A stretch of 64,000 bases of DNA from Candidatus Roizmanbacteria bacterium (GCA_024654535.1 JANLHL010000007.1:2395-66394), one strand, 5' to 3'. Shown: positions 1-64,000, counted from the first letter of the stretch. The notes: a model not told the origin generated them from the sequence alone. Program-made: numbers and translations.

Positions 1-16
1 CTTCCGCCATTATATG

Positions 17-93
17 TTTGAACTTAAGGTTTTAATTGACATTTGACATTGGATATTAGCGCTTTATTTGATATTTGATATTGGATATTTGGC
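17..93. repeat. Composite intergenic repeat, right-arm copy
   Basis: TTTGAAC..GACATTTGACATTGGATATT..TTTGATATTTGATATTGGATATTTGG, ending about 55 nt before the promoter of gene 161-2131. Confidence 0.8.
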
Positions 94-160
94 ATTCTAC
101 AATCGTTATTACGATTGTAGATTCCCTTGCATTTTTTTTACATGTCTTTACAATGTATGC

Positions 161-2131
161 ATGGATATTAAAAAGACCATAGAGCGAATAGAATCTGCAG
201 CACAACTTGCAATAGTTGCCCTTTTCCCACTTGTATTTTTCCCCATGTTTTCCGATGTTGTTGGGACAGCAAAGCTCTATTTTTTGGCAATAGCAACACT
301 CTTTTTAGTGGCACTCAAAGCAGTTAAAGTCGTCGTTACAAAACAGATTGAATGGAAAACGACCGGTTTCGAAACACCTCTCACATTGTTCGCTTTTGCC
401 TATGTACTATCAGCATTGGTAAGCGCCCCAAATAAAATTATGGCACTCACCGACCCGACACGTGGCGCACTTATGCCGGTACTCTTTGTAACACTCTACT
501 TTCTCTTACCGAAAAATAATAAAGCGGGCACGCTTATAGCAGCGTTTGTTTCACTCTTTGTGACAGCTCTTCTGACCGCACTGGTCTACTTTAAGGCATT
601 TTCATTTGTGCCAGATACGCTTGGATTTCTGAAGGTAAGTAGCTTTACTACAGTAGGAAACTATATATATCTCATTTTATTTGCCGCATTCTTGGGGGCA
701 GTTCTGCTACCTCACGTAACTGAAAGTGAAGAAATAAAAGACATGGCGACAGCTCATGGGGCTACTCAATTGAAGAAGGCTCGAAGTACAGCAGTAGATA
801 TGGTTTTCTTTGTCATAGCGCTTATTACTGCAATATTTAGCTCGTACGTACTGTTTAAAGACTTTAGCCCCCAATTTGTTTCATATGCTGCGACATGGCA
901 AACGTTCGTAGAGACCTTGAAAACACTTATGACTGGCCTTTTCGGTGTCGGTCCTGGAAATTATCTCACTATGTTTACTGTTGCGAAGCCCGCCTCGTAT
1001 AATGCGACGTCATTGTGGGCTCTCAATCCAGATCTTGGAGGAAGTGGACTCTTACACATAGCAACAGAAACAGGTATGCTTGGACTCTTAACGCTCGTCG
1101 CTATACTATTTATGTTTTTCAAAAGAACAAAAAAAACAGCTCTCTTTCCCGCATACATTGTACTTTTAGTATGGTTTGTGTTGGTACCATTAAGTCAAAT
1201 GACATGGTGGGCACTCTTTCTCTTTCTCATACTAACGACTACTTTTTCAAAGACACGTTCGTTTAATGCAGAGGAACTGCCAGTTATCTATATCGCACTC
1301 GCCGTTTTGGCTGCCGGCATAGTGGGTACAGGATCCTATTTCGGCTATCGCGGATATATGAGTCAATCTCTCTATTATCAGTCACTCGTAGCCTCACAAG
1401 CAAATCAAGCACAGCAACTTTATGATCTTCAGAACAGATCTATTATAGAGAACCCATATAATGAACAGACTCACTTGGCATTTTCTCAAACAAATTTGCT
1501 CTTAGCAAACAGCCTTTCTCAGAAAAAAGACCTAACCGACGCCGATAAACAAAATGTAAGCCAACTTATACAACAAGGTATTCAAGAGGCAAGAAACGTG
1601 GTTATTCTTAACCCACAACGAGCAGTATACTGGGCCAACTTGGGTGAAACATATAGAAGTGTACTGACAGTCGCCCAAGGAGCAGATGTTTGGGCAATTT
1701 CGAGTTATCAGAGAGCTATAGCCCTTGACCCACGCAATCCACAGTATTATTTTAGTCTTGGAAGCGTGTATTATGGACTTAAAAATTACGATGAAGCAAT
1801 ACGATTTTTCGGCAATGCAGTTTCATTGAAAACAGATATTCCTAACTACCAATACAACTTGGCGTGGGCTTACTATCAAAAACAAGACTACGTGCAAGCA
1901 GTCAACGCAATGCAAAGTACTCTACAACTAATCCCTGATAAGAAAAGCGCGGATTACAAAACAGCACAAAAAAACTTAGAAGAATTTCAAAAAATGGTAA
2001 AAGAAACTCAGCCTGCTCAAGATCAAACGGAACAAAATGCACAACCTGAGACATTATCACAACCATCCCCTATTCCAAGCATAACGCCTGAAATTTCACT
2101 AGCTCCCAATAACGCGCCCCCACAGCAATAA
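161..2131 (+). CDS. Polytopic membrane protein, O-antigen ligase (Wzy_C/WaaL-like) core with C-terminal TPR repeats
   Basis: From ORF 68-2131. The first 31 codons (TTG start) are translated intergenic repeat. The ATG at 161 lies 6 nt after TACAAT (149-154). About 10 hydrophobic helices. Loop GSGLLHIATETGMLGLL resembles the H..E.G..G loop of O-antigen ligases. The C-terminal ~200 aa are TPR-like (WANLGETY, YYFSLGSVYY, YNLAWAYYQKQDY). Confidence 0.6.
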   Translation: MDIKKTIERIESAAQLAIVALFPLVFFPMFSDVVGTAKLYFLAIATLFLVALKAVKVVVTKQIEWKTTGFETPLTLFAFAYVLSALVSAPNKIMALTDPTRGALMPVLFVTLYFLLPKNNKAGTLIAAFVSLFVTALLTALVYFKAFSFVPDTLGFLKVSSFTTVGNYIYLILFAAFLGAVLLPHVTESEEIKDMATAHGATQLKKARSTAVDMVFFVIALITAIFSSYVLFKDFSPQFVSYAATWQTFVETLKTLMTGLFGVGPGNYLTMFTVAKPASYNATSLWALNPDLGGSGLLHIATETGMLGLLTLVAILFMFFKRTKKTALFPAYIVLLVWFVLVPLSQMTWWALFLFLILTTTFSKTRSFNAEELPVIYIALAVLAAGIVGTGSYFGYRGYMSQSLYYQSLVASQANQAQQLYDLQNRSIIENPYNEQTHLAFSQTNLLLANSLSQKKDLTDADKQNVSQLIQQGIQEARNVVILNPQRAVYWANLGETYRSVLTVAQGADVWAISSYQRAIALDPRNPQYYFSLGSVYYGLKNYDEAIRFFGNAVSLKTDIPNYQYNLAWAYYQKQDYVQAVNAMQSTLQLIPDKKSADYKTAQKNLEEFQKMVKETQPAQDQTEQNAQPETLSQPSPIPSITPEISLAPNNAPPQQ

Positions 2132-2133
2132 CG

Positions 2134-2159
2134 CTTTATTTAGTCAAAACTAAATAAAG
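2134..2159 (+). terminator. Perfect 10-bp hairpin after gene 161-2131
   Basis: CTTTATTTAG-TCAAAA-CTAAATAAAG starts 3 nt after the stop and abuts the repeat box at 2160. Confidence 0.5.
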
Positions 2160-2302
2160 AATATCCAAGTTCAAATATCCAATATCAAAATATTGTCAAA
2201 TGACAAAGTTCAAATGTCCAATTTCGACATTTGTCATTTGGATTTGGATATTCTTTGGATATTTGAACTTGGGTATTGGGTATTGGGTATTGGATATTGA
2301 GG
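2160..2302. repeat. Composite intergenic repeat, full quasi-palindromic copy
   Basis: Left arm AATATCCAAGTTCAAATATCCAA...CAAATGACAAAGTTCAAATGTCCAA. Right arm GACATTTGTCATTTGGATTTGGATATTCTTTGGATATTTGAACTTGGGTATTGG. The arms share exact 18-nt and 11-nt complementary blocks. Confidence 0.9.
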
Positions 2303-2321
2303 ATTTGTTATAATGAACCCT

Positions 2322-3413
2322 ATGTTTAAAACGGCTTCTACGTGGCAAGAGATAAAAGATTTTTATGTATTTCTCAAGACTTATCTCCAAACGAAAGCAG
2401 TAGCACTCGGTAGAGGCTTTGAACAATTCAAAAACATACTCGTACTTCTCCTAATGACGAAACGAGGTAAATACCAACACTCGTTCCTTCATGCGTCATT
2501 TTTACTTCTTATAGTAAGTATCTGGATTGCTGGGCCAATTATTACAGAAAATAATCCACTCATCGGAAAAAATGCACTCGAAGGACCTGCTCAAAATCGC
2601 TCAATAGCTTCAATATATACCTATGCATCATCAAGCAACCTCACAACAACGCATATTTCTCAAAAACCTCGAGATATAGTAGAAGCCTACAAGGTAAAGA
2701 GTGGTGATACACTTGCAGAAATCGCGAAATCCTTTGGTTTGGAAGTTGATACTATAAAGTGGGCAAATGATTTGACGACTGACACAATTACTCCTGGTGA
2801 TACACTGAAAATCCCGCCAGTCAACGGAATAGTATACAAGGTGAAGAGCGGAGACACGATCTACTCTATCGCAGAAAAGTTCAATACAAATGCGCAAAAG
2901 ATAGTAAACTTCCCGTTCAACGAGTTTGCAGATATTGATACATTTGCTATTACCACCGGGCAGACGCTCATTGTCCCCGATGGCGTACCTCCAAGCGAGG
3001 CGCCGAGGAGACCTGCACAATTCGCGCCGCAGTTTGCAGCCGGACAGGCAGGTTCGGGTAACTTTATCTGGCCAACGTCAGGAGTCATAACGCAATACTA
3101 TGTGTGGTATCATCAAGCCCTCGATATAGCTAATCCTTCTTCTCCCTCTGTTATTGCCGCAGATACTGGCACGGTTAGCTACGCAGGGTGTATCAATTGG
3201 GGATACGGATGTCATATTATCATAGACCATGCAAATGGATATCAAACACTCTATGGACATTTATCTCGCATAGATGTTAGCACCGGTCAGGGAGTAGCAA
3301 AATCTCAACAAATAGGTTTTATGGGGTCAACTGGTCTCTCAACAGGGACACATCTTCATTTCGAAATAAGAAGTGGAGGACAACTGCTCAATCCGCTCGA
3401 TTTCTTGCAATAA
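2322..3413 (+). CDS. LysM-LysM-M23 peptidoglycan endopeptidase, membrane anchored
   Basis: Two LysM repeats (YKVKSGDTLAEIAKSFG, YKVKSGDTIYSIAEKFN). M23 motifs are HQALDIA and GSTGLSTGTHLHFEIR. N-terminal TM helix. The ATG at 2322 is 7 nt after TGtTATAAT (2306-2314); the ATG at 2313 overlaps the -10 box. Confidence 0.85.
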   Translation: MFKTASTWQEIKDFYVFLKTYLQTKAVALGRGFEQFKNILVLLLMTKRGKYQHSFLHASFLLLIVSIWIAGPIITENNPLIGKNALEGPAQNRSIASIYTYASSSNLTTTHISQKPRDIVEAYKVKSGDTLAEIAKSFGLEVDTIKWANDLTTDTITPGDTLKIPPVNGIVYKVKSGDTIYSIAEKFNTNAQKIVNFPFNEFADIDTFAITTGQTLIVPDGVPPSEAPRRPAQFAPQFAAGQAGSGNFIWPTSGVITQYYVWYHQALDIANPSSPSVIAADTGTVSYAGCINWGYGCHIIIDHANGYQTLYGHLSRIDVSTGQGVAKSQQIGFMGSTGLSTGTHLHFEIRSGGQLLNPLDFLQ

Positions 3414-3472
3414 AATACCCTATGTAAAATAAGACGTATAGGACTTTAAGACGCATACAAGCTAAAAAAAGC

Positions 3473-4789
3473 CTATGATTTCGGTTCAACGAGCCTGCGC
3501 ACTGCTACCATAAAGGCAGCTTCCTTGAGCGAAACGTGTGATTTCTTCGCCTGTTCCCAAACCGCCAAAGCCGACTCCTCAAGAAGGTCTTGCATTTTTT
3601 TGTTTACCTTTGCTTCGCTCCAAACAGTCCCCTTCATTCCCTGTACCCACTCAAAGTAAGAAACAACAACGCCTCCAGCATTTGCAAGCACGTCTGGAAT
3701 AACGTAAATGCCCCTCTTTTGCAATATGGGATAGGCTTCTTTGGCAATGGGGCCATTGGCCATCTCAACAACTATTTTTGCCTGAATTTTATGCGCATTC
3801 TTTTCTGTTATGACATTTTCAAGGGCTGCAGGAACCAATATATCGACCGGTAACTCCAATAATTGTTCATTGGTTATGACTTTTCCTTCGTTGATATCAC
3901 ACACCCCACCAGAACAATAACAACCAGCAAGCGTGCCCTGCTTTTTTTTGCATCCCATCACCAGAGGAATGTCTAACGGCTCAAAGTGCTTACCTGCATT
4001 ATTTAACTTTGCATTTTTTACTATTCCACCCTTACTATCTGATACTGCGACAACATCGAAGCCTTCTTCAACGGCAATTTTCGCAAAATAATATCCAACA
4101 TTACCAAAACCTTGTACTGCAACCGTTAACTTTGCATTGCCTGCCATAACTTTAGTGAAGGTAGGATTTTTATTTTTTAGTTCTTTACCTAATTTTGAAA
4201 GCAACGCTTTCAGAACGATCACTCCCCCTCTACCGGTTGCTTCTGTTCTTCCAAGACTTCCACCTTTTTCGACTGGTTTACCGGTAAACGTTGCAGGAGC
4301 AGCTTGACCAGCCAACTTCTCATATTCATCAAGCATCCATTGCATGATAAGTGGGTTTGTATTTACGTCTGGGGCTGGTACATCTACTCGTGGTCCTATA
4401 ACGGGAAAAAGTGCCCGTACATATGAACGTGAAAGCTGCTCAAGTTCTTTCTTCGAAAGCTCCTTTGGATCGACGATTATCCCACCCTTTGCCCCACCAA
4501 ATGGTATGCCAGCCACTGCACATTTGATACTCATAAGAGTAGAGAGTGCAAGCACTTCTTCGCGAGACACTTGCGGATGAAATCGAATGCCACCCTTATA
4601 TGGCCCTCGCCTGTTATTGTGCTGGCTTCGATATCCAGTAAATACACGTTCACCTGTTTTGGTAGGAATGCTCACTTTCACCTCGATCACCCTATTGGGT
4701 TGAAGTAAAGTATCAATAACTTGTGCACTGTAACCTAACTTTTTTCCGGCCTCTTGTACTATATTTCGAGCAGTTTCAAGCATATCCAT
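3473..4789 (-). CDS. gdh: Glutamate dehydrogenase (Glu/Leu/Phe/Val dehydrogenase family)
   Basis: 438 aa. Motifs GGIRFHP, catalytic K-box GIPFGGAKGGI and Rossmann GFGNVG. Confidence 0.85.
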   Translation of the reverse strand: MDMLETARNIVQEAGKKLGYSAQVIDTLLQPNRVIEVKVSIPTKTGERVFTGYRSQHNNRRGPYKGGIRFHPQVSREEVLALSTLMSIKCAVAGIPFGGAKGGIIVDPKELSKKELEQLSRSYVRALFPVIGPRVDVPAPDVNTNPLIMQWMLDEYEKLAGQAAPATFTGKPVEKGGSLGRTEATGRGGVIVLKALLSKLGKELKNKNPTFTKVMAGNAKLTVAVQGFGNVGYYFAKIAVEEGFDVVAVSDSKGGIVKNAKLNNAGKHFEPLDIPLVMGCKKKQGTLAGCYCSGGVCDINEGKVITNEQLLELPVDILVPAALENVITEKNAHKIQAKIVVEMANGPIAKEAYPILQKRGIYVIPDVLANAGGVVVSYFEWVQGMKGTVWSEAKVNKKMQDLLEESALAVWEQAKKSHVSLKEAAFMVAVRRLVEPKS

Positions 4790-4812
4790 TCTGTTTAATT
4801 TAAAATTATTAA

Positions 4813-5853
4813 TTAAAAAATTTCGTTAAGGTATCGCTCAATCTCAAGTTCGGCCGCTACACCCATGCCAACGGCAGTTGCAGCTTGACGATACGTATGA
4901 TCAACACAGTCTCCTGCTGCAAATACACCAGTAAGGCATGTCGCTGATGCATACTCAAAATTGAAATTCAGATCGGTTGAAGAACCATTGCCCTTCGATG
5001 ATCTTGCATAACGTAAAGCTTCTTGTGAACTCGTTACTATGTACCCTTTTTTGTCGAGTACTACGGCTGAATCTCGTAAAAAATCTGTTGCTGGCTTATG
5101 TCCAATGGCAACAAAAATGCCATCAAGTTTCAATACTTCTCTTTTAGGGCTAACGCTATCCACCGACTGCAATCGAATACCTTCAACTTTTTCATCCCCA
5201 ATAACTTCTGATACGGTAGTATTCCAAATCACTTCAATCTTTTCATGTTTCAAGACACGATCTGCCATTATTTTCGATGCACGAAAAGCACTTCGTCTAT
5301 GAATGACGTAAACTTTTTTTGCAAATGTGGTCAAGGTAAGTGCTTCTTCCATGGCGCTATCTCCTCCACCTATCACTGCGACAGTCTTATCTCTGAAAAA
5401 AAATCCATCGCAGGTTGCACACGCACTAACACCTCGTCCACGTAGGCGTTGTTCTGAATCTAATCCCATCCAAATGGCGTCTGCCCCAGTTGCTAAGAGC
5501 ACACTATGCGCTTGAAAGGTTTGTTTGTCAGTCTTTATTCTATAGGTTCTAGGTGTCTTATTCGTCTTATTTTCAGCAGGCTCTATACCGATCACATTTT
5601 CCTGGATGAATTTCGTATCAAAGCGCTTTGCCTGCTCTCTAAATTGAGCAATGAGTTCTGGCCCTTGGATTCCCTTTGCAAAACCGGGATAGTTTTCAAC
5701 TTCAGTCGTAAGCATGAGCTGTCCTCCCGATGGCACCCCCTCTATAACGAGTGGGTCAAGCCCTGCTCGTCCTGCATAAATTGCTGCAGCCAAACCGGCA
5801 GGACCACCTCCAACGATGATAATGTTTTGAATTGTCGATTGATGTTTTTCCAT
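4813..5853 (-). CDS. trxB: Thioredoxin-disulfide reductase
   Basis: FAD motif VGGGPAGLAAA, redox-active CATCDG, NADPH motif GGGDSAMEEA. Start MEKHQ is preferred because GGGAGG lies 10 nt upstream, inside the end of the preceding gene. Confidence 0.9.
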   Translation of the reverse strand: MEKHQSTIQNIIIVGGGPAGLAAAIYAGRAGLDPLVIEGVPSGGQLMLTTEVENYPGFAKGIQGPELIAQFREQAKRFDTKFIQENVIGIEPAENKTNKTPRTYRIKTDKQTFQAHSVLLATGADAIWMGLDSEQRLRGRGVSACATCDGFFFRDKTVAVIGGGDSAMEEALTLTTFAKKVYVIHRRSAFRASKIMADRVLKHEKIEVIWNTTVSEVIGDEKVEGIRLQSVDSVSPKREVLKLDGIFVAIGHKPATDFLRDSAVVLDKKGYIVTSSQEALRYARSSKGNGSSTDLNFNFEYASATCLTGVFAAGDCVDHTYRQAATAVGMGVAAELEIERYLNEIF

Positions 5854-5857
5854 ACTA

Positions 5858-6124
5858 TTACATCCTCCCAACTTCTTTTAATACTGTCTCCAATATTTTC
5901 TTATGTTCAGGAGCTACTGAGCAGAGTTCACTACGAGCAATTTCAATACCCACGTTCTGCACAGCAGCTTTTATGGCGTTAATCTGGAGTAAAATATCCT
6001 TACAGTTCCTTTTCTGTTCAAGCATGTTATTGATGCCTTTCAATTGACCAATAATACGATTAATACGCTTTGCGAGAATAGTTTGTTTTTGTATACCCAT
6101 ACCCCCCAATGGTATACCACGCAT
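5858..6124 (-). CDS. CsoR/RcnR/FrmR-family (DUF156) metal- or redox-sensing transcriptional repressor
   Basis: 88 aa, all-helical. RINRIIGQLKGI..M.....C.DILLQI.A....L matches the family signature, including the conserved Cys. Lies 4 nt upstream of trxB. Confidence 0.7.
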   Translation of the reverse strand: MRGIPLGGMGIQKQTILAKRINRIIGQLKGINNMLEQKRNCKDILLQINAIKAAVQNVGIEIARSELCSVAPEHKKILETVLKEVGRM

Positions 6125-6139
6125 AATAATAAGTCAAGT

Positions 6140-7465
6140 CTATCCCTGTTTCAGTTGTGCTAGAAACGTTTTGTTGTCTTTGGTTTTTCGCATTTTATCA
6201 ATCAAAGAGACCAATCGTTCATCCTCGCCCAAGAGAAGCAACATATGTCGAAGGGTTGCAATTTTTGAGAAATCGTCTTTACTCAACAATAATTCGTCAT
6301 GTCGCGTACCTGATTTCTCTACGTTTATAGCTGGATATATGCGTCGCTCCGCCATACGTCTATCTAAGTGCAACTCCATATTGCCAGTTCCCTTAAATTC
6401 TTCATAAATAAGGTCATCCATACGTGAACCTGTATCAATAAGCGCAGTGCCGATAATAGTAAGACTACCACCGCCCTCACAATTGCGCGCTGCTCCTAAA
6501 AAGCGTTTGGCAGGATATAGCGCTGCAGGATCAAATCCACCTGAGAGTGTTTTTCCCGAAGGTCCAACACTGAGGTTGTATGCCCGAGCTAACCGTGTAA
6601 TTGAATCGAGAATGATAACAACGTCTCGACCCATCTCAACTAATCGTTTCGCCCGCTCAAGCCCCAGTTCTGCTACCTTCGTTTGGTGCTCAGGCGATTC
6701 GTCAAAATTAGACGCAACAACTTCTCCTTGAATTGAACGACTCATATCGGTTACTTCTTCAGGCCGTTCACCAATAAGCGCTGCAATAATATGTACATCT
6801 GGGAAATTCTTCGTAATACCGGCTGCTATTTCTTTTAGCACCGTTGTCTTCCCAGCTTTTGGTGGAGAAACGACTAACCCACGTTGACCAAAACCAATTG
6901 GAGAGAATAAATCTATGATTCTATTTGATAATGCAGTCGAATCATACTCAAGCACAACGTGCTTCTCGGGATAGATAGATGTTAAGTCGTCAAAATTACC
7001 CCGTTCTACAAATCCAGCCTTAGGTTCTGTCCCATTGATTAACGTAATTTTCAAAAGCCCATGGTACCGTTCATTTTGTTTCGGAGGACGAGCAAGTCCG
7101 TTGACAAGATCTCCTTGGCGCAAACGAAATTTTCTAATCTGTGACATAGACACATATACATCATCATTTGATGGAGCAAATGTTGGTCTTAAAAATCCGT
7201 AACTCGTGTTCACAATGTCTAGGAATCCATGCACTTCAAATGACTGTTTTAAGTCGTCCTGAATACGTTGTTCAAACACCGGAGGTTGAGCAGTTGAATC
7301 GGAAACCATATGTACTGCCGCAGGTTCTGGGGCAGGCTCTGGGGCAGGCTCAGGTTCAGAAACAGCCGCGGAAACTGGCTTTTCCTGTTGAGGGGTTGTA
7401 ATGAATGTACTGACATCCAGAGCTTCATCTGAAGAATCTGGTATTTTTTTTACGCGTGTCACCAT
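6140..7465 (-). CDS. rho: Transcription termination factor Rho with P/E/A-rich N-terminal extension
   Basis: Walker A SPPKAGKTT and the Rho-specific RNA-binding and ATPase core (GFGFLRP-like YGFLRP, IIGTALIDTGSRMD). N-terminal EPEPAPEPAPEPAA is encoded by 12-nt tandem DNA repeats near 7320-7365. Confidence 0.95.
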   Translation of the reverse strand: MVTRVKKIPDSSDEALDVSTFITTPQQEKPVSAAVSEPEPAPEPAPEPAAVHMVSDSTAQPPVFEQRIQDDLKQSFEVHGFLDIVNTSYGFLRPTFAPSNDDVYVSMSQIRKFRLRQGDLVNGLARPPKQNERYHGLLKITLINGTEPKAGFVERGNFDDLTSIYPEKHVVLEYDSTALSNRIIDLFSPIGFGQRGLVVSPPKAGKTTVLKEIAAGITKNFPDVHIIAALIGERPEEVTDMSRSIQGEVVASNFDESPEHQTKVAELGLERAKRLVEMGRDVVIILDSITRLARAYNLSVGPSGKTLSGGFDPAALYPAKRFLGAARNCEGGGSLTIIGTALIDTGSRMDDLIYEEFKGTGNMELHLDRRMAERRIYPAINVEKSGTRHDELLLSKDDFSKIATLRHMLLLLGEDERLVSLIDKMRKTKDNKTFLAQLKQG

Positions 7466-7546
7466 GGAGAAAATAATAATTTATAAAAAACGAAATTAAC
7501 CTCGATATACAAAAAGGAAATAATTTACTTTTGAGTTCAAAATACC

Positions 7547-7742
7547 GCTACTATAAAGGTGTTTCACATTGATTTTTTCCCATTCTTGGGAAATGGGAAG
7601 GACTGAACTTCCGCGTTCATGCAGACTGAACGTGGCGAATCTCAGTACCTCATAGTTCCATTCTTCCTAAGAGAGAGTGGAACGTACCCTTTATTTTGTT
7701 GTATAGGAAAATATTTCAATGATCGTCACCCTTTATAGTAGC
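7547..7742 (-). ncRNA. Candidate structured RNA or rho leader domain (6S-like rod or attenuator; class unknown)
   Basis: 15-bp closing helix GCTACTATAAAGG(G)TG formed by 7547-7561 and 7727-7742. It encloses three strong hairpins (7577-7599, 7611-7635, 7655-7683). Minus-strand promoter TTGACA (7771-7776), 16 nt, TAAACT (7749-7754) predicts a 5' end at about 7742. The domain ends 81 nt before the rho ATG. Confidence 0.4.
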
Positions 7743-7807
7743 AAGTATAGTTTAGCAAAATTCTCATGCATGTCAACCACCATTGTCGTATATATATACG
7801 ACAATGG

Positions 7808-8010
7808 AATATCCAAGTTCAAATATCCAATGACAAACCCGCCTGCCCGCTTCGAAGCGAGGCGAGCCGGCGAGGCAGGTGAATGCCAAAACTCAAGTTT
7901 TAAAGTTAGACAGTAAGAATTTGACATAGGGATTTGGAGCTTCACTTGTCATTGGGACTTTGTCATTCGACATTACTTGGTTATGGATATTTGATATTGG
8001 ATATTGGAGT
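7808..8010. repeat. Composite intergenic repeat with embedded 41-nt GC-rich module
   Basis: Starts AATATCCAAGTTCAAATATCCAATG, carries the GC module at 7839-7879, and ends GATATTTGATATTGGATATTGG. Confidence 0.9.
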
Positions 8011-8031
8011 TTCCTGCTATATACTTCCCCT

Positions 8032-8607
8032 ATGGCATTTGCACGATTATTAAGAAAAGGAGCTGTTAAAAAAGAGACAGAGAAACAGCAAGATAAATTT
8101 GTACTTATTTTAGATAATGTCTACGATACATTTAATGTTGGTGGTATGTACCGTATTGCCGACGCATCTGGGATACAAAAAATATATCACTGCGGTGATA
8201 CGCCGATACCTATTGAAAACGAAGTAGTGAATAACAAAATAGCACGTGCTTCAGTCGGCTTATACCAATATATAGCCTGGGAACACCACGATAAGACAGA
8301 ACAACTAGTAGATACCCTTAAACAACACGGTTATACAATAATTGCTCTTGAACAAGACACACGGTCAATACCGTTTGATCAATGTAGTGTAATCAATACT
8401 CCAATTGCGCTTATTGCTGGAAATGAAACATTTGGAGTAGATAAACAAGTAATAGACAAAGCTGATGTTGTGCTAGAGCTACCTATGTTTGGGATCAATA
8501 AATCGGTGAATGTTGTAGTCGCAACGGGGATAGTTGCCTACCATTTAAGAACACAGCTTCAGAAAAGTGAAAAGTGTAAAACGCAAAGTTACCGTTTAAA
8601 GACTTGA
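8032..8607 (+). CDS. SpoU/TrmH-family RNA 2'-O-methyltransferase
   Basis: Motifs IALIAGNETFGV and LELPMFGINKSVNVVVATGIVAY (SPOUT knot). The ATG at 8032 is 6 nt after TATACT (8020-8025). The upstream part of ORF 7960-8607 is translated repeat (DIGYW). Confidence 0.8.
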   Translation: MAFARLLRKGAVKKETEKQQDKFVLILDNVYDTFNVGGMYRIADASGIQKIYHCGDTPIPIENEVVNNKIARASVGLYQYIAWEHHDKTEQLVDTLKQHGYTIIALEQDTRSIPFDQCSVINTPIALIAGNETFGVDKQVIDKADVVLELPMFGINKSVNVVVATGIVAYHLRTQLQKSEKCKTQSYRLKT

Positions 8608-8625
8608 AAATCGAAAGGCTGTTGT

Positions 8626-11600
8626 TTAATTTTTTTCTTTTTCGTCTTCCTCTATATTCATGCTCATTTCTTGAGCTTTCGGTGCAGATTCGGCTTGAGT
8701 ACGGTCAACGTCAATAAATTCTTCTTGCGACTGTGCTTGTAGTCGAGTCTTAACCGCAGACTCTCGCATCATCATCTCATTTACTTCCTTTGCAGCAGCT
8801 CGTTTTGCTTTTAAGTAGACAGCTACATCGGTTACCGACATATTTGCCAACATGAAGAAAGGAATGATATCTGCAACCTGTTGCAATCCTTCTGCTCTGA
8901 CGTCCTCATCTTCGGATACTATCTTATTCAGCACATTTTCAATGTCGATAATGTCTTTATGAACCCAATCTTCACGAGTTTTAATTGTCTCAGAAACGGG
9001 GACCTCACCATGTAAATAGTGATTAATCCACATTTGTTTAATCTCTTCGTATTCGTCAACAGAGAGTGAGTCCTCTTCAGAAATAAGATCATCGATATCT
9101 ATGTGGGCACCCAAAGACATTTGGGCAGGAATACGAGTAGACTTCTTTCTCCCCTTCTTATCCAATACGGTGAGTAGTATATCTCTCATCTTTTCTACCT
9201 CAATATGTTCATTTGAGGATATTTTTTGAATAATACTTTCTTTATTCCCTCCATGTATCTCAACTAACATGCTTTTCAGAATTTGAGAAACAACTGACGT
9301 TGACAATGATGTGTCGTGAGCTAAGTGTTCTACCATTTGTACCGGAGGTTGTGCAACCATAGTTGGAACCAACTGCATCAGTTGTGAAATTTTTTCTTGA
9401 GATACATTGTACTGTCGAGAAAAATTTTCTATCAGAATTTTATCTTTGCTCATTTGATTCACTAAAGCCGTGATAATACTTTGCATTTGTTCTGTATTCA
9501 TGGTCGATTGTTTTGTTGCCAATGGTTGTTGTTGGGGAGAAGCAAATGACAATGAAGAGAGGTTGTTTACCAATGCTTGTGCGTGTTGCGTATCGACTCC
9601 TGCTATCTTGGCGACGGTTTCAATGAGCGCGTGATCCGTCTTTGTTTTCTCTGCGAATGAGCTGTACACATTGTTCAATACACTCTGGACTGCAATGGTA
9701 GAAAGTTGTGTTTTGTCGCTCATGCGAGACACAAGAGATTCACTCGTATCGGTGGAGTGTGTTGACAATGCTTCAGTCAGAATACTCGTGACGACTTCTT
9801 TTGATACCTGTTGCGTGTGTGCTGTTTTCTCTACAAGGTCCTCTTGTGCAAGGGCAACCTTAGACACTGCACTCAACAATGGAACAATGCTTTCTTGTGC
9901 TATTTGTGTTTGTGCAGAAAGATAAGTTGCCAATGGTTGTTGTTGGGGAGAAGAGGAAAGCAATGTTGCAAAATTACTCATTGCAGATGAAACGTCATGT
10001 TGTGTTGTGTTCGTCTGACGTGCTATCTCTTCTATGAGTGAAGTCGCTACTGATTCTTTTTCAACTTCACTCATGACAGATGAAAGTACACGTTCGACAA
10101 CTTCTGAAGCAACGTTGGACTGTTTAGAAATTTGAGTAACTAATCCTTCTGTCGAGTTTTGGGCAGTAGTAGAGGAAATCTGCGACAACACTTGAGAAAC
10201 TTCATCATGAGTTGCGCTGGCACTACTCATAATGTTATCCATCGACTGATTTGACGACGTAATCAAATGTACAATTTCTTGTATGCTCCTGTTCGCCTGT
10301 TCTCGTTCTGAAGAGGTTTGTTGAACAGATGAATCCGTGACACTATTTTTTTGGCTTTGCACTGATGATAGCACGCTCGCTACAGCAGTCAGCTTGTCAG
10401 TAGAAATTTTTGTTGCATCACTTTGCGTCTGTATACTCTGAACAGATTTCAAACTATCATGGAGATGTGAAAAGATAGACGTAGAGATAGACTGCACAGC
10501 TTGTGTGGTCATGTTTTGCTCTTTTGCTACCGCTGCAAGCATCGTCTGCGCAGGTTCGGTTATGTGCTGAGCTATACTTTGAATAACTGCCTGGGTTTTT
10601 TCCGATGTAAAATCTTTTTCGTGTGCGCTTCTTTCCACTTGACTATTTGAAGACTTTGAAAGCGCAGTAAATAATTCTTTCTGGTTTTTTTCTGAAACGT
10701 TCTGAGAAACTAAGATGGATGAAAGCGAACTGGTTTGTGACTGAAGCTCACTCATGAAACGCGCTGTTGTGGTTATGAATTGAGTTATTGTTTTGTTGTC
10801 TACACCAATGGTTTGGGCAATTGTTTGTAGCATTTTTTCTGTTTCATGAGTACTCTCGAGTACCGATGAAACAGATTCGAGTATGCGAGTTACTGTCTCT
10901 TGTGTCGTCTGGGCATTCTTACTGACCACATCCATAGCCTGGGCTATGGGCGAGCTTGCGACTGACGGCAATGAAGTGAGTACCTTCTCTACTGTTTCAT
11001 GCGATGTCGTTGAAGATTGCGATACCTTTTCAATAAACGATTTCTCAGACGACATATTCGAAAGCGCAGTAAGTGCAGATTCAATAGTTTGTTTACTCTC
11101 TTTTGTTTCGTTGATAAGTATATGTTCTATATTTGAATTTGAAGACGAATCTGTCTCTCGTAATTTCTCAAGAACATTTATGACATGATCTGATGTAACA
11201 GAAGCCATCTTAGAAATTTTCTCTACAACATTTTTATCGATAATACTTGCCGCAGATTGCAGTATACGAGACGTAATCGAAGAAGAAGTCGAACTTGTAC
11301 CGCTCACTTTTTCGATGTATTCTCGTACGTTCGATGTTTGTGCTGACTTCGGTAACGCATTTAGTACATTTTGAACCATACTTGCCGTGGATTGAGTATT
11401 TTTCGCTATTTGTTCAAGGTAGTCAGTATGATTTTTTAGCTCACTCACCCACGCTTCAAGCACACGCGTCACCTGGTCGGATTTCATGGTAGTAGCCTTT
11501 GCGATAGCCTGAGATACCGTAGTCACTGCTGGCCTATCTTGTGCAAGCATACGTATGTGTTCTCGTACTCCAACACTCGTTGCTGTTGTCGCTGCTAAAA

Positions 11601-13218
11601 TACGTTGAGCCAGTTGGTCACCCTGCGTCGCACGCTGAGAAATTTCAGTTTTTAGACGTACAAAAGCCGCCCTATCTGTCGTGCTTTCTGCAGACATGGG
11701 GTTACTCATATATCCAGAAAGTTCATGATAGTACTGGCTTTTCTCTTTGCTCGTTTCGAAACGAGCTATATCACGTAAGTTCTCGACACGTACATCCAAT
11801 TTTTGTGCAAGTTTTGCTGTTTCAACATTTTTGATACTTGTATTTTCTGGCACTTTTGCAACTATAGAATCTTTTATTTTCATCTTATCTTGCATCGAAA
11901 TAACCGCTGGCCTCCTAAGTGCTTCCTCTCGAGTCTGCGATGGGGACGGCTGTGGACTTGGTGCAATACCGCCACCATTGAGCATATTCATGAGAATGTT
12001 TCGCATTGCATAAATACCGTCACAACAATAATCTCTAAAAATGCGAAGCAGCCACCACGGCAAAATAATAACCGTCCAAAGCATAATGAGTGCTATCACA
12101 TACTCTGCAAATGTATCAATGTATCCCGAAGTATTGATAGGTCCAGATTCAGATAGAGCAGCACCTAACCCCCCAGCCCTCTGTGCAGGCCCTCCATACA
12201 GTATATTTATAGCAAGTGGATAGACTACTCGTTGCGATGCGTCGCATGTAGCAGATGTTGCAGCCATATACGCCGGTTCGCACGACTGTTTAGCGCGCGT
12301 AAAATCAAATCCAAATGGGATGCCGCTTGCCCATATTTTCGCCATAGCTCCCAAGAAAAGTGCAAATAACGGCCCGTAAAAAGCCCATTGGAAAAATACT
12401 CCTATCCAAATCCATCCGATATTACGAATAAATACAAAGGGCATAAGTATGGCCAAAAAAGGCGCGACAACAAGCAGAAACCATAATACTATTTTACGAA
12501 GCAGTAACATAATACCCATGACAAAATAGGTGAATGAAGTAAAATTGATCAAAAAAAGCGACGAACGAGCACTTTCTTCAAATTGCATACCAATTCTTTT
12601 GTAACCTTGGAACGTAATATACCCCTCCTCCGATTGTTGTAGAGCATGAGCTGCATCTGTGTTTCCGGTTACAAAGAAAATTTTAAACAACTGATCACCG
12701 TTCAATATTTTTATAAAAAATTGCATGATAATATCGGTAAGTTGAATAAGGGCAAGTATGATGAGGTATGAAAATACTATATATAAGAGCCATATAGCTG
12801 TCTTATACAAAATAGGTACGACATCCACTTTAAATGACACGTCTTTTTTCCGAGCTATCAATACCCCTATACCCATAAACGCAACCACTATCAAAATGAG
12901 AAAGAGCGCTGTTCCAGCAGAAACGAGCCATATTTGCCGAAACACAGGATGGTTATCTATAGATGGATGATCTAATACCCAGTTGATAAACTGCCGCGCT
13001 CGCTCTCCGCGCTTGCCTGCAACGGTCACTTCTTGGTCTGGCACCCACTCATTCGATGTCCATGGAATTGTCGGCGTCGGAGAAGGTTGTGCATAGACTG
13101 GTTGTACGTGAACAATAGAAACAAAAAATGACGCAACGACAAAAATAGCGAGCAATAGAGTGAAGTATTTTTGACCGTTGCCTTGTTTGACGTTGGATAT
13201 TGGATATTTATTTGACAT
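8626..13218 (-). CDS. Giant membrane protein: signal peptide, VirB6/TrbL-like polytopic domain, ~1000-aa S/T/Q-rich helical-motif tail, acidic C-terminus
   Basis: 1530 aa. N-terminal signal peptide (LLLAIFVVASFFVSIVHVQPVYAQ). At least 6 TM helices in aa 95-400. At least 20 copies of an amphipathic motif of the type [ST]xxx[VI]xx[VI]Lxx[LV]. The VirB6-like call rests on topology and genomic context only. Confidence 0.5.
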   Translation of the reverse strand: MSNKYPISNVKQGNGQKYFTLLLAIFVVASFFVSIVHVQPVYAQPSPTPTIPWTSNEWVPDQEVTVAGKRGERARQFINWVLDHPSIDNHPVFRQIWLVSAGTALFLILIVVAFMGIGVLIARKKDVSFKVDVVPILYKTAIWLLYIVFSYLIILALIQLTDIIMQFFIKILNGDQLFKIFFVTGNTDAAHALQQSEEGYITFQGYKRIGMQFEESARSSLFLINFTSFTYFVMGIMLLLRKIVLWFLLVVAPFLAILMPFVFIRNIGWIWIGVFFQWAFYGPLFALFLGAMAKIWASGIPFGFDFTRAKQSCEPAYMAATSATCDASQRVVYPLAINILYGGPAQRAGGLGAALSESGPINTSGYIDTFAEYVIALIMLWTVIILPWWLLRIFRDYCCDGIYAMRNILMNMLNGGGIAPSPQPSPSQTREEALRRPAVISMQDKMKIKDSIVAKVPENTSIKNVETAKLAQKLDVRVENLRDIARFETSKEKSQYYHELSGYMSNPMSAESTTDRAAFVRLKTEISQRATQGDQLAQRILAATTATSVGVREHIRMLAQDRPAVTTVSQAIAKATTMKSDQVTRVLEAWVSELKNHTDYLEQIAKNTQSTASMVQNVLNALPKSAQTSNVREYIEKVSGTSSTSSSITSRILQSAASIIDKNVVEKISKMASVTSDHVINVLEKLRETDSSSNSNIEHILINETKESKQTIESALTALSNMSSEKSFIEKVSQSSTTSHETVEKVLTSLPSVASSPIAQAMDVVSKNAQTTQETVTRILESVSSVLESTHETEKMLQTIAQTIGVDNKTITQFITTTARFMSELQSQTSSLSSILVSQNVSEKNQKELFTALSKSSNSQVERSAHEKDFTSEKTQAVIQSIAQHITEPAQTMLAAVAKEQNMTTQAVQSISTSIFSHLHDSLKSVQSIQTQSDATKISTDKLTAVASVLSSVQSQKNSVTDSSVQQTSSEREQANRSIQEIVHLITSSNQSMDNIMSSASATHDEVSQVLSQISSTTAQNSTEGLVTQISKQSNVASEVVERVLSSVMSEVEKESVATSLIEEIARQTNTTQHDVSSAMSNFATLLSSSPQQQPLATYLSAQTQIAQESIVPLLSAVSKVALAQEDLVEKTAHTQQVSKEVVTSILTEALSTHSTDTSESLVSRMSDKTQLSTIAVQSVLNNVYSSFAEKTKTDHALIETVAKIAGVDTQHAQALVNNLSSLSFASPQQQPLATKQSTMNTEQMQSIITALVNQMSKDKILIENFSRQYNVSQEKISQLMQLVPTMVAQPPVQMVEHLAHDTSLSTSVVSQILKSMLVEIHGGNKESIIQKISSNEHIEVEKMRDILLTVLDKKGRKKSTRIPAQMSLGAHIDIDDLISEEDSLSVDEYEEIKQMWINHYLHGEVPVSETIKTREDWVHKDIIDIENVLNKIVSEDEDVRAEGLQQVADIIPFFMLANMSVTDVAVYLKAKRAAAKEVNEMMMRESAVKTRLQAQSQEEFIDVDRTQAESAPKAQEMSMNIEEDEKEKN

Positions 13219-13249
13219 TGGATATTGGATATTGGTTATTTGATATTTC
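13194..13249. repeat. Composite intergenic repeat, right-arm copy overlapping the start of the 1530-aa gene
   Basis: TTGGATATTGGATATTTATTTGACATTGGATATTGGATATTGGTTATTTGATATTTC. Confidence 0.8.
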
Positions 13250-13391
13250 TATATAACTATAGATGAAATGATAAAATAAAGCAATCGAAAGCCAGCAGAA
13301 TGATACATACTAGTACCAAAAAATGCACGTTCGGAATAAAACCTAGTACTTTGGAATGGGTAAGTTCAAACATTCTTGGAGAAGAATTCTT

Positions 13392-13400
13392 TGCTATAAT
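13392..13400 (+). promoter_or_regulatory. Extended -10 promoter TGcTATAAT for tRNA-Ala
   Basis: TGcTATAAT ends 14 nt before the tRNA 5' end. Confidence 0.55.
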
Positions 13401-13414
13401 GTAAAAAATAGAGA

Positions 13415-13491
13415 GGGCCCTTAGCTCAGTTGGCTAGAGCGTCCCGATGGCATCGGGAAGGTCAGGGGTTCAAGTCCCCTAGGGTCCACCA
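13415..13491 (+). tRNA. tRNA-Ala (anticodon GGC), CCA encoded
   Basis: Manual cloverleaf: acceptor GGGCCCT/AGGGTCC with G3:U70, D arm GCTC-AGTTGGCTA-GAGC, anticodon stem TCCCG/CGGGA with loop ATGGCAT, T arm AGGGG-TTCAAGT-CCCCT, 3' ACCA. Confidence 0.95.
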
Positions 13492-13493
13492 CT

Positions 13494-13513
13494 ACGTTCA
13501 TAAAACTGAACGT
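13494..13513 (+). terminator. Hairpin after tRNA-Ala (ACGTTCA-TAAAAC-TGAACGT)
   Basis: 7-bp perfect stem starting 3 nt after the CCA end. No clear U-tract. Confidence 0.4.
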
Positions 13514-13533
13514 GCTCGAAATGACACGTATTT

Positions 13534-13608
13534 TCATTTGACGTTCTTTTTGATATTGGAACTTGGGAATTGGTCATTTATTGGATATTGGATATTTAAA
13601 CTTGGATA
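13534..13608. repeat. Composite intergenic repeat, right-arm copy
   Basis: TTTGACG..TTGATATTGGAACTTGGGAATTGG..TTGGATATTGGATATTTAAACTTGGATA. Confidence 0.75.
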
Positions 13609-13632
13609 GTACGATTTTCTTTAAAAAATCGT

Positions 13633-15351
13633 CTACATTCTTTCCAGCGTTTCTATACCTAACACATACAATCCATTTTTCAAGACCTGTGCTGTTGCTT
13701 CGGTAATATCCAAACGCATTTTGCTCCCACGGATAGGACAGACGTTGTAAAATGTATTGAAAAGTTGAGCACAATCATTCAGATACGTTGCGATAAAGTG
13801 CGGTGAATATTCGCGTGCAGAACGAGCAACAACATCTGGAAATTTCATAAGCTGGCGTACCAAGGCAGTTTCTTGTGTATTGAATGTCTGCGACAGATTC
13901 TCTTCTATTTTAACTTTTTCATTTTTAATTTTAAACTTTTTTAGTACGCTCTTTGCTCTCGCATACGTATACTGTACATATGGACCAGAATCACCACTAA
14001 AAGATAGGCTTTCATCTAAATCAAACGCAAGGTATTTAAAAGGGCTCATTTTTAAGTATGAATACTTTACCGCTCCTATTGCAATAGTATCTATATCTTT
14101 TTCTGTTAAAGACATTTTATTTTCACCAACAATTGTCCTTATTTTTTCATGAGCCTCATTGAGTATCGATTCCGCAGTGATAACTTTACCGGTACGAGAC
14201 GACATTTTCCCCTTTTTCAGCCCCACAAACTCATAGGCATTGTGATATTGTTTTCCTTTAAAAAGAGCGCTGTCTAAAAGCTCCTCAACTTTGAATGTCA
14301 CTGCAAAAAAACTTACCTGTTCCACAGCAACATTATGTATACACCTATCTAAATGACCAAAATCTGAAAATTCCATTTGTGCGAGGCCCAACTCTTTCCC
14401 TTCGTAGGTCAGAAAACCTTGGCTGTTGAGAAATACTCGCGTATCAAGCCCGTAGGGAGTGCCATCAAAAATGACTGCTCCTTTACTCTTTGTAAGAATA
14501 CCCTTCTTTATTGCCTCTTCGACTGTTTTATATGCTTTCTCAATTGTTTCGCTCTCCATATATTCACGATCAAAGTGCGTACCAAGCCGTTTATATATCT
14601 CATGAAATTTTTCCAGACTCCAACGGACTCCTGTTTGCCATATGTTCAATACCACTTTGTCTGACTTATTATAAATTGCCCCGTTCACTGCCTGAATTTC
14701 TTGTTTTATATTCTCGTCTTTCTCAAAGGCAGTCGCGCCTTCGGCATACGATTTCCCTAAAAATGCAACCCTTTCATCAATTGATTTCTTTTCTAGATTC
14801 TCAACTATTAATTCTGAATTCTTAATCGTATTTTGGATCGCCCATACTGTTTTTGCCACATGCATACCCACATCGCCTTGATAATTGGTACGAATAACGT
14901 GAGCACCAGCCTTTTCAAATAGTCGTGTGAGCGATTCGCCAATACAAAAATTGCGCAAATGCCCAATATGCATCACTTTAAATGGATTGGGATGGCCGTA
15001 TTCAACCATAATACGCTTATCTTTATAGTGTGCATTTGTTCCATAACTATCCTTCTCCGTTGCAATTCGCTTTAATTCACGTCCGTATACATCGGTAACA
15101 AAATAAAAATTTATGTATCCAGGGTTGACAACTTCAATACGATCAATATCCTTATGAGACAATTTTAAAAGTTTATCGCGTAGATCATTCGCAACTTCCA
15201 GAGGAGATTTTTTATACGCTTTTGCCAATTGTAGTGCAATGTTGCTCGAAAAATCTCCATATTCAAAACGTATCGGGTACATTACCTGAATTTTTTCGTG
15301 ATATTCTTTATCAATTACCTGTTTCAATAGTTGGGTGAGTAATGATTCCAT
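13633..15351 (-). CDS. argS: Arginine--tRNA ligase
   Basis: Class I HIGH motif (HIGHLRN), KMSSRTG in place of KMSKS, DALR-type anticodon-binding C-terminus. TGaTATACT (15359-15364) lies 7 nt upstream of the ATG. Confidence 0.95.
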   Translation of the reverse strand: MESLLTQLLKQVIDKEYHEKIQVMYPIRFEYGDFSSNIALQLAKAYKKSPLEVANDLRDKLLKLSHKDIDRIEVVNPGYINFYFVTDVYGRELKRIATEKDSYGTNAHYKDKRIMVEYGHPNPFKVMHIGHLRNFCIGESLTRLFEKAGAHVIRTNYQGDVGMHVAKTVWAIQNTIKNSELIVENLEKKSIDERVAFLGKSYAEGATAFEKDENIKQEIQAVNGAIYNKSDKVVLNIWQTGVRWSLEKFHEIYKRLGTHFDREYMESETIEKAYKTVEEAIKKGILTKSKGAVIFDGTPYGLDTRVFLNSQGFLTYEGKELGLAQMEFSDFGHLDRCIHNVAVEQVSFFAVTFKVEELLDSALFKGKQYHNAYEFVGLKKGKMSSRTGKVITAESILNEAHEKIRTIVGENKMSLTEKDIDTIAIGAVKYSYLKMSPFKYLAFDLDESLSFSGDSGPYVQYTYARAKSVLKKFKIKNEKVKIEENLSQTFNTQETALVRQLMKFPDVVARSAREYSPHFIATYLNDCAQLFNTFYNVCPIRGSKMRLDITEATAQVLKNGLYVLGIETLERM

Positions 15352-15373
15352 ACACTCAAGTATATCAAAAGGA

Positions 15374-15751
15374 TTATTCTGTCACCAATGCATCAAGTGA
15401 GGGTTCTGCCGGTAAATCTGTCGGGGTTGTATCCGTATCGAGTGATATGCTATCGAGTTGTTTTTCAATCATGTCTGGTTCTTTTTGTAATGAAACAGTT
15501 GGAGTTGGAGTCAATTTCGACGTAATCGACGGCTCAGCAGAAACAACTACGTCTGTAATTTTTCCGCTTGCTGCTGATGCATTCATAGGCCCCTTATATG
15601 AACCGGTAAAAAGTAGGGCAACTATCGTACCCAACACTGCCAGTAAGACTGCTGATAAACCCATAAGTACCACCAAAAAAGTGTCTTTTTTCTTGTGCTC
15701 TTGAGCTACATTTTCTTGTGGCAACGTGAGCGGCGTATAATTATTGTTCAT
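15374..15751 (-). CDS. Hypothetical single-pass membrane protein
   Basis: 125 aa with one TM helix (FLVVLMGLSAVLLAVLGTIVALLF). Its start overlaps the upstream gene by 11 nt, which suggests co-translation. Confidence 0.5.
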   Translation of the reverse strand: MNNNYTPLTLPQENVAQEHKKKDTFLVVLMGLSAVLLAVLGTIVALLFTGSYKGPMNASAASGKITDVVVSAEPSITSKLTPTPTVSLQKEPDMIEKQLDSISLDTDTTPTDLPAEPSLDALVTE

Positions 15752-16568
15752 TCGTTGGTGATAACTGCATAGTAACTATAGGCTTCTGTGTATTCAACTT
15801 GCTTTTCAAAGCATCCCTTACTTGTTTTGCCTCCTTAACAGCCAAGCGCAACTGCGCATATCCCTGTTTCAATTGGTCTTGCGACTGTGCTCTATACCCT
15901 TCTCCTATAATTTCTTCATTCACTTGCAAAAGCGTTGCTTTTGCTTCGTCATAATAATTTTGTGCAGATGCAATATATTCCTTTAAGGTAGCAGTATCGG
16001 CATTTTTCTGAGACAAAAGACCTTCGTATGTCTGTAATCGATTAAGAATCGATGAAAACTGTTGAAACCGTAAAGCCTCTGTATACAACAATCCCATTGA
16101 GCGGTAAGATTGCCAATTCTGCACCATAGTTTTTACCATTGGCTTAAGTGTGTCTTCGGTATCAACTCCTGTAAGAGCATTTTTCTGCGTATCAACCCAT
16201 GCTTGGCGCGCGGTAATACGGGCAGTTAACCACGTTCGTATGTCGCCATCAAGTTTCACATTATCCGTTATTTTTGTTTGAAATTTTGTCAAGAAAGTTG
16301 AAAGCGAATCTAACTTTTTGAGTGTATTTTGTTTTCTTACTTCTACAGTATCAGACGATTGCGTTTGAGCGCCATCAATAGCAGAAGAAGTTGCAGGTTT
16401 TTCATTACTTAAACGTGGATCAAATTTATTGAATCTTCCAGGAATCTGGGTGGGTTTTGTATCGGAATTCCCCATCCTATCTGCTTGTGCAGATTGTGCA
16501 TACACACCGGCTCCCGCAACGACGAAAAAACTAAGTAAAAAAACAAGTATGATCGACTTTTTGCGCAT
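15741..16568 (-). CDS. Hypothetical secreted helical protein
   Basis: Signal peptide MRKKSIILVFLLSFFVVAGAGVYAQS. The ATG at 16568 is 6 nt after CATACT (16575-16580). Lies immediately downstream of the coupling-protein-like ATPase. Confidence 0.55.
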   Translation of the reverse strand: MRKKSIILVFLLSFFVVAGAGVYAQSAQADRMGNSDTKPTQIPGRFNKFDPRLSNEKPATSSAIDGAQTQSSDTVEVRKQNTLKKLDSLSTFLTKFQTKITDNVKLDGDIRTWLTARITARQAWVDTQKNALTGVDTEDTLKPMVKTMVQNWQSYRSMGLLYTEALRFQQFSSILNRLQTYEGLLSQKNADTATLKEYIASAQNYYDEAKATLLQVNEEIIGEGYRAQSQDQLKQGYAQLRLAVKEAKQVRDALKSKLNTQKPIVTMQLSPTNEQ

Positions 16569-16613
16569 ACACACAGTATGGGGAAAAAGAGAGAAAAAGT
16601 CAAAGGGGAAATA

Positions 16614-18839
16614 TTACTTCTTCTTATAATACATTTCTAAACAGCGGCGAATTATTTTTTCCTTATTATTATTGACCACCGAAGGTAAACCCAGTGTTGT
16701 CGCCAAAAAAGGGTCGCTCGTCAAACCGCCGATAGACATCTTCATGAGCGTTTGAAATTTACCCAATGCAACAAGATCGTCTGCGGTGAATTTGCCACCA
16801 AATTCTTTTTCGAACAACCCAGCGTCGCGCGCGCCAACAACAAAAGTCACCAATGTTCCCACATTTCCAAAGATAGCCTTTTGAATATCTTCGTCGACCT
16901 GCCCAACGTATTGATTTGCAAGTGTAAGGTTCAATTTATATTTGCGAGCTTCAGATAAAATCTTGATAAATGAATTCGTCGCAAAATTTTGAAACTCGTC
17001 GACATACAAATAAAAGTCACGCCTCTCTTCCTCGGGTATAAACACCCTTCGCATAGCGGTGAGCTGGATTTTGGTGATAAACATGGCGCCTAAAAGTGCG
17101 GTGGTATCTTCCCCAAGCTTACCTTGTGATAAATTTAAAATCAAAATCTTCCCTTTATTCATCACCTCATCAAGCGAAAAGGTAGATCGTTTGCTATCGA
17201 CTATGCTCCTTATTCGTTGGGAAGACAAAAATTGACCAACTTTGTTTAAAATGGGCGAAATTGCCTCTGTTCGTAAACGATCAGACATTTTTTCAAATTC
17301 GTCAATCCAAAACTGCGATAAAATAGTGTCTTTCTTCGCTAAATCGGCAACTACTTTACTTCGATACTGCTTATTAGTGAGCATACGGGGAATGTCGGCA
17401 AATGTTGCATCTTCATATAAGAGAAGAGAAAGAATTGTATTTCTGAGCATATACTCGAGTCGTGGACCCCATGAATTTTGATACAACTTGTAAAAAACTG
17501 AAACAATTCCCGATGCCACAACGTCGGTATGCTGGATTCCTTCTTGATCAAATAAATTGAGCGAAAATGAACGATCCGCTGCTAGTGTCGGGTCCAGATA
17601 TATCACGTCGTTTACCCGCCTCTTGGGTATGAAGTTCAATATCATTTCGGAAAGATCTCCGTGCGGATCTACCACCGCTACTCCATGTCCATTGCGTATA
17701 TCATTGATCGCCATATTGGCAATAAGTGTGGACTTTCCTGCTCCTGTTTTTCCAATAACGTACATATGTTTTCGTCTATCTTCGTGGGCTATCCCAAATA
17801 TTTCCTCTCGATTGCGCCATTCTGTTCGAGCAAAAAAGTTGATATCAAACTTCGGTTGTTCTTTCTCAGAGATGTCTTCATTATCCGCCGGTGTGTCTGA
17901 TCGTTGCGATGTATTTCCCTCATCTGTTGCGACAGGTAAATTATCAGGGGCTTCTGAAATGTAGGTCTTCCCCCAATAAATGCTTTTTATTTTTTCAAAA
18001 CTTTTATCTGGTAAGTGCCACAGAGAAGAGAGCTCTTCCAGATTCAATAGCAACGTTTTTTGAAACAAGAAAAATTCGCGCCGGGCAATTTTTTGAAAAA
18101 GCGGTTTTTTCATAAGACCCTTGACGTGTTTATAGACAAAACTATTGCCTTCTGACAGTGTATAGATACCAAAAATACCAGCAAATTCTGCCAGTTTCGA
18201 CAGTGCTGTATCTCGGCTTTTGCCTGCGACAATGATGCGTATCTGCGCCTCTAAAAGAGGAGTCGCCAGCTTTTGAGTTATGAGCGCATTATATGGATTA
18301 CTCTCTTCTTTTCCCTCAGTACCTATCACCTTCATGCGCGAACGTATTTTTCTCTGCTTACCACTTTGATCATGCGGTGTTTTGATAACTATCTGAAAAA
18401 AGGCTTGCTCAGTAGGGCCAAGTTTCGAGAAAAAAGCCAAAATAGATGATAGTGGAGAGATGGACTGAAACTGTGTATATGTTTTTATCGGATATTCGTG
18501 TGTATAACTTAGATTTAAAACACCAACTGCAACAACGTTCCCTTTTACGACAGATAACAGCGGGTCTGCGTGTTCTTCTGTTATGAGAGTTTTTGGATAC
18601 TGAGAAAGAACTTGACTCGTAAAATAGCCGCTTAGACCGGTCGGGGTATGTATGTAAAAATGAGTCTTTTGCACAATTGAGGCGATTTCCAATGAGACAA
18701 CTTTGGGATCTTTAAGTAGCATATAGTCGACAAGTTTTCTTTTACCAATAGAAAGGAAGGATGAAAGTAACCCCACCTGCGCCGATACCGGTGTCTCCTC
18801 TATTTTAGCCGGCCGAAGTAACATATATGTATCTGGCAT
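16614..18839 (-). CDS. VirD4/TraD-type coupling-protein-like P-loop ATPase (FtsK/HerA superfamily), paralog 1
   Basis: Walker A VIGKTGAGKST, Walker B FYLYVDEFQNFAT, and ARKYKLNLTLANQYVGQ. Paralog of 39120-41474. TATAAT (18846-18851) lies 6 nt upstream of the ATG. Confidence 0.7.
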   Translation of the reverse strand: MPDTYMLLRPAKIEETPVSAQVGLLSSFLSIGKRKLVDYMLLKDPKVVSLEIASIVQKTHFYIHTPTGLSGYFTSQVLSQYPKTLITEEHADPLLSVVKGNVVAVGVLNLSYTHEYPIKTYTQFQSISPLSSILAFFSKLGPTEQAFFQIVIKTPHDQSGKQRKIRSRMKVIGTEGKEESNPYNALITQKLATPLLEAQIRIIVAGKSRDTALSKLAEFAGIFGIYTLSEGNSFVYKHVKGLMKKPLFQKIARREFFLFQKTLLLNLEELSSLWHLPDKSFEKIKSIYWGKTYISEAPDNLPVATDEGNTSQRSDTPADNEDISEKEQPKFDINFFARTEWRNREEIFGIAHEDRRKHMYVIGKTGAGKSTLIANMAINDIRNGHGVAVVDPHGDLSEMILNFIPKRRVNDVIYLDPTLAADRSFSLNLFDQEGIQHTDVVASGIVSVFYKLYQNSWGPRLEYMLRNTILSLLLYEDATFADIPRMLTNKQYRSKVVADLAKKDTILSQFWIDEFEKMSDRLRTEAISPILNKVGQFLSSQRIRSIVDSKRSTFSLDEVMNKGKILILNLSQGKLGEDTTALLGAMFITKIQLTAMRRVFIPEEERRDFYLYVDEFQNFATNSFIKILSEARKYKLNLTLANQYVGQVDEDIQKAIFGNVGTLVTFVVGARDAGLFEKEFGGKFTADDLVALGKFQTLMKMSIGGLTSDPFLATTLGLPSVVNNNKEKIIRRCLEMYYKKK

Positions 18840-18933
18840 ACGATTATTATACAGGAATAAAAAAGTGTAGAGAACCTACACATAAAATTCGGGCTTGTAA
18901 ATCGAGTTCAAGCGGTGTACACTTGCCGCAAAT

Positions 18934-20214
18934 ATGACAAGCGTGTCAGAATCTTTTAGACAGCAATGCCCACCACTCCAGTACGTTCCAACACGATCAC
19001 CTATTCATAGCGAAGCAGGGACAGTTATTCCGAGAGCACTTGAGGTTACATACGAACATTCAATGAATATGTGGGAAACAATGAATGCTTTGATGGCAGA
19101 AAAATTAGATCGCACACATTCACAGATTGTCATTGTTCCACATGCGCATGATTTCTCTACTCCATTAGCGCGTTCACTAGATACAAACCAGATAGGTCCA
19201 TATACTCCTGGTTTTTCAACGAGAAGTAGTTGGCCAGATAATGAGATGCATGTTACTCTGAAAGGTGTACAAGCACACGTAGATCATACGTATGTCGTTG
19301 CATCCCCAACAGAAACAAATAGTCTGTTTGAACTTATGCTTACTCTCGATGCTCTAAAGCGTACATATAATACTGGCTGTATAACATTGATATGTCCATT
19401 TTTGACAGGAGGGAGAGGAGATAAAAACGTTGATAAACAAGGCGATCCTCAGCTTGGTGAGGCCTTAAATATCCGCACTGTTATGGGAATGTTTAGAGAA
19501 TACGTGGATAGAATGGTCGTTTTTGAACCACACTCTAGCGCAACTCAAGCATGTGCTGCAGAAAACAATATCCCGCTCGCACCTTTTTCGCTTGGAACAG
19601 TCATGCTTGATCATATTATGAAAAATGGCGTTGCCAAAGTTAGGGGTGGTGTCCAAAGAGTAAATCCGGACCCAGATGAGTTCGTCCTCATACGACCCGA
19701 CGAAGGTAGAAATAGATCACTTAAGCTCATTGAAAGAACGAGCAGGCTACCAAGCGTGGGTTTTGACAAAACAAGACTATCGGGTAGCGAAACAAGAATG
19801 AATGGTTTAACAACTGATGAAATTAACCTCGTTAAAGGTCGGGTTGGCTTTGGCTATGATGATGAATACTCTACAGGAGGTACTCTAGAAAAAATTTTAG
19901 ACCAACTTAAAGAGTATGGCATGGTCGCATTCGCCTTCATGGTAGCACATTGGAAAGGGCCCGATAACGCTATGGGCAAAGAAGATTGGAGGACGCGGAT
20001 CCAACACCCACTTTTAACTGCCATGGCGGTGAGTAATTCGAGAGCTCCGGTAGGAAGTCTGTATAAACCTGGAACTGATACGCTATCGGAGTTAGCAGCC
20101 GGAATAGAAATCGTGTCGTTAGTAGATTTTATCCGCCAAGTAATAACTGCAGATATGCAAGGGGTTAATTTTTGGGATGACCCCGACTGGAGCAAGCTAC
20201 TTCTCCAGGGATAA
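18934..20214 (+). CDS. Divergent ribose-phosphate pyrophosphokinase (Prs)-like / phosphoribosyltransferase-fold protein
   Basis: Collinear with Prs. YVVASPTETNSLFELMLTLDALKR corresponds to IIQS...NDNLMELL..DALRR. ITLICPFLTGGRGDKN corresponds to IPYFGYARQDRR. VVFEPHS corresponds to TVDLHA. The PRPP loop is GYDDEYSTGGT. The catalytic ARQDR is replaced by GRGDK. Confidence 0.55.
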   Translation: MTSVSESFRQQCPPLQYVPTRSPIHSEAGTVIPRALEVTYEHSMNMWETMNALMAEKLDRTHSQIVIVPHAHDFSTPLARSLDTNQIGPYTPGFSTRSSWPDNEMHVTLKGVQAHVDHTYVVASPTETNSLFELMLTLDALKRTYNTGCITLICPFLTGGRGDKNVDKQGDPQLGEALNIRTVMGMFREYVDRMVVFEPHSSATQACAAENNIPLAPFSLGTVMLDHIMKNGVAKVRGGVQRVNPDPDEFVLIRPDEGRNRSLKLIERTSRLPSVGFDKTRLSGSETRMNGLTTDEINLVKGRVGFGYDDEYSTGGTLEKILDQLKEYGMVAFAFMVAHWKGPDNAMGKEDWRTRIQHPLLTAMAVSNSRAPVGSLYKPGTDTLSELAAGIEIVSLVDFIRQVITADMQGVNFWDDPDWSKLLLQG

Positions 20215-20241
20215 ACCCCTTGCTCTTTTCTAGAGGTGAAA

Positions 20242-20466
20242 TTACTTCACATCTCTCAAAAGCTCAGCTACAGAAATATCTAGCTTGTTCGCTATTTTTG
20301 CTAAGAGTCGCAACGATGGGTTAGCACCGGCCGACTCTATACGGCTAATGTATGTTCTATCTACGTGAGCAATAAAAGCAAGCTCTTCTTGCGATATTCC
20401 CTTTTGTTTGCGTAACACGCTTATACGCTTACCGACTATGTTATTTACCATAATAGTAAAAATCAT
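20242..20466 (-). CDS. XRE-family helix-turn-helix transcriptional regulator
   Basis: HTH_3 signature LRKQKGISQEELAFIAHVDRTYISRIESAGANPSLRLLAKIANKL. The ATG at 20466 is 5 nt after TGaTATACT (20472-20480). The longer ORF starts at a TTG. Confidence 0.85.
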   Translation of the reverse strand: MIFTIMVNNIVGKRISVLRKQKGISQEELAFIAHVDRTYISRIESAGANPSLRLLAKIANKLDISVAELLRDVK

Positions 20467-20730
20467 CCCATAGTATATCATATTCACCATACCAAAGCAA
20501 ATCACACTAGGCCATACCAATATTATACATATCAGATGTGTATAATATGAAATACTTTTCTTTCCTTAGAAAGGTCATATTTTACGGTTGACGGAAAAGT
20601 ATGCAGCAGCTATAAGAGTAATTACCAGTATCCCCAGCCCCACACACCTTCACATACTGACCGAACGACAATACATTAATTTGAGCTTGTTTAAAAAAAT
20701 CTGAAATGATTTGCGTTATAATAGCCATAT

Positions 20731-23700
20731 ATGTTCAAAAAGGTTATTCGCTTTATCCAAGATCGGCCTTTTTTTTGCCTCATCTTGCTGCTTCTTACCA
20801 TTATTTCATTTACGATAATAAAGCCAGACCTTTTCCTTGCCGGTTGGGACAACTATTCCTCGTACCTTAATTTGTCCGCAAACATTCCCCGCACATTCTT
20901 TGCTACCTGGCGTGCGCACCGCGGCCTTGGTGTCCCTTCAGATTCAGAGGTTACCGATATCTTTAGACAGCTATTCTCTCTCATTGTCCAACCCATTATC
21001 GGGAAACAACTCGTAGACCAACTCTACATTATAGTTGCACTCAATTTGGGCGTCCTCATAATGTATGCATTTGCACAGGTTCTTTTCAAACAGTATATAA
21101 GTAAACACAAACCGCACCTTGCACATTTTGAAGATATTTTCTCAGCTATGGCTGCTTTCTTTTACTTATTTAATGTAAACACGCTCGCCGTGTTTTACTT
21201 TCCCATACAACCGTTTGTAACACGTTTTTTCACCTTGCCGACGACTTTTTTGCTGTTCCATATTTTTCTCCATACCCCGCCAAAGCGTTTCCTGTCATAC
21301 CTATCTTTAGGGTTACTTTTCCTATTTTGTTCAACGAGTTTTGTCATAGGAACAGTATTTCTTACGATCGTTATGGGTCTTGGTTTGTACATGCTTTTTC
21401 AAAAAAATATTGGAAAAAACATACTAGTTTTTTTACTTTTTCTCGCGATAAACGCATTTTGGCTTTTGCCATTTCTCAACTATACAGTACAAAAATCTGC
21501 CATTATCCGACTTGCCCCCACATTTATAGAGGCCAATGAAACTCAGCTCAATAAACCAAAATCGTACTATAGCTTTACAAAACAAGTTCTTTTGTTTCCC
21601 AGTTTTTTTGAAACAAAAATTTCAAATCTTAATCACACACAAAGTGATTACTTACACCCACTAGCCCATACATTTCAACAACCTCTCACGAAAGCACTGC
21701 TCTCTATATTCCCAATACTTGCATTTGTAGGGCTGCTTTTCTTGCTCCGGAATCCGAGGAAAAACTTTATATTTCTATGGATTCCCAGTATGTATATACT
21801 TTTTCTACTTCTTTCAATGAAACAGTATTCACCAGTTGGATTTTTGTATGCATATTTCGATAAGCATATACCACTTTTTGGTGTACTGTTTCGATTTGGT
21901 GATACTAAATTTCACCCTATGGTAGCCTTCGCAGGTAGTATATTAGCTCCATTCTCCATTCTGTGGATTGTCGCAAAGACTAAAAAAATTATCGTATCAG
22001 TAGCAACGGTCGTTATCTTTGTAGCTTCAGGAGTAATTTTTTATACCTACTTTACTGGTAATCTCATTGGCTTTTTCATGTACAATAAAATCCCAAGCGC
22101 ATACACTTCGATTGTAAATACCATTAATAGTGACGCTCTTGATGGTCGTGTATTGCACATCCCCTACGATTCAAACATCTATTGGCGAAGCTACAGCTGG
22201 GGGTATGTCGGATCAGAGTTCTTGGGTTTTATGTTAAACAAACCACTCGTTGAAAAAACATTTGAGCCAGCGAGTATGGAAAACGCCAACGTAAACACAC
22301 GGATAGATGAGCTTATTAAAAACACGCAATCTATAACTACCCCTGATGGCCTTTTACAAAGAACGTCGGATATGTACACACTGTTAGTAAAAACTGGTAT
22401 CAGATATGTCATACTCGATGAAACAGTATCAAGTACTGTGCCCTCTCGAGGAACAATCTTCTGGGGAAACTACCCAACAGCAGACAGCACCAAACTCATG
22501 CAGTCTATGCTTCAACAGGGATACGTTACCGTACGTTCAACTCAAAAAGTAGATTTGAGAAACTATATAAACACCTATCCAAAACAATTTACTATCTCCC
22601 AAGAACAAGAGCAGACAATCAAAAATGCTCCGCCACAATATATTACGCTCTACGAAGTGAAAAATCCTACTCCCTCGGTAACATTTTCTGATACGAGTAC
22701 CTCTATAGATCCACACTTTACAAGCCTGTTATCAAGCCCTCTACTGCGAACAGATAGTACACTTATGCAAAGTCGACACGAAAAGGCATACCTACTGTTT
22801 CCCTTTTTACGAAATGACCTTCCTCTTACCTTTAATGAAAAATCGGTTCATCTTTCGTTTAGCTCGCTTCCTAAAAGCCCACGCATAGTGTCGGCAGAAG
22901 CAGATACTACCCACTATGTTGAAGTAACCGCCCAAGTTGTTAATGATGCAATGCGTTTCCATTTCTTCATACACCCATTTCCAACAGCTGACCGCTACTT
23001 AGCTGGCACGCTCGATGTTCCGTTGGATGAAATAGAAAAAGCGCATGCAACCGAAAACAGTATTTATTCGTTTGCGAGCAATTGGCATGTATTGCCAAGT
23101 ACTTTTATTGGCCCGTTGCGACTTCGAATAGGCGATACTATCTTGCCGGTGCCTTTGGGCGTGACCGCGACTGAAAAAACTATCGGTTCAGTACTCATAT
23201 ACGACCAAAAACCCTTTGTTGAGGCACTCGTTATGAAAGACGAGCTCCCTATCGAAACAACAAACGCACGTTCTACCGATAATCCAAACTGTTTCCAAGA
23301 TGCGCAAGACGGGTATATGAGTTCTTTCACCTATAAAAACAATACTTTGAATATAACAGGTAAAAACGGCTCAACGTGCGCTGTAGCCCAATCTACCATA
23401 CAAACTGCGGGTGAATCACTCCATGCAGAATTTGCACTCACAGTGAATGGTACAAACAAAAATAACGATACCTATACCTTGCCATTTGCCAACCTACCTA
23501 AGCCACTGCAAATGCGCGTATGTATACAAAAGCAAAATGTAGATACCTGTCTTAATACACACGAAGTAATACAAGTGAATTCTGAAGAGAAAAAAATAGT
23601 GTTCCCGTTCAATACATCAGTACAGAAGGATGAAGAAATAACTGCCGTACTATCAGCCCTTAGTGCAGGTAGCCAAGAGTATGCATTGAATATAAAAAAT

Positions 23701-24708
23701 GTGTCGCTTCGCACCTTTGCGCCAATTTCTCATGCAACGCTGACGCTGCCAACCCTGCCCCAGACTGTTCCCTTTACTAGCCAAGATTTTAGCTTTGCAA
23801 AACCACTTTCGCCCAACTCATTCTATTCTCAGACTGGCATGGATGGATGGTATATACCGAGTTACGCTACGTGTGGCTCATCGACAACATACCGCACGGT
23901 ACGTATACTCAATGGTTCATACGTAAATTACAGTGATAACTGTGATACCGATATATTTCAGAAAGTACCCTTCTCAAGCGAGAACTTTCATCTATTCCAT
24001 ATCGCATATAACCTTGCTTCGGGCCAATTTCCACGCATGATAGTACGCGACAAATTTACCACATACCTATCTACTCGCGCTTCTCTCAATCAGGGCTATC
24101 CGGATATAGCGGGGTTTAAGACATATACAGGTGGCAAAACACTACCAACACTTTCACCTGTTTCTGCGTACACTTATATATATGCGAAGCCCTATTATCA
24201 GGATACAAAAGACAAAGAATATACCATTTCCCAATATTCTGAAAATGTTGCGGTAACTGCGCTCTACGGCATCGATAGTATTGAGCTGCCACGTTCATGG
24301 GAAAACATACGTATATCTTCACAAAAACATACCTCAAATACCTACGCTGTCCCTAGAGAGTACCAAGCTGTGCGTTTGTTACCATCGCTTGTGCACATAA
24401 CGATTAAGCCAAATGAACAATCACCCCAAGCTAATCAGTTGCTCATATTCAACGAAGCGTACGACGCACAGTGGGGTGTTTATAAGAATACATTTGATGT
24501 AGTGTTTGGAAGATCGCTCCCTATACCACACGCCACATGCAATGGGTATGCAAACTGCTTTGTGCTACCTGACAGATATACCGATGTGTACCTATTTTAT
24601 TGGCCAGAGCGCCTGGGCATTATTGGGTGGCTAGTGACACTTGGGGTACTTTTTTTGGCGACAGGCGTGCGTAGGCTTTTTCTTTCATTAAAACGAGACC
24701 GTTCATAA
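20731..24708 (+). CDS. 1325-aa polytopic membrane protein, GT-C-fold glycosyltransferase-like (AftD/DUF3367-like architecture), C-terminal TM anchor
   Basis: About 12 N-terminal TM helices, an ~850-aa soluble region and a final TM helix (IIGWLVTLGVLFLATGV). The function is inferred from architecture only. Confidence 0.4.
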   Translation: MFKKVIRFIQDRPFFCLILLLLTIISFTIIKPDLFLAGWDNYSSYLNLSANIPRTFFATWRAHRGLGVPSDSEVTDIFRQLFSLIVQPIIGKQLVDQLYIIVALNLGVLIMYAFAQVLFKQYISKHKPHLAHFEDIFSAMAAFFYLFNVNTLAVFYFPIQPFVTRFFTLPTTFLLFHIFLHTPPKRFLSYLSLGLLFLFCSTSFVIGTVFLTIVMGLGLYMLFQKNIGKNILVFLLFLAINAFWLLPFLNYTVQKSAIIRLAPTFIEANETQLNKPKSYYSFTKQVLLFPSFFETKISNLNHTQSDYLHPLAHTFQQPLTKALLSIFPILAFVGLLFLLRNPRKNFIFLWIPSMYILFLLLSMKQYSPVGFLYAYFDKHIPLFGVLFRFGDTKFHPMVAFAGSILAPFSILWIVAKTKKIIVSVATVVIFVASGVIFYTYFTGNLIGFFMYNKIPSAYTSIVNTINSDALDGRVLHIPYDSNIYWRSYSWGYVGSEFLGFMLNKPLVEKTFEPASMENANVNTRIDELIKNTQSITTPDGLLQRTSDMYTLLVKTGIRYVILDETVSSTVPSRGTIFWGNYPTADSTKLMQSMLQQGYVTVRSTQKVDLRNYINTYPKQFTISQEQEQTIKNAPPQYITLYEVKNPTPSVTFSDTSTSIDPHFTSLLSSPLLRTDSTLMQSRHEKAYLLFPFLRNDLPLTFNEKSVHLSFSSLPKSPRIVSAEADTTHYVEVTAQVVNDAMRFHFFIHPFPTADRYLAGTLDVPLDEIEKAHATENSIYSFASNWHVLPSTFIGPLRLRIGDTILPVPLGVTATEKTIGSVLIYDQKPFVEALVMKDELPIETTNARSTDNPNCFQDAQDGYMSSFTYKNNTLNITGKNGSTCAVAQSTIQTAGESLHAEFALTVNGTNKNNDTYTLPFANLPKPLQMRVCIQKQNVDTCLNTHEVIQVNSEEKKIVFPFNTSVQKDEEITAVLSALSAGSQEYALNIKNVSLRTFAPISHATLTLPTLPQTVPFTSQDFSFAKPLSPNSFYSQTGMDGWYIPSYATCGSSTTYRTVRILNGSYVNYSDNCDTDIFQKVPFSSENFHLFHIAYNLASGQFPRMIVRDKFTTYLSTRASLNQGYPDIAGFKTYTGGKTLPTLSPVSAYTYIYAKPYYQDTKDKEYTISQYSENVAVTALYGIDSIELPRSWENIRISSQKHTSNTYAVPREYQAVRLLPSLVHITIKPNEQSPQANQLLIFNEAYDAQWGVYKNTFDVVFGRSLPIPHATCNGYANCFVLPDRYTDVYLFYWPERLGIIGWLVTLGVLFLATGVRRLFLSLKRDRS

Positions 24709-25522
24709 TTCGCTTTATACCTATATACACGCTCCAGTTAAATTGTGGAGAAAAGAGAAGCCCGCTTACCAACTGTAGCACCCAAAACCCTTGCGCCACA
24801 AGTGGTGCAGGGCCCACGTGTGTGTGTGCCCACCGATGGGTTTTATACAGCTTCACCGTAAGCTTTTTGAAAAAGCGAATAGATGCGGCTTTTTTGTGCC
24901 AACGAACACGAGTGAGTGGCAGTTGCACATTTGCAAGCTCACCCACCATACCCATGCGATACCAGAGCTGCGTATCGTCTGCCGGCCAGTAGGCTTGGCT
25001 ATACCCACCAACGTTCAAAGCTGTTTCTTTGCGATACATGACAGACGGATCTGCAAATGGGCTCACAAAAAACCATGAATCTTTTATTTCGCTGTCGGTT
25101 TCTAAAAATTCAAGCACGGTATTTCTGTCACCAAAGTATTCTATGTGCGAACCAACTGCTACCACTGCTACATTTTTTTTAAGAAATGCTACCTGCTTTG
25201 ACAAGCGTTTCGGCAGCATATAATCGTCTTGGTTGAGTCGAGCAATATACTCTCCGCGGGCTTTTTTGAGCGCATAGTTTAAGACTCTACCCAACCCTAT
25301 ATTTTTAGATAATGCATAGAAACGCACGTTTGTATATTTTCTTTGCAGTGCCCGGCACAGTTTTTTACTGTGATCGGTAGAATTGTCATCGATTAAAAGT
25401 ATCTCAAAGTTTTTATAGGTACTCTGTTGCACAGAAAAAACCGCCTCTTCTAAATACGAGGCACCGTTAAACACCGGTATCACTACCGTTACCAATGTTT
25501 TGTTTCTTTTTTTTATATCCAT
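24620..25522 (-). CDS. Family 2 glycosyltransferase
   Basis: VTVVIPVFNGASYLEEAVFSVQQSTYKNFEILLIDDNSTDHS followed by a QDD (DxD-like) motif. The 3' end overlaps the convergent gene by 89 nt. Confidence 0.85.
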   Translation of the reverse strand: MDIKKRNKTLVTVVIPVFNGASYLEEAVFSVQQSTYKNFEILLIDDNSTDHSKKLCRALQRKYTNVRFYALSKNIGLGRVLNYALKKARGEYIARLNQDDYMLPKRLSKQVAFLKKNVAVVAVGSHIEYFGDRNTVLEFLETDSEIKDSWFFVSPFADPSVMYRKETALNVGGYSQAYWPADDTQLWYRMGMVGELANVQLPLTRVRWHKKAASIRFFKKLTVKLYKTHRWAHTHVGPAPLVAQGFWVLQLVSGLLFSPQFNWSVYIGIKRIMNGLVLMKEKAYARLSPKKVPQVSLATQ

Positions 25523-25628
25523 GTTTTCAAGTTTAAAATTAAAAATGAAAAGTTAAAAATGAGATGACGAATGTTCTAACTTTACACTTTTCACTTATAA
25601 TTTTAAGTTTTTAAAAAAAGGCTTTGGT

Positions 25629-25658
25629 CCCCCCGTTCAGTATTTCATGAACGGGGGG
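25629..25658 (-). terminator. Hairpin CCCCCCGTTCA-N8-TGAACGGGGGG downstream of the lipoprotein gene
   Basis: 11-bp perfect GC-rich stem. On the minus strand it is followed after 9 nt by TTTTTTT. Confidence 0.5.
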
Positions 25659-25693
25659 ACCTCGGCTATTCAGTTGTAAGTCTAGGAGTGAGG

Positions 25694-26638
25694 CTAGTTG
25701 CCCCACCAAGTAATGTCTGCGGCCGGATTGAGAGGCGTACACAGAACCACCCCCGCATGTGCGTAAGTCAAACTCACTGTGCTATCTTGAGTCGCCAAGT
25801 AAACGCTTTTTCCATTCGATCGGTGTAGTTCGATCACAGGTCCATTAATAGCTCCTGTTTGAACCCACCAAATCGCTTTGGTATTCTGCACTTGGTATGA
25901 CTGTGGGCCATCGGGTGTCGGACGCATGCGCGCCGATAGATATAGAGCGCCTTCAACATTCGTAAGGGCATCTAACTCCCGATACACACGCTCTGGATCG
26001 CTCCGTCCATAGTCATTCAAAACACGAACCACTTCTGCCGCTGGCATGCAGCTCGTTACTACGCCCGCATTGGCGATAACCACCGCATTCGGGTCGAACT
26101 GGGCAAGGGGCATCCACGCCCCTACCGAGTTCAACGTCACCGTCGTCCCCTGGCGAACCAGGAAGACGCCAGTTTGTCCATCCACTAGAATGGGTAAGAA
26201 GCCGGTGGGGAAAACCCCTCCGACATACTCCCCAGTCCAATATAGGACACAGTCTGTTGTTGCGGTAATCGTGAACGGCGCCGCATTCTGCGGGACTTTA
26301 GCCGACTGAGCATCCAACTTCGCGATCAACCCGTAGGGGTTGCCGACGAAGCCAGAAAAGTCTGGGGCGACGCACGTGCTAAGATCGACTGACGCGCTCC
26401 CCGCGGCCGGGACTGGAACTGCACTTGTTGCCGCGCTCCCCGCGGTAGGGGCTGCAGGTGCAGCAACGGTGGTAGCAACGGGTCCAAGCGACAGCGTACC
26501 CGTGAAGGGTACCGTCACTTGGGAACCATCAGGCTGGGTATAGGTCACCCAACCTGTGGAGTTACCGTTATTAACGGGACAGGCGGCCATAAAAAGCGCC
26601 GCCAACAACAGACTCAGGAAAAACAAGATTTTACGCAT
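25694..26638 (-). CDS. Lipoprotein of unknown function, GC-rich and A/G/P/V-rich (probably foreign origin)
   Basis: Start MRKILFFLSLLLAALFMAAC carries a lipobox. GGAGGTG lies 9 nt upstream. The upstream part of ORF 25694-26812 is translated repeat. Confidence 0.7.
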   Translation of the reverse strand: MRKILFFLSLLLAALFMAACPVNNGNSTGWVTYTQPDGSQVTVPFTGTLSLGPVATTVAAPAAPTAGSAATSAVPVPAAGSASVDLSTCVAPDFSGFVGNPYGLIAKLDAQSAKVPQNAAPFTITATTDCVLYWTGEYVGGVFPTGFLPILVDGQTGVFLVRQGTTVTLNSVGAWMPLAQFDPNAVVIANAGVVTSCMPAAEVVRVLNDYGRSDPERVYRELDALTNVEGALYLSARMRPTPDGPQSYQVQNTKAIWWVQTGAINGPVIELHRSNGKSVYLATQDSTVSLTYAHAGVVLCTPLNPAADITWWGN

Positions 26639-26748
26639 AGTTTGGCCACCTCCCGGGGCCATTGAAAAACAGAAAGCTGATCGCTTTGCCGCTCGACATT
26701 TGCCTAAACTTCTTGGGCATGCCGAACGGACAAAAGGGGGAAGAATAG

Positions 26749-26869
26749 AATATCCAATACCCAATAACCAATATCCAATAAATGTCAAAGTTCCAATTTC
26801 CAATTCTGACATTTGTCATTTGGATTTGGATATTCTTTGGATATTTGATATTTGAAATTGGATATTTCC
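26749..26869. repeat. Composite intergenic repeat, full copy, between the candidate RNA and the GC-rich lipoprotein gene
   Basis: AATATCCAATACCCAATAACCAATATCCAATAAATGTCAAAGTTCC...GACATTTGTCATTTGGATTTGGATATTC..GGATATTTCC. Confidence 0.9.
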
Positions 26870-26924
26870 TAGATTCCTTCCTCTTTTGTCCGAACCTCTC
26901 GAGATTCAAATAAATCAAGATTTC

Positions 26925-27300
26925 TCAAGAGCACCTTGTCTGCCGAAGCAAACAAAATGAGCTACCCAAAATTAACCCCACTTCGCCTCGCTTTCGCGGG
27001 CTTTGTTAGGGGTAAACCGAATAGCCTGTTAACGAGCTGTCCGTTGGACTTATAAGTAGGCTACTTTATAAGTTGCCTACTTCTACGATGCCCAAGCTTA
27101 TGGGCATAAGTCCGCCAGGACATCTTCCCGCCTTTTGAGCGAGAACTTCCCTTATTCTTGTGTTTTCGGCACAGCTTTTGCGCCGAACGCACGTAAAATA
27201 AGTTTGGGCATACGCCCAAAAGCAAGCGGTTTCACGCTTGCTTCTGGGAATACACAGGAAAGCCAAAATGTAAGAGAGATAAGTCTACCGATACCAAGGA
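26925..27300 (-). ncRNA. Candidate large structured RNA, class unknown
   Basis: Read on the minus strand. cUUCGg-capped 8-bp stem (26936-26955). GAAA-capped bulged stem (26985-27001). Three-way junction closed by GGACUUAU/AUAAGUCC (27046-27113) holding two 6-7-bp hairpins. Imperfect stem 27159-27193. 7-bp hairpin 27203-27220. 9-bp hairpin 27220-27243. The only ORF here (27066-27266) looks spurious. Confidence 0.45.
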
Positions 27301-27464
27301 AAACTCTTTAATAAAAGGGATACTACGGATGTTCATTATTTGTTTCATCGTCATAGAGATAATTCTACCAAATTTACTATAGGATGTCAATAGAGGTACT
27401 ATACAACAAGCTAGAATACGTAATATAGGATACCATATGGTACTACCGCATGATATACTATTGC

Positions 27465-28184
27465 ATGTCGCTTTTGGAAAGAGTAGCTGAAAAACTCACA
27501 GGGAATAGCTTCCCCACCTTTGGAACATTGGCTGACGTGGATTATTCTGACCCTAGCCAATTTATACCGAAAACAAAAAGTGAAGACCATGCCCTACCGC
27601 AATACGTAGGTGCACCCGCACACCCAGAAACAGATACACAACCATCTATATATGGAAAACTACAGGCAATTCGTATGCAGCTTGATACACTCAATCTGGG
27701 AGAATTGCCCGTAACCCTACAAAACCAAAAAGGAGAAAACGTTGAACTCATATGCGCACACGAAACATATGGAGAAGGCCAGATACATACATTGGCTTTT
27801 CATTCTCAAGGTGTACCTATCACTACTTTTGTATGTTCTCAATCTTTAGATGGTAGGTGTAAAGTTACGGTACGATATGACCACAACACTACCGGAATAT
27901 TTGAACCTATGGAAATACACTCGGGTGCATTTGCTCGACTATCTCTCCCCTCCGACAAAGAGCAACGATTTATGACGTATGCTTTTTCCACAGATCAAAG
28001 AGGCATCATCATACATACCCCACAAGCTTTATCATATACCGTATTTACACCAGAATGGGGAAAGGTCACCAATACTTGCCTACTTTCTATTTCATCTAAT
28101 GGAAATGCTGGGCAATTACCATTTGCCAGATTTGTAACGAACCAACTCCAGTCGGCTGTAGCAGCAATGCCCACGTCTGTATAA
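27465..28184 (+). CDS. Tandem paralog 1 of unknown-function family (no signal peptide, no TM helix)
   Basis: The ATG is 5 nt after TGaTATACT (27452-27459). Shares the core ELICAHETYGEGQIHTLAFHSQGVPITTF..V.VRYDHNTTG and the tail AVAAMPTSV with paralogs 2 and 3. Confidence 0.6.
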   Translation: MSLLERVAEKLTGNSFPTFGTLADVDYSDPSQFIPKTKSEDHALPQYVGAPAHPETDTQPSIYGKLQAIRMQLDTLNLGELPVTLQNQKGENVELICAHETYGEGQIHTLAFHSQGVPITTFVCSQSLDGRCKVTVRYDHNTTGIFEPMEIHSGAFARLSLPSDKEQRFMTYAFSTDQRGIIIHTPQALSYTVFTPEWGKVTNTCLLSISSNGNAGQLPFARFVTNQLQSAVAAMPTSV

Positions 28185-28265
28185 ATAAAGGGGGCTACAA
28201 AGCTTGAAGCACAGTAATGCTATACGCATTATCCATTTTAGCGCCGCTGAATGGTATACTATGCC

Positions 28266-29105
28266 ATGATAGTGGATATATTCAGAAATATAAAAAATAA
28301 GATAAAACCTCTTTCATCTGGAGGCATGGTAGATACAGACCTCGATGCTACATATACAGGAGTAACCATGCCAGAACAAACTGCATTACCAATAGCAAAC
28401 AGATTTACTGAACTTGACGATACTGCAGGTGACGCGGTGGTTCAAAGCTTTGCTTCCGTCACTGTGACTGATTTGGAAATACAAGCCCCAGATCCCAGTA
28501 CTGTACCACTTATACCTGCGACTATTGATTTCGATAGAGGAAAACCAGATATATACATTCACATGCGTAGATGCTTACAAGACTTATGGACACGACTTGG
28601 CAAGCTTGATGCAGAAGAACCAAAAATCGTACATTTACGGAATCAAGAAGGTCAACTAGTAGAGCTGACGTGTTCTCATGGGATTGGGGGAGACGGACAG
28701 ATACATAGGTTAACTTTTTACCACCAAGGTGTGCCTATCACTGCTTTTCACGTAACCCAATTTCAAAATGGTGGAATGGAAGTTGCTGCACGGTATAACC
28801 ATAATACAGCCGGAGTTCTTCTACCAATGCATAAACATGAAAAAACGTTCAAACAGTTGCCTCCATTATCTAATAATGGTGAACGATTTACAAGCTATTT
28901 ATTTACACTAAATCCCGATGGAAGCGCACCTCCCAAACCACAAGTATCGCATAATTATGAAGATAAAAGCCCAGGTGGAAATGGAGATTTTAGAAGTGTT
29001 CCGCTCGACATACCTACCGCCTATCCCGGAAATTATCTACCGTTTATGGGACACATCGTGCACCAAATAGTAGCGGCTGTAGCAGCAATACCCACGTCTG
29101 CATAA
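28266..29105 (+). CDS. Tandem paralog 2 of unknown-function family
   Basis: The ATG is 5 nt after TGgTATACT (28252-28260). Core ELTCSHGIGGDGQIHRLTFYHQGVPITAF, tail AAVAAIPTSA. Confidence 0.6.
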   Translation: MIVDIFRNIKNKIKPLSSGGMVDTDLDATYTGVTMPEQTALPIANRFTELDDTAGDAVVQSFASVTVTDLEIQAPDPSTVPLIPATIDFDRGKPDIYIHMRRCLQDLWTRLGKLDAEEPKIVHLRNQEGQLVELTCSHGIGGDGQIHRLTFYHQGVPITAFHVTQFQNGGMEVAARYNHNTAGVLLPMHKHEKTFKQLPPLSNNGERFTSYLFTLNPDGSAPPKPQVSHNYEDKSPGGNGDFRSVPLDIPTAYPGNYLPFMGHIVHQIVAAVAAIPTSA

Positions 29106-29186
29106 AATATCGCTCACTCACCTCGTTTTGTATAAGAAGAGTACACAATCTATAGCTTCCGGCGCCGCTGAATGGTATACTACCGC

Positions 29187-29876
29187 ATGGCATTCGTTGA
29201 TAGACTTTTCAGGAACATAACGGGCTATAGCTTACCTTCTGTTGGAGCAGTAGATATGGCATCTTATGCTGACCCTGCATCATTTCCAAAACCTCGCAAC
29301 GAAGGAGAAAGAGATCCTTTCGCATATTTGCACGAAGCATTCCAGGCGCTCTATATGGAAATTGGTGGACTGAAGCATCAAAAACCGATAACAATTACAC
29401 TACCGGATGTGACTGGTGAAACACACCCAATCACATGTACTCCAGAAATTTGGGATGAACAATTTTCTAAATGTGGCTTGTATTTTGCAAACAATAATAC
29501 TGGATTAGGCCGTATTATTATTACTACTCCTAATCTTGGAAAACTCCAGGTTACCGCGATTTATTTCAATACACATGCTTCTTCAATACTTCCACCACAA
29601 CAACAACATGTGGAAGTTATCGACCAACTTCCACTTCTTGCGCGAGGAGAAAGACATACGCTTATGTATACATTTGGCTTATCTACAAACGGATTAACAA
29701 AAAAACCACAAGCAACAACAAGTACTCAAAATGGATCACTAACTTCTTGTGACCCATCTCAAATGTGCATGTCACTCGGGATTGGCGAAGAAGATACTGC
29801 GAGCTATCAAGAGCTTGTAGAACATGTACTGGGTCAAGCACAGTCAGCAATGACAGCTATTTCTACGTCTGCATAA
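29187..29876 (+). CDS. Tandem paralog 3 of unknown-function family
   Basis: The ATG is 5 nt after TGgTATACT (29173-29181). N-terminus MAFVDRLFRNITGYSLPSVG resembles paralog 1. Tail SAMTAISTSA. Confidence 0.6.
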   Translation: MAFVDRLFRNITGYSLPSVGAVDMASYADPASFPKPRNEGERDPFAYLHEAFQALYMEIGGLKHQKPITITLPDVTGETHPITCTPEIWDEQFSKCGLYFANNNTGLGRIIITTPNLGKLQVTAIYFNTHASSILPPQQQHVEVIDQLPLLARGERHTLMYTFGLSTNGLTKKPQATTSTQNGSLTSCDPSQMCMSLGIGEEDTASYQELVEHVLGQAQSAMTAISTSA

Positions 29877-29957
29877 AATACCGCTCGCTTATTCCACTTT
29901 GTATAAAACTACAACACAATCTATAGCTTTTGGCGCCGCTTAATGATATACTACTGT

Positions 29958-30626
29958 ATGTTGAAAGACTTTTATATAGGAAAAATGTTTAATCGATTTA
30001 GACAAACTCCGCACGAAAAAGATTATTCTGGAGCTCGCCATACGTTGCACCAACAGGAGTTACCGTTATCATCTGGAAGCCAAGAAAATGTTAGACAGAT
30101 GATTGCGAGTCTGCCACAGGAAAATGTCGATTTTAATATTCAATTAGGTGGTGCAACAGGAGGTGCATGTCGCCATATAGTACATGTAAATGAAGTTGGT
30201 AAAGTAAAACAGATCTATGCTGTCTTTCCACCCGAGACACGTAGACCTACTCAACATAGTCAAGTAGCACGATTTGAAGTTGATTCCTCGGGAAATGGAG
30301 CAGAATATACAGTGACGGCACGGTACTCTTCTGCTGGGTGGCTTGCACATATGAGCCTATCTGATAATAATTTTGCTGCGCCTAATTCGGTACAAGTGGA
30401 CCCTCGATGCTCACTTCGAATACAAATGGATTTTTCTGAACCTGATGCACTCAAACTATTTCGTTTACATGCTTCACGAAGCCCAGTGCAAGACGAGCCG
30501 GAACAAGATGTCGATAAGCATGTACCGCTCATTCTACAACTACATGAAAGAATAATTGATCATATCACAGGACAGATAAGCGCACTAAACGCAGCCGCTG
30601 CACAACAACTTAAAACCCAGAGTTGA
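29958..30626 (+). CDS. Tandem paralog 4 (most divergent) of unknown-function family
   Basis: The ATG is 5 nt after TGaTATACT (29944-29952). The promoter and spacer are conserved with the upstream copies. The protein is weakly similar (V.ARY motif) and has a different tail. Confidence 0.5.
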   Translation: MLKDFYIGKMFNRFRQTPHEKDYSGARHTLHQQELPLSSGSQENVRQMIASLPQENVDFNIQLGGATGGACRHIVHVNEVGKVKQIYAVFPPETRRPTQHSQVARFEVDSSGNGAEYTVTARYSSAGWLAHMSLSDNNFAAPNSVQVDPRCSLRIQMDFSEPDALKLFRLHASRSPVQDEPEQDVDKHVPLILQLHERIIDHITGQISALNAAAAQQLKTQS

Positions 30627-30636
30627 AGCTACATAT

Positions 30637-31437
30637 TTAACCATCAATCCCCGTATCCATATACCACGGGCCTTTATTGGGTAATCGATGCCACTTCATG
30701 CCGCGAGGCGTGCCATCATAGCGTCTCTTCAACCTATCATTTCTATCGTGAAAATATTCAACCATCCTTTTCACTAGATCTTGATCTTTATTATACATAA
30801 CATGAAACCGTATTTGATCTTCTGTGAGGTAGTAAGGACTAAATTGTGCCGGTAATACATAGACTCTTGGTTCTCCAACATGCCGCGCAATATCAACTGC
30901 CATTTCTAAAAAATATTCTCTCCCAAGGTAACCTTTTTGTAGCATCTTCAGGCAATGGATTTATGAGCACAGATCTATGACTTTGCGAATAAGAGACTAA
31001 TGGTCCCTGAAGCTGGGTAATCCATAGCGAATCAGCAGGTATTTCTGGATACAGAGCAAGAATATCTTCGGCACGGCTTGTTTTCATTAGACCTCTATTA
31101 GATAGATATCCATTCGGATTACCAAGTGGGTACGTAAATGACAGATATGCACCAATATCTATAGGTTTCTGTCCTGTCCTGTGAAATAGGCATACGGTGT
31201 AATCTCCATCTATAAGCAACTGTTCCCTATATCTTCTATACGTGTCTCTTTCCTTACTAGATAACGCGTAGAGGGACAACTGTTCAAGTGCGCCGGTGGC
31301 GTCTCTATATCCACAGCTTCCACCCCATTTGCGCAGTATCTGATGCAAATGCGGGTTTGCTATGGCACAATAATCCCGAAGTTGTACCTCAAATGGGACA
31401 CTGTGACAGCCTCACCATTGTTTATATCAGCTGTCAT
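30637..31437 (-). pseudogene. Gene of unknown function (possibly GNAT-like) broken into three frames
   Basis: A 25-codon ORF from the ATG at 31437, ORF 30893-31348 and ORF 30637-30945 are collinear. Removing one A from the A5 run at about 30936-30940 fuses ...NPLPEDATK to GYLGREYFLEMAVDIA. Confidence 0.5.
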
Positions 31438-31616
31438 TTCTCTTATTTGCTAAATTTATTATAAGCTACTATCTATTATACAATAAATGTATCTTTTTGT
31501 ACGATTTGCTTTTATAGTATTAATATAGTAACCTTTATGGCAGTGTATATTAACTTTTCCCCAAAATATACACATACGAATAAAACGTTATTAAAAAATA
31601 CATTATAGGATTATCT

Positions 31617-32267
31617 ATGCCAATCGAATCATTATTACCCATATCACCGCTGCAACTAGATAGGAATGTTGCCCAACCTCCTTTTACAGAAGCTCTACAA
31701 CAAACGATCGATACACAGGCTATAGGGGCTATGACTTTAACCGAAATAGAGCGTATTACCGCAGATATCTGGCCACAACAACCAATACCTAGGAGATCGC
31801 AAACAGCACATGAACTTACCGATTTATATGATGCATGTTCACTACGAGCTGAAGAACTGTTTCGAAGCAAAATAGATAGCCCACTATTTAAAGATCAACC
31901 TAACGCAGGCAGATTGCATGGCCCAAACATATTTTACTTTCTCAGACATGGACAAACAGAAGAAATGGTTTATCAACCAGCTGGCTTTGACAACCTAGTT
32001 CGTTGTGTTGCATCGGGTGCTTTCGCACATACACTATACACAACAGAATTCTACGTAGTAGAAGGTGCCCACTCTAGAACACTGGGTGTTACTCAGATAC
32101 TGCACCCTGACTGGGAAGATTCAAGACCGGTAATAAAAATAAGACAAGCTGTAGTTTCGATATTAGGTGATCAAGTCAGTTTTGGCCTTAATTATTTTAC
32201 AGTAAAAAATAACCTAGATGTATACCGAGCTAACGCACTTTTGACGGCTCCCATATCTTGGGACTGA
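31617..32267 (+). CDS. Hypothetical protein
   Basis: 216-aa ORF with no recognisable motif, signal peptide or TM helix. Confidence 0.45.
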   Translation: MPIESLLPISPLQLDRNVAQPPFTEALQQTIDTQAIGAMTLTEIERITADIWPQQPIPRRSQTAHELTDLYDACSLRAEELFRSKIDSPLFKDQPNAGRLHGPNIFYFLRHGQTEEMVYQPAGFDNLVRCVASGAFAHTLYTTEFYVVEGAHSRTLGVTQILHPDWEDSRPVIKIRQAVVSILGDQVSFGLNYFTVKNNLDVYRANALLTAPISWD

Positions 32268-32284
32268 AGAAAAACCACTGTATG

Positions 32285-32932
32285 TTAGTGAGATTGTTTA
32301 CGAAGTTTTAGCCCTGCAAACAATGTTGGAATTGCGCCAATTGCAAGCACTAGCCCCATAGGATCACCCGTTTCAGGAACACGAGCTGCCATAGACCTTT
32401 TTTCTATACAAAACTGTGAGGCATCTTCATCGGTACCATCCTCTACAGAATACGCAACAACTTTGTTTACGGGACACACGACTGTCTTTGCACCAGGGAG
32501 TTTTACTTCTGGGTACGCTTTTACCTGTAAAATTTCACTTCTTCGCTCTCCAGGTTTCACATCGCCAAAGGTAAACACAACTATGCGGCTTTTAGCATTG
32601 TAACTACCACCAGAAACATACGAAACGTACGGGGGTAAAATATCTTCTACTTTAATGCTCGAGAGCGTATTACCACCAGTGTTTTGTACAACGATTTTAA
32701 AGAAAACCGCATTTTCTGCAAAATACTTAGGATCAGATAAACCCAAGTTGTCAACATATTCACCAGTTTGTGGGTTTCTCACGAGTTTATCGACGAGTAC
32801 CTTGCCCTGCGTTGCTTCTCCACCATATTGTCCATAGGTGCCATCAGCACGGGCAGGTAATGCACACAATACAAAAAGAACAAAGGCAAAAGCAAAAGAC
32901 GTAACAGACTTACGAATAGTTTTCATTTTCAT
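32285..32932 (-). CDS. Sortase-anchored surface protein with DUF11/CARDB-like repeat domain
   Basis: Signal peptide. FFKIVVQNTGGNTLSSIKVEDILPPYVSYVSGG (DUF11-like). C-terminal sorting signal VPETG followed by a hydrophobic helix and KLRKQSH. Confidence 0.7.
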   Translation of the reverse strand: MKMKTIRKSVTSFAFAFVLFVLCALPARADGTYGQYGGEATQGKVLVDKLVRNPQTGEYVDNLGLSDPKYFAENAVFFKIVVQNTGGNTLSSIKVEDILPPYVSYVSGGSYNAKSRIVVFTFGDVKPGERRSEILQVKAYPEVKLPGAKTVVCPVNKVVAYSVEDGTDEDASQFCIEKRSMAARVPETGDPMGLVLAIGAIPTLFAGLKLRKQSH

Positions 32933-33001
32933 AATTATGAGTATATCATACTATAGGTATAGTGTCAACTATGGGATATTCTGTGCACTGAGGTGTGCAC
33001 A

Positions 33002-33116
33002 GAATATCCAATATCCAAGTTCAAATAGCCAATAAAGCTCCAAATGACAAATGTCAGAATTGGACATTTGAACTTTGACATTTATTTGATATTTGGTATT
33101 GGATATTGGGATTTCT
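33002..33116. repeat. Composite intergenic repeat, full copy
   Basis: GAATATCCAATATCCAAGTTCAAATAGCCAA...CAAATGACAAATGTCAGAATTGGACATTTGAAC..GGTATTGGATATTGGGATTTC. Preceded by hairpin 32978-33005. Confidence 0.9.
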
Positions 33117-33142
33117 TATTCATATTGGGTATAATAAGAAAC

Positions 33143-34474
33143 ATGAAAGTAGCCATACTCGGAGCAGGGTTTGCAGGTCTTACCGCTGCAAATGAACTTA
33201 TAAAGCAGGGGCACGAGGTGCATATATTTGAAAAATCTGAACAAAGTGGCGGTGCTGCGGGAGGATTTAAGCGACCAGGTTGGGATTGGTATGTGGACTA
33301 TGCATATCATCACTGGTTTACGAGCGACCATGCCATACTAAACCTTTGTAAAGAAATAGGATTTACAAAAAATATGGTGCTCCACCCTATCACAGCAACG
33401 GCATACCCGATAGATGCAGAAACAATAAATCAAGATACCAACACCGAGCAACTCTTTGAAGAATTTATCGGAACAAATGTACGAAGCTATAAACTCGATA
33501 GTCCAATAGATCTTCTGAAATTCGATAGAATATCGCCAGTAGACAGGCTGCGCACCGGGATTATGCTCGCGCTGCTAAAATTCGGCCCGGCTCTAGACAC
33601 ATACCACACGACTGCGGCATATACATTCTTGAAACAATGGATGGGCACACGCTCATGGGAGGTTTTATGGGAACCTCTCTTTAAACATAAATTTGATAAG
33701 TATCAGAAAGATATCAACACTATGTTTTTTTGGGCACGGACAAAACGGACAGCGGCGCTCGCCTACCCAGAGGGAGGCTACCAAGAGCTCGCGAATCACT
33801 TCTCTGGACTGCTCCAACAACACGGAGTGAAATTCCACTATAAAAGTGAGATTCTAGAGCTTCGCAAAAGCTCAGATACAAAACCTCGATTTATTCTTAA
33901 AGGTTCCGAACTTTTAAGGTTCGGAACCTCGATGACCTTTGATGCGGTGGTGAGTACGCTCCCCTCACCTGTGTTGTTGAAAATAGAAAAAGATGTTTTG
34001 CCAGAAATGTATCACAAACAGCTAACAAAAATACAATACCTCGGTGCGCAGACCGTTATTTATGAAACAAAGAAACCAGTTTTGCCCCATACATACTGGC
34101 TCAGTATAGCGTTACCACAATCACCATGGATGGTAGCGGTGCAGCACACTAATTTTGTACATCCACGCTATTTCAACAACCATCACATTCTCTACATGGC
34201 AACCTATACAAATAAACCGCTCAGTGAGAATATATGGAAAAAGGAATGTCCTGATATCCTTTGGCAACGCTCAGTGTTTATCCCCTACGCACAGCCACTG
34301 TACACAACTGAGTATTATAAATACATGCCTCAAACAACGACACCAGTACCCGGGCTTTATATTGCTAATATGGAACGCACATACCCGTATGATCGAGGCA
34401 CAAACCATGCGGTTCGTGTGGGAAAGCAGGCAGCAGAAGCAGTGGAAAAAAACAGTGCCGAGGAGAGGACTTGA
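33143..34474 (+). CDS. NAD(P)/FAD-dependent oxidoreductase (amine oxidase / phytoene desaturase / protoporphyrinogen oxidase-like fold)
   Basis: N-terminal dinucleotide motif MKVAILGAGFAGLTAANEL...E.....GG. The ATG at 33143 is 7 nt after TATAAT (33130-33135). The upstream ORF part is translated repeat. Confidence 0.75.
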   Translation: MKVAILGAGFAGLTAANELIKQGHEVHIFEKSEQSGGAAGGFKRPGWDWYVDYAYHHWFTSDHAILNLCKEIGFTKNMVLHPITATAYPIDAETINQDTNTEQLFEEFIGTNVRSYKLDSPIDLLKFDRISPVDRLRTGIMLALLKFGPALDTYHTTAAYTFLKQWMGTRSWEVLWEPLFKHKFDKYQKDINTMFFWARTKRTAALAYPEGGYQELANHFSGLLQQHGVKFHYKSEILELRKSSDTKPRFILKGSELLRFGTSMTFDAVVSTLPSPVLLKIEKDVLPEMYHKQLTKIQYLGAQTVIYETKKPVLPHTYWLSIALPQSPWMVAVQHTNFVHPRYFNNHHILYMATYTNKPLSENIWKKECPDILWQRSVFIPYAQPLYTTEYYKYMPQTTTPVPGLYIANMERTYPYDRGTNHAVRVGKQAAEAVEKNSAEERT

Positions 34475-34539
34475 ACCTCCAATCCCTTGCGAGAACACGC
34501 TCCTGAAGCGTGCGCGTCTACCAATTCCGCCACCTCGGC
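34456..34539 (-). tRNA. tRNA-Leu (anticodon CAG), long variable arm, no encoded CCA
   Basis: The reverse complement is GCCGAGGTGGCGGAATTGGTAGACGCGCACGCTTCAGGAGCGTG...GGAGGTTCAAGTCCTCTCCTCGGCA. Anticodon loop TTCAGGA. Very similar to canonical bacterial tRNA-Leu(CAG). Confidence 0.9.
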
Positions 34540-34561
34540 TTTTAAGTTAGTATAGCATAGT

Positions 34562-34587
34562 GATTTTTGATATTGGATATTTGGGTT
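34562..34587. repeat. Short right-arm repeat fragment
   Basis: GATTTTTGATATTGGATATTTGGG, just upstream of the UbiA-family gene promoter. Confidence 0.7.
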
Positions 34588-34605
34588 TCTTGTTATACTT
34601 AACTT

Positions 34606-35529
34606 ATGCCAACAAAAAGCCGCCTCTGGTATTTATTCAAAGCCATGCGCCCAAACCAATGGGTGAAAAATTTTGTTGTGTACGTCGCAATTCTTTTTAA
34701 CGGACAGCTTTTCAATGGCCCACTCTTCCTAATTTCCACATACGCGTTCTTTATTTTCTGTGCAATCTCAAGTGCATCATACTTGCTAAACGATATTATT
34801 GATCTCCCGTACGATAAACTCCACCCAGTCAAAAAAAATAGACCACTTGCAAGTGGGAAAGTTACACTTGCCGATACTTCGTTTACTATGTTTTTGTTGG
34901 TACTCGTAGCCCTCGCCGGCGCTCTCACTCTTCGTATAGCGTTCGGAAGCATCATATTCATTTTTTTTCTCATACACGTTTTGTACTCAACAGTATTAAA
35001 AAAGCAAATTCTATTTGACATATTTGCCATTTCATTTTCGTTCATGTTACGGCTTTTTGGCGGAGAACTTATCACCGGTTACCATGTTCCTATTTGGCTC
35101 TGGCTTACTACATTTTTCTTCTCGCTTTTTATTGCCTCTGTGAAGCGGCACAGCGAATTTATTAATCAAGGATCAAAAACCAGACCGGTGTTAACAAAAT
35201 ATACGAATGAACTCCTCATGTTTTTGGTGAACGCATTTGCGGTACTCTCTATTTTTTCTTATTCATTTTATGCATTTGTCGAAAAACCACCGCACATTCG
35301 AACAAAACTCAGCTATATACTGGAACCAATATTCCGATCGGCCGACACACGTAAGTGGTTTATGTTGACCGTGCCTTTTGTGGTATTCGGTGTGGCTCGC
35401 TATGCTCAACTCCTCTATGAGCAGCGGAAGGGAGAAGCGCCAGAGAAACTAGTAACACAAGATAAAACGCTCATCGTAACCATTCTCTTGTGGGCATTGG
35501 TATTGGTTAGCTTAATCTACGTAATATAG
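34606..35529 (+). CDS. UbiA-family prenyltransferase, decaprenyl-phosphate phosphoribosyltransferase (DPPR synthase)-like
   Basis: N-terminal RPNQWVKNFVV. Asp-rich motif NDIIDLPYD (NDxxDxxxD) followed by KKNRPLASG. About 8 TM helices. The ATG is 6 nt after TGtTATACT (34591-34599). Confidence 0.7.
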   Translation: MPTKSRLWYLFKAMRPNQWVKNFVVYVAILFNGQLFNGPLFLISTYAFFIFCAISSASYLLNDIIDLPYDKLHPVKKNRPLASGKVTLADTSFTMFLLVLVALAGALTLRIAFGSIIFIFFLIHVLYSTVLKKQILFDIFAISFSFMLRLFGGELITGYHVPIWLWLTTFFFSLFIASVKRHSEFINQGSKTRPVLTKYTNELLMFLVNAFAVLSIFSYSFYAFVEKPPHIRTKLSYILEPIFRSADTRKWFMLTVPFVVFGVARYAQLLYEQRKGEAPEKLVTQDKTLIVTILLWALVLVSLIYVI

Positions 35530-35591
35530 CTCAATATAAATTTGACGTATGTGATAAATAGGACATATATGCCCATACAATTAATTATTGC

Positions 35592-38303
35592 ATGCACGAC
35601 GTGAACGAAACAAATACTGAACAAACTGACCAACCAGAAGAAGAAAAAAAGCAATCGCTCGGCAGCCTTTTAGCTGGGTTGGGTGCTGCAGGTATGGTTT
35701 ATATGCTTACCCGCGATAAACGCAGCGAAACTATCGATACATGGAAACAAGACTTCTTGAAAAATGCTCGCGAACAAAACCCTGAGCTTGAGCGCATTTA
35801 TACTACACGCACAGGATTTATGCGACGAGCTGTTTCAAAGAAAGCTCGCAATGACTTTTCTGCACAATTAAAAGAGCAAGCGCGTATTGAGCGTTTTACC
35901 GACAGTCTCTTTGAACGTACTGGCACCAATATACTACGAGGAGAAGTATCCGCTCCAGATATATTTACAATCCACCAGAATTTGGCAAAACTGCACCCTC
36001 AGGAAAGCGCTCTTATATCTGAGGACACTATCATACAAGCACAGAAAACGCTCGCACAAAAATACTCAGCAAGAATTGAACAGATAGAACAAAAGATGTC
36101 GCCAAAAGTGCTCGCTGAAAAAAAGAAAACAGAGCATGAAAGCGCACTCGAGCACTTCTTTGATGAAGTAAACGCACAAAAACCCAAGCTTGATCCAAAA
36201 AAAAGAGAACAAATGCTCTCTGTCATGAAGGATGCATTAGCTACGGGAACAATAGCAATTGACCCTCTCAGAACCGATCAGTTTGGCGAAGTAGTTCACG
36301 AAGCATACCAAAAAAAAGTAGGTATACAAACTCAGCTAACTGCAGAAGAATTGGAACACCTCTACACATTTACCGAGCGTTATAGAGAAGAAGTAGTGTT
36401 ACAGGAAAAAACAAAAAATCTGTTTACAAAAAAATCGCAACTTCCAACCCCAATCAAAGCACGAAATGCTGTGTTTCTAGGTTTCCAAGATGAGTTTTTT
36501 TCAAAGACTATGCAAGAGCCGGGATTCGCGCAACTACTCGATATAACGAAGAGTGAACACGAAACTCCACAAGAGTTCTCTACTCGGCTTGATACTGCCT
36601 CCCAAACACTTTCGCAACTGCGGGGATTTTCATATGAGGTAACTTCATTTCACGACAATCTTTTTCTACAACTTAATCAAACCCCAGGATTGAACCAAGC
36701 GCGAGTTGCAAACGCTAACTACATTACAGACCTACTCAAAAAGTATCCCTATTTGCAAAAAACCATCGAAGGAGCGCGCATATTTCAACTACAAATGAAG
36801 GCCGCACAACGCTATGAAGACGCATATAAAGACGCGCTTAACGACATTCCAAAACAAGCATTACCTCCTATCATTGCTTCCGAAGATGCACTCACTGCAA
36901 CCAGTAGGTTTGAGGCTTTGCTGAGAACGGGTAATCTAAGCGAAGAGGAAATACAAAAGCGAGTTCATAACTATCAAAAGACCGCACAACAAGTCATGGA
37001 AGAAAGATTAATAAACGGTGCCAAAACGCCTCTCTATGAGACTATATTCAACAGATATGCTCAACAGAACCCCAATGTTCTTCCAGAAGAACAAATAGCA
37101 CTTACCCGTCCGCAGGGACAAATGGATCAACTTTCAAATAGAGTATTCTTATTACCCGAACAAACAGAGGAACAGAAACACGGTAATACCGAACGAAAGT
37201 TAATCAAACAAGTTCTTTCTCAAGACCAATCAATTTCTCAGCTATCTCTACGTTCATACATGCGTAGTCTTTTTTCGTGGTTCAGAAAAGCAGCAGATAA
37301 ACTTTTTTCCGGCACTCTTCGCACCGGCTCGGAATTATTAGGTCGTACCTTTGCAAGGCCTGCACTATCCTCTGCTGGGTCAAGTGCAGGGAGAATGGCA
37401 AGCAATCAAGCCTTGAAACTGGCGGGGAAACTTGCAGCCAATATTCCTATTGTTCGCGTTGTTATTATCGCTACTGTAATCATTATTCTCGTAGTATTTC
37501 TAATGGTGGGTTTAGACACAAAAACGATGCTTGCAGCACAGCCATATGAAATGCAGCAAAATGCAGTGCTACAAGCGTCAACCACTACACCAGCCTCAGT
37601 CGTAACAACGATTCCGACTGCACAACCTGAGACTCCGTATGTGTCAGCACCGGAAAGTCTCTCTCAAATAGTAGAATTTGCATCTGAAAAAACACAAACA
37701 CCTGTACCACTACTCTTAGGCATCTCACATATAGAAGCATCAGGGACGTGGAATTATTCAAAAGATGAACTTGCACAGTACAATACGTACGGGTGGTGGA
37801 CAACTCCAGATATAACAGTAGCCCAAATAAAACGAGGATACGGATATGATACCTGCACTGGTTATATTCCCGCTGACAGCGTGCACGGTGGCGAACAAGC
37901 GGTAAAGATGAACGGAACTATTTGTGTAGATTATCCCGATGGAACAAAATCACAAGTTATGGGTGCGATGCAGTTTAATATACTTACGTGGAAGGGTTTT
38001 GCAGACAAAATAAAACAGGCTCTTTCGATTTCTCGTGAACCAGATAGACGAGTGTTGGCCGAAGCATTTATGGGTGCTGGATTCTTTGTGAAAGGAAGAA
38101 GCGGAGCGAGCTCTGCCACAAGTTGGACTATTATGGAAATAATCAAAGCATCAGCTGCATATCATACTGGTGGGACCAAGTGTTCCTACGCATATGGTAA
38201 ACATACCGGTAACTATTGTCGAGAAGTCTGTGTGATATATAATCAGTATAGTCAGCAGTACGGAGCAGAGCCAGTTGATTGTTCAATCACATTGCAATAC
38301 TAA
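35592..38303 (+). CDS. 903-aa membrane-anchored protein with possible C-terminal lytic transglycosylase-like domain (VirB1/PrgK-like role proposed)
   Basis: Long helical charged N-terminal region. TM helix VVIIATVIIILVVFLMVGL at about aa 620. The C-terminal domain has ISHIEASG and GAMQFNILTW, resembling the SLT catalytic Glu-Ser and (G)xMQ motifs but with unusually wide spacing. Confidence 0.4.
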   Translation: MHDVNETNTEQTDQPEEEKKQSLGSLLAGLGAAGMVYMLTRDKRSETIDTWKQDFLKNAREQNPELERIYTTRTGFMRRAVSKKARNDFSAQLKEQARIERFTDSLFERTGTNILRGEVSAPDIFTIHQNLAKLHPQESALISEDTIIQAQKTLAQKYSARIEQIEQKMSPKVLAEKKKTEHESALEHFFDEVNAQKPKLDPKKREQMLSVMKDALATGTIAIDPLRTDQFGEVVHEAYQKKVGIQTQLTAEELEHLYTFTERYREEVVLQEKTKNLFTKKSQLPTPIKARNAVFLGFQDEFFSKTMQEPGFAQLLDITKSEHETPQEFSTRLDTASQTLSQLRGFSYEVTSFHDNLFLQLNQTPGLNQARVANANYITDLLKKYPYLQKTIEGARIFQLQMKAAQRYEDAYKDALNDIPKQALPPIIASEDALTATSRFEALLRTGNLSEEEIQKRVHNYQKTAQQVMEERLINGAKTPLYETIFNRYAQQNPNVLPEEQIALTRPQGQMDQLSNRVFLLPEQTEEQKHGNTERKLIKQVLSQDQSISQLSLRSYMRSLFSWFRKAADKLFSGTLRTGSELLGRTFARPALSSAGSSAGRMASNQALKLAGKLAANIPIVRVVIIATVIIILVVFLMVGLDTKTMLAAQPYEMQQNAVLQASTTTPASVVTTIPTAQPETPYVSAPESLSQIVEFASEKTQTPVPLLLGISHIEASGTWNYSKDELAQYNTYGWWTTPDITVAQIKRGYGYDTCTGYIPADSVHGGEQAVKMNGTICVDYPDGTKSQVMGAMQFNILTWKGFADKIKQALSISREPDRRVLAEAFMGAGFFVKGRSGASSATSWTIMEIIKASAAYHTGGTKCSYAYGKHTGNYCREVCVIYNQYSQQYGAEPVDCSITLQY

Positions 38304-38305
38304 GA

Positions 38306-38468
38306 AATGTCAAATAACAAATACCCAATTACCAACAAAATCCCAAATCCTAATATCCAATGTCAAAGGAATGACAAAGTCCAAATGACAAAGACAGAAT
38401 TTGATTTCAAAAATTTGACATTTGAACTTGGGATTTCACTTGACATTTGTCATTTGAGATTGGGATTT
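38306..38468. repeat. Composite intergenic repeat, full degenerate copy
   Basis: AATGTCAAATAACAAATACCCAA...TAATATCCAATGTCAAAGG..ATGACAAAGTCCAAATGACAAAG...TTTGACATTTGAACTTGGGATTTC..GACATTTGTCATTTGAGATTGGGATTT. Confidence 0.85.
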
Positions 38469-38502
38469 ACTATTTATAAGTATCCGAGTTTACAATACTG
38501 TT

Positions 38503-38931
38503 ATGGTTTCTAAGACAAAGATAATACTCATAACGATAGTGTTGGGAATACTCCTCACTATCGTAGCTATAGTAAATAGATTGCCACGCAAAAATCCATC
38601 AATGCCAACACAGACGCCTTCTCCAACAACCGCATCTACTCCACAGCCCGGCGTACAAAAAAGTAATATCATCCCCATAACTCCACCAAAAAATACTCCT
38701 CAAATAGATACACTTCCACAAAAAACAGTATCCTCACTCATAACTGAACTTCCATACGAAACTGATAGTATGCTTATAGAATATTATCCGCATGATCAAG
38801 TAATCATGGCCACTATGAAAAAACCCGGTGAAGAAAATATAACCAAAGCAGTTCTCTGGCTCACCGAACAAGGAGTAGTAGACCCAGAACAAAATGCAAA
38901 GGTTATATTTAGCTACTGGAAGGGAGAATAA
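38503..38931 (+). CDS. Hypothetical membrane-anchored protein with P/T-rich linker
   Basis: N-terminal TM helix IILITIVLGILLTIVAIV. The ATG is 6 nt after TACAAT (38491-38496). Confidence 0.5.
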   Translation: MVSKTKIILITIVLGILLTIVAIVNRLPRKNPSMPTQTPSPTTASTPQPGVQKSNIIPITPPKNTPQIDTLPQKTVSSLITELPYETDSMLIEYYPHDQVIMATMKKPGEENITKAVLWLTEQGVVDPEQNAKVIFSYWKGE

Positions 38932-38954
38932 CCACTGTTGCATTGCACAACGGT

Positions 38955-39119
38955 GGAATATCCAAGTTCAAATATCCAATGTCAAAGCCGCCTGCCCGCT
39001 TCGACGCGAGGCGAGCCGGCGAGGCAGGTAAAGTGTCAATTCCCAATGATAAATGTCTGAATTGGAAATTGGAACTTTGACATTTGTTGGATATTGGTTA
39101 TTGGGTATTGGATATTTCC
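38955..39119. repeat. Composite intergenic repeat with second copy of the 41-nt GC-rich module
   Basis: GGAATATCCAAGTTCAAATATCCAATG, then the GC module at 38988-39028, then ...GGAACTTTGACATTTGTTGGATATTGGTTATTGGGTATTGGATATTTCC. Lies between two convergent genes. Confidence 0.9.
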
Positions 39120-41474
39120 TTACAGCCGTGCCCGTTGCGCTATCTCATAATCAACTACTTCGCTGGGCTTACCAAATTTAAGACGAGAGAGTTGGATAAT
39201 CGCCTCTGCAACTTTTTTATTGCGCCTCTTATCTTCTTTATCCATATCTTTCGTCATATCCACAGAAAAGGGAGCAACCGGTTCGTTATCAATGCTCGTT
39301 TTCATATACGCATGGAAACGCTCAATATTGATAAGGTCGTTCTCGTTGAAGATCGGTTGAAATTCATGCTGCAGATAATTTGCGTCCGTTACGCCCACAC
39401 GAAATGAAACGACACTTCCTACGTTACCAAATATAGCATTTTTCACCTCTTCTTCCATCTGACCTATGAACTGGTTTGCTACCGTCAAATTGAGCTTATA
39501 TTTACGAGCCTCAGACAGAATGGTGGCAAAGTCTGCTGTCGCAAAGTTCTGAAACTCATCGACATATAAGTAAAAATCTTTTCGCTTTTCTTCGGGCATA
39601 TCTGCCCTACTCATAGCGGCAGCGAGTATTTTCGGTATGAGCACCAACCCTAAGAAGCTCGAGTTCTCTTCTCCAAGCTTACCTTTTGAAAGGTTTATGA
39701 TGAGAATCTTTCCCTCGTCCATAACTTTTCTAAAATCAAATGAGCTTTTACTCTGGCCGATGATATTGCGAATCATTTTATTTGTCACAAAACGGCCGAA
39801 TTTTGAGGCGATATAATCGAGCACTTCCGACTTATGGAAATCAGATGTCTGGGCTATCTGATCTGTCCAGTAGCGGCGGATAATAGGGTCTTTCACCTTT
39901 GGCAAAAGCTGATTCACAAACTTAGGATCGGTTAATATTCTGTTTACTTCTATAAATGTATTTCCCTCTTCGCACATGACGGTAAGCATTGCATTTCTGA
40001 CTGCATGTTCAAAACGCGGACCCACGATACCAGTACGTTGCGGATCGTATAATTTATACATAAGATTTATAATGGCGCTTGCCATGAAATGCTTTTGCTC
40101 TTCTGTATTGGCTTCCATGATATTCAAACCCATAGGTCGTTCACTATCGGAAGGGTCAAAATAGATAACATCTTCTGCACGCTCCGGTGGAATGAGCTCC
40201 ATTATTGATTCTGCAGCGTCTCCGTGTGGGTCAATAAAACAAATACCCTTCCCTTTTTTAATATCTTGGCTAATCATAGAAATGAGCAGTTGAGTTTTCC
40301 CAACACCTGTTTTTCCGGCGATATAGACATGGCGTTGCCGATCTTTTGGCCCTATAAATACAGGAACGCGCACCCCTCTATATTTAGAAAAGCCAATAAA
40401 AACACCTGTTGAAGGCATGTTTGTTGGTGACGGTGCACGCTTGGCTTTGAGCCAGTTTATATGCGGTGTTTCAACCGTTTTATTGGGTAAGTGAAAAAAA
40501 GTAGCAAGCTCATCTGGCGTTAAAATCGAAATACAATGCCAGCGCCAAAAATCAACAAGTGGAAAAAAACGATAAATAAGATTGTACATAAAACCGGCCT
40601 TCAGCATTATCTTTGCACCACCGAGCGAATTCAAGTCTGAATTGTACTGGGAGAGTGAACTCTTTATGTTAGCTAAGTGCATCTTTGCAGCTTCAGAAGA
40701 GGTAGAGTTCACTACGATGCGAATGACTGTTGCAAAGCCTGGACGGGAACATTTATCGTCAATTTTCTCAAGCACCTTTTGATCGACTTTATACGTCGCT
40801 TTCTCAGGGTTGGTTTCCTGTTTTTTTGTATCTGATACATAGCTCTTTCCCTCACTTTTCCAGTGCTTCTCGGCTGGTTGAATGAGTATTTGCAAAATCG
40901 CACCTTCACCTTCTGAAAGCTTCGACATTGCAGATGTTATAGAGGCTATCGAATCATTGGGCATGTCTTTATACGTTTTTAGTGGGTAATACACCGTTTC
41001 TTTTTGTACCATCGCATCGAACGCAACATGACCGTTCTCGGTAAAAATATTGGGCTCATCAACGAGTGTGATGTCTGCATTTGGATAACTTGCGTACAGT
41101 TGTTTCTCAAGGAGATCTTTAAGCCGCACTGGTACATGAATATAAAATGAGATATCTCCCTCTTTTGCTACTATTTCAAATCCGAGCGTCTCTTCAAGAT
41201 CAAGAAACGACATCCATTTTTTCCCTTTTTTTATTGAATAGAGCGACGTAAAAAACTGCTCTGCTGCATCTATTTTTATTTCATTGTCTTTCGGCATACG
41301 CACGTGCAACGCTACAGTATCGAGTGCTATTTCCTCTCGTTTACCAATTTTGAATAAAAATATCGAGACTTTGAAGAGTACGATAGATAAAAACACAAAA
41401 ATAATAGTACCTATACCAAGTGATACATAAAGTTGAATACGAAATAATAACTCTGGAGTAATAAACGATTCCAT
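39120..41474 (-). CDS. VirD4/TraD-type coupling-protein-like P-loop ATPase, paralog 2, with N-terminal TM helix
   Basis: Walker A IAGKTGVGKTQ, Walker B FYLYVDEFQNFATADF, and ARKYKLNLTVANQFIGQ. Start MESFITPELL (41474) is 6 nt after TATACT (41481-41486). Confidence 0.7.
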   Translation of the reverse strand: MESFITPELLFRIQLYVSLGIGTIIFVFLSIVLFKVSIFLFKIGKREEIALDTVALHVRMPKDNEIKIDAAEQFFTSLYSIKKGKKWMSFLDLEETLGFEIVAKEGDISFYIHVPVRLKDLLEKQLYASYPNADITLVDEPNIFTENGHVAFDAMVQKETVYYPLKTYKDMPNDSIASITSAMSKLSEGEGAILQILIQPAEKHWKSEGKSYVSDTKKQETNPEKATYKVDQKVLEKIDDKCSRPGFATVIRIVVNSTSSEAAKMHLANIKSSLSQYNSDLNSLGGAKIMLKAGFMYNLIYRFFPLVDFWRWHCISILTPDELATFFHLPNKTVETPHINWLKAKRAPSPTNMPSTGVFIGFSKYRGVRVPVFIGPKDRQRHVYIAGKTGVGKTQLLISMISQDIKKGKGICFIDPHGDAAESIMELIPPERAEDVIYFDPSDSERPMGLNIMEANTEEQKHFMASAIINLMYKLYDPQRTGIVGPRFEHAVRNAMLTVMCEEGNTFIEVNRILTDPKFVNQLLPKVKDPIIRRYWTDQIAQTSDFHKSEVLDYIASKFGRFVTNKMIRNIIGQSKSSFDFRKVMDEGKILIINLSKGKLGEENSSFLGLVLIPKILAAAMSRADMPEEKRKDFYLYVDEFQNFATADFATILSEARKYKLNLTVANQFIGQMEEEVKNAIFGNVGSVVSFRVGVTDANYLQHEFQPIFNENDLINIERFHAYMKTSIDNEPVAPFSVDMTKDMDKEDKRRNKKVAEAIIQLSRLKFGKPSEVVDYEIAQRARL

Positions 41475-41531
41475 AAAAACAGTATACAGCATGTACACTG
41501 TTTAAAGCGAGTTCTATATGAGAAAAAGTGC

Positions 41532-41655
41532 GGGGAAATCCCAAGTTCAAATATCAAATATCAGAATTGGACATTTGAACTTTGACATTTGTTGGATATT
41601 TGTCATTGGATATTGGAATTTCAGTGGATATTGGGATTTGGATATTTGATATTCC
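41532..41655. repeat. Composite intergenic repeat, full copy
   Basis: GGGGAAATCCCAAGTTCAAATATCAAATATCAGAATTGGACATTTGAACTTTGACATTTGTTGGATATTTGTCATTGGATATTGG...GGATATTTGATATTCC. Confidence 0.9.
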
Positions 41656-41677
41656 ATGTACCCTACGTGGTACGTGG
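41654..41677 (-). terminator. Hairpin CCACGTACC-N6-GGTACATGG immediately after the stop of 41680-42534
   Basis: 9-bp stem with one G:U pair. It starts 2 nt after the TAG and is directly followed by the repeat element box AATATCAAATATCCAAAT. Confidence 0.45.
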
Positions 41678-41679
41678 CA

Positions 41680-42534
41680 CTACCAATTCTTTCCCGGGCC
41701 AAAGCTAACTCCTCCACCATTGAGTACTCCGTACAACATAGATGTTGGTGGGTATGTCCTGTTGGTAATGTAATATCTGAGCTGTCGTGTCACCGTATTT
41801 TTTAATTCTGGGATGGTTGCCGTTGAACTAATAATCTTTCCTTGTTCAGGTAAATTTTGGTCTCCCTCAAATGCAACAGAAACACCATCGCCATACAATA
41901 CCCAAGCCGAAATAAAGTCTGGCGTAGCAATATCACTAATCGTCGATAAATCAAACTGAAAGTCATACCACCCAGTTTTTCCGCAACTATTACCAACAGA
42001 CGCAGTTGCCGCATTTTCTATCTTGGGGCTTTGCGATAGGCTTGCGTTTGCCGCAAATGGGTACATAGCATACTGTCCACCGGTGGTGGTATAGTATACG
42101 TGGGCTAACATAGAAGCATCTGAACTGTCCCAACAGAGAGTAAGAGAAGTCCCAGCGTAAGTGGCAAGATCTACCATTATATTCTCCCCAGAGCTCGTCG
42201 TAACGTTCTGCGCAGCAAGATCAAAAATAGGACTACTACCAACAAGACTACTTGTGGTATTCACCGCTACACCGTCTAAAGAATATTGCTTGTTTGTATA
42301 GCTACCCTCTTTGAGCAACTTCAGCGCATCTTCCATCGCAGATTCTGCCGCATAATATGCTTTTTGGCTCTTTTCTTCTATCTTTGCTCTTCGCTGTTCA
42401 TACACCATTTGGGTAGCAACGGATGCACCAATAATAGCAAATATCGACATAAGCAGTGCCGCAATGATAACCACCTGCCCCCGCTGTTTCACATGTGAGT
42501 TGGATATTGGATATTGGATATTGGATATTTTCAT
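41680..42534 (-). CDS. Membrane-anchored secreted protein with TadE/pseudopilin-like N-terminal hydrophobic segment
   Basis: KQRGQVVIIAALLMSIFAIIGASVA resembles TadE/TadG-type N-termini. SD-like GGGAGA lies 9-10 nt upstream. The first 12 codons are encoded by TTGGATA repeats. Confidence 0.4.
   Translation of the reverse strand: MKISNIQYPISNSHVKQRGQVVIIAALLMSIFAIIGASVATQMVYEQRRAKIEEKSQKAYYAAESAMEDALKLLKEGSYTNKQYSLDGVAVNTTSSLVGSSPIFDLAAQNVTTSSGENIMVDLATYAGTSLTLCWDSSDASMLAHVYYTTTGGQYAMYPFAANASLSQSPKIENAATASVGNSCGKTGWYDFQFDLSTISDIATPDFISAWVLYGDGVSVAFEGDQNLPEQGKIISSTATIPELKNTVTRQLRYYITNRTYPPTSMLYGVLNGGGVSFGPGKNW
42500..42531. repeat. TTGGATA heptamer tract (4 copies) inside the first codons of gene 41680-42534
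   Basis: TTGGATATTGGATATTGGATATTGGATATTTT. Translated on the minus strand it gives MKISNIQYPISNS. Confidence 0.85.
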
Positions 42535-42537
42535 ATA

Positions 42538-45500
42538 TTATTCTCCCATTCTATGTTTATATGGCTGCCAAAGATTAGTCAGTGCAACATCCTCCATCAT
42601 TGCATACATATACGCAGGATTATACTGCACAGTGAATGGGACAGCATTGTCATTGGCAGCTCCCAATGTACGATTTATCAATAGCGAGCCTTGTACCATG
42701 AGCGAACCATTCAATGTAAACGCACCTGTTGTAACCGCTCTGTCATAATTTGGCGTTCCGTCATCTTCAATGGTGAGATTCCCATAGACAATGTAAATAC
42801 CTTCAAGTGTAGTTACCCCTGCATCTATTGTGAGATTCCCATCTATTATAAACACTTTATACGAATCGACCGGTACTGAAATATCGCTCGTTATTGATAG
42901 ATTTTGATCGTACATAAAAATCGTACCGGCAGGATCTGAAGAAATAACGCTGTCGGCAGTAGCGATTGTTGCCACTGTTCCAAACTGTTGTTTGACATCT
43001 GCATAACTTTGATACCCGTTTAGATTTGTAATGCTCGGCGCAGTGACTGGTTTCTTGCTTGCTCCCTCTTTTGCATACCAGTTCACCGGAGAGCCAATAT
43101 TGTCTGGGCTGACCGCACCGGTAATGGAACCATTTATGATCGATAGACCATTTTGAGTGCTTGCAGAATAGTTAAGGTAGTTATTTGCACCCATCATTAC
43201 GGTACTTGGTACGTCCATAGTCAGGTTTGAGTGTGTGTAGAATGTACCGTTGACTACTTGCATCCATACGCTTGAAATACGAGTTAAGGCAATTTTGAGC
43301 GTTTGAGTCAGTCCATTATTTGAAGCACCACCGGCAATAACGGCACCGCCGTCTTTTATGGAGACATCAGCTATAGCACCTCCAGAAGCACTTCCACAGC
43401 CACCGCCATATGCCGTAGCACTAATCCAACTCAATGCATATTCACCAGTTGTGTTGACACCAAATGTGCTACTCACAATATCTGCAGTTGTAAAATAGTA
43501 GTAGGGTAGAAATTTAAAACTCGTCATGTCCAACGTTTCGCTTGTAACCGATGCCCCATTACCTCCGTATGTATATGGCGAACCACCACTTTTGTAAAAA
43601 ATATCAAACAGGGGAATAAGTGAACTGAGCGTTGTGCCAGCTGAGCCACAAATAGACATGGGACTTACCTCATAAAATGATGAGTACACTTTCACATCGG
43701 TTCCATTCCAAATATCGAGTGAACTTGCCGACAATACACGACCAGTGGTCGTGCCTGCCCAATCGGTTGCAGACAAGTAAATATTACCGACAATGGGGCC
43801 CGTTGCACCCTCTTTGGCTATGCCTGATAAGTCGAGAGTAAATTGCAACGTGAGCGTATTGCCAGCGACAATAGCTGATGTATTGGAAATTGCAATAACA
43901 CCATAGTGCGATGTATTACTCAGGTAATTTTCACTAACGAGCGTATAGTTAGCACCGTCCCCGCTATCGGTATATTTTATACGGTAAATATCACCGTTTG
44001 CCCCGTTGTTATCTGTATCAAAATAAATGTATGCGCTTGCAATGTCTGAGATCGCATTTCCCGTTGCAACTGCCACATTGTTATCTATATCGGTAAATAC
44101 TGCCTCAATCGTAACCTTTTTATTATTGTTATCGTCAAGATCTACAATAAGATCTTTATTGTTACAACTCACGCCGTTACATGCAGTGCCACCAGAAGAG
44201 TTGAGAATAGTATTTGAACCCGCAGTTACCGTTGGTGCATTCTCAACATAATTCAGGACGATTGATTTTCCGCTATGCGAAGCCCCACCTTGATCAAGAT
44301 GATTTGAAACAGTATATTGACCACTGCTGCGCGTATTTGAAGCCCCGCTAAACTGGGTAAAATCGCTTCCATTTATGTAAAAGCCAGTGTCAGTGCTTTG
44401 CATGGTAATAGTACAGTTGTTTGCACCACCATAGTTTACGTATGGTAAATAGAACACACTTGTGAGAGATCCACTCGAGGGAATACCGATAGTTTGCGTC
44501 GTTTTATCGACTGCGTCGACTGTATAGGCACAGCTTGAAACAAGTTGTGCGTTCCAGTTGCCTGTTTTTGCGGTGTCGCCGTCGCGCAAGCGTGAAGCTT
44601 GGACGGGTATATCTTTGCCATTCCATATATCGAGCAAACTTAAACTAGCAATATCTGATGCATTCCCTCCGTTTCGCCATTGCGATGTATTAAGATCGTA
44701 CATCCAACAGATACTCCCATTACATGTTGATACATACCCTGTAACCGAGTTTGTCCATCCAGCTGTAGGCCCACCATTTGACCAAGGATATATGCCACTG
44801 TACGGTTGAACGACCCACGTTGTAATATCTACACCTGTTCCGCCACTAATCCACGTGCTATTTACGGAATCATATCTCCAACAAATATTTTTATTACATA
44901 TGGTTGATATTTTACTGACTGTATCATCCCATCCAGCCGTAGGCCCGCCGTTTGACCAAGGATATATGCCATTATACGGTTGGACATTCCATCCACCCTC
45001 ACTTCCTGTTTTTAATACTCTTCCTGAATTTGCTGTCGTAAAATCTTCTGCTTTTAAGTAAATATTAGAAAAGAAAGCTCTATCTTTTACAATTGCAGAT
45101 ACATCCATATTAGCAAATATAGTAAGCGTATGGGTACCACTGTCGTAAGAAGCATCTAAGCCAGACAACGTGATGGCACCATTCTCAGAATGTGTTCCAT
45201 CATAATCCGTGCCTGGGTCTGAACTTAGCATATCTGAAGCATTTATCACCCCATCGCTATTATTTGAAAACTTGATGCGATAGAAAGTACTATCGGCATA
45301 ATCGGTATTATTGTCGAATATAATCCACGCGTAGCGAAGATCGGTAACGCGGTTTAATGAGCCGTCAGGAACATCAACATCGGTAAACGTTGCTTTCACC
45401 CTCACTTTTTGGTTATAGTTGGTGTCAAAGTTAGTAATGAAATCTCCACTATTACACGAGCTATCTGTGCATGCTACAGCCCCAGAACCGTCAAGGATAG

Positions 45501-46485
45501 AAAAACTACCAGTGGTTGGAGCGGTGTTGGTAAAGTTGGGCGTTACCGTAAGTGTGGCACTTGCACAACCTTGTGCATCAAAACGCAATGGGACTGATTG
45601 TGGGAAAGAGCCTGCGTCTGTATATAAAGTCATAGCAGTCGCTACTGGAATAGTACCTGAAAAAGCCCCAGTGGACGGGTCAATACTTATGCCCAAATCG
45701 GCAATTAAATTCTTCCAGAATACGCCATTTTTATAAATAGCTACCTCATCTGCTCCATGAGTGGCATCTTTTTTTGCCGTTCCTGACATGGTGAAACTAG
45801 TTGCGTGCAAAATGTTCTGACCGTCGGCAGGAGACGTAACTGCAACAGTGTAGGAACAACCACAGTCTGCAGTGCAAACATCGGAAACGTTATAACAAAA
45901 TGTCCCTGTACATGTACCATCCCACGTCATTTTATATCGTTTTACGATCCCTGTCCTTCTGTCTGTTGATGCGCACGCACCAGCACCACATGCATAATCG
46001 GGAACTGTATCATCACAACTGGCATCACACGCAGGCGCTGGAGTTGGAGTTGGGGTGGGAGTTGGAGTGGGCGTGGGGGTAGCGGGTGGAATATATGTGC
46101 AACCGTCTGATGTATAAATCCAAGAGCCTGCATCTCCACCACTCCAACAATCGCCTGATGTAGAAGACGTAGCTCCAACAGTCCCACAACTTCGTGTAGA
46201 AAACCAAGAATATCTCACACATGATGTCTGTAGATTATCGGTATCGCAAAAATCACTATGGGTTGTTTCACTCATATTACATACATAGCCTGATAAGCCA
46301 TCAAAATCACAACTATAACTAAGATAGTCGTACGAACCTGAGCCTGTACAAGATTGGGCAATCGCTCGAGATGGATCAATTATCAAATGAAACTGGAAGA
46401 TAAACAAGAAAAGCAAAATTGCTTTAATAAATATCGATCCAATATATCTGTATATATTGTAGTGGTCAAATCTATTATTCCACAT
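42538..46485 (-). CDS. 1315-aa secreted or surface protein: Cys-rich N-domain, (TP)7 linker, duplicated modules, beta-helix-like C-terminus
   Basis: N-terminal anchor IGSIFIKAILLFLFIF. TPTPTPTPTPTPTP at 46039-46083. Two ~61-aa W-rich repeats (QPY.GIYPWSNGGPTAGW). Two ~90-aa modules (C..SC...D.I...D.N.N.KV...A.FTD.D). No enzymatic motif seen. Confidence 0.5.
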   Translation of the reverse strand: MWNNRFDHYNIYRYIGSIFIKAILLFLFIFQFHLIIDPSRAIAQSCTGSGSYDYLSYSCDFDGLSGYVCNMSETTHSDFCDTDNLQTSCVRYSWFSTRSCGTVGATSSTSGDCWSGGDAGSWIYTSDGCTYIPPATPTPTPTPTPTPTPAPACDASCDDTVPDYACGAGACASTDRRTGIVKRYKMTWDGTCTGTFCYNVSDVCTADCGCSYTVAVTSPADGQNILHATSFTMSGTAKKDATHGADEVAIYKNGVFWKNLIADLGISIDPSTGAFSGTIPVATAMTLYTDAGSFPQSVPLRFDAQGCASATLTVTPNFTNTAPTTGSFSILDGSGAVACTDSSCNSGDFITNFDTNYNQKVRVKATFTDVDVPDGSLNRVTDLRYAWIIFDNNTDYADSTFYRIKFSNNSDGVINASDMLSSDPGTDYDGTHSENGAITLSGLDASYDSGTHTLTIFANMDVSAIVKDRAFFSNIYLKAEDFTTANSGRVLKTGSEGGWNVQPYNGIYPWSNGGPTAGWDDTVSKISTICNKNICWRYDSVNSTWISGGTGVDITTWVVQPYSGIYPWSNGGPTAGWTNSVTGYVSTCNGSICWMYDLNTSQWRNGGNASDIASLSLLDIWNGKDIPVQASRLRDGDTAKTGNWNAQLVSSCAYTVDAVDKTTQTIGIPSSGSLTSVFYLPYVNYGGANNCTITMQSTDTGFYINGSDFTQFSGASNTRSSGQYTVSNHLDQGGASHSGKSIVLNYVENAPTVTAGSNTILNSSGGTACNGVSCNNKDLIVDLDDNNNKKVTIEAVFTDIDNNVAVATGNAISDIASAYIYFDTDNNGANGDIYRIKYTDSGDGANYTLVSENYLSNTSHYGVIAISNTSAIVAGNTLTLQFTLDLSGIAKEGATGPIVGNIYLSATDWAGTTTGRVLSASSLDIWNGTDVKVYSSFYEVSPMSICGSAGTTLSSLIPLFDIFYKSGGSPYTYGGNGASVTSETLDMTSFKFLPYYYFTTADIVSSTFGVNTTGEYALSWISATAYGGGCGSASGGAIADVSIKDGGAVIAGGASNNGLTQTLKIALTRISSVWMQVVNGTFYTHSNLTMDVPSTVMMGANNYLNYSASTQNGLSIINGSITGAVSPDNIGSPVNWYAKEGASKKPVTAPSITNLNGYQSYADVKQQFGTVATIATADSVISSDPAGTIFMYDQNLSITSDISVPVDSYKVFIIDGNLTIDAGVTTLEGIYIVYGNLTIEDDGTPNYDRAVTTGAFTLNGSLMVQGSLLINRTLGAANDNAVPFTVQYNPAYMYAMMEDVALTNLWQPYKHRMGE

Positions 46486-47149
46486 AATAGATTTGACTTA
46501 TTATAATTGGGCAAAAATCATCAGGTAATTTATTTACTGGAGCTGTATGTAAGACATTCAACAGATTTTTGGTATTGCCAGAGAGACAGTTAAGATATTT
46601 ACTTTGTTGAAACTTTTTTTTTGCGAGAGCAATCAACGCTGGAGTATAACTCCGAACTACAACCACAACTTCTTTCTTCTCTTTTAACAGTGTTTCTGCA
46701 TCAATAGGAGTATATAATCCACCGGTCCAAGTTTCTCTGTGTTCAAAAAAACTATTACCTTTGATTTTGGTAATGGCGACATTTTTGTCAGATAGTTGAT
46801 TAAACAAGTAAGTAAAATTGGCGCTTTTCGTCTCACCAGATTCATTTTTTAACAACAAAATAAATCTTGCATCATTCCTTGTACGTATTGTTTTTTGAAC
46901 TCTTCCAACTATCTTATATACTGATTTACCTGTGTCAACTTCAACAATTCCACAGTCAATAGATTTATTAGCTTCATTTTTAAATAGGTCACATTTTATT
47001 ATTTGATTTTTACTGTTAAAGAATAAAAAAATGGACAAGCCTATTAAGAAGATTGATGCAATAGTTATTAGTATGATAGGGCTTTTCACATTAGTTTTAA
47101 GAAAATACTGCACAAATTCTCTATATATAAATAGACAATACACCGTCAC
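46475..47149 (-). CDS. Hypothetical membrane-anchored protein
   Basis: 224 aa with TM helix IILITIASIFLIGLSIFLFF. GTG start 8 nt after TGaTATACT. Overlaps the downstream giant gene by 11 nt. Confidence 0.45.
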   Translation of the reverse strand: MTVYCLFIYREFVQYFLKTNVKSPIILITIASIFLIGLSIFLFFNSKNQIIKCDLFKNEANKSIDCGIVEVDTGKSVYKIVGRVQKTIRTRNDARFILLLKNESGETKSANFTYLFNQLSDKNVAITKIKGNSFFEHRETWTGGLYTPIDAETLLKEKKEVVVVVRSYTPALIALAKKKFQQSKYLNCLSGNTKNLLNVLHTAPVNKLPDDFCPIIISQIYYVE

Positions 47150-47289
47150 ACTATTTCAGTATATCAAGAAATCAATAATCAAATATGAAATTAAAAAAAA
47201 TGAAAATTAGTCTTTTATATTTTTATACCAGTCCAAACTCACAATAGCTACAATTATTTCCACTGAAAAGATATTAGAATCAGATAGTA

Positions 47290-49563
47290 TTACCTTACTA
47301 GTGCTGATGGTGTTGAAGGATCCATAGCTGTCCATTGTAACCATGGATGCTGAAGCGCTTCATAGTAAGTTGTAGCTTCATCGGTAGTAGTTAAACTGGA
47401 CAAACCGAACTCACTTTCAATTTCATCCGCTATCTTCTGGGCTTCAACAGTATCATTACTTAAACTAGCCTCATACAAGCTCACAATAAGGCTATTGAAA
47501 TATGCTTCTCTTGACTTAACTACATCAAGCCCATTAACAGACCTGCTATCAACTTGAATTCCACTTGCTTTGGCGTCATTCTGCTCTTGGTTATTTAACT
47601 TCAAAATAGTGAGATCACCCGTAGTAGAAACCGTATTTGGGTTTGCAGGCGTTCCAAATCTACCAACTACAATTTTGCCCACGTTTTGTTGAAATATCTG
47701 TGCCATTGTTTCAGAAGGGGTTAGGTTGGTAGCGTTTGGTAATGGTTCATTAATAATATGGCTATTTGGCAAAGTAGCATCTATACGAGATAACGCTATG
47801 TTATCGACAGGTCCTCTACCAAGCCCAAAGGGAATTTGCAGTCTTCTGCCTCCAATATCAAAACCCAATACGACAAAATAGAAATTCACTCCGGGGACAC
47901 CTTCGATTTGTTGTGAAATTGTTCCTAGATCGACCCCTTGGTATACTGCTCGTAGATATGGTTCGCCTCCCATCCCTATTACTTCTGGGTTAGAATACAT
48001 CAGGCCTAAATTTGGACCAATTTGCTTGCCAATGGCTTGATCTACACTTGCTCCGATATCATGCATGTTTATTATCGGAGGTGGAGTTACTTTTCCACCT
48101 ATTCCAATATTGTAACCATAGTTATTAATGTATGTATCTAATTCAACATCTGTAATTGTGCTAAAAACTCCACTTTCAAGAACAGATAATACAGGAACAT
48201 CTTCTGCCGCAACCGCAGGCGCCTGTGCGGTAATTGGCGCATCATTTTGGACAATATTTATCAATTCCCATCTACCTAATACTGGGTTAAATCGATATTT
48301 GGAAATCTGCTGATTCGTTGATGATTCCTTTACCATCGCAAAAAATCCGCCTACTTCTTGTGAATATACCACACTTGCACCTAGGTCTACCCCAATGTCA
48401 CCTTGTGTAAGTGGTGGTACGGCTGTTTGCGTACCGTCTGGGCCGCTAACTACACCAACTCCATTTGCCAATACTTCGTCTAATAAATTTGCACCAGTTA
48501 TAGTTGTAAGATTGGTTATTACATCAGCAGCAACTACCTGACCAAACATTGCATTAAGCTGGTCACGAGTTAGTTGGACGCCATATTGGTCAAGTAGAAC
48601 ATCGCTTGTCGGATCTTGTGGAGGGTTGACATTAAACATAAACAAAGAGTCTTGGCCAACTGCTATAGCTCCATAACCTGTGAGTTGCGATCCTTTTGGA
48701 ATGGTTATGCCTACTGGAAAACCCATACCTCCACTTATAGTAACATCATTCATCAGAGGATCTATATTTACAGTATGATATTCTTGTGGAATCCCAAGCG
48801 CTCGGCTCATCTGAACACCACCATCTGGCTCTGCGTTAACCGCCCTTGTAAAATCTACAAGAATTGTATTTTGATCTGCTTGATTCTGAATATCAGTAAG
48901 AAGAACTTGGACAGCAGGTGGATAGCCACTTTCGCTACCTCCACCAATTTGTGCAAAAGGCGCAAATAAAGCATCTATCGATACAGAGCTTGAAGGTAGT
49001 GGAGCTGCGACCGTTTCCGTCATTGTTGAGGAAGAAGAATATTTAGTCGTAATCCAACCCGCTATATCTTCTTGTCCATCGACTCTTATGATTACAGGAA
49101 TCCACGTAAAACCACTTCCACTTGTTGTCTTTCTGTTTGGATCTACTGCGAAGGTTGAACCTTCGACAGCTCCTGTAATAACGTTTGTCGCACCTACACT
49201 AGGAGTGCTCCTGATATTTGTGCCCGTAGTTGCAACGCGCGCAGAGTATTCAACAACACGGTCCTGCGGTGCAACAAGAGCAATAGGAACAACCGTATCT
49301 GTGATAGGCTTAGTTTCAGATAGAACAGCAGTTATGTCAGCAAGCATCGAATGATTAATTGAGTTTGGTTGGGCTGCAGGACTATAAGCTAATGCATTAT
49401 CTGCAGGTAATGGGGATGCAGATCCTGAGATAGGGGTTGGATTTGGAGGAACAGCACCTTGCGCTGCAACTGTTTCTGGTTTAGCTCCACAACTGGTTAC
49501 TGCCAAAGATAAAGCCAATACAGCTGTAGGTACAACTTGCCTTAAAATGTCAGGTGGTCTCAT
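47290..49563 (-). CDS. 757-aa lipoprotein with SH3b-like segment
   Basis: Lipobox LSLAVTSCG. The segment TNIRSTPSVGATNVITGAVEGSTFAV...WIPVI..DG..IAGWITTKY resembles bacterial SH3 domains. Confidence 0.5.
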   Translation of the reverse strand: MRPPDILRQVVPTAVLALSLAVTSCGAKPETVAAQGAVPPNPTPISGSASPLPADNALAYSPAAQPNSINHSMLADITAVLSETKPITDTVVPIALVAPQDRVVEYSARVATTGTNIRSTPSVGATNVITGAVEGSTFAVDPNRKTTSGSGFTWIPVIIRVDGQEDIAGWITTKYSSSSTMTETVAAPLPSSSVSIDALFAPFAQIGGGSESGYPPAVQVLLTDIQNQADQNTILVDFTRAVNAEPDGGVQMSRALGIPQEYHTVNIDPLMNDVTISGGMGFPVGITIPKGSQLTGYGAIAVGQDSLFMFNVNPPQDPTSDVLLDQYGVQLTRDQLNAMFGQVVAADVITNLTTITGANLLDEVLANGVGVVSGPDGTQTAVPPLTQGDIGVDLGASVVYSQEVGGFFAMVKESSTNQQISKYRFNPVLGRWELINIVQNDAPITAQAPAVAAEDVPVLSVLESGVFSTITDVELDTYINNYGYNIGIGGKVTPPPIINMHDIGASVDQAIGKQIGPNLGLMYSNPEVIGMGGEPYLRAVYQGVDLGTISQQIEGVPGVNFYFVVLGFDIGGRRLQIPFGLGRGPVDNIALSRIDATLPNSHIINEPLPNATNLTPSETMAQIFQQNVGKIVVGRFGTPANPNTVSTTGDLTILKLNNQEQNDAKASGIQVDSRSVNGLDVVKSREAYFNSLIVSLYEASLSNDTVEAQKIADEIESEFGLSSLTTTDEATTYYEALQHPWLQWTAMDPSTPSALVR

Positions 49564-49675
49564 ATGTAAAATACTAGCATTATAGGATATATAATGTCAA
49601 GGGATAATTTTTGTTTATACTATCGGCTAAGCTTACATATTGAATATTCACTCTTTACTAGAGGATAGTTATTAT

Positions 49676-50578
49676 CTATGCACCCTGTCGTTTTACTTTC
49701 TCCTCGTCGTAGCGTAAGAAAGGCTTATAATACGCTATATTTCCTGCAATATTTCTCATAAGCGTTTCAAATAGAATACCTCCTGGAATTATAGCTGTTG
49801 TTCCTGATGCGAATAGTTGTCCTTTTGTATGTGCGCCAAGTTCTTGATTTGAAAGCATACTCTCACGAAATAGTTGGGCCATATATTGTGGATTCCTTCT
49901 ACTTAAAATGTCGACTCCATCATTCATAATTCTCATGCCAACCTTAGATACTGCATATATAATTGGCACTAAAATAGTGCGCACATCAGCAGTCAGAGAA
50001 TCACTGTGTGCAATAAGCTCTGGCAGCAATGAAAACAATAGCAACGGACCGCCTTCTTCTATAATTCTTGCTACATTTCTTACATTCAGAAAGTCTCGCA
50101 TGGGTGGAAACCCTTCATTCTGTCCCCAACCATATTTACTCATTGTGTGCGCAAAAGTAATATCACCTAAGCCATGTCGTATACATCGCTCCAACGCACC
50201 GGCGACAGCTACTCTTGATACTTTTTCACCAGGACGAGTTTTCGCCGATACAGCTTTCCATAATTGAGATGGGTCAATTGTAAGTGCATATGCACCGGTG
50301 AACGAGTGGTCCAAATTGTATTCTTGATAAGGACTTGGGAGCGAAGTAATTGTATAGACATCGCTCGGCTGAGGAGATTTCCCAAAAGAATACTTCACGG
50401 GTGGAGTGCCATATATCGTACACAACGCATCATGTTGTGCCATGCTCACCTCAAAGTCGCTCCAGTAACCAAAATCCTCAAAATTCCAAACAGCAAACCG
50501 ACTATCAGGTTTGTTTGTTATAGGAACCCATGTTGCCCTTTTATTTGTTTCTGGTGAACTTCCATCTTCTGCTGACAT
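49676..50578 (-). CDS. Hypothetical protein
   Basis: 300-aa ORF. The ATG is 7 nt after TATACT (50586-50591). No recognisable motif. Confidence 0.45.
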   Translation of the reverse strand: MSAEDGSSPETNKRATWVPITNKPDSRFAVWNFEDFGYWSDFEVSMAQHDALCTIYGTPPVKYSFGKSPQPSDVYTITSLPSPYQEYNLDHSFTGAYALTIDPSQLWKAVSAKTRPGEKVSRVAVAGALERCIRHGLGDITFAHTMSKYGWGQNEGFPPMRDFLNVRNVARIIEEGGPLLLFSLLPELIAHSDSLTADVRTILVPIIYAVSKVGMRIMNDGVDILSRRNPQYMAQLFRESMLSNQELGAHTKGQLFASGTTAIIPGGILFETLMRNIAGNIAYYKPFLRYDEEKVKRQGA

Positions 50579-50754
50579 GGCTTATAGTATATAACACCTG
50601 TCAATTTATTTATTAAATCAACTACGAAATACACTTCCTTAGAAAACTTTCTATTATTTATTTGTGCTCTATCGGACTTCCTGTATCGTTTTATCGACTA
50701 TAATCCGTGGCTTATTTTATTAAGGTTCCGTACCTTTAAGGGAGGATAGGTTGT

Positions 50755-51852
50755 TTAGGCTTCGAGGAATTCGCGATAGTTGCGGTCGGTGACGAGAAAT
50801 TGGGTACCATCGTGATTCAGTATCTTCCATGCACATTTGCGCACCATGCCTTGGATACGGCGGTTGAGTGTACGAATACCCGGATCAAACCCGAGCGGTC
50901 GTATGATGAGTGGCCATACATTGTCCTCTATCCGGAGGGTATTCGTATCGAGCGCAACCTCTTTTATGGCGCGTGGTAATAAATACTCTTTTGCAATATA
51001 GAGCTTTTCTTCATCAGAGTAGCTGGGCATTTGTATAATTTCCATACGATCAAGCACCGCTGTCGCTATCTTATTTGTATTATTCGCCGTCGCTACAAAA
51101 ATCGCATCGGATATATCAAAGGGGTAATCTATATAATGATCAACGAATGCTTTGTTCTGTTCTGGGTCTAACAATTCTACTAATACACCCATTATTTCAT
51201 TGCGTTTTTCGTCGGATACACGATCAAGTTCATCAAGTAAAATGATCGGATTTCTAACCCCGACTCTTCGTAAACTTCTCATGACAATACCCGGTTCTGC
51301 CTCAGTATGGGTGCGTGAAAGCCCACGGAGGTCGAGCCCAGATGACAGCCCACCGAATGGTATTCGTACAAGTTTCCTGTTCAATGCTTCTGCCATAGAA
51401 ACAGCCATCGTAGTCTTACCAGTTCCGACAAGACCAACGAAACAAAGTATGGGTGCATGGAATTTGACTGTTGCAGCAGTCTGTTTGATGTTTTCTATTG
51501 GAGAGAACTCACCTTCGGAAATATTGTTTAAGGCTTTGTGACGCTGTAAGATTATAACAGACATGTACTCTAAAATGCGCTTTTTTATATTGTCCAAACC
51601 GTAGTGATTCTTATCAAAAATAGAACGCGCACGAGAGATCTCTAGCGTATCAATACTCTCAGAATTCCATGGCAACGATAACACCCACGTAACATATCGT
51701 TCGATTTGATCAAACACAATGAATGAAGATCCACCTCCTGCTTTCATAACAAATTCGAGCCTATCTAATTGATCGGTCAGCTTTACCGTCAGATCTTCGG
51801 GTAGCTTGGCATTGAATACTTTATCTTTGAGTTGTGAAACTTGAAACTGCAT
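50755..51852 (-). CDS. Lon-like AAA+ ATPase module without the LON N-domain or protease domain
   Basis: Collinear with the Lon region from ...WLLSLPW... (here WVLSLPWN) through HYGL..IKKRILEY, Walker A GLVGTGKTT, Walker B ILLDELDRV and LLDPEQN.AF.DHY to LDRMEIIQMPSY..EEKL.IAK.YLLP. The ORF ends where the protease domain would begin. Confidence 0.75.
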   Translation of the reverse strand: MQFQVSQLKDKVFNAKLPEDLTVKLTDQLDRLEFVMKAGGGSSFIVFDQIERYVTWVLSLPWNSESIDTLEISRARSIFDKNHYGLDNIKKRILEYMSVIILQRHKALNNISEGEFSPIENIKQTAATVKFHAPILCFVGLVGTGKTTMAVSMAEALNRKLVRIPFGGLSSGLDLRGLSRTHTEAEPGIVMRSLRRVGVRNPIILLDELDRVSDEKRNEIMGVLVELLDPEQNKAFVDHYIDYPFDISDAIFVATANNTNKIATAVLDRMEIIQMPSYSDEEKLYIAKEYLLPRAIKEVALDTNTLRIEDNVWPLIIRPLGFDPGIRTLNRRIQGMVRKCAWKILNHDGTQFLVTDRNYREFLEA

Positions 51853-51866
51853 ATTTTCAGTATATC

Positions 51867-53546
51867 TTATTTATACCTTTTTTTAAGGTATTCCATATGG
51901 CGTGAACGGGCACGTTCGAACTTCTCAAAATCCAAGCTAAACTCTACAAGCATGCGAGCTGCATATTGTGCACCAAGGTAGTGAGGCATAAGCACATAAG
52001 TAGCGCCTTCTTCGTACAGCGCAATCGCCTCATCAATGCGCTGTGACAACACAATAATAATTGCTTTTTTATTGTTCATGCGTGTATGGCGAACGAGGAG
52101 CGTATTTGCTTCAATATCTGCAATAGTAGATACCACCAAATTCATGTTCGCAAGCCCCAACTCTTCTAAAAATTCAACATCTTGTGCATCTCCATACTTA
52201 TACAAGATACCCTCTCCTTCGAGGCGTCGTATAGACTCTGGATTGAAATCTATGACAAGAAAGCGTTTGCCCAATTTTTTAAATGAATTCACAAAATCCT
52301 CGCCTACCCGATCGTATCCAAATAAGAGCGTGTCATGGGTGGCAGTATAGTTCTTGCTTGATTTATGTGTTTTTCTAATCTCAAGACGAGCAAGAAGTGG
52401 AGAAAAAAATCGGTAGATGTCATTGCCATACAGTATGAAATAAGTCGAAACGGGGATAGTAATAAGCCCGACGAGCGTCACTAGTGATACAACATCGCTT
52501 GTGATAAAACCAGACGTATAGGCAATAGACATGAATATGAGCGAAAATTCACTAATCTGTGCCAAACTTATTCCTGTGAGAAAATTTACTCTTCGGTTGT
52601 AGCCCAACAGATTCATTGAATAAAAGACGATAAATGGATTCCCAATGAGCACAAAGAGCGATAGAACGATAGCTGGTACGAGCTGTTGACCAAGCATGGG
52701 TAACTGTATATGCGAACCGAGGAGTATAAAAAAGAGCACAACAAAAAAATCACGAAGTGGTTTAAGACGAGAACTGATTTCATATGCATAAGGCGTAATA
52801 GAAAGAGTCACTCCTGCAACGAGTGCACCGATTTCTAAAGAAAAACCTATGATTTGAAAAAGGGCTGCAAGACCAACTCCCCAGGCAATGGAAAATAGAA
52901 ACAGGAATTCCTGTGAATAAGCCAAAAAACTGGCGATTTTACTTAAGACAAACTGAGAAAAAATATACAATGCTGCAACGAGAAGTATTCCTTTCATGAG
53001 TACGAACAAGACGGTGAAGATTACCTGTTGATCGCCGGCATTGCCAAGTGCTGGCAGCACAACCATAAGTATGGTGGCAACGATGTCTTGCAGCAACAAT
53101 ATACCAATGGTGACCTTCCCATAAAACTTATCCAGGTCCCCCTTATCGGCAAGATATTTCAATACAACGATAGTGCTTGAAAACGTGAGCGCAATTGCAA
53201 TAAATGCTGCTGTCGTAAAACCAAAACCCAAAAGACGTACAACAACCAAACCGACAATAAAGGTAACAACCACCTGAGCAAGACCTGCAAAGAGGGAAAC
53301 CTTGCCAACTTCTTTAATAACTTTGGGACTTAAATGCAAACCAACTATAAAGAGAAGCACCGTAACGCCAAACTGAGAAAATACTTCTATTGTTTGCGTT
53401 GAATGAAGTAAATTGAGCGCGTAGGGGCCAACGATAAGACCGGTCAGAATATGGCCAACGATAAGTGGCTGTTTTAAAAGCCGCATAACCGCCGCTATAG
53501 CAACCGCTAAAAATAATATAGCGCCAATCTCAGAAAAAACAGTCAT
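51867..53546 (-). CDS. CPA2-family cation:proton antiporter with C-terminal RCK/TrkA-N domain
   Basis: About 12 TM helices of the Na_H_Exchanger type, then a Rossmann-like LLFGYDRVGEDF domain. The ATG is 6 nt after TACAAT (53553-53558). Confidence 0.85.
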   Translation of the reverse strand: MTVFSEIGAILFLAVAIAAVMRLLKQPLIVGHILTGLIVGPYALNLLHSTQTIEVFSQFGVTVLLFIVGLHLSPKVIKEVGKVSLFAGLAQVVVTFIVGLVVVRLLGFGFTTAAFIAIALTFSSTIVVLKYLADKGDLDKFYGKVTIGILLLQDIVATILMVVLPALGNAGDQQVIFTVLFVLMKGILLVAALYIFSQFVLSKIASFLAYSQEFLFLFSIAWGVGLAALFQIIGFSLEIGALVAGVTLSITPYAYEISSRLKPLRDFFVVLFFILLGSHIQLPMLGQQLVPAIVLSLFVLIGNPFIVFYSMNLLGYNRRVNFLTGISLAQISEFSLIFMSIAYTSGFITSDVVSLVTLVGLITIPVSTYFILYGNDIYRFFSPLLARLEIRKTHKSSKNYTATHDTLLFGYDRVGEDFVNSFKKLGKRFLVIDFNPESIRRLEGEGILYKYGDAQDVEFLEELGLANMNLVVSTIADIEANTLLVRHTRMNNKKAIIIVLSQRIDEAIALYEEGATYVLMPHYLGAQYAARMLVEFSLDFEKFERARSRHMEYLKKRYK

Positions 53547-53662
53547 GAAATCATTGTATAGAGATATGCGAAAATATCCAACCTACTTGTCTATCTGCGC
53601 AGGCAAGCAAATGGCAAAGTTCAAATGTCAAAAAATATGTCGTTAGAATGACGGATAACTCA

Positions 53663-54241
53663 CTAGACTAATTTCAGGACGTTCCAGAAGGCGGATACAT
53701 ACTCTGCTCTTCGATTTTGATATTTCAGGTAATATGCATGTTCCCACACATCTAATCCAATAAGCGGTATGTGCTTTTGCAGATAGGGTGAATCCTGATT
53801 GGCTGTAGAGTATAATTTAAGAGAGCTGGACGCATCTTGAACCAACCAAACCCATCCACTACCGAAACGAGAGAGAGCACATGCTGAAAATTGCTCTTTA
53901 AACATATCGACAGATCCGAATGTTCTCACAATTCTCTTTTGCAGTACTTCATCGACACTTTTTTTTGGGCCCAGGATACTCCAGAAAAATGAATGATTCA
54001 AATGACCGCCGCCATTATTACGAAAGGTAGCCAAATCTGACTCTGCCATACCTAAGCTGTCTATGTTTGACATGAGCTCTTCTAAAGAACCATCAAGCTG
54101 AGGATACTTTGCCATGACAGTGTTTAACTTATCGATATATGCAGCGTGATGCTTCGTGTAGTGAATTTCCATAGTGCGAGCGTCTATAGCAGGTTCGAGC
54201 GCATCGAACGCAAAATCGAGTTTAGGTAGTTGATAGTTCAT
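53663..54241 (-). CDS. sod: Fe/Mn superoxide dismutase
   Basis: MNYQLPKLDFAFDALEP, HHAAYI, DVWEHAYYL. Metal specificity cannot be decided by eye. Confidence 0.9.
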   Translation of the reverse strand: MNYQLPKLDFAFDALEPAIDARTMEIHYTKHHAAYIDKLNTVMAKYPQLDGSLEELMSNIDSLGMAESDLATFRNNGGGHLNHSFFWSILGPKKSVDEVLQKRIVRTFGSVDMFKEQFSACALSRFGSGWVWLVQDASSSLKLYSTANQDSPYLQKHIPLIGLDVWEHAYYLKYQNRRAEYVSAFWNVLKLV

Positions 54242-54261
54242 ATACAAATACATACATTTGT

Positions 54262-54376
54262 AATATCCAAGTTCAAATTTCCAATATCAAATAAAGTTCC
54301 AAATCCTAATGACAAATTCAAAAGTTGGACATTTGAATTTTGACATTCTTTGGAAATTGGGTATTGGTTATTTGTC
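54262..54376. repeat. Composite intergenic repeat, full copy
   Basis: AATATCCAAGTTCAAATTTCCAATATCAAATAAAGTTCCAAATCC..ATGACAAATTC..GGACATTTGAATTTTGACATTCTTTGGAAATTGGGTATTGGTTATTTGTC. Confidence 0.9.
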
Positions 54377-54377
54377 A

Positions 54378-54785
54378 TTACTTAACTTTCCCCAATTTAT
54401 CCCATTCTTTTTTTAAATAGGAACGAAGTGTTACTGTTTTTGCACGCTTTTTTTTAAGTACATTTTTGAATTTCAAAAGCGCCTTCTCAACTGCTACAAA
54501 ATAGTCTTGTTGCTTCACTTCGGCTATCGTTCCATTGAGTGCCGACACATTTTTTAACACTTCATCGTGTATGTCTTGATACAGCTTTGAGCTTTGTTCT
54601 GAAACAGTACCGAATATTTCTGTAACCTTTTTATCGAGGCCCTTCTCTTTCAATAATGCTTCGAGCTCGTTGTATTTCTTTTGAGCGAGTTCTCTGTTCT
54701 GCTTACCAGAACGAGGAGATAAGAAGAACGCAGTGAGGGTACCGAGAACAAGTCCAGTGACAAAGGCGAATTTTGATTTTTTCAT
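54378..54785 (-). CDS. YtxH-like membrane-associated protein
   Basis: N-terminus KFAFVTGLVLGTLTAFFLSPRSGKQNRE matches the YtxH G...G...L.AP.SG...R signature. The rest is helical. Confidence 0.6.
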   Translation of the reverse strand: MKKSKFAFVTGLVLGTLTAFFLSPRSGKQNRELAQKKYNELEALLKEKGLDKKVTEIFGTVSEQSSKLYQDIHDEVLKNVSALNGTIAEVKQQDYFVAVEKALLKFKNVLKKKRAKTVTLRSYLKKEWDKLGKVK

Positions 54786-54843
54786 TTTTGTGATTATTTG
54801 ATATTGTATTATAACCATTGTAACAAAATATCAAAAAAAAAGT

Positions 54844-56502
54844 ATGTTGAATATAAAAAATGATCTAGAGACTCTCTATCCAACAAAGCCGAGCCTTGCT
54901 GAAGAGATAGATGAGCTTGTGGAAAAAAATATTCAGACGATAAAACATACTCGTCCATTTACCGCTAAGGATAGTGCGCTCATAGTGTACCCTGATCATA
55001 TCTACGAGGTTGGAAAACCGAGTTTAGAATCGCTCACTCAATTTTTGGACACAAATATTCAAGATACTGTTAATACAATCCACCTACTCCCTTTTCACCT
55101 CTCTGGCGGGGACGGTGGATTCGCGGTTGAGGATTACGACTCTATAGATCCACGTTTTGGAACTTGGAACGATATAGAGTTACTTTCAAAAAAATACCGC
55201 ATCATGGCCGATTTTGTGGCAAACCACACTGCAATCACCCATACATGGTTCAAAGAATTTTTAAACGGGAATGAACGCTATAAAGACTATTACCTATGGT
55301 TTGAAAAACCTATGGATACTTCCTGGGCATATAGGACCCGCACCAATCCTCTCTTAACTCCTTTTGAAAAAAAAGACGGATCACGCATATGGGTATGGAC
55401 CAATTTTTCGCCTCTACAAGCAGATCTCAATTATCAAAATCCAGAAGTATTTTTGGCAATGACAAAAATACTTATAGGCTATTTGACCCATAGGATATCG
55501 CTCCTTCGTATTGATGCTGCAGGATACCTTTGGAAGCAGGTAGGAACGCCGAGCGTGCATATGAAACAGACACACACAATTTTGGCTATTTGGCGAGAAA
55601 TAATGGCACAAATTAACCCTGAGGCATATCTTATAACTGAAACAAATGTACCGAACAACATAAATGTACAATACTTTGGAAAAACCGTGCCCGAGGCACA
55701 CATGGTATACAATTTTGGCCTCTCGCCACTACTCCTGCACACGTTTATGAAAAAGGATAGTACTCTCTTGACCAATTGGGTACAGACATTGCACACACCC
55801 AGAGATGATACGACCTACTTTACGATTACCCAAACACATGACGGAGTAAACGTGCGATCTATTGAAGGTGTACTGACAGTCGATGATATTGCCAAACTCG
55901 CACAGTGCTCGATAGAGGTAGGCGGTGGTATAAATAGTCGGCTTTTACCTAATGGAACAACAGAACCCTATGAACTCAACGTCGTGTATAAATCATTCCT
56001 CGGATCAAACGAAGCGCTCCTTGCAACACAGGCTATTTCACTCTGCATAGAGGGAGTGCCGGGTATTTATTTCAACAGCATGATCGGTGCAAAAAACTGG
56101 GAGGAGGGTGTTAAGAAAAGCAACGAGAAACGATCAATCAATAGACGAAAATATACACTTAACGAAATAAACGCATTTCTACAAACAGAAGAGAGCTGTT
56201 TACAAGAATACAAACACATGGTGACTGTGCGATCTCAAGAAGAGCTATTCGCACCAAAAGTACCACAAAAAATACTGTCAGTGGGCCCAAAAGTGTTTGG
56301 TTTGCAGAGGATAAGCGGCAAAAAAGCGCTTTATGCACTAACCAATATCTCCGACACGCTCATATCGATAGACGTGAGCACACTATTTAAGAACGTGCAC
56401 GAGACGACCGATTTGTTAACAAATCGTTTGTATCGGCTCACATTAAACCCCATTGTCTTTTTGAGACCGTACCAAAGTGTATGGCTTAAGACAGCTAACT
56501 GA
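54844..56502 (+). CDS. GH13 sucrose phosphorylase-like sugar phosphorylase
   Basis: IHLLPFHLSGGDGGFAVEDY, DFVANHT, RIDAAGYLWK (nucleophile Asp), ITETN (acid/base Glu), QTHDG. Confidence 0.75.
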   Translation: MLNIKNDLETLYPTKPSLAEEIDELVEKNIQTIKHTRPFTAKDSALIVYPDHIYEVGKPSLESLTQFLDTNIQDTVNTIHLLPFHLSGGDGGFAVEDYDSIDPRFGTWNDIELLSKKYRIMADFVANHTAITHTWFKEFLNGNERYKDYYLWFEKPMDTSWAYRTRTNPLLTPFEKKDGSRIWVWTNFSPLQADLNYQNPEVFLAMTKILIGYLTHRISLLRIDAAGYLWKQVGTPSVHMKQTHTILAIWREIMAQINPEAYLITETNVPNNINVQYFGKTVPEAHMVYNFGLSPLLLHTFMKKDSTLLTNWVQTLHTPRDDTTYFTITQTHDGVNVRSIEGVLTVDDIAKLAQCSIEVGGGINSRLLPNGTTEPYELNVVYKSFLGSNEALLATQAISLCIEGVPGIYFNSMIGAKNWEEGVKKSNEKRSINRRKYTLNEINAFLQTEESCLQEYKHMVTVRSQEELFAPKVPQKILSVGPKVFGLQRISGKKALYALTNISDTLISIDVSTLFKNVHETTDLLTNRLYRLTLNPIVFLRPYQSVWLKTAN

Positions 56503-56546
56503 AGCATTAGAACGCTCCCTATTGACACAGTGCTATAATAGCTACT

Positions 56547-56966
56547 ATGCAAAGACCAGATTTCCGCGAGTTAGTAACCCATCCTCGTATGTTATTAGCC
56601 CTTATGATTCTCTCTATAAGTATAGCTGGGTGCGCATATAAAGAACCTATACATGATTGCGGTGGATACTACAATATAGATTGGAGCGAGCAATTGCATT
56701 TGAGAGAAAGTGAAGATATTCTAAGGATTGAGCGTATTGGTGAATTATCGATTCATAATGATCAACTGAGGTTAGTCGTAAGTAAAGATGCACAAGAACC
56801 GAAATTAGCTTCATCTGCAACTCCTGATGCTTTAGCCATCTTAACACATAACGGTGAATACACATTCACTCTAGGTACTACCGACCAAGAAACCGGCCTC
56901 ACGAACGTTGACTATACAGGGCATTGCTATACGTTCACTCCTCAGGGTCAAAGAATGAGCGACTAA
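56547..56966 (+). CDS. Small lipoprotein of unknown function
   Basis: Lipobox LSISIAGC. The ATG is 7 nt after TGcTATAAT (56531-56539). Confidence 0.55.
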   Translation: MQRPDFRELVTHPRMLLALMILSISIAGCAYKEPIHDCGGYYNIDWSEQLHLRESEDILRIERIGELSIHNDQLRLVVSKDAQEPKLASSATPDALAILTHNGEYTFTLGTTDQETGLTNVDYTGHCYTFTPQGQRMSD

Positions 56967-57050
56967 CTTACTAGCTAATATGTGCTATTAGCCCCTTCCA
57001 AATAGTCTTGATACTTTAACTTAGCTCGGTACAGCGCATTTCCACGTGAA

Positions 57051-57086
57051 ACGAAAAAAGGAGCCTCCTTCTAAAGGAGGCTCCTT
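57051..57086 (-). terminator. Intrinsic terminator of groESL (also a hairpin for the convergent + gene)
   Basis: Perfect 13-bp stem AAGGAGCCTCCTT/AAGGAGGCTCCTT (57058-57070 and 57074-57086) with a 3-nt loop. On the minus strand it is followed by TTTTTTCG. Confidence 0.8.
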
Positions 57087-57106
57087 CAACGAATTTGCAA
57101 TTTCAA

Positions 57107-58765
<1,659 letters not shown>

Positions 58766-58803
58766 TTATGTATTAATTTTTAAAAATTCTAAACTCTCAA
58801 TTT

Positions 58804-59091
58804 TTAATTCTCGACGACTGCCATAATTTCTTTTTGTTCAATTAAGAGCCACTCTTCGTGAGAATCGGTTTTGATTTCGTTACCTGCCCATTTTTTATAG
58901 ACAACTTTTTGTTTCGGTTTAACCACCATTTTTTCTTTATCGGTGCCTGGACCAACTGCCATAACCATACCCATCTGAGGCTTCTCTTTAGCGCTGTCGG
59001 GCAAGACTATACCTGAGGCAGTTTTTTGCTCAGCTTCGAGCGGTTTTATAAGTACATTCGTGAACAGGGGCTTTATTGCAGTACCTTTCAT
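58804..59091 (-). CDS. groS: Co-chaperonin GroES
   Basis: 95 aa. IKPL..NVLIKP.E.E.KTASGIVLPDSAKEKP is the canonical mobile-loop region. Confidence 0.95.
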   Translation of the reverse strand: MKGTAIKPLFTNVLIKPLEAEQKTASGIVLPDSAKEKPQMGMVMAVGPGTDKEKMVVKPKQKVVYKKWAGNEIKTDSHEEWLLIEQKEIMAVVEN

Positions 59092-59144
59092 ACTTTTTTA
59101 TAGTTTAAATTAATAATTTATGTGTACTAACTTTTATCAAAAAG

Positions 59145-59179
59145 TAAGCACTTTGTCAAGAGGTGTGATAAAGTGCTAA
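59145..59179 (-). promoter_or_regulatory. CIRCE-like inverted repeat overlapping the groESL promoter
   Basis: On the minus strand: TTAGCACTT-N17-AAGTGCTTA. The spacer contains TTGACA. Canonical CIRCE is TTAGCACTC-N9-GAGTGCTAA, so the half-sites match but the spacing does not. Confidence 0.45.
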
Positions 59180-59200
59180 ACCATGCACTGCACAGTGCAT

Positions 59201-59358
59201 GGAATATCCAAGTTCAAATATCCAATATCCAAATAATAAGGTTTGACATTTGTCATTGGGATTTGGAACTTTATTTGACATTGGATATTGGATATTGGGT
59301 ATTGGGTATTGGATATTGGATATTGGGTATTGGGTATTGGATATTGGTTATTGGTGTT
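59201..59358. repeat. Composite intergenic repeat with expanded heptamer array
   Basis: GGAATATCCAAGTTCAAATATCCAATATCCAAAT...TTTGACATTTGTCATTGGGATTTGG..., then 11 consecutive TTGGNTA heptamers (59281-59357) organised as a duplicated 28-nt unit. Confidence 0.9.
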
Positions 59359-59378
59359 TCTTTTGCTATTATTATTCC

Positions 59379-60275
59379 ATGCAACAGCATCCGATTCCGC
59401 GGCAAATTACGACATTTGAATTTAAACTTATTGGCCAACTGACAATACGTCAGGCCATATACCTTGCTATTGGAACAGCGCTCGGTGTGTCCTTTTTTTT
59501 TCTTGTCCCCTCTGTGTTGTATATTAACGTGTTTATTGCAGCACTGCCACTTTTGATTGGCGTTGGATTTGCATTCGTACCAGTGAATGAGCGACCGATG
59601 GAGATTTGGGTTTCAAACCTCGTAAAAAGACTCACGAGTCCGACACAATACTATTTCCATAAAAAAAATAAACCACCGCAAATATTGCTCGGAGTCCGTT
59701 TACCACCAAAAGAGGTACTCGTTGAGTATCTTCGCGCAAAACAACAGTTATCTGCATATGAAGAAAATAGATCGAGAAAAAAAGATATACCGCTTGGCCT
59801 CGAAGATACCACCGAAGACAAGCTTTCTTCCATTCATAAAGCCCTGCAGGGGTCAGATATACAAAAACCACCCACGGAAATACTACAATCGACAAAGACA
59901 ACTCCAGCAGTCCGTCGTGGAGATTCGCAGCTGAGTAGCGCTTTCACGCAGACAGATGCCTTTCATGCCTCAGTTCGGCCAGGGACTCTTGCGTTTACTC
60001 CACTTCGCGTGAAACCTTTGACCATGTCTATACATGGTACGGTACAAAACGAAAACAATATTCCTATCCCACACGTCGTGGTCTACATAAAGAAAGATGG
60101 ACACACTGTACGAATAATGAAAACAAATGAACAGGGTTACTTTGAAAATGCAATTCCATTACCAAAGGATGACTATGTATTGGAAGCAGACGACCCACAT
60201 AAAAAGTACTCCTTTGCTAGAATGACTATAGACCCAAATAGGCCAGTGATACAAATGATGGGAGAAAGGAACTAA
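59379..60275 (+). CDS. PrgI-family (VirB3-like) membrane protein with C-terminal carboxypeptidase-regulatory-like beta domain
   Basis: N-terminus IPRQITTFEFKLIGQLTIRQAIYLAIG followed by two TM helices and PVNERPMEIW is the PrgI-type pattern. The C-terminal IHGTVQNENNIPIPHVVVYIKKDGHTVRIMKTNEQGYF is CarboxypepD_reg-like. The ATG is 6 nt after TGcTATTAT (59364-59372). Confidence 0.6.
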   Translation: MQQHPIPRQITTFEFKLIGQLTIRQAIYLAIGTALGVSFFFLVPSVLYINVFIAALPLLIGVGFAFVPVNERPMEIWVSNLVKRLTSPTQYYFHKKNKPPQILLGVRLPPKEVLVEYLRAKQQLSAYEENRSRKKDIPLGLEDTTEDKLSSIHKALQGSDIQKPPTEILQSTKTTPAVRRGDSQLSSAFTQTDAFHASVRPGTLAFTPLRVKPLTMSIHGTVQNENNIPIPHVVVYIKKDGHTVRIMKTNEQGYFENAIPLPKDDYVLEADDPHKKYSFARMTIDPNRPVIQMMGERN

Positions 60276-60280
60276 AAGTA

Positions 60281-60408
60281 AATGACAAATATCCAATATC
60301 AAATATCAAATAAATGTCAAAGTTCAAATGTCCAATTGAAAAATTGTGAGGATTTTTGCCTTACTTTGTCATTGGGATTTGGATATTCCTTGGATATTGG
60401 TTATTGGC
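60281..60408. repeat. Composite intergenic repeat, full copy
   Basis: AATGACAAATATCCAATATCAAATATCAAATAAATGTCAAAGTTCAAATGTCCAATTG...CTTTGTCATTGGGATTTGGATATTCCTTGGATATTGGTTATTGG. Confidence 0.9.
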
Positions 60409-60418
60409 AATAAACATC

Positions 60419-61069
60419 ATGATTAAAAAAAAGACCGCACCAATAAAATCAACAACGCAAGAATTCATCGAAATAAAAGAAATAGATGATGAGGTAGTGC
60501 TGCTAAAAGACGGATCATGTGCGCTCATCATAGAAACCTCTGCTATAAACTTTTCTCTACTCTCGCAGGAAGAACAAGAAACGCTCATCTATTCATTTGG
60601 CTCTCTATTAAATTCACTTTCTTTTGCCATTCAGATAGCGATCTATTCGGATAAAATGAACATATCTGATTACCTTATCTACCTCAATGGAAAGCTCAAT
60701 AAACAATCAAATCCTACCATTCGTAGTTGGCTCGCCAAATATATAGAATTCGTTAAAAGCATTGTGACTAAAAATACTATTTTGAAAAAACGTTTTTTTA
60801 TTGTCATTCCATTCTCGAAACTTGAGCTCGGTGTAAAAGCATCAGTGAGCACCTATTCAACAGACTATATACTTCAACGTGCAAAAACAGCTCTCTATCC
60901 AAAACGAGACCATATCTTGCGCTTGCTATCGCGTTTAGGACTGAAGGCAACTATTTTACAAAAGACAGAAATAGTTAACTTTTTCTACAATCTCTACAAT
61001 CCACACGCAACAGGTATCGATCTCATTGACGCATCGATGTTTGAAAGTTATTTGGTACACGGATCATGA
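60419..61069 (+). CDS. Hypothetical protein translationally coupled to the VirB4-like ATPase
   Basis: 216 aa. Its stop overlaps the next start (ATGA at 61066-61069). No recognisable motif. Confidence 0.45.
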   Translation: MIKKKTAPIKSTTQEFIEIKEIDDEVVLLKDGSCALIIETSAINFSLLSQEEQETLIYSFGSLLNSLSFAIQIAIYSDKMNISDYLIYLNGKLNKQSNPTIRSWLAKYIEFVKSIVTKNTILKKRFFIVIPFSKLELGVKASVSTYSTDYILQRAKTALYPKRDHILRLLSRLGLKATILQKTEIVNFFYNLYNPHATGIDLIDASMFESYLVHGS

Positions 61070-62868
61070 TATTTGGCAACAAAAAAAATAAAGGCAAAGA
61101 AGAGCCGGCGCAAAAAATAGACACAAGCGCACTAGCTGCTCAATCGGCAACACAGGCTGACGTAGTGACCGATAAAATAGCAAAACGCTTTTCATTGGGA
61201 ATGACTAGTATAGGGGATATCATAGCCCCTTCTTTTGTCGATGTCGATTTTTCAAGTATTACCATCGACAAACACCTCTATACCACCCTCTTTGTTGTGG
61301 GTTATCCACGCTATGTAGGACCAAACTGGATGAATGCTCTCATCACCTTTGACCATCCGCTATTCATATCTATGTTCGTCTACCCAACGCAGTCGAAGAT
61401 AGTACTTGATGATTTGAAACGGAAAATTGGAGAAATGGAGGCGACGGTGGAAAGCCAGGTAAGAGCGGGTAAAGTTGTCGACCCAACGGTACAGGTAACA
61501 CTCGATGATGCACTGTCGCTGCAGGCTGAAATTGCAAAAGGCGCAGAACGATTTTTTCAATTTGGTCTGTACATTACCATCCCTGCTGCAACCGCAGAAG
61601 AGTTGGAAGGCACAACAAAAGAGGTCATGAGCGTTTTGAGTTCGCTTCTCATAATTTCAAAACGCGGAGTGCTTGAGGCCGAAGAAGGCTTTAAATCAAC
61701 ACTACCGCTTTTCATGGATAGGCTTGCCGTATGGCGAAATATGGATACCTCTTCTTTGGCTATGACGTTTCCATTCATTACCTCTTCGCTGAGTGAAGAT
61801 AAAGGGATTCTCTACGGCGTAAACCAGAGCGACTCAAGCCTCGTTATATTCGACCGATTTTCTCTTGAGAACGCAAACCTTGTCGTCTTGGGTAAGAGCG
61901 GTGGCGGAAAAAGCTTCCTAGTAAAGCTCGACGTAATGAGGCAACTGATGATAGGTATTGACGTAATCATTGTCGACCCTGAAAACGAGTATCAGAATGT
62001 GTGCCGCAAGTTTGGCGGAGAATTTGTTCAGTTTTCACTTTCATCACCCATCCGTATAAACCCTTTTGACCTGCCCATAGGCCAAGAGGAAGAAGATGCT
62101 CTTGCAACAAATATTTTATCTCTCCATACCTTAATGACGGTCATAATGGGAGAATTGTCACCCGAGGAAGATGCACTCTTAGATAAAGCACTGGTCATGA
62201 CCTATCAACAAAAAGGGATAACGCAGGACCCTCTCACCCATCAAAACGAACCACCTCTTATGGAAGATTTATATAAAGTGCTACTTGGAATGGAACAAGA
62301 AGCTTCGCAAGCAATGGCGTTTCGGTTTGAAAAATTCATAAAAGGTTCTGCTTCGGGTATATTTAATTCACAATCTAATTTTGAATTCAAAAATAAGCTC
62401 ACTGTTTTTGGCATACGAGACTTGGAAGAAAACCTACGCCCGGTCGCTATGTATGTCGTCCTTGACTACATTTGGACAAAAGTTCGACATGAAAAGAAAC
62501 AGCGAGAACTCATCATAGATGAAGCCTGGTATCTGATAAAGCAAAAAGAAACGGCAGAGTACATATTCAACTTTGCAAAACGAGCACGCAAGTATGGCTT
62601 GGGCTTAACGACTATTACCCAAGATGTTGAAGACTTCTTAGGAACAAATGAGGGAAAAGCTATTATTACGAATTCAAGCATGCAGGTACTACTCAAACAA
62701 TCTCCTGTCGCCATAGATAAACTCGCCGATATTTTTTACCTAACCTCTGGAGAAAAGCACTTTTTGCTTTCAGGAGGGGTCGGAGAAGGTTTGCTCTTTG
62801 CTGGACCAGCTCACGTCGCTATGCAGGTTATTGCTGCTCCCCACGAAAAAGAAATAATCGAAGAGTAA
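61066..62868 (+). CDS. VirB4/TraE/PrgJ-like type IV secretion ATPase
   Basis: N-terminal IAPSFVDVDFSSITIDKHLYTTLFVVGYPRYVGPNWMNAL (CagE/TrbE/VirB-type). Walker A LGKSGGGKSF, Walker B LIIDEAWYL, and ARKYGLGLTTITQD. Confidence 0.8.
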   Translation: MIFGNKKNKGKEEPAQKIDTSALAAQSATQADVVTDKIAKRFSLGMTSIGDIIAPSFVDVDFSSITIDKHLYTTLFVVGYPRYVGPNWMNALITFDHPLFISMFVYPTQSKIVLDDLKRKIGEMEATVESQVRAGKVVDPTVQVTLDDALSLQAEIAKGAERFFQFGLYITIPAATAEELEGTTKEVMSVLSSLLIISKRGVLEAEEGFKSTLPLFMDRLAVWRNMDTSSLAMTFPFITSSLSEDKGILYGVNQSDSSLVIFDRFSLENANLVVLGKSGGGKSFLVKLDVMRQLMIGIDVIIVDPENEYQNVCRKFGGEFVQFSLSSPIRINPFDLPIGQEEEDALATNILSLHTLMTVIMGELSPEEDALLDKALVMTYQQKGITQDPLTHQNEPPLMEDLYKVLLGMEQEASQAMAFRFEKFIKGSASGIFNSQSNFEFKNKLTVFGIRDLEENLRPVAMYVVLDYIWTKVRHEKKQRELIIDEAWYLIKQKETAEYIFNFAKRARKYGLGLTTITQDVEDFLGTNEGKAIITNSSMQVLLKQSPVAIDKLADIFYLTSGEKHFLLSGGVGEGLLFAGPAHVAMQVIAAPHEKEIIEE

Positions 62869-62902
62869 CCATATATTTTTTAGTATTCTAAAAAATATAT
62901 GG
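62869..62902 (+). terminator. Perfect 15-bp hairpin after the VirB4-like gene
   Basis: CCATATATTTTTTAG-TATT-CTAAAAAATATATGG starts 1 nt after the stop. It is followed directly by the repeat box AATATCCAAGTTCAAATATCCAA rather than a U-tract. Confidence 0.5.
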
Positions 62903-62950
62903 AATATCCAAGTTCAAATATCCAAAGAATGTCAAAGTTCAAATGACAAA
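62901..62950. repeat. Composite intergenic repeat, left arm only
   Basis: GGAATATCCAAGTTCAAATATCCAAAGAATGTCAAAGTTCAAATGACAA. Confidence 0.85.
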
Positions 62951-63094
62951 AAAGGAAAAGATAAGCACGATGCTACGTTATTAGAAGATCTTTACATCTT
63001 GATTTGTAACTTTTTCTATTCACTAGCACTATAGAATAGTGCACATTTTTTTAGAATTGGTCGTTGTAATAACCTGCTCAACCCCGGGGGTTGA

Positions 63095-63502
63095 TTAGAG
63101 CATGTCAGCAATTTCGCAGAGCGACGGCATTGCGTCAAGTCGTTTAATTTCCTCAACCGTACACCAGCGATACTCTGAAGCCTCTTCGTTTAATACGATG
63201 CTTGACTCTGGGTTTGCCAACTCGCACACATAGGACAATAGAATCCCCTGCCACCATCCGTAGTGAATAACCGAGAGCGGTGGTAAAAAACGAGTTGTCC
63301 TAACAACGACACCAATCTCTTCTTTGAGTTCACGTATGACGGTTTGTTCTGGAGATTCGCCAAATTCAAGGCCACCACCGGGAAATTGCCACTTATCGTG
63401 AAAACCCACGTCTTCACTATCTCGCTGTACCCGTTTTGTGAGTAAATAACGATTCCCTTTTTGGACTATACCGATCGCAACAACCTGTGTACGATTTTTC
63501 AT
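63095..63502 (-). CDS. Nudix hydrolase (MutT-like)
   Basis: Nudix box GGGLEFGESPEQTVIRELKEEIGV. Confidence 0.85.
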   Translation of the reverse strand: MKNRTQVVAIGIVQKGNRYLLTKRVQRDSEDVGFHDKWQFPGGGLEFGESPEQTVIRELKEEIGVVVRTTRFLPPLSVIHYGWWQGILLSYVCELANPESSIVLNEEASEYRWCTVEEIKRLDAMPSLCEIADML

Positions 63503-63576
63503 ATCAGAAGTATACCACTCCCTCTACTATATTTATAAATTTTCACTTTTAATTTTAAACTAGATATAATGGGGCT

Positions 63577-64000
63577 ATGGGCGAGAAACATGAGTACAAA
63601 AAATTCCCGCATATTTACCGCACTATTACCGCGCACCTTAAAAAATATGCGCGACCGTTGGCACCTCTTTTCATCGCGTTGGGAATAATAATGATAGGTA
63701 TGGCAAATATAGCAGCCTACGGACGCCTTCCGAATTTAGCAAAAACAGCACTAGCAAATCCACTAGACACAACCACACTGAAAACAATTGCGACAAACAT
63801 ACATGAAGAATCGGCACGACAAACACTGAGCGCCTATGTGCTCGAACACGGGAACGAACAGATAGTAACTGATGCATTTGTTCAACAACAGGCGCGTACA
63901 AAAAAACTCGTTGAAATTAACCTACTCATACGTCAATATCCAAAATATCCCGATGCCTATGCGTATAAGGCTCTTTTGTTAACTGACCAAGGGCAGTGTG
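63577..64000 (+). CDS. Partial CDS (3' end outside window): membrane-anchored protein, possibly TPR-containing
   Basis: Not in the ORF track because it has no stop in the window. I translated 141 codons by hand without a stop (MGEKHEYKKFPHIY...). TM helix LAPLFIALGIIMIGMANIAA. The ATG is 6 nt after TATAAT (63565-63570). Confidence 0.5.
   Translation, partial: MGEKHEYKKFPHIYRTITAHLKKYARPLAPLFIALGIIMIGMANIAAYGRLPNLAKTALANPLDTTTLKTIATNIHEESARQTLSAYVLEHGNEQIVTDAFVQQQARTKKLVEINLLIRQYPKYPDAYAYKALLLTDQGQC

Follow-up and report, generated by a model that had tools for sequence, protein, structure and literature searches.

Hairpins and repeat elements in the window

The window, i.e., the whole analysed stretch of 64,000 nt from Candidatus Roizmanbacteria bacterium, contains a VirB4-like gene whose stop codon is directly followed by a hairpin, which in turn is directly followed by the conserved box of a repeat element. 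Together with the preceding stop codon, 62869-62927 reads TAA, CCATATATTTTTTAG-tatt-CTAAAAAATATATGG, AATATCCAAGTTCAAATATCCAAAG. Seven hairpins of this kind had been listed in an earlier note made from the window alone, and all of them are present at the coordinates given there. One stem (32974-33009) is longer than first reported, since its 3' arm takes in GAATATCC of the box. Additional hairpins next to repeat elements are included in Table 1.

Table 1. Hairpins, adjoining repeat elements and reference features of the window (positions counted from its first nucleotide).
Feature	Position	Strand	Stem or composition	Outer neighbour	Adjoining element or remark
Hairpin CCATATATTTTTTAG-tatt-CTAAAAAATATATGG	62869-62902	+	15 bp; -16.3 kcal/mol, z = -6.3	0 nt from VirB4-like stop codon TAA 62866-62868	
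Box and array	62903-62955	+	box AATATCCAAGTTCAAATATCC, then left heptad array		truncated copy, right arm absent
Hairpin	2134-2159	+	11 bp, 4 nt loop	2 nt past TPR-protein gene stop	element 2160-2307
Hairpin	7780-7807	+	28-nt perfect palindrome	3 nt upstream of -35 box of rho promoter (minus strand)	element 7808-8014
Hairpin	32974-33009 (earlier given as 32978-33005)	+	15 perfect bp; 19 bp with one mismatch	5 nt from -35 box of divergent DUF11 gene	element 33010-33115
Hairpin	38932-38956	+	9 bp with one T.G pair	0 nt past 142-aa gene stop	element 38957-39119, ending 0 nt from convergent coupling-protein gene stop
Hairpin	41654-41677	-	9 bp with one C.A mismatch	2 nt past PilX-like gene stop	element 41534-41653; box variant AATATCAAATATCC
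Hairpin	59181-59202	+	10 bp	adjoins inverted repeat and promoter of groES (minus strand)	element 59203-59360
Additional hairpin	94-123	-	13 bp with one mismatch	TPR-protein gene promoter	4 nt before array; stands between array 1-93 and promoter
Additional hairpin	13611-13632	-	8 bp	0 nt past ArgRS stop	abuts ACTATCCAAGTTTAAATATCC
Additional hairpin	13494-13513	+		2 nt past CCA end of tRNA-Ala	opposite end of the element of 13611-13632
Weak additional hairpin	54243-54262				
rho gene	6140-7465	-			Rho_RNA_bind and ATP-synt_ab domains
Canonical intrinsic terminator of groEL	57057-57087	-	GC-rich stem and T-run		control

In total, the window holds 27 perfect hairpins with a stem of at least 8 bp and 11 with a stem of at least 10 bp; 6/11 of the latter abut an array. 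The exact 21-nt box AATATCCAAGTTCAAATATCC occurs five times and is preceded in 5/5 copies by a hairpin that ends at position -1, i.e., the reported contact between hairpin and conserved box holds for every exact box of the window. Hairpin-array adjacency is far above chance. The energies predicted for RNA folding of the hairpins range from -9.6 to -26.9 kcal/mol. Compared to shuffled sequences, 8/9 of the element hairpins folded show z-scores between -3.7 and -9.6, while the value for 41654-41677 is -1.9.

Each hairpin sequence is unique, with a length between 22 and 36 nt. The stems start with CCA, CTT, ACG or AAT and are unrelated in sequence. Their GC content equals the genome average and G.U pairs are nearly absent. 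In several cases (7780 and those of contigs L004 and L034), the palindrome reaches as close as 0-2 nt to the centre. Imperfect pairs were tallied for a G.U wobble test (1 T.G, 2 C.A, 1 T.C, 1 A.G) and are too few for a call at the RNA level.

CCA...TGG termini had been proposed for five of the seven hairpins. This count is right, but the termini do not follow a fixed rule, as orthologues read CTC..GAG, ATT..AAG or CTT..AAG. Also the proposed complementarity of the 5' arm to the start of the box is found: the hairpin-side terminus of the element is GGAATATCC, such that the GG of 'TGG' is the element's own end, with which the leading CC of the hairpin pairs. That is, CCA/TGG is a tendency resulting from this pairing and no invariant signal.

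A second copy of a hairpin arm was found neither in the window nor in the related loci searched, except for orthologues and one paralogue (L019). The few other 10-mer arm matches fall outside of hairpins; one that was inspected (L042) is coding sequence. Given the lack of second copies in the window and related loci, we rejected the idea that the arms are copied from elsewhere, e.g., spacer-like or from a local donor.

The heptad-array module

The box constitutes the first three units of a degenerate heptad array (AATATCC, AAGTTCA, AATGTCA, AATGACA) with up to 12 tandem units; the inverse of this array (TGACATT, TGAACTT, GGATATT) comes next. Tandem Repeats Finder reports a period of 7 with up to 11.9 copies, and inverted arms are present in every full element. 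The order within a module is a stem-loop of free sequence, the box (T)GGAATATCCAAGTTCAAATATCCAAT, the heptads AATATCC/AAGTTCA/AATGTCA and the inverted array ending with ..GGATATTTCC. While the hairpin side terminates as given above, the far side reads on the other strand GGAAATATCC or AGAAA... The stem extends by 2-12 nt into the box, e.g., with CC..GG or, at 32974, with GGATATTC..GAATATCC. Within arrays, palindromes nested one inside another occur.

The elements are 105-207 bp long, AT-rich, non-coding, intergenic and multi-copy (about 10-12 in 64 kb). Modules occupy most of the intergenic gaps of the window that exceed 100 bp. Next to their hairpin-less terminus, there is usually a -10 box resembling TATAAT as well as the start codon of the following gene.

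Arrays without hairpin are found in the window at 26748-26870, 38304-38470, 42500-42529 and 60276-60400, the last of which sits inside the prgI-traC-virB4 operon. A hairpin is missing from about half of the array ends next to a stop codon, namely 38304, 60276, 54377, the 39119 right end, the left end of the L004 element, and L059. Among the clade loci, three independent exact boxes have no hairpin at that end (L004, L017, L059); the L004 element carries its hairpin at the opposite end, next to a tRNA. The association of hairpin and array is frequent and not obligatory.

We found no target-site duplication, i.e., no flanking direct repeat at six complete elements or at the filled/empty pair of 59181. 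Such a duplication could have decayed, since the copies are old. A Pfam scan of 30 window ORFs identified neither a transposase nor an integrase domain, and the sole transposase-like gene seen in the clade has different ends. Scanning the window with Rfam at gathering thresholds resulted in two tRNAs only; there was no intron or other RNA family and no match for hairpins, arrays or the conserved rho leader.

Distribution among related genomes

A scan of metagenome contigs gave 97 loci, most of which are chance matches in a gut-bacterial gene. Twelve are real relatives (L004, L017, L019, L034, L042, L059, L060, L063, L079, L082, L085, L087). A scan of genome contigs with the 23-nt box gave one match in a different tandem arrangement (L001, on a contig binned as Flavobacteriales). 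In viral contigs we found two matches, one of which is due to chance; the other is a solitary box whose hairpin is bulged.

Core words occur with 0.4-2.5 per kb in related contigs (about 40% GC) compared to about 0 in outgroup Roizmanbacteria contigs (45-53% GC). Judged by these densities, the repeat is restricted to this Roizmanbacteria clade. Cyanobacterial STRR or MITE repeats, suggested by the heptamers and the 41% GC, were rejected as the protein matches are to Candidatus Roizmanbacteria; for the ArgRS, a Roizmanbacteria MAG at NCBI has a protein with 100% identity.

Syntenic metagenome contigs (L042, L063, L087, L034, L002, L101, L108, L110) were used for the comparison of orthologous sites. 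They show 75-88% nt identity to the window. At 4-fold degenerate sites, most are 45-58% identical, while L101 shows 32%.

Stem conservation at orthologous sites

The related metagenome contigs keep hairpins at the same sites with different stem sequences. For seven orthologous sites, we observe 59 unchanged pairs, 15 pairs that changed on both sides and are still Watson-Crick, and 5 uncompensated changes. In five of the sites, per-site p-values for pair compensation are between 3e-5 and 6e-3. The stems agree in about 77% of their bases, compared to the 45-58% (around 50%) of the 4-fold degenerate sites. This implies that they are under constraint for pairing, beyond mere drift.

In the stem at 59181, CCATGCACTG/CAGTGCATGG is replaced in L063 by CTCCACACCG/CGGTGTGGAG, i.e., 5/10 pairs changed and all of them are compensated. 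The stem at 62869 corresponds to CCATACAATTTTTAG/CTAAAAATTGTATGG in L063 (2 compensated pair changes) and to CTTCGTACTTTCTT/AAGAAAGTACGAAG in L002; the hairpins of L101 and L002 are diverged and located at the same position. Compensated changes are also found for 41654 compared to L034 (3) as well as for 94-123 (2) and 2134 (2, with 1 uncompensated) when compared to L042. The 38932 orthologues in L034 and L087 show the perfect form CCACTGTTGCA-t-TGCAACAGTGG, and the 13494 orthologue in L108 reads CCGCGTTCA-tgaatt-TGAACGCGG, 0 nt past the CCA end. At the 13611 site, L108 and L110 carry a different, imperfect hairpin. As a control, we inspected the groEL terminator, whose 9-bp core sequence is unchanged in L063.

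Four of the hairpins are located away from gene ends (94, 7780, 32974, 59181). They show 8 compensated vs. 1 uncompensated change, like the others. Since these are equally compensated, a role as terminator of the upstream gene is not the whole story.

Two minor observations concern individual palindromes. The loop of the 62869 hairpin (TATT) is the reverse complement of the respective AATA in L063, which relates to the idea of a flip-flop inversion and is the sole such case. Furthermore, a palindrome in coding sequence (33901-33929) is perfect in the window only.

Hairpin and box at empty sites and unrelated loci

The earlier note had left two readings side by side, namely a hairpin-plus-box module and an element that inserts next to existing stem-loops. 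They differ in what is expected where the array is missing. At 59181, both hairpin and array are missing in L002 and in the outgroup L103, where the groES-prgI gap reads GAGTGCTAA-CAG-TTTTTTTGCTATCAT and shows neither of them. Likewise, neither hairpin nor array follows the VirB4 stop codon in the outgroups L003, L102, L103 and L105. More generally, hairpins of at least 8 bp that start 0-3 nt past a stop codon are found at 9/103 ORF ends in the clade vs. 0/46 in outgroups.

On the other hand, near-identical hairpin-box combinations are found at unrelated loci. L019 carries CCACTGCTGCAAA-gtt-TTTGCAACAGTGG plus box directly 3' of a tRNA gene, while L034/L087 carry CCACTGTTGCA..TGCAACAGTGG plus box 3' of a protein gene; the 11-bp stem is the same and the left flanks are unrelated. 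The similarity between L019 and the 38932 orthologue starts exactly at the first C of the hairpin and runs on into the array. Within the window, the copies at 7780 and 38932 have 7/9 stem bases and the same nested palindrome in common.

Because the outgroup empty sites have no hairpin and because near-identical hairpin-box combinations recur at unrelated loci, the hairpin travels with the box and is no pre-existing target. Of the two readings, this supports the module, which is marked by compensated changes at orthologous sites, joint absence of hairpin and array at two outgroup sites, and presence in non-orthologous copies. By this comparison of sequences, the hairpin forms the outer end of an intergenic module that is specific to the lineage and present in multiple copies; the hairpin is inherited, and was at least once copied, together with its box.

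Genomic context and proposed function

Three kinds of neighbour are found at the outer side of the hairpins: a stop codon at 0-3 nt (2131, 13633, 38931, 41680, 62868), a tRNA 3' end at 0-3 nt (tRNA-Ala of the window, L004, L019, L108) or the -35 box of a divergent promoter at 3-5 nt (rho, groES, and the DUF11 and TPR genes). For the window, this amounts to five hairpins after stop codons, one after a tRNA and four upstream of divergent promoters.

The stem is followed by AATATCCAAG, which provides no U-tract. A consensus terminator scan flagged the groEL terminator, while 59181 is unflagged and 62869 is unflagged on the sense strand. The absence of a U-tract noted from the window is thus borne out. 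The same holds for the statement that the hairpins are not simply terminators, given this absence and the four hairpins just upstream of divergent-promoter -35 boxes. That is, the module hairpins share the stable stem-loop of intrinsic terminators but not their U-rich tract. Since canonical terminators with U-tract exist elsewhere in the window, the module hairpins form a separate class.

The 60 nt past nine hairpins are A-rich with a C/G ratio of 1.88; C exceeds G for 8/9 and equals G for the ninth. For E. coli, Rho-dependent transcripts are reported to end at stable stem-loops without U-tracts, followed by C-over-G sequence (PMC6061677). The module hairpins are alike in that they are stable, have no U-tract, lie just past genes, are followed by C>G sequence and occur in a genome that encodes rho. 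In contrast to those stem-loops, they are physically linked with a conserved box of 24 nt and a heptad array and are also found upstream of promoters, and their Rho dependence is putative.

At the hairpin-less end, hybrid promoters are predicted at 33106 (TTGGGA-18-TATAAT) and 7998 (TGGATA-16-TATACT). In four elements, the reverse complement of the box can be read as an outward sigma-70 promoter (TTGACA-17-GATATT), of which the -35 part is unconserved and GATATT is a weak -10 box.

Based on these sequence features, the stem-loop most likely marks the boundary of a transcription unit and is neither an ordinary terminator nor an insertion target. As to its function, the architecture points to a boundary stem-loop that is selected for structure (as Rho-type 3' end or insulator) and is part of a terminator-plus-promoter cassette. 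We favour this reading tentatively, i.e., we regard it as quite possible and somewhat short of probable. Here, the stem-loop would be retained by selection as the boundary between module and neighbour. Being devoid of a U-tract, it would define and protect the 3' end of the Rho-terminated transcript of the adjoining gene or tRNA, while the A/C-rich, G-poor heptad array downstream would serve as Rho loading region. Since the arrays are inverted, C>G RNA would be made first on entry from either side. The stem-loop may also stop or insulate transcripts that leave the module toward the neighbouring promoter. The hairpin-less end, in contact with the -10 box of the following gene, would offer -35-like hexamers (TTGGAT, TTGACA). 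The whole module would thus form a terminator-plus-promoter cassette that is tolerable in a compact genome with little harm.

For a boundary role we count that, although the genome is streamlined and the divergence deep, modules have persisted at identical sites. The array ends at stop codons that lack a hairpin count against it. Against a Rho-type function counts that the stretch with C>G is A-rich and just 30-60 nt long, and that its own G-rich complement, which could sequester it, comes next. A further-reaching version, in which a self-copying cassette domesticated by a clade of CPR bacteria would organise transcription-unit boundaries genome-wide by combining a two-way Rho-type stop with a -35 donor, possibly via a heptad-binding protein, seems doubtful to us.

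Alternative explanations

Conserved promoter-side hairpins, scarce G.U pairs and zero-length loops in some palindromes point to a possible role at the DNA level. Given neutral GC content, few G.U pairs and, in several of them, centre gaps of 0-2 nt, the hairpins look more like DNA palindromes than RNA hairpins. They could provide single-stranded DNA or a cruciform for a machinery that copies the module (HUH/Y1 transposase, REP/RAYT or IS200/IS605-like), or they could be palindromes that intra-strand template switching keeps perfect and that play no part in RNA. Perfect stems nearly without G.T pairs and a conservation that is independent of context are in accordance with this, as are the palindromes nested within palindromes and the coding palindrome mentioned above. 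Nevertheless, we consider such a role unlikely. Selection for mobility cannot account for pairing that is kept at vertically inherited orthologous copies, and the slower change of stems compared to 4-fold sites (77% vs. about 50% identity) argues for constraint over neutral conversion. Furthermore, no module hairpin arm recurs elsewhere in the fetched DNA.

An insertion in a sister strain (L108/L109), about 0.8 kb in length and missing from the window, codes for a candidate for the machinery, namely a Y1/HUH protein of 233 aa with HFH and YIHLNP motifs. It matches Pfam Y1_Tnp with 28.5 bits and NCBIfam REP_Tyr_transpos with E = 2e-11, which is below the cut-off of that model. Hairpins next to this RAYT-like gene likewise start with CCACC and end with GGTGG, which speaks for the DNA-level reading. 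However, the gene (L108, 4418-5119) is flanked by GC-rich CCACCRGGAGGT..ACCTCCYGGTGG hairpins and no heptad modules, i.e., by a different family with conserved sequence (CCACCRGGAGGT-N11-ACCTCCYGGTGG), another copy of which is located in frame inside a gene in L087. Since this family is not the heptad module, we give the Y1 gene limited weight. No RAYT-like gene was found in the window itself.

Alternatively, the heptads might be binding arrays for a DNA-binding protein similar to omega/ParB, with the hairpin as a structural stop against spreading into the neighbouring gene or promoter. The precedent are the parS heptads of pSM19035 (PMC9499535), which are contiguous 7-bp repeats of mixed direct and inverted orientation in promoter regions. 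The module arrays are likewise contiguous 7-bp units in direct and inverted runs of up to 12 copies, with a hairpin conserved regardless of the neighbouring feature. They differ in consensus (AATATCC/AATGTCA vs. WATCACW) and in being found genome-wide instead of at a plasmid centromere, and the pSM19035 arrays have no flanking hairpin. A candidate protein is lacking and the many array ends without hairpin are left unexplained. We also know of no case of a cruciform acting as barrier to the spreading of a protein array. This explanation has a slim chance.

The hairpins might also have originated on the spot, when after arrival of an array an inverted duplication or template switch made the spacer palindromic, such that the palindrome grew up to constrained flanks. 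This would fit that the palindromes occupy precisely the space from the stop codon or -35 box to the array, reach 2-12 nt into the box, vary in length (22-36 nt) and are each unique in sequence. However, the same 11-bp stem is present in L019 and L034 at non-orthologous sites with unrelated left flanks, 7780 and 38932 agree in 7/9 stem bases, and the restriction of the hairpin to just one element end is left unexplained. We thus see little prospect for an origin of this kind.

Insertion beside pre-existing terminator stem-loops, as known from class C group II introns and REP-targeting insertion sequences, is highly improbable: it would fit that hairpins lie directly 3' of stop codons and tRNA ends, where host terminators are expected, but the two testable outgroup empty sites have no hairpin, outgroup contigs essentially miss stop-abutting hairpins, canonical host terminators have the U-tract that the module hairpins lack, four hairpins are in promoter regions, the same hairpin recurs at unrelated loci, and the window gives no Rfam match to an intron or, apart from tRNAs, to any RNA family.

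Comparison with known systems

We compared the module, with its boundary stem-loop, to known repeat families. With bacterial MITEs and modular repeats (Correia, RUP, BOX, SPRITE; PMC10969869) it shares small size (130-210 bp), AT-richness, multiple intergenic copies, terminal inverted repeats and folding into long stem-loops, as well as presence/absence among strains, nested insertions and the ability to supply promoter or terminator-like parts. In contrast to MITEs, no target-site duplication or parent insertion sequence was found, the body is built from phased 7-nt units, and one end carries an extra stem-loop that has a different sequence in every copy.

REP/REPIN-RAYT systems are similar in that their extragenic palindromes often lie directly after genes and that a RAYT-like Y1 gene is present in the sister strain. 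The sequence of REPs, however, is conserved and includes a GTAG or CGTC tag, while the module hairpins have only CC..GG in common, and the RAYT-like gene is flanked by another, GC-rich hairpin family.

For class C group II introns and hairpin-targeting insertion sequences, the likeness is a repeated element immediately 3' of a post-gene stem-loop; here, the hairpin is absent at empty sites and there is neither an intron RNA nor an encoded protein. TIGR-Tas arrays were rejected, as these are tandem guide arrays compared to the solitary hairpins of the modules.

Integron attC sites also combine conserved structure and variable sequence with short conserved bases at the hairpin foot. The module stems differ from them in being perfect, without R''/R' core (GTTRRRY), extrahelical bases or gene cassettes. 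If the stem-loop works at the DNA level, it would represent, beside attC, a rare hairpin of a repeat family that is specified by structure and free in sequence.

In summary of these comparisons, the module is nearest to MITE-/REP-like intergenic repeats and Rho-type 3'-end stem-loops and has the full definition of none. CPR bacteria (Patescibacteria) are considered to have small, streamlined and repeat-poor genomes, and to our knowledge almost nothing is known about how they start and end transcription. The persistence of the module near synonymous saturation together with the compensatory evolution of its stems is a signature of function. For an uncultured lineage, the module thus represents a concrete and testable candidate of a terminator/insulator-plus-promoter cassette.

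Recombination between modules

Modules are also substrates for genome rearrangement, i.e., paralogous cassette copies drive chromosome inversions. In L108, a chimeric module separates the 142-aa gene from spoU. It combines a left half of the 38932 type, comprising flank, hairpin and box, with a right half of the 7780 type. This shows that recombination took place between paralogous modules and rearranged the chromosome.

Module recombination and gene content

In the syntenic relative L108, the module (stem-loop, box and heptad arrays) at 17400-17660 was compared with those at L110 10150-10420 and L034 255-520. It is chimeric, i.e., its left half is of the type found 3' of the 142-aa gene (window site 38932) and its right half of the type found by the rho promoter (site 7780), such that the 142-aa gene and spoU are brought side by side. 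Therefore, paralogous modules have recombined and thereby rearranged the chromosome.

Gene content also differs at a module site. A 490-aa DUF4153 gene is located between virB4 and the NUDIX gene in the relatives L002 (4872-6344) and L063. It is missing from the window, where the respective gap (62955-63094) retains the left half of the module alone.

Palindromes within arrays and genes

The heptad arrays harbour a nested, GC-rich mini-palindrome (ACCCGCCTGCC..GGCAGGT), which in most copies is located directly 3' of AATGWCARA. Both window copies carry an identical 21-nt inner palindromic extension that is missing in the orthologues, which suggests, as judged from the sequences, concerted evolution of the two. 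The short form is present in an L063 array for which the window shows no mini-palindrome.

Coordinates of nested mini-palindromes and of the spacers between four tandem genes
Feature	Contig	Positions
nested GC-rich mini-palindrome	window	7837-7880
nested GC-rich mini-palindrome	window	38986-39029
nested GC-rich mini-palindrome	L034	342-358
nested GC-rich mini-palindrome	L042	1830-1846
nested GC-rich mini-palindrome	L063	9514-9530
66-nt spacer	window	28185-28250
66-nt spacer	window	29106-29171
66-nt spacer	window	29877-29942

An insertion in the sister strain L108 (4300-5160), also present in L109, codes for a 233-aa Y1/HUH (RAYT-like) protein and is flanked by similar hairpins (CCACCAGGAGGT..ACCTCCGGGTGG and CCACCGGGAGGT..ACCTCCCGGTGG). 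The window lacks it and shows the empty site at 20215-20241. Another copy of this GC-rich flanking palindrome (..PPGGLRSTPPGG..) is found in frame within the amine-oxidase gene of the relative L087 (8699-8733), which is reminiscent of Rickettsia palindromic elements that insert into genes in frame; the orthologous window codons (~33400-33440) are unrelated to it. The window's amine-oxidase gene also contains a perfect 11-bp palindrome (33901-33929), whose arms in L087 show six differences and are unpaired. A past template switch may have left this palindrome behind.

Further hairpins, repeats and upstream regions

In the window, hairpin TCAACCCCgGGGGTTGA adjoins the NUDIX stop codon without an array, and a canonical terminator with T-run is located 160 nt downstream of virB4 (63078-63094 and 63026-63052 for the two features). 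L002 has a different hairpin at the position of the former. The groES -35 region is bracketed by a 10-nt inverted repeat (TAAGCACTTT..AAAGTGCTAA; 59144-59180) with arms like those of CIRCE but a spacer of 15 nt instead of 9.

The ~310 nt upstream of rho (7466-7779, minus strand) are 88% conserved compared to the relative L042, i.e., above neighbouring coding DNA. The region has no Rfam match and is probably a rho leader or attenuator.

Contig L001, matched by the 23-nt box scan and binned as Flavobacteriales, holds ~118-nt tandem units at 1-420, each containing hairpin TCCCGATAGCTATCGGGA, followed by 17 nt and then AATATCCAATATCCAAGTYYAAATATCC. Either a related repeat exists in a different bin, or the contig was binned wrongly.

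Four tandem genes without Pfam match (window 27450-30626; 227-284 codons each) are separated by the three 66-nt spacers, two of which are near-identical and all of which end in CGCCGCTGA or CGCCGCTTA. A second family of short motifs, (A)ATAGGAC(G), is present in other spacers, namely window 3414-3472 and 35530-35591 as well as L002 1059-1110, where it stands in the place of the hairpin and array of the groES promoter site (59181).
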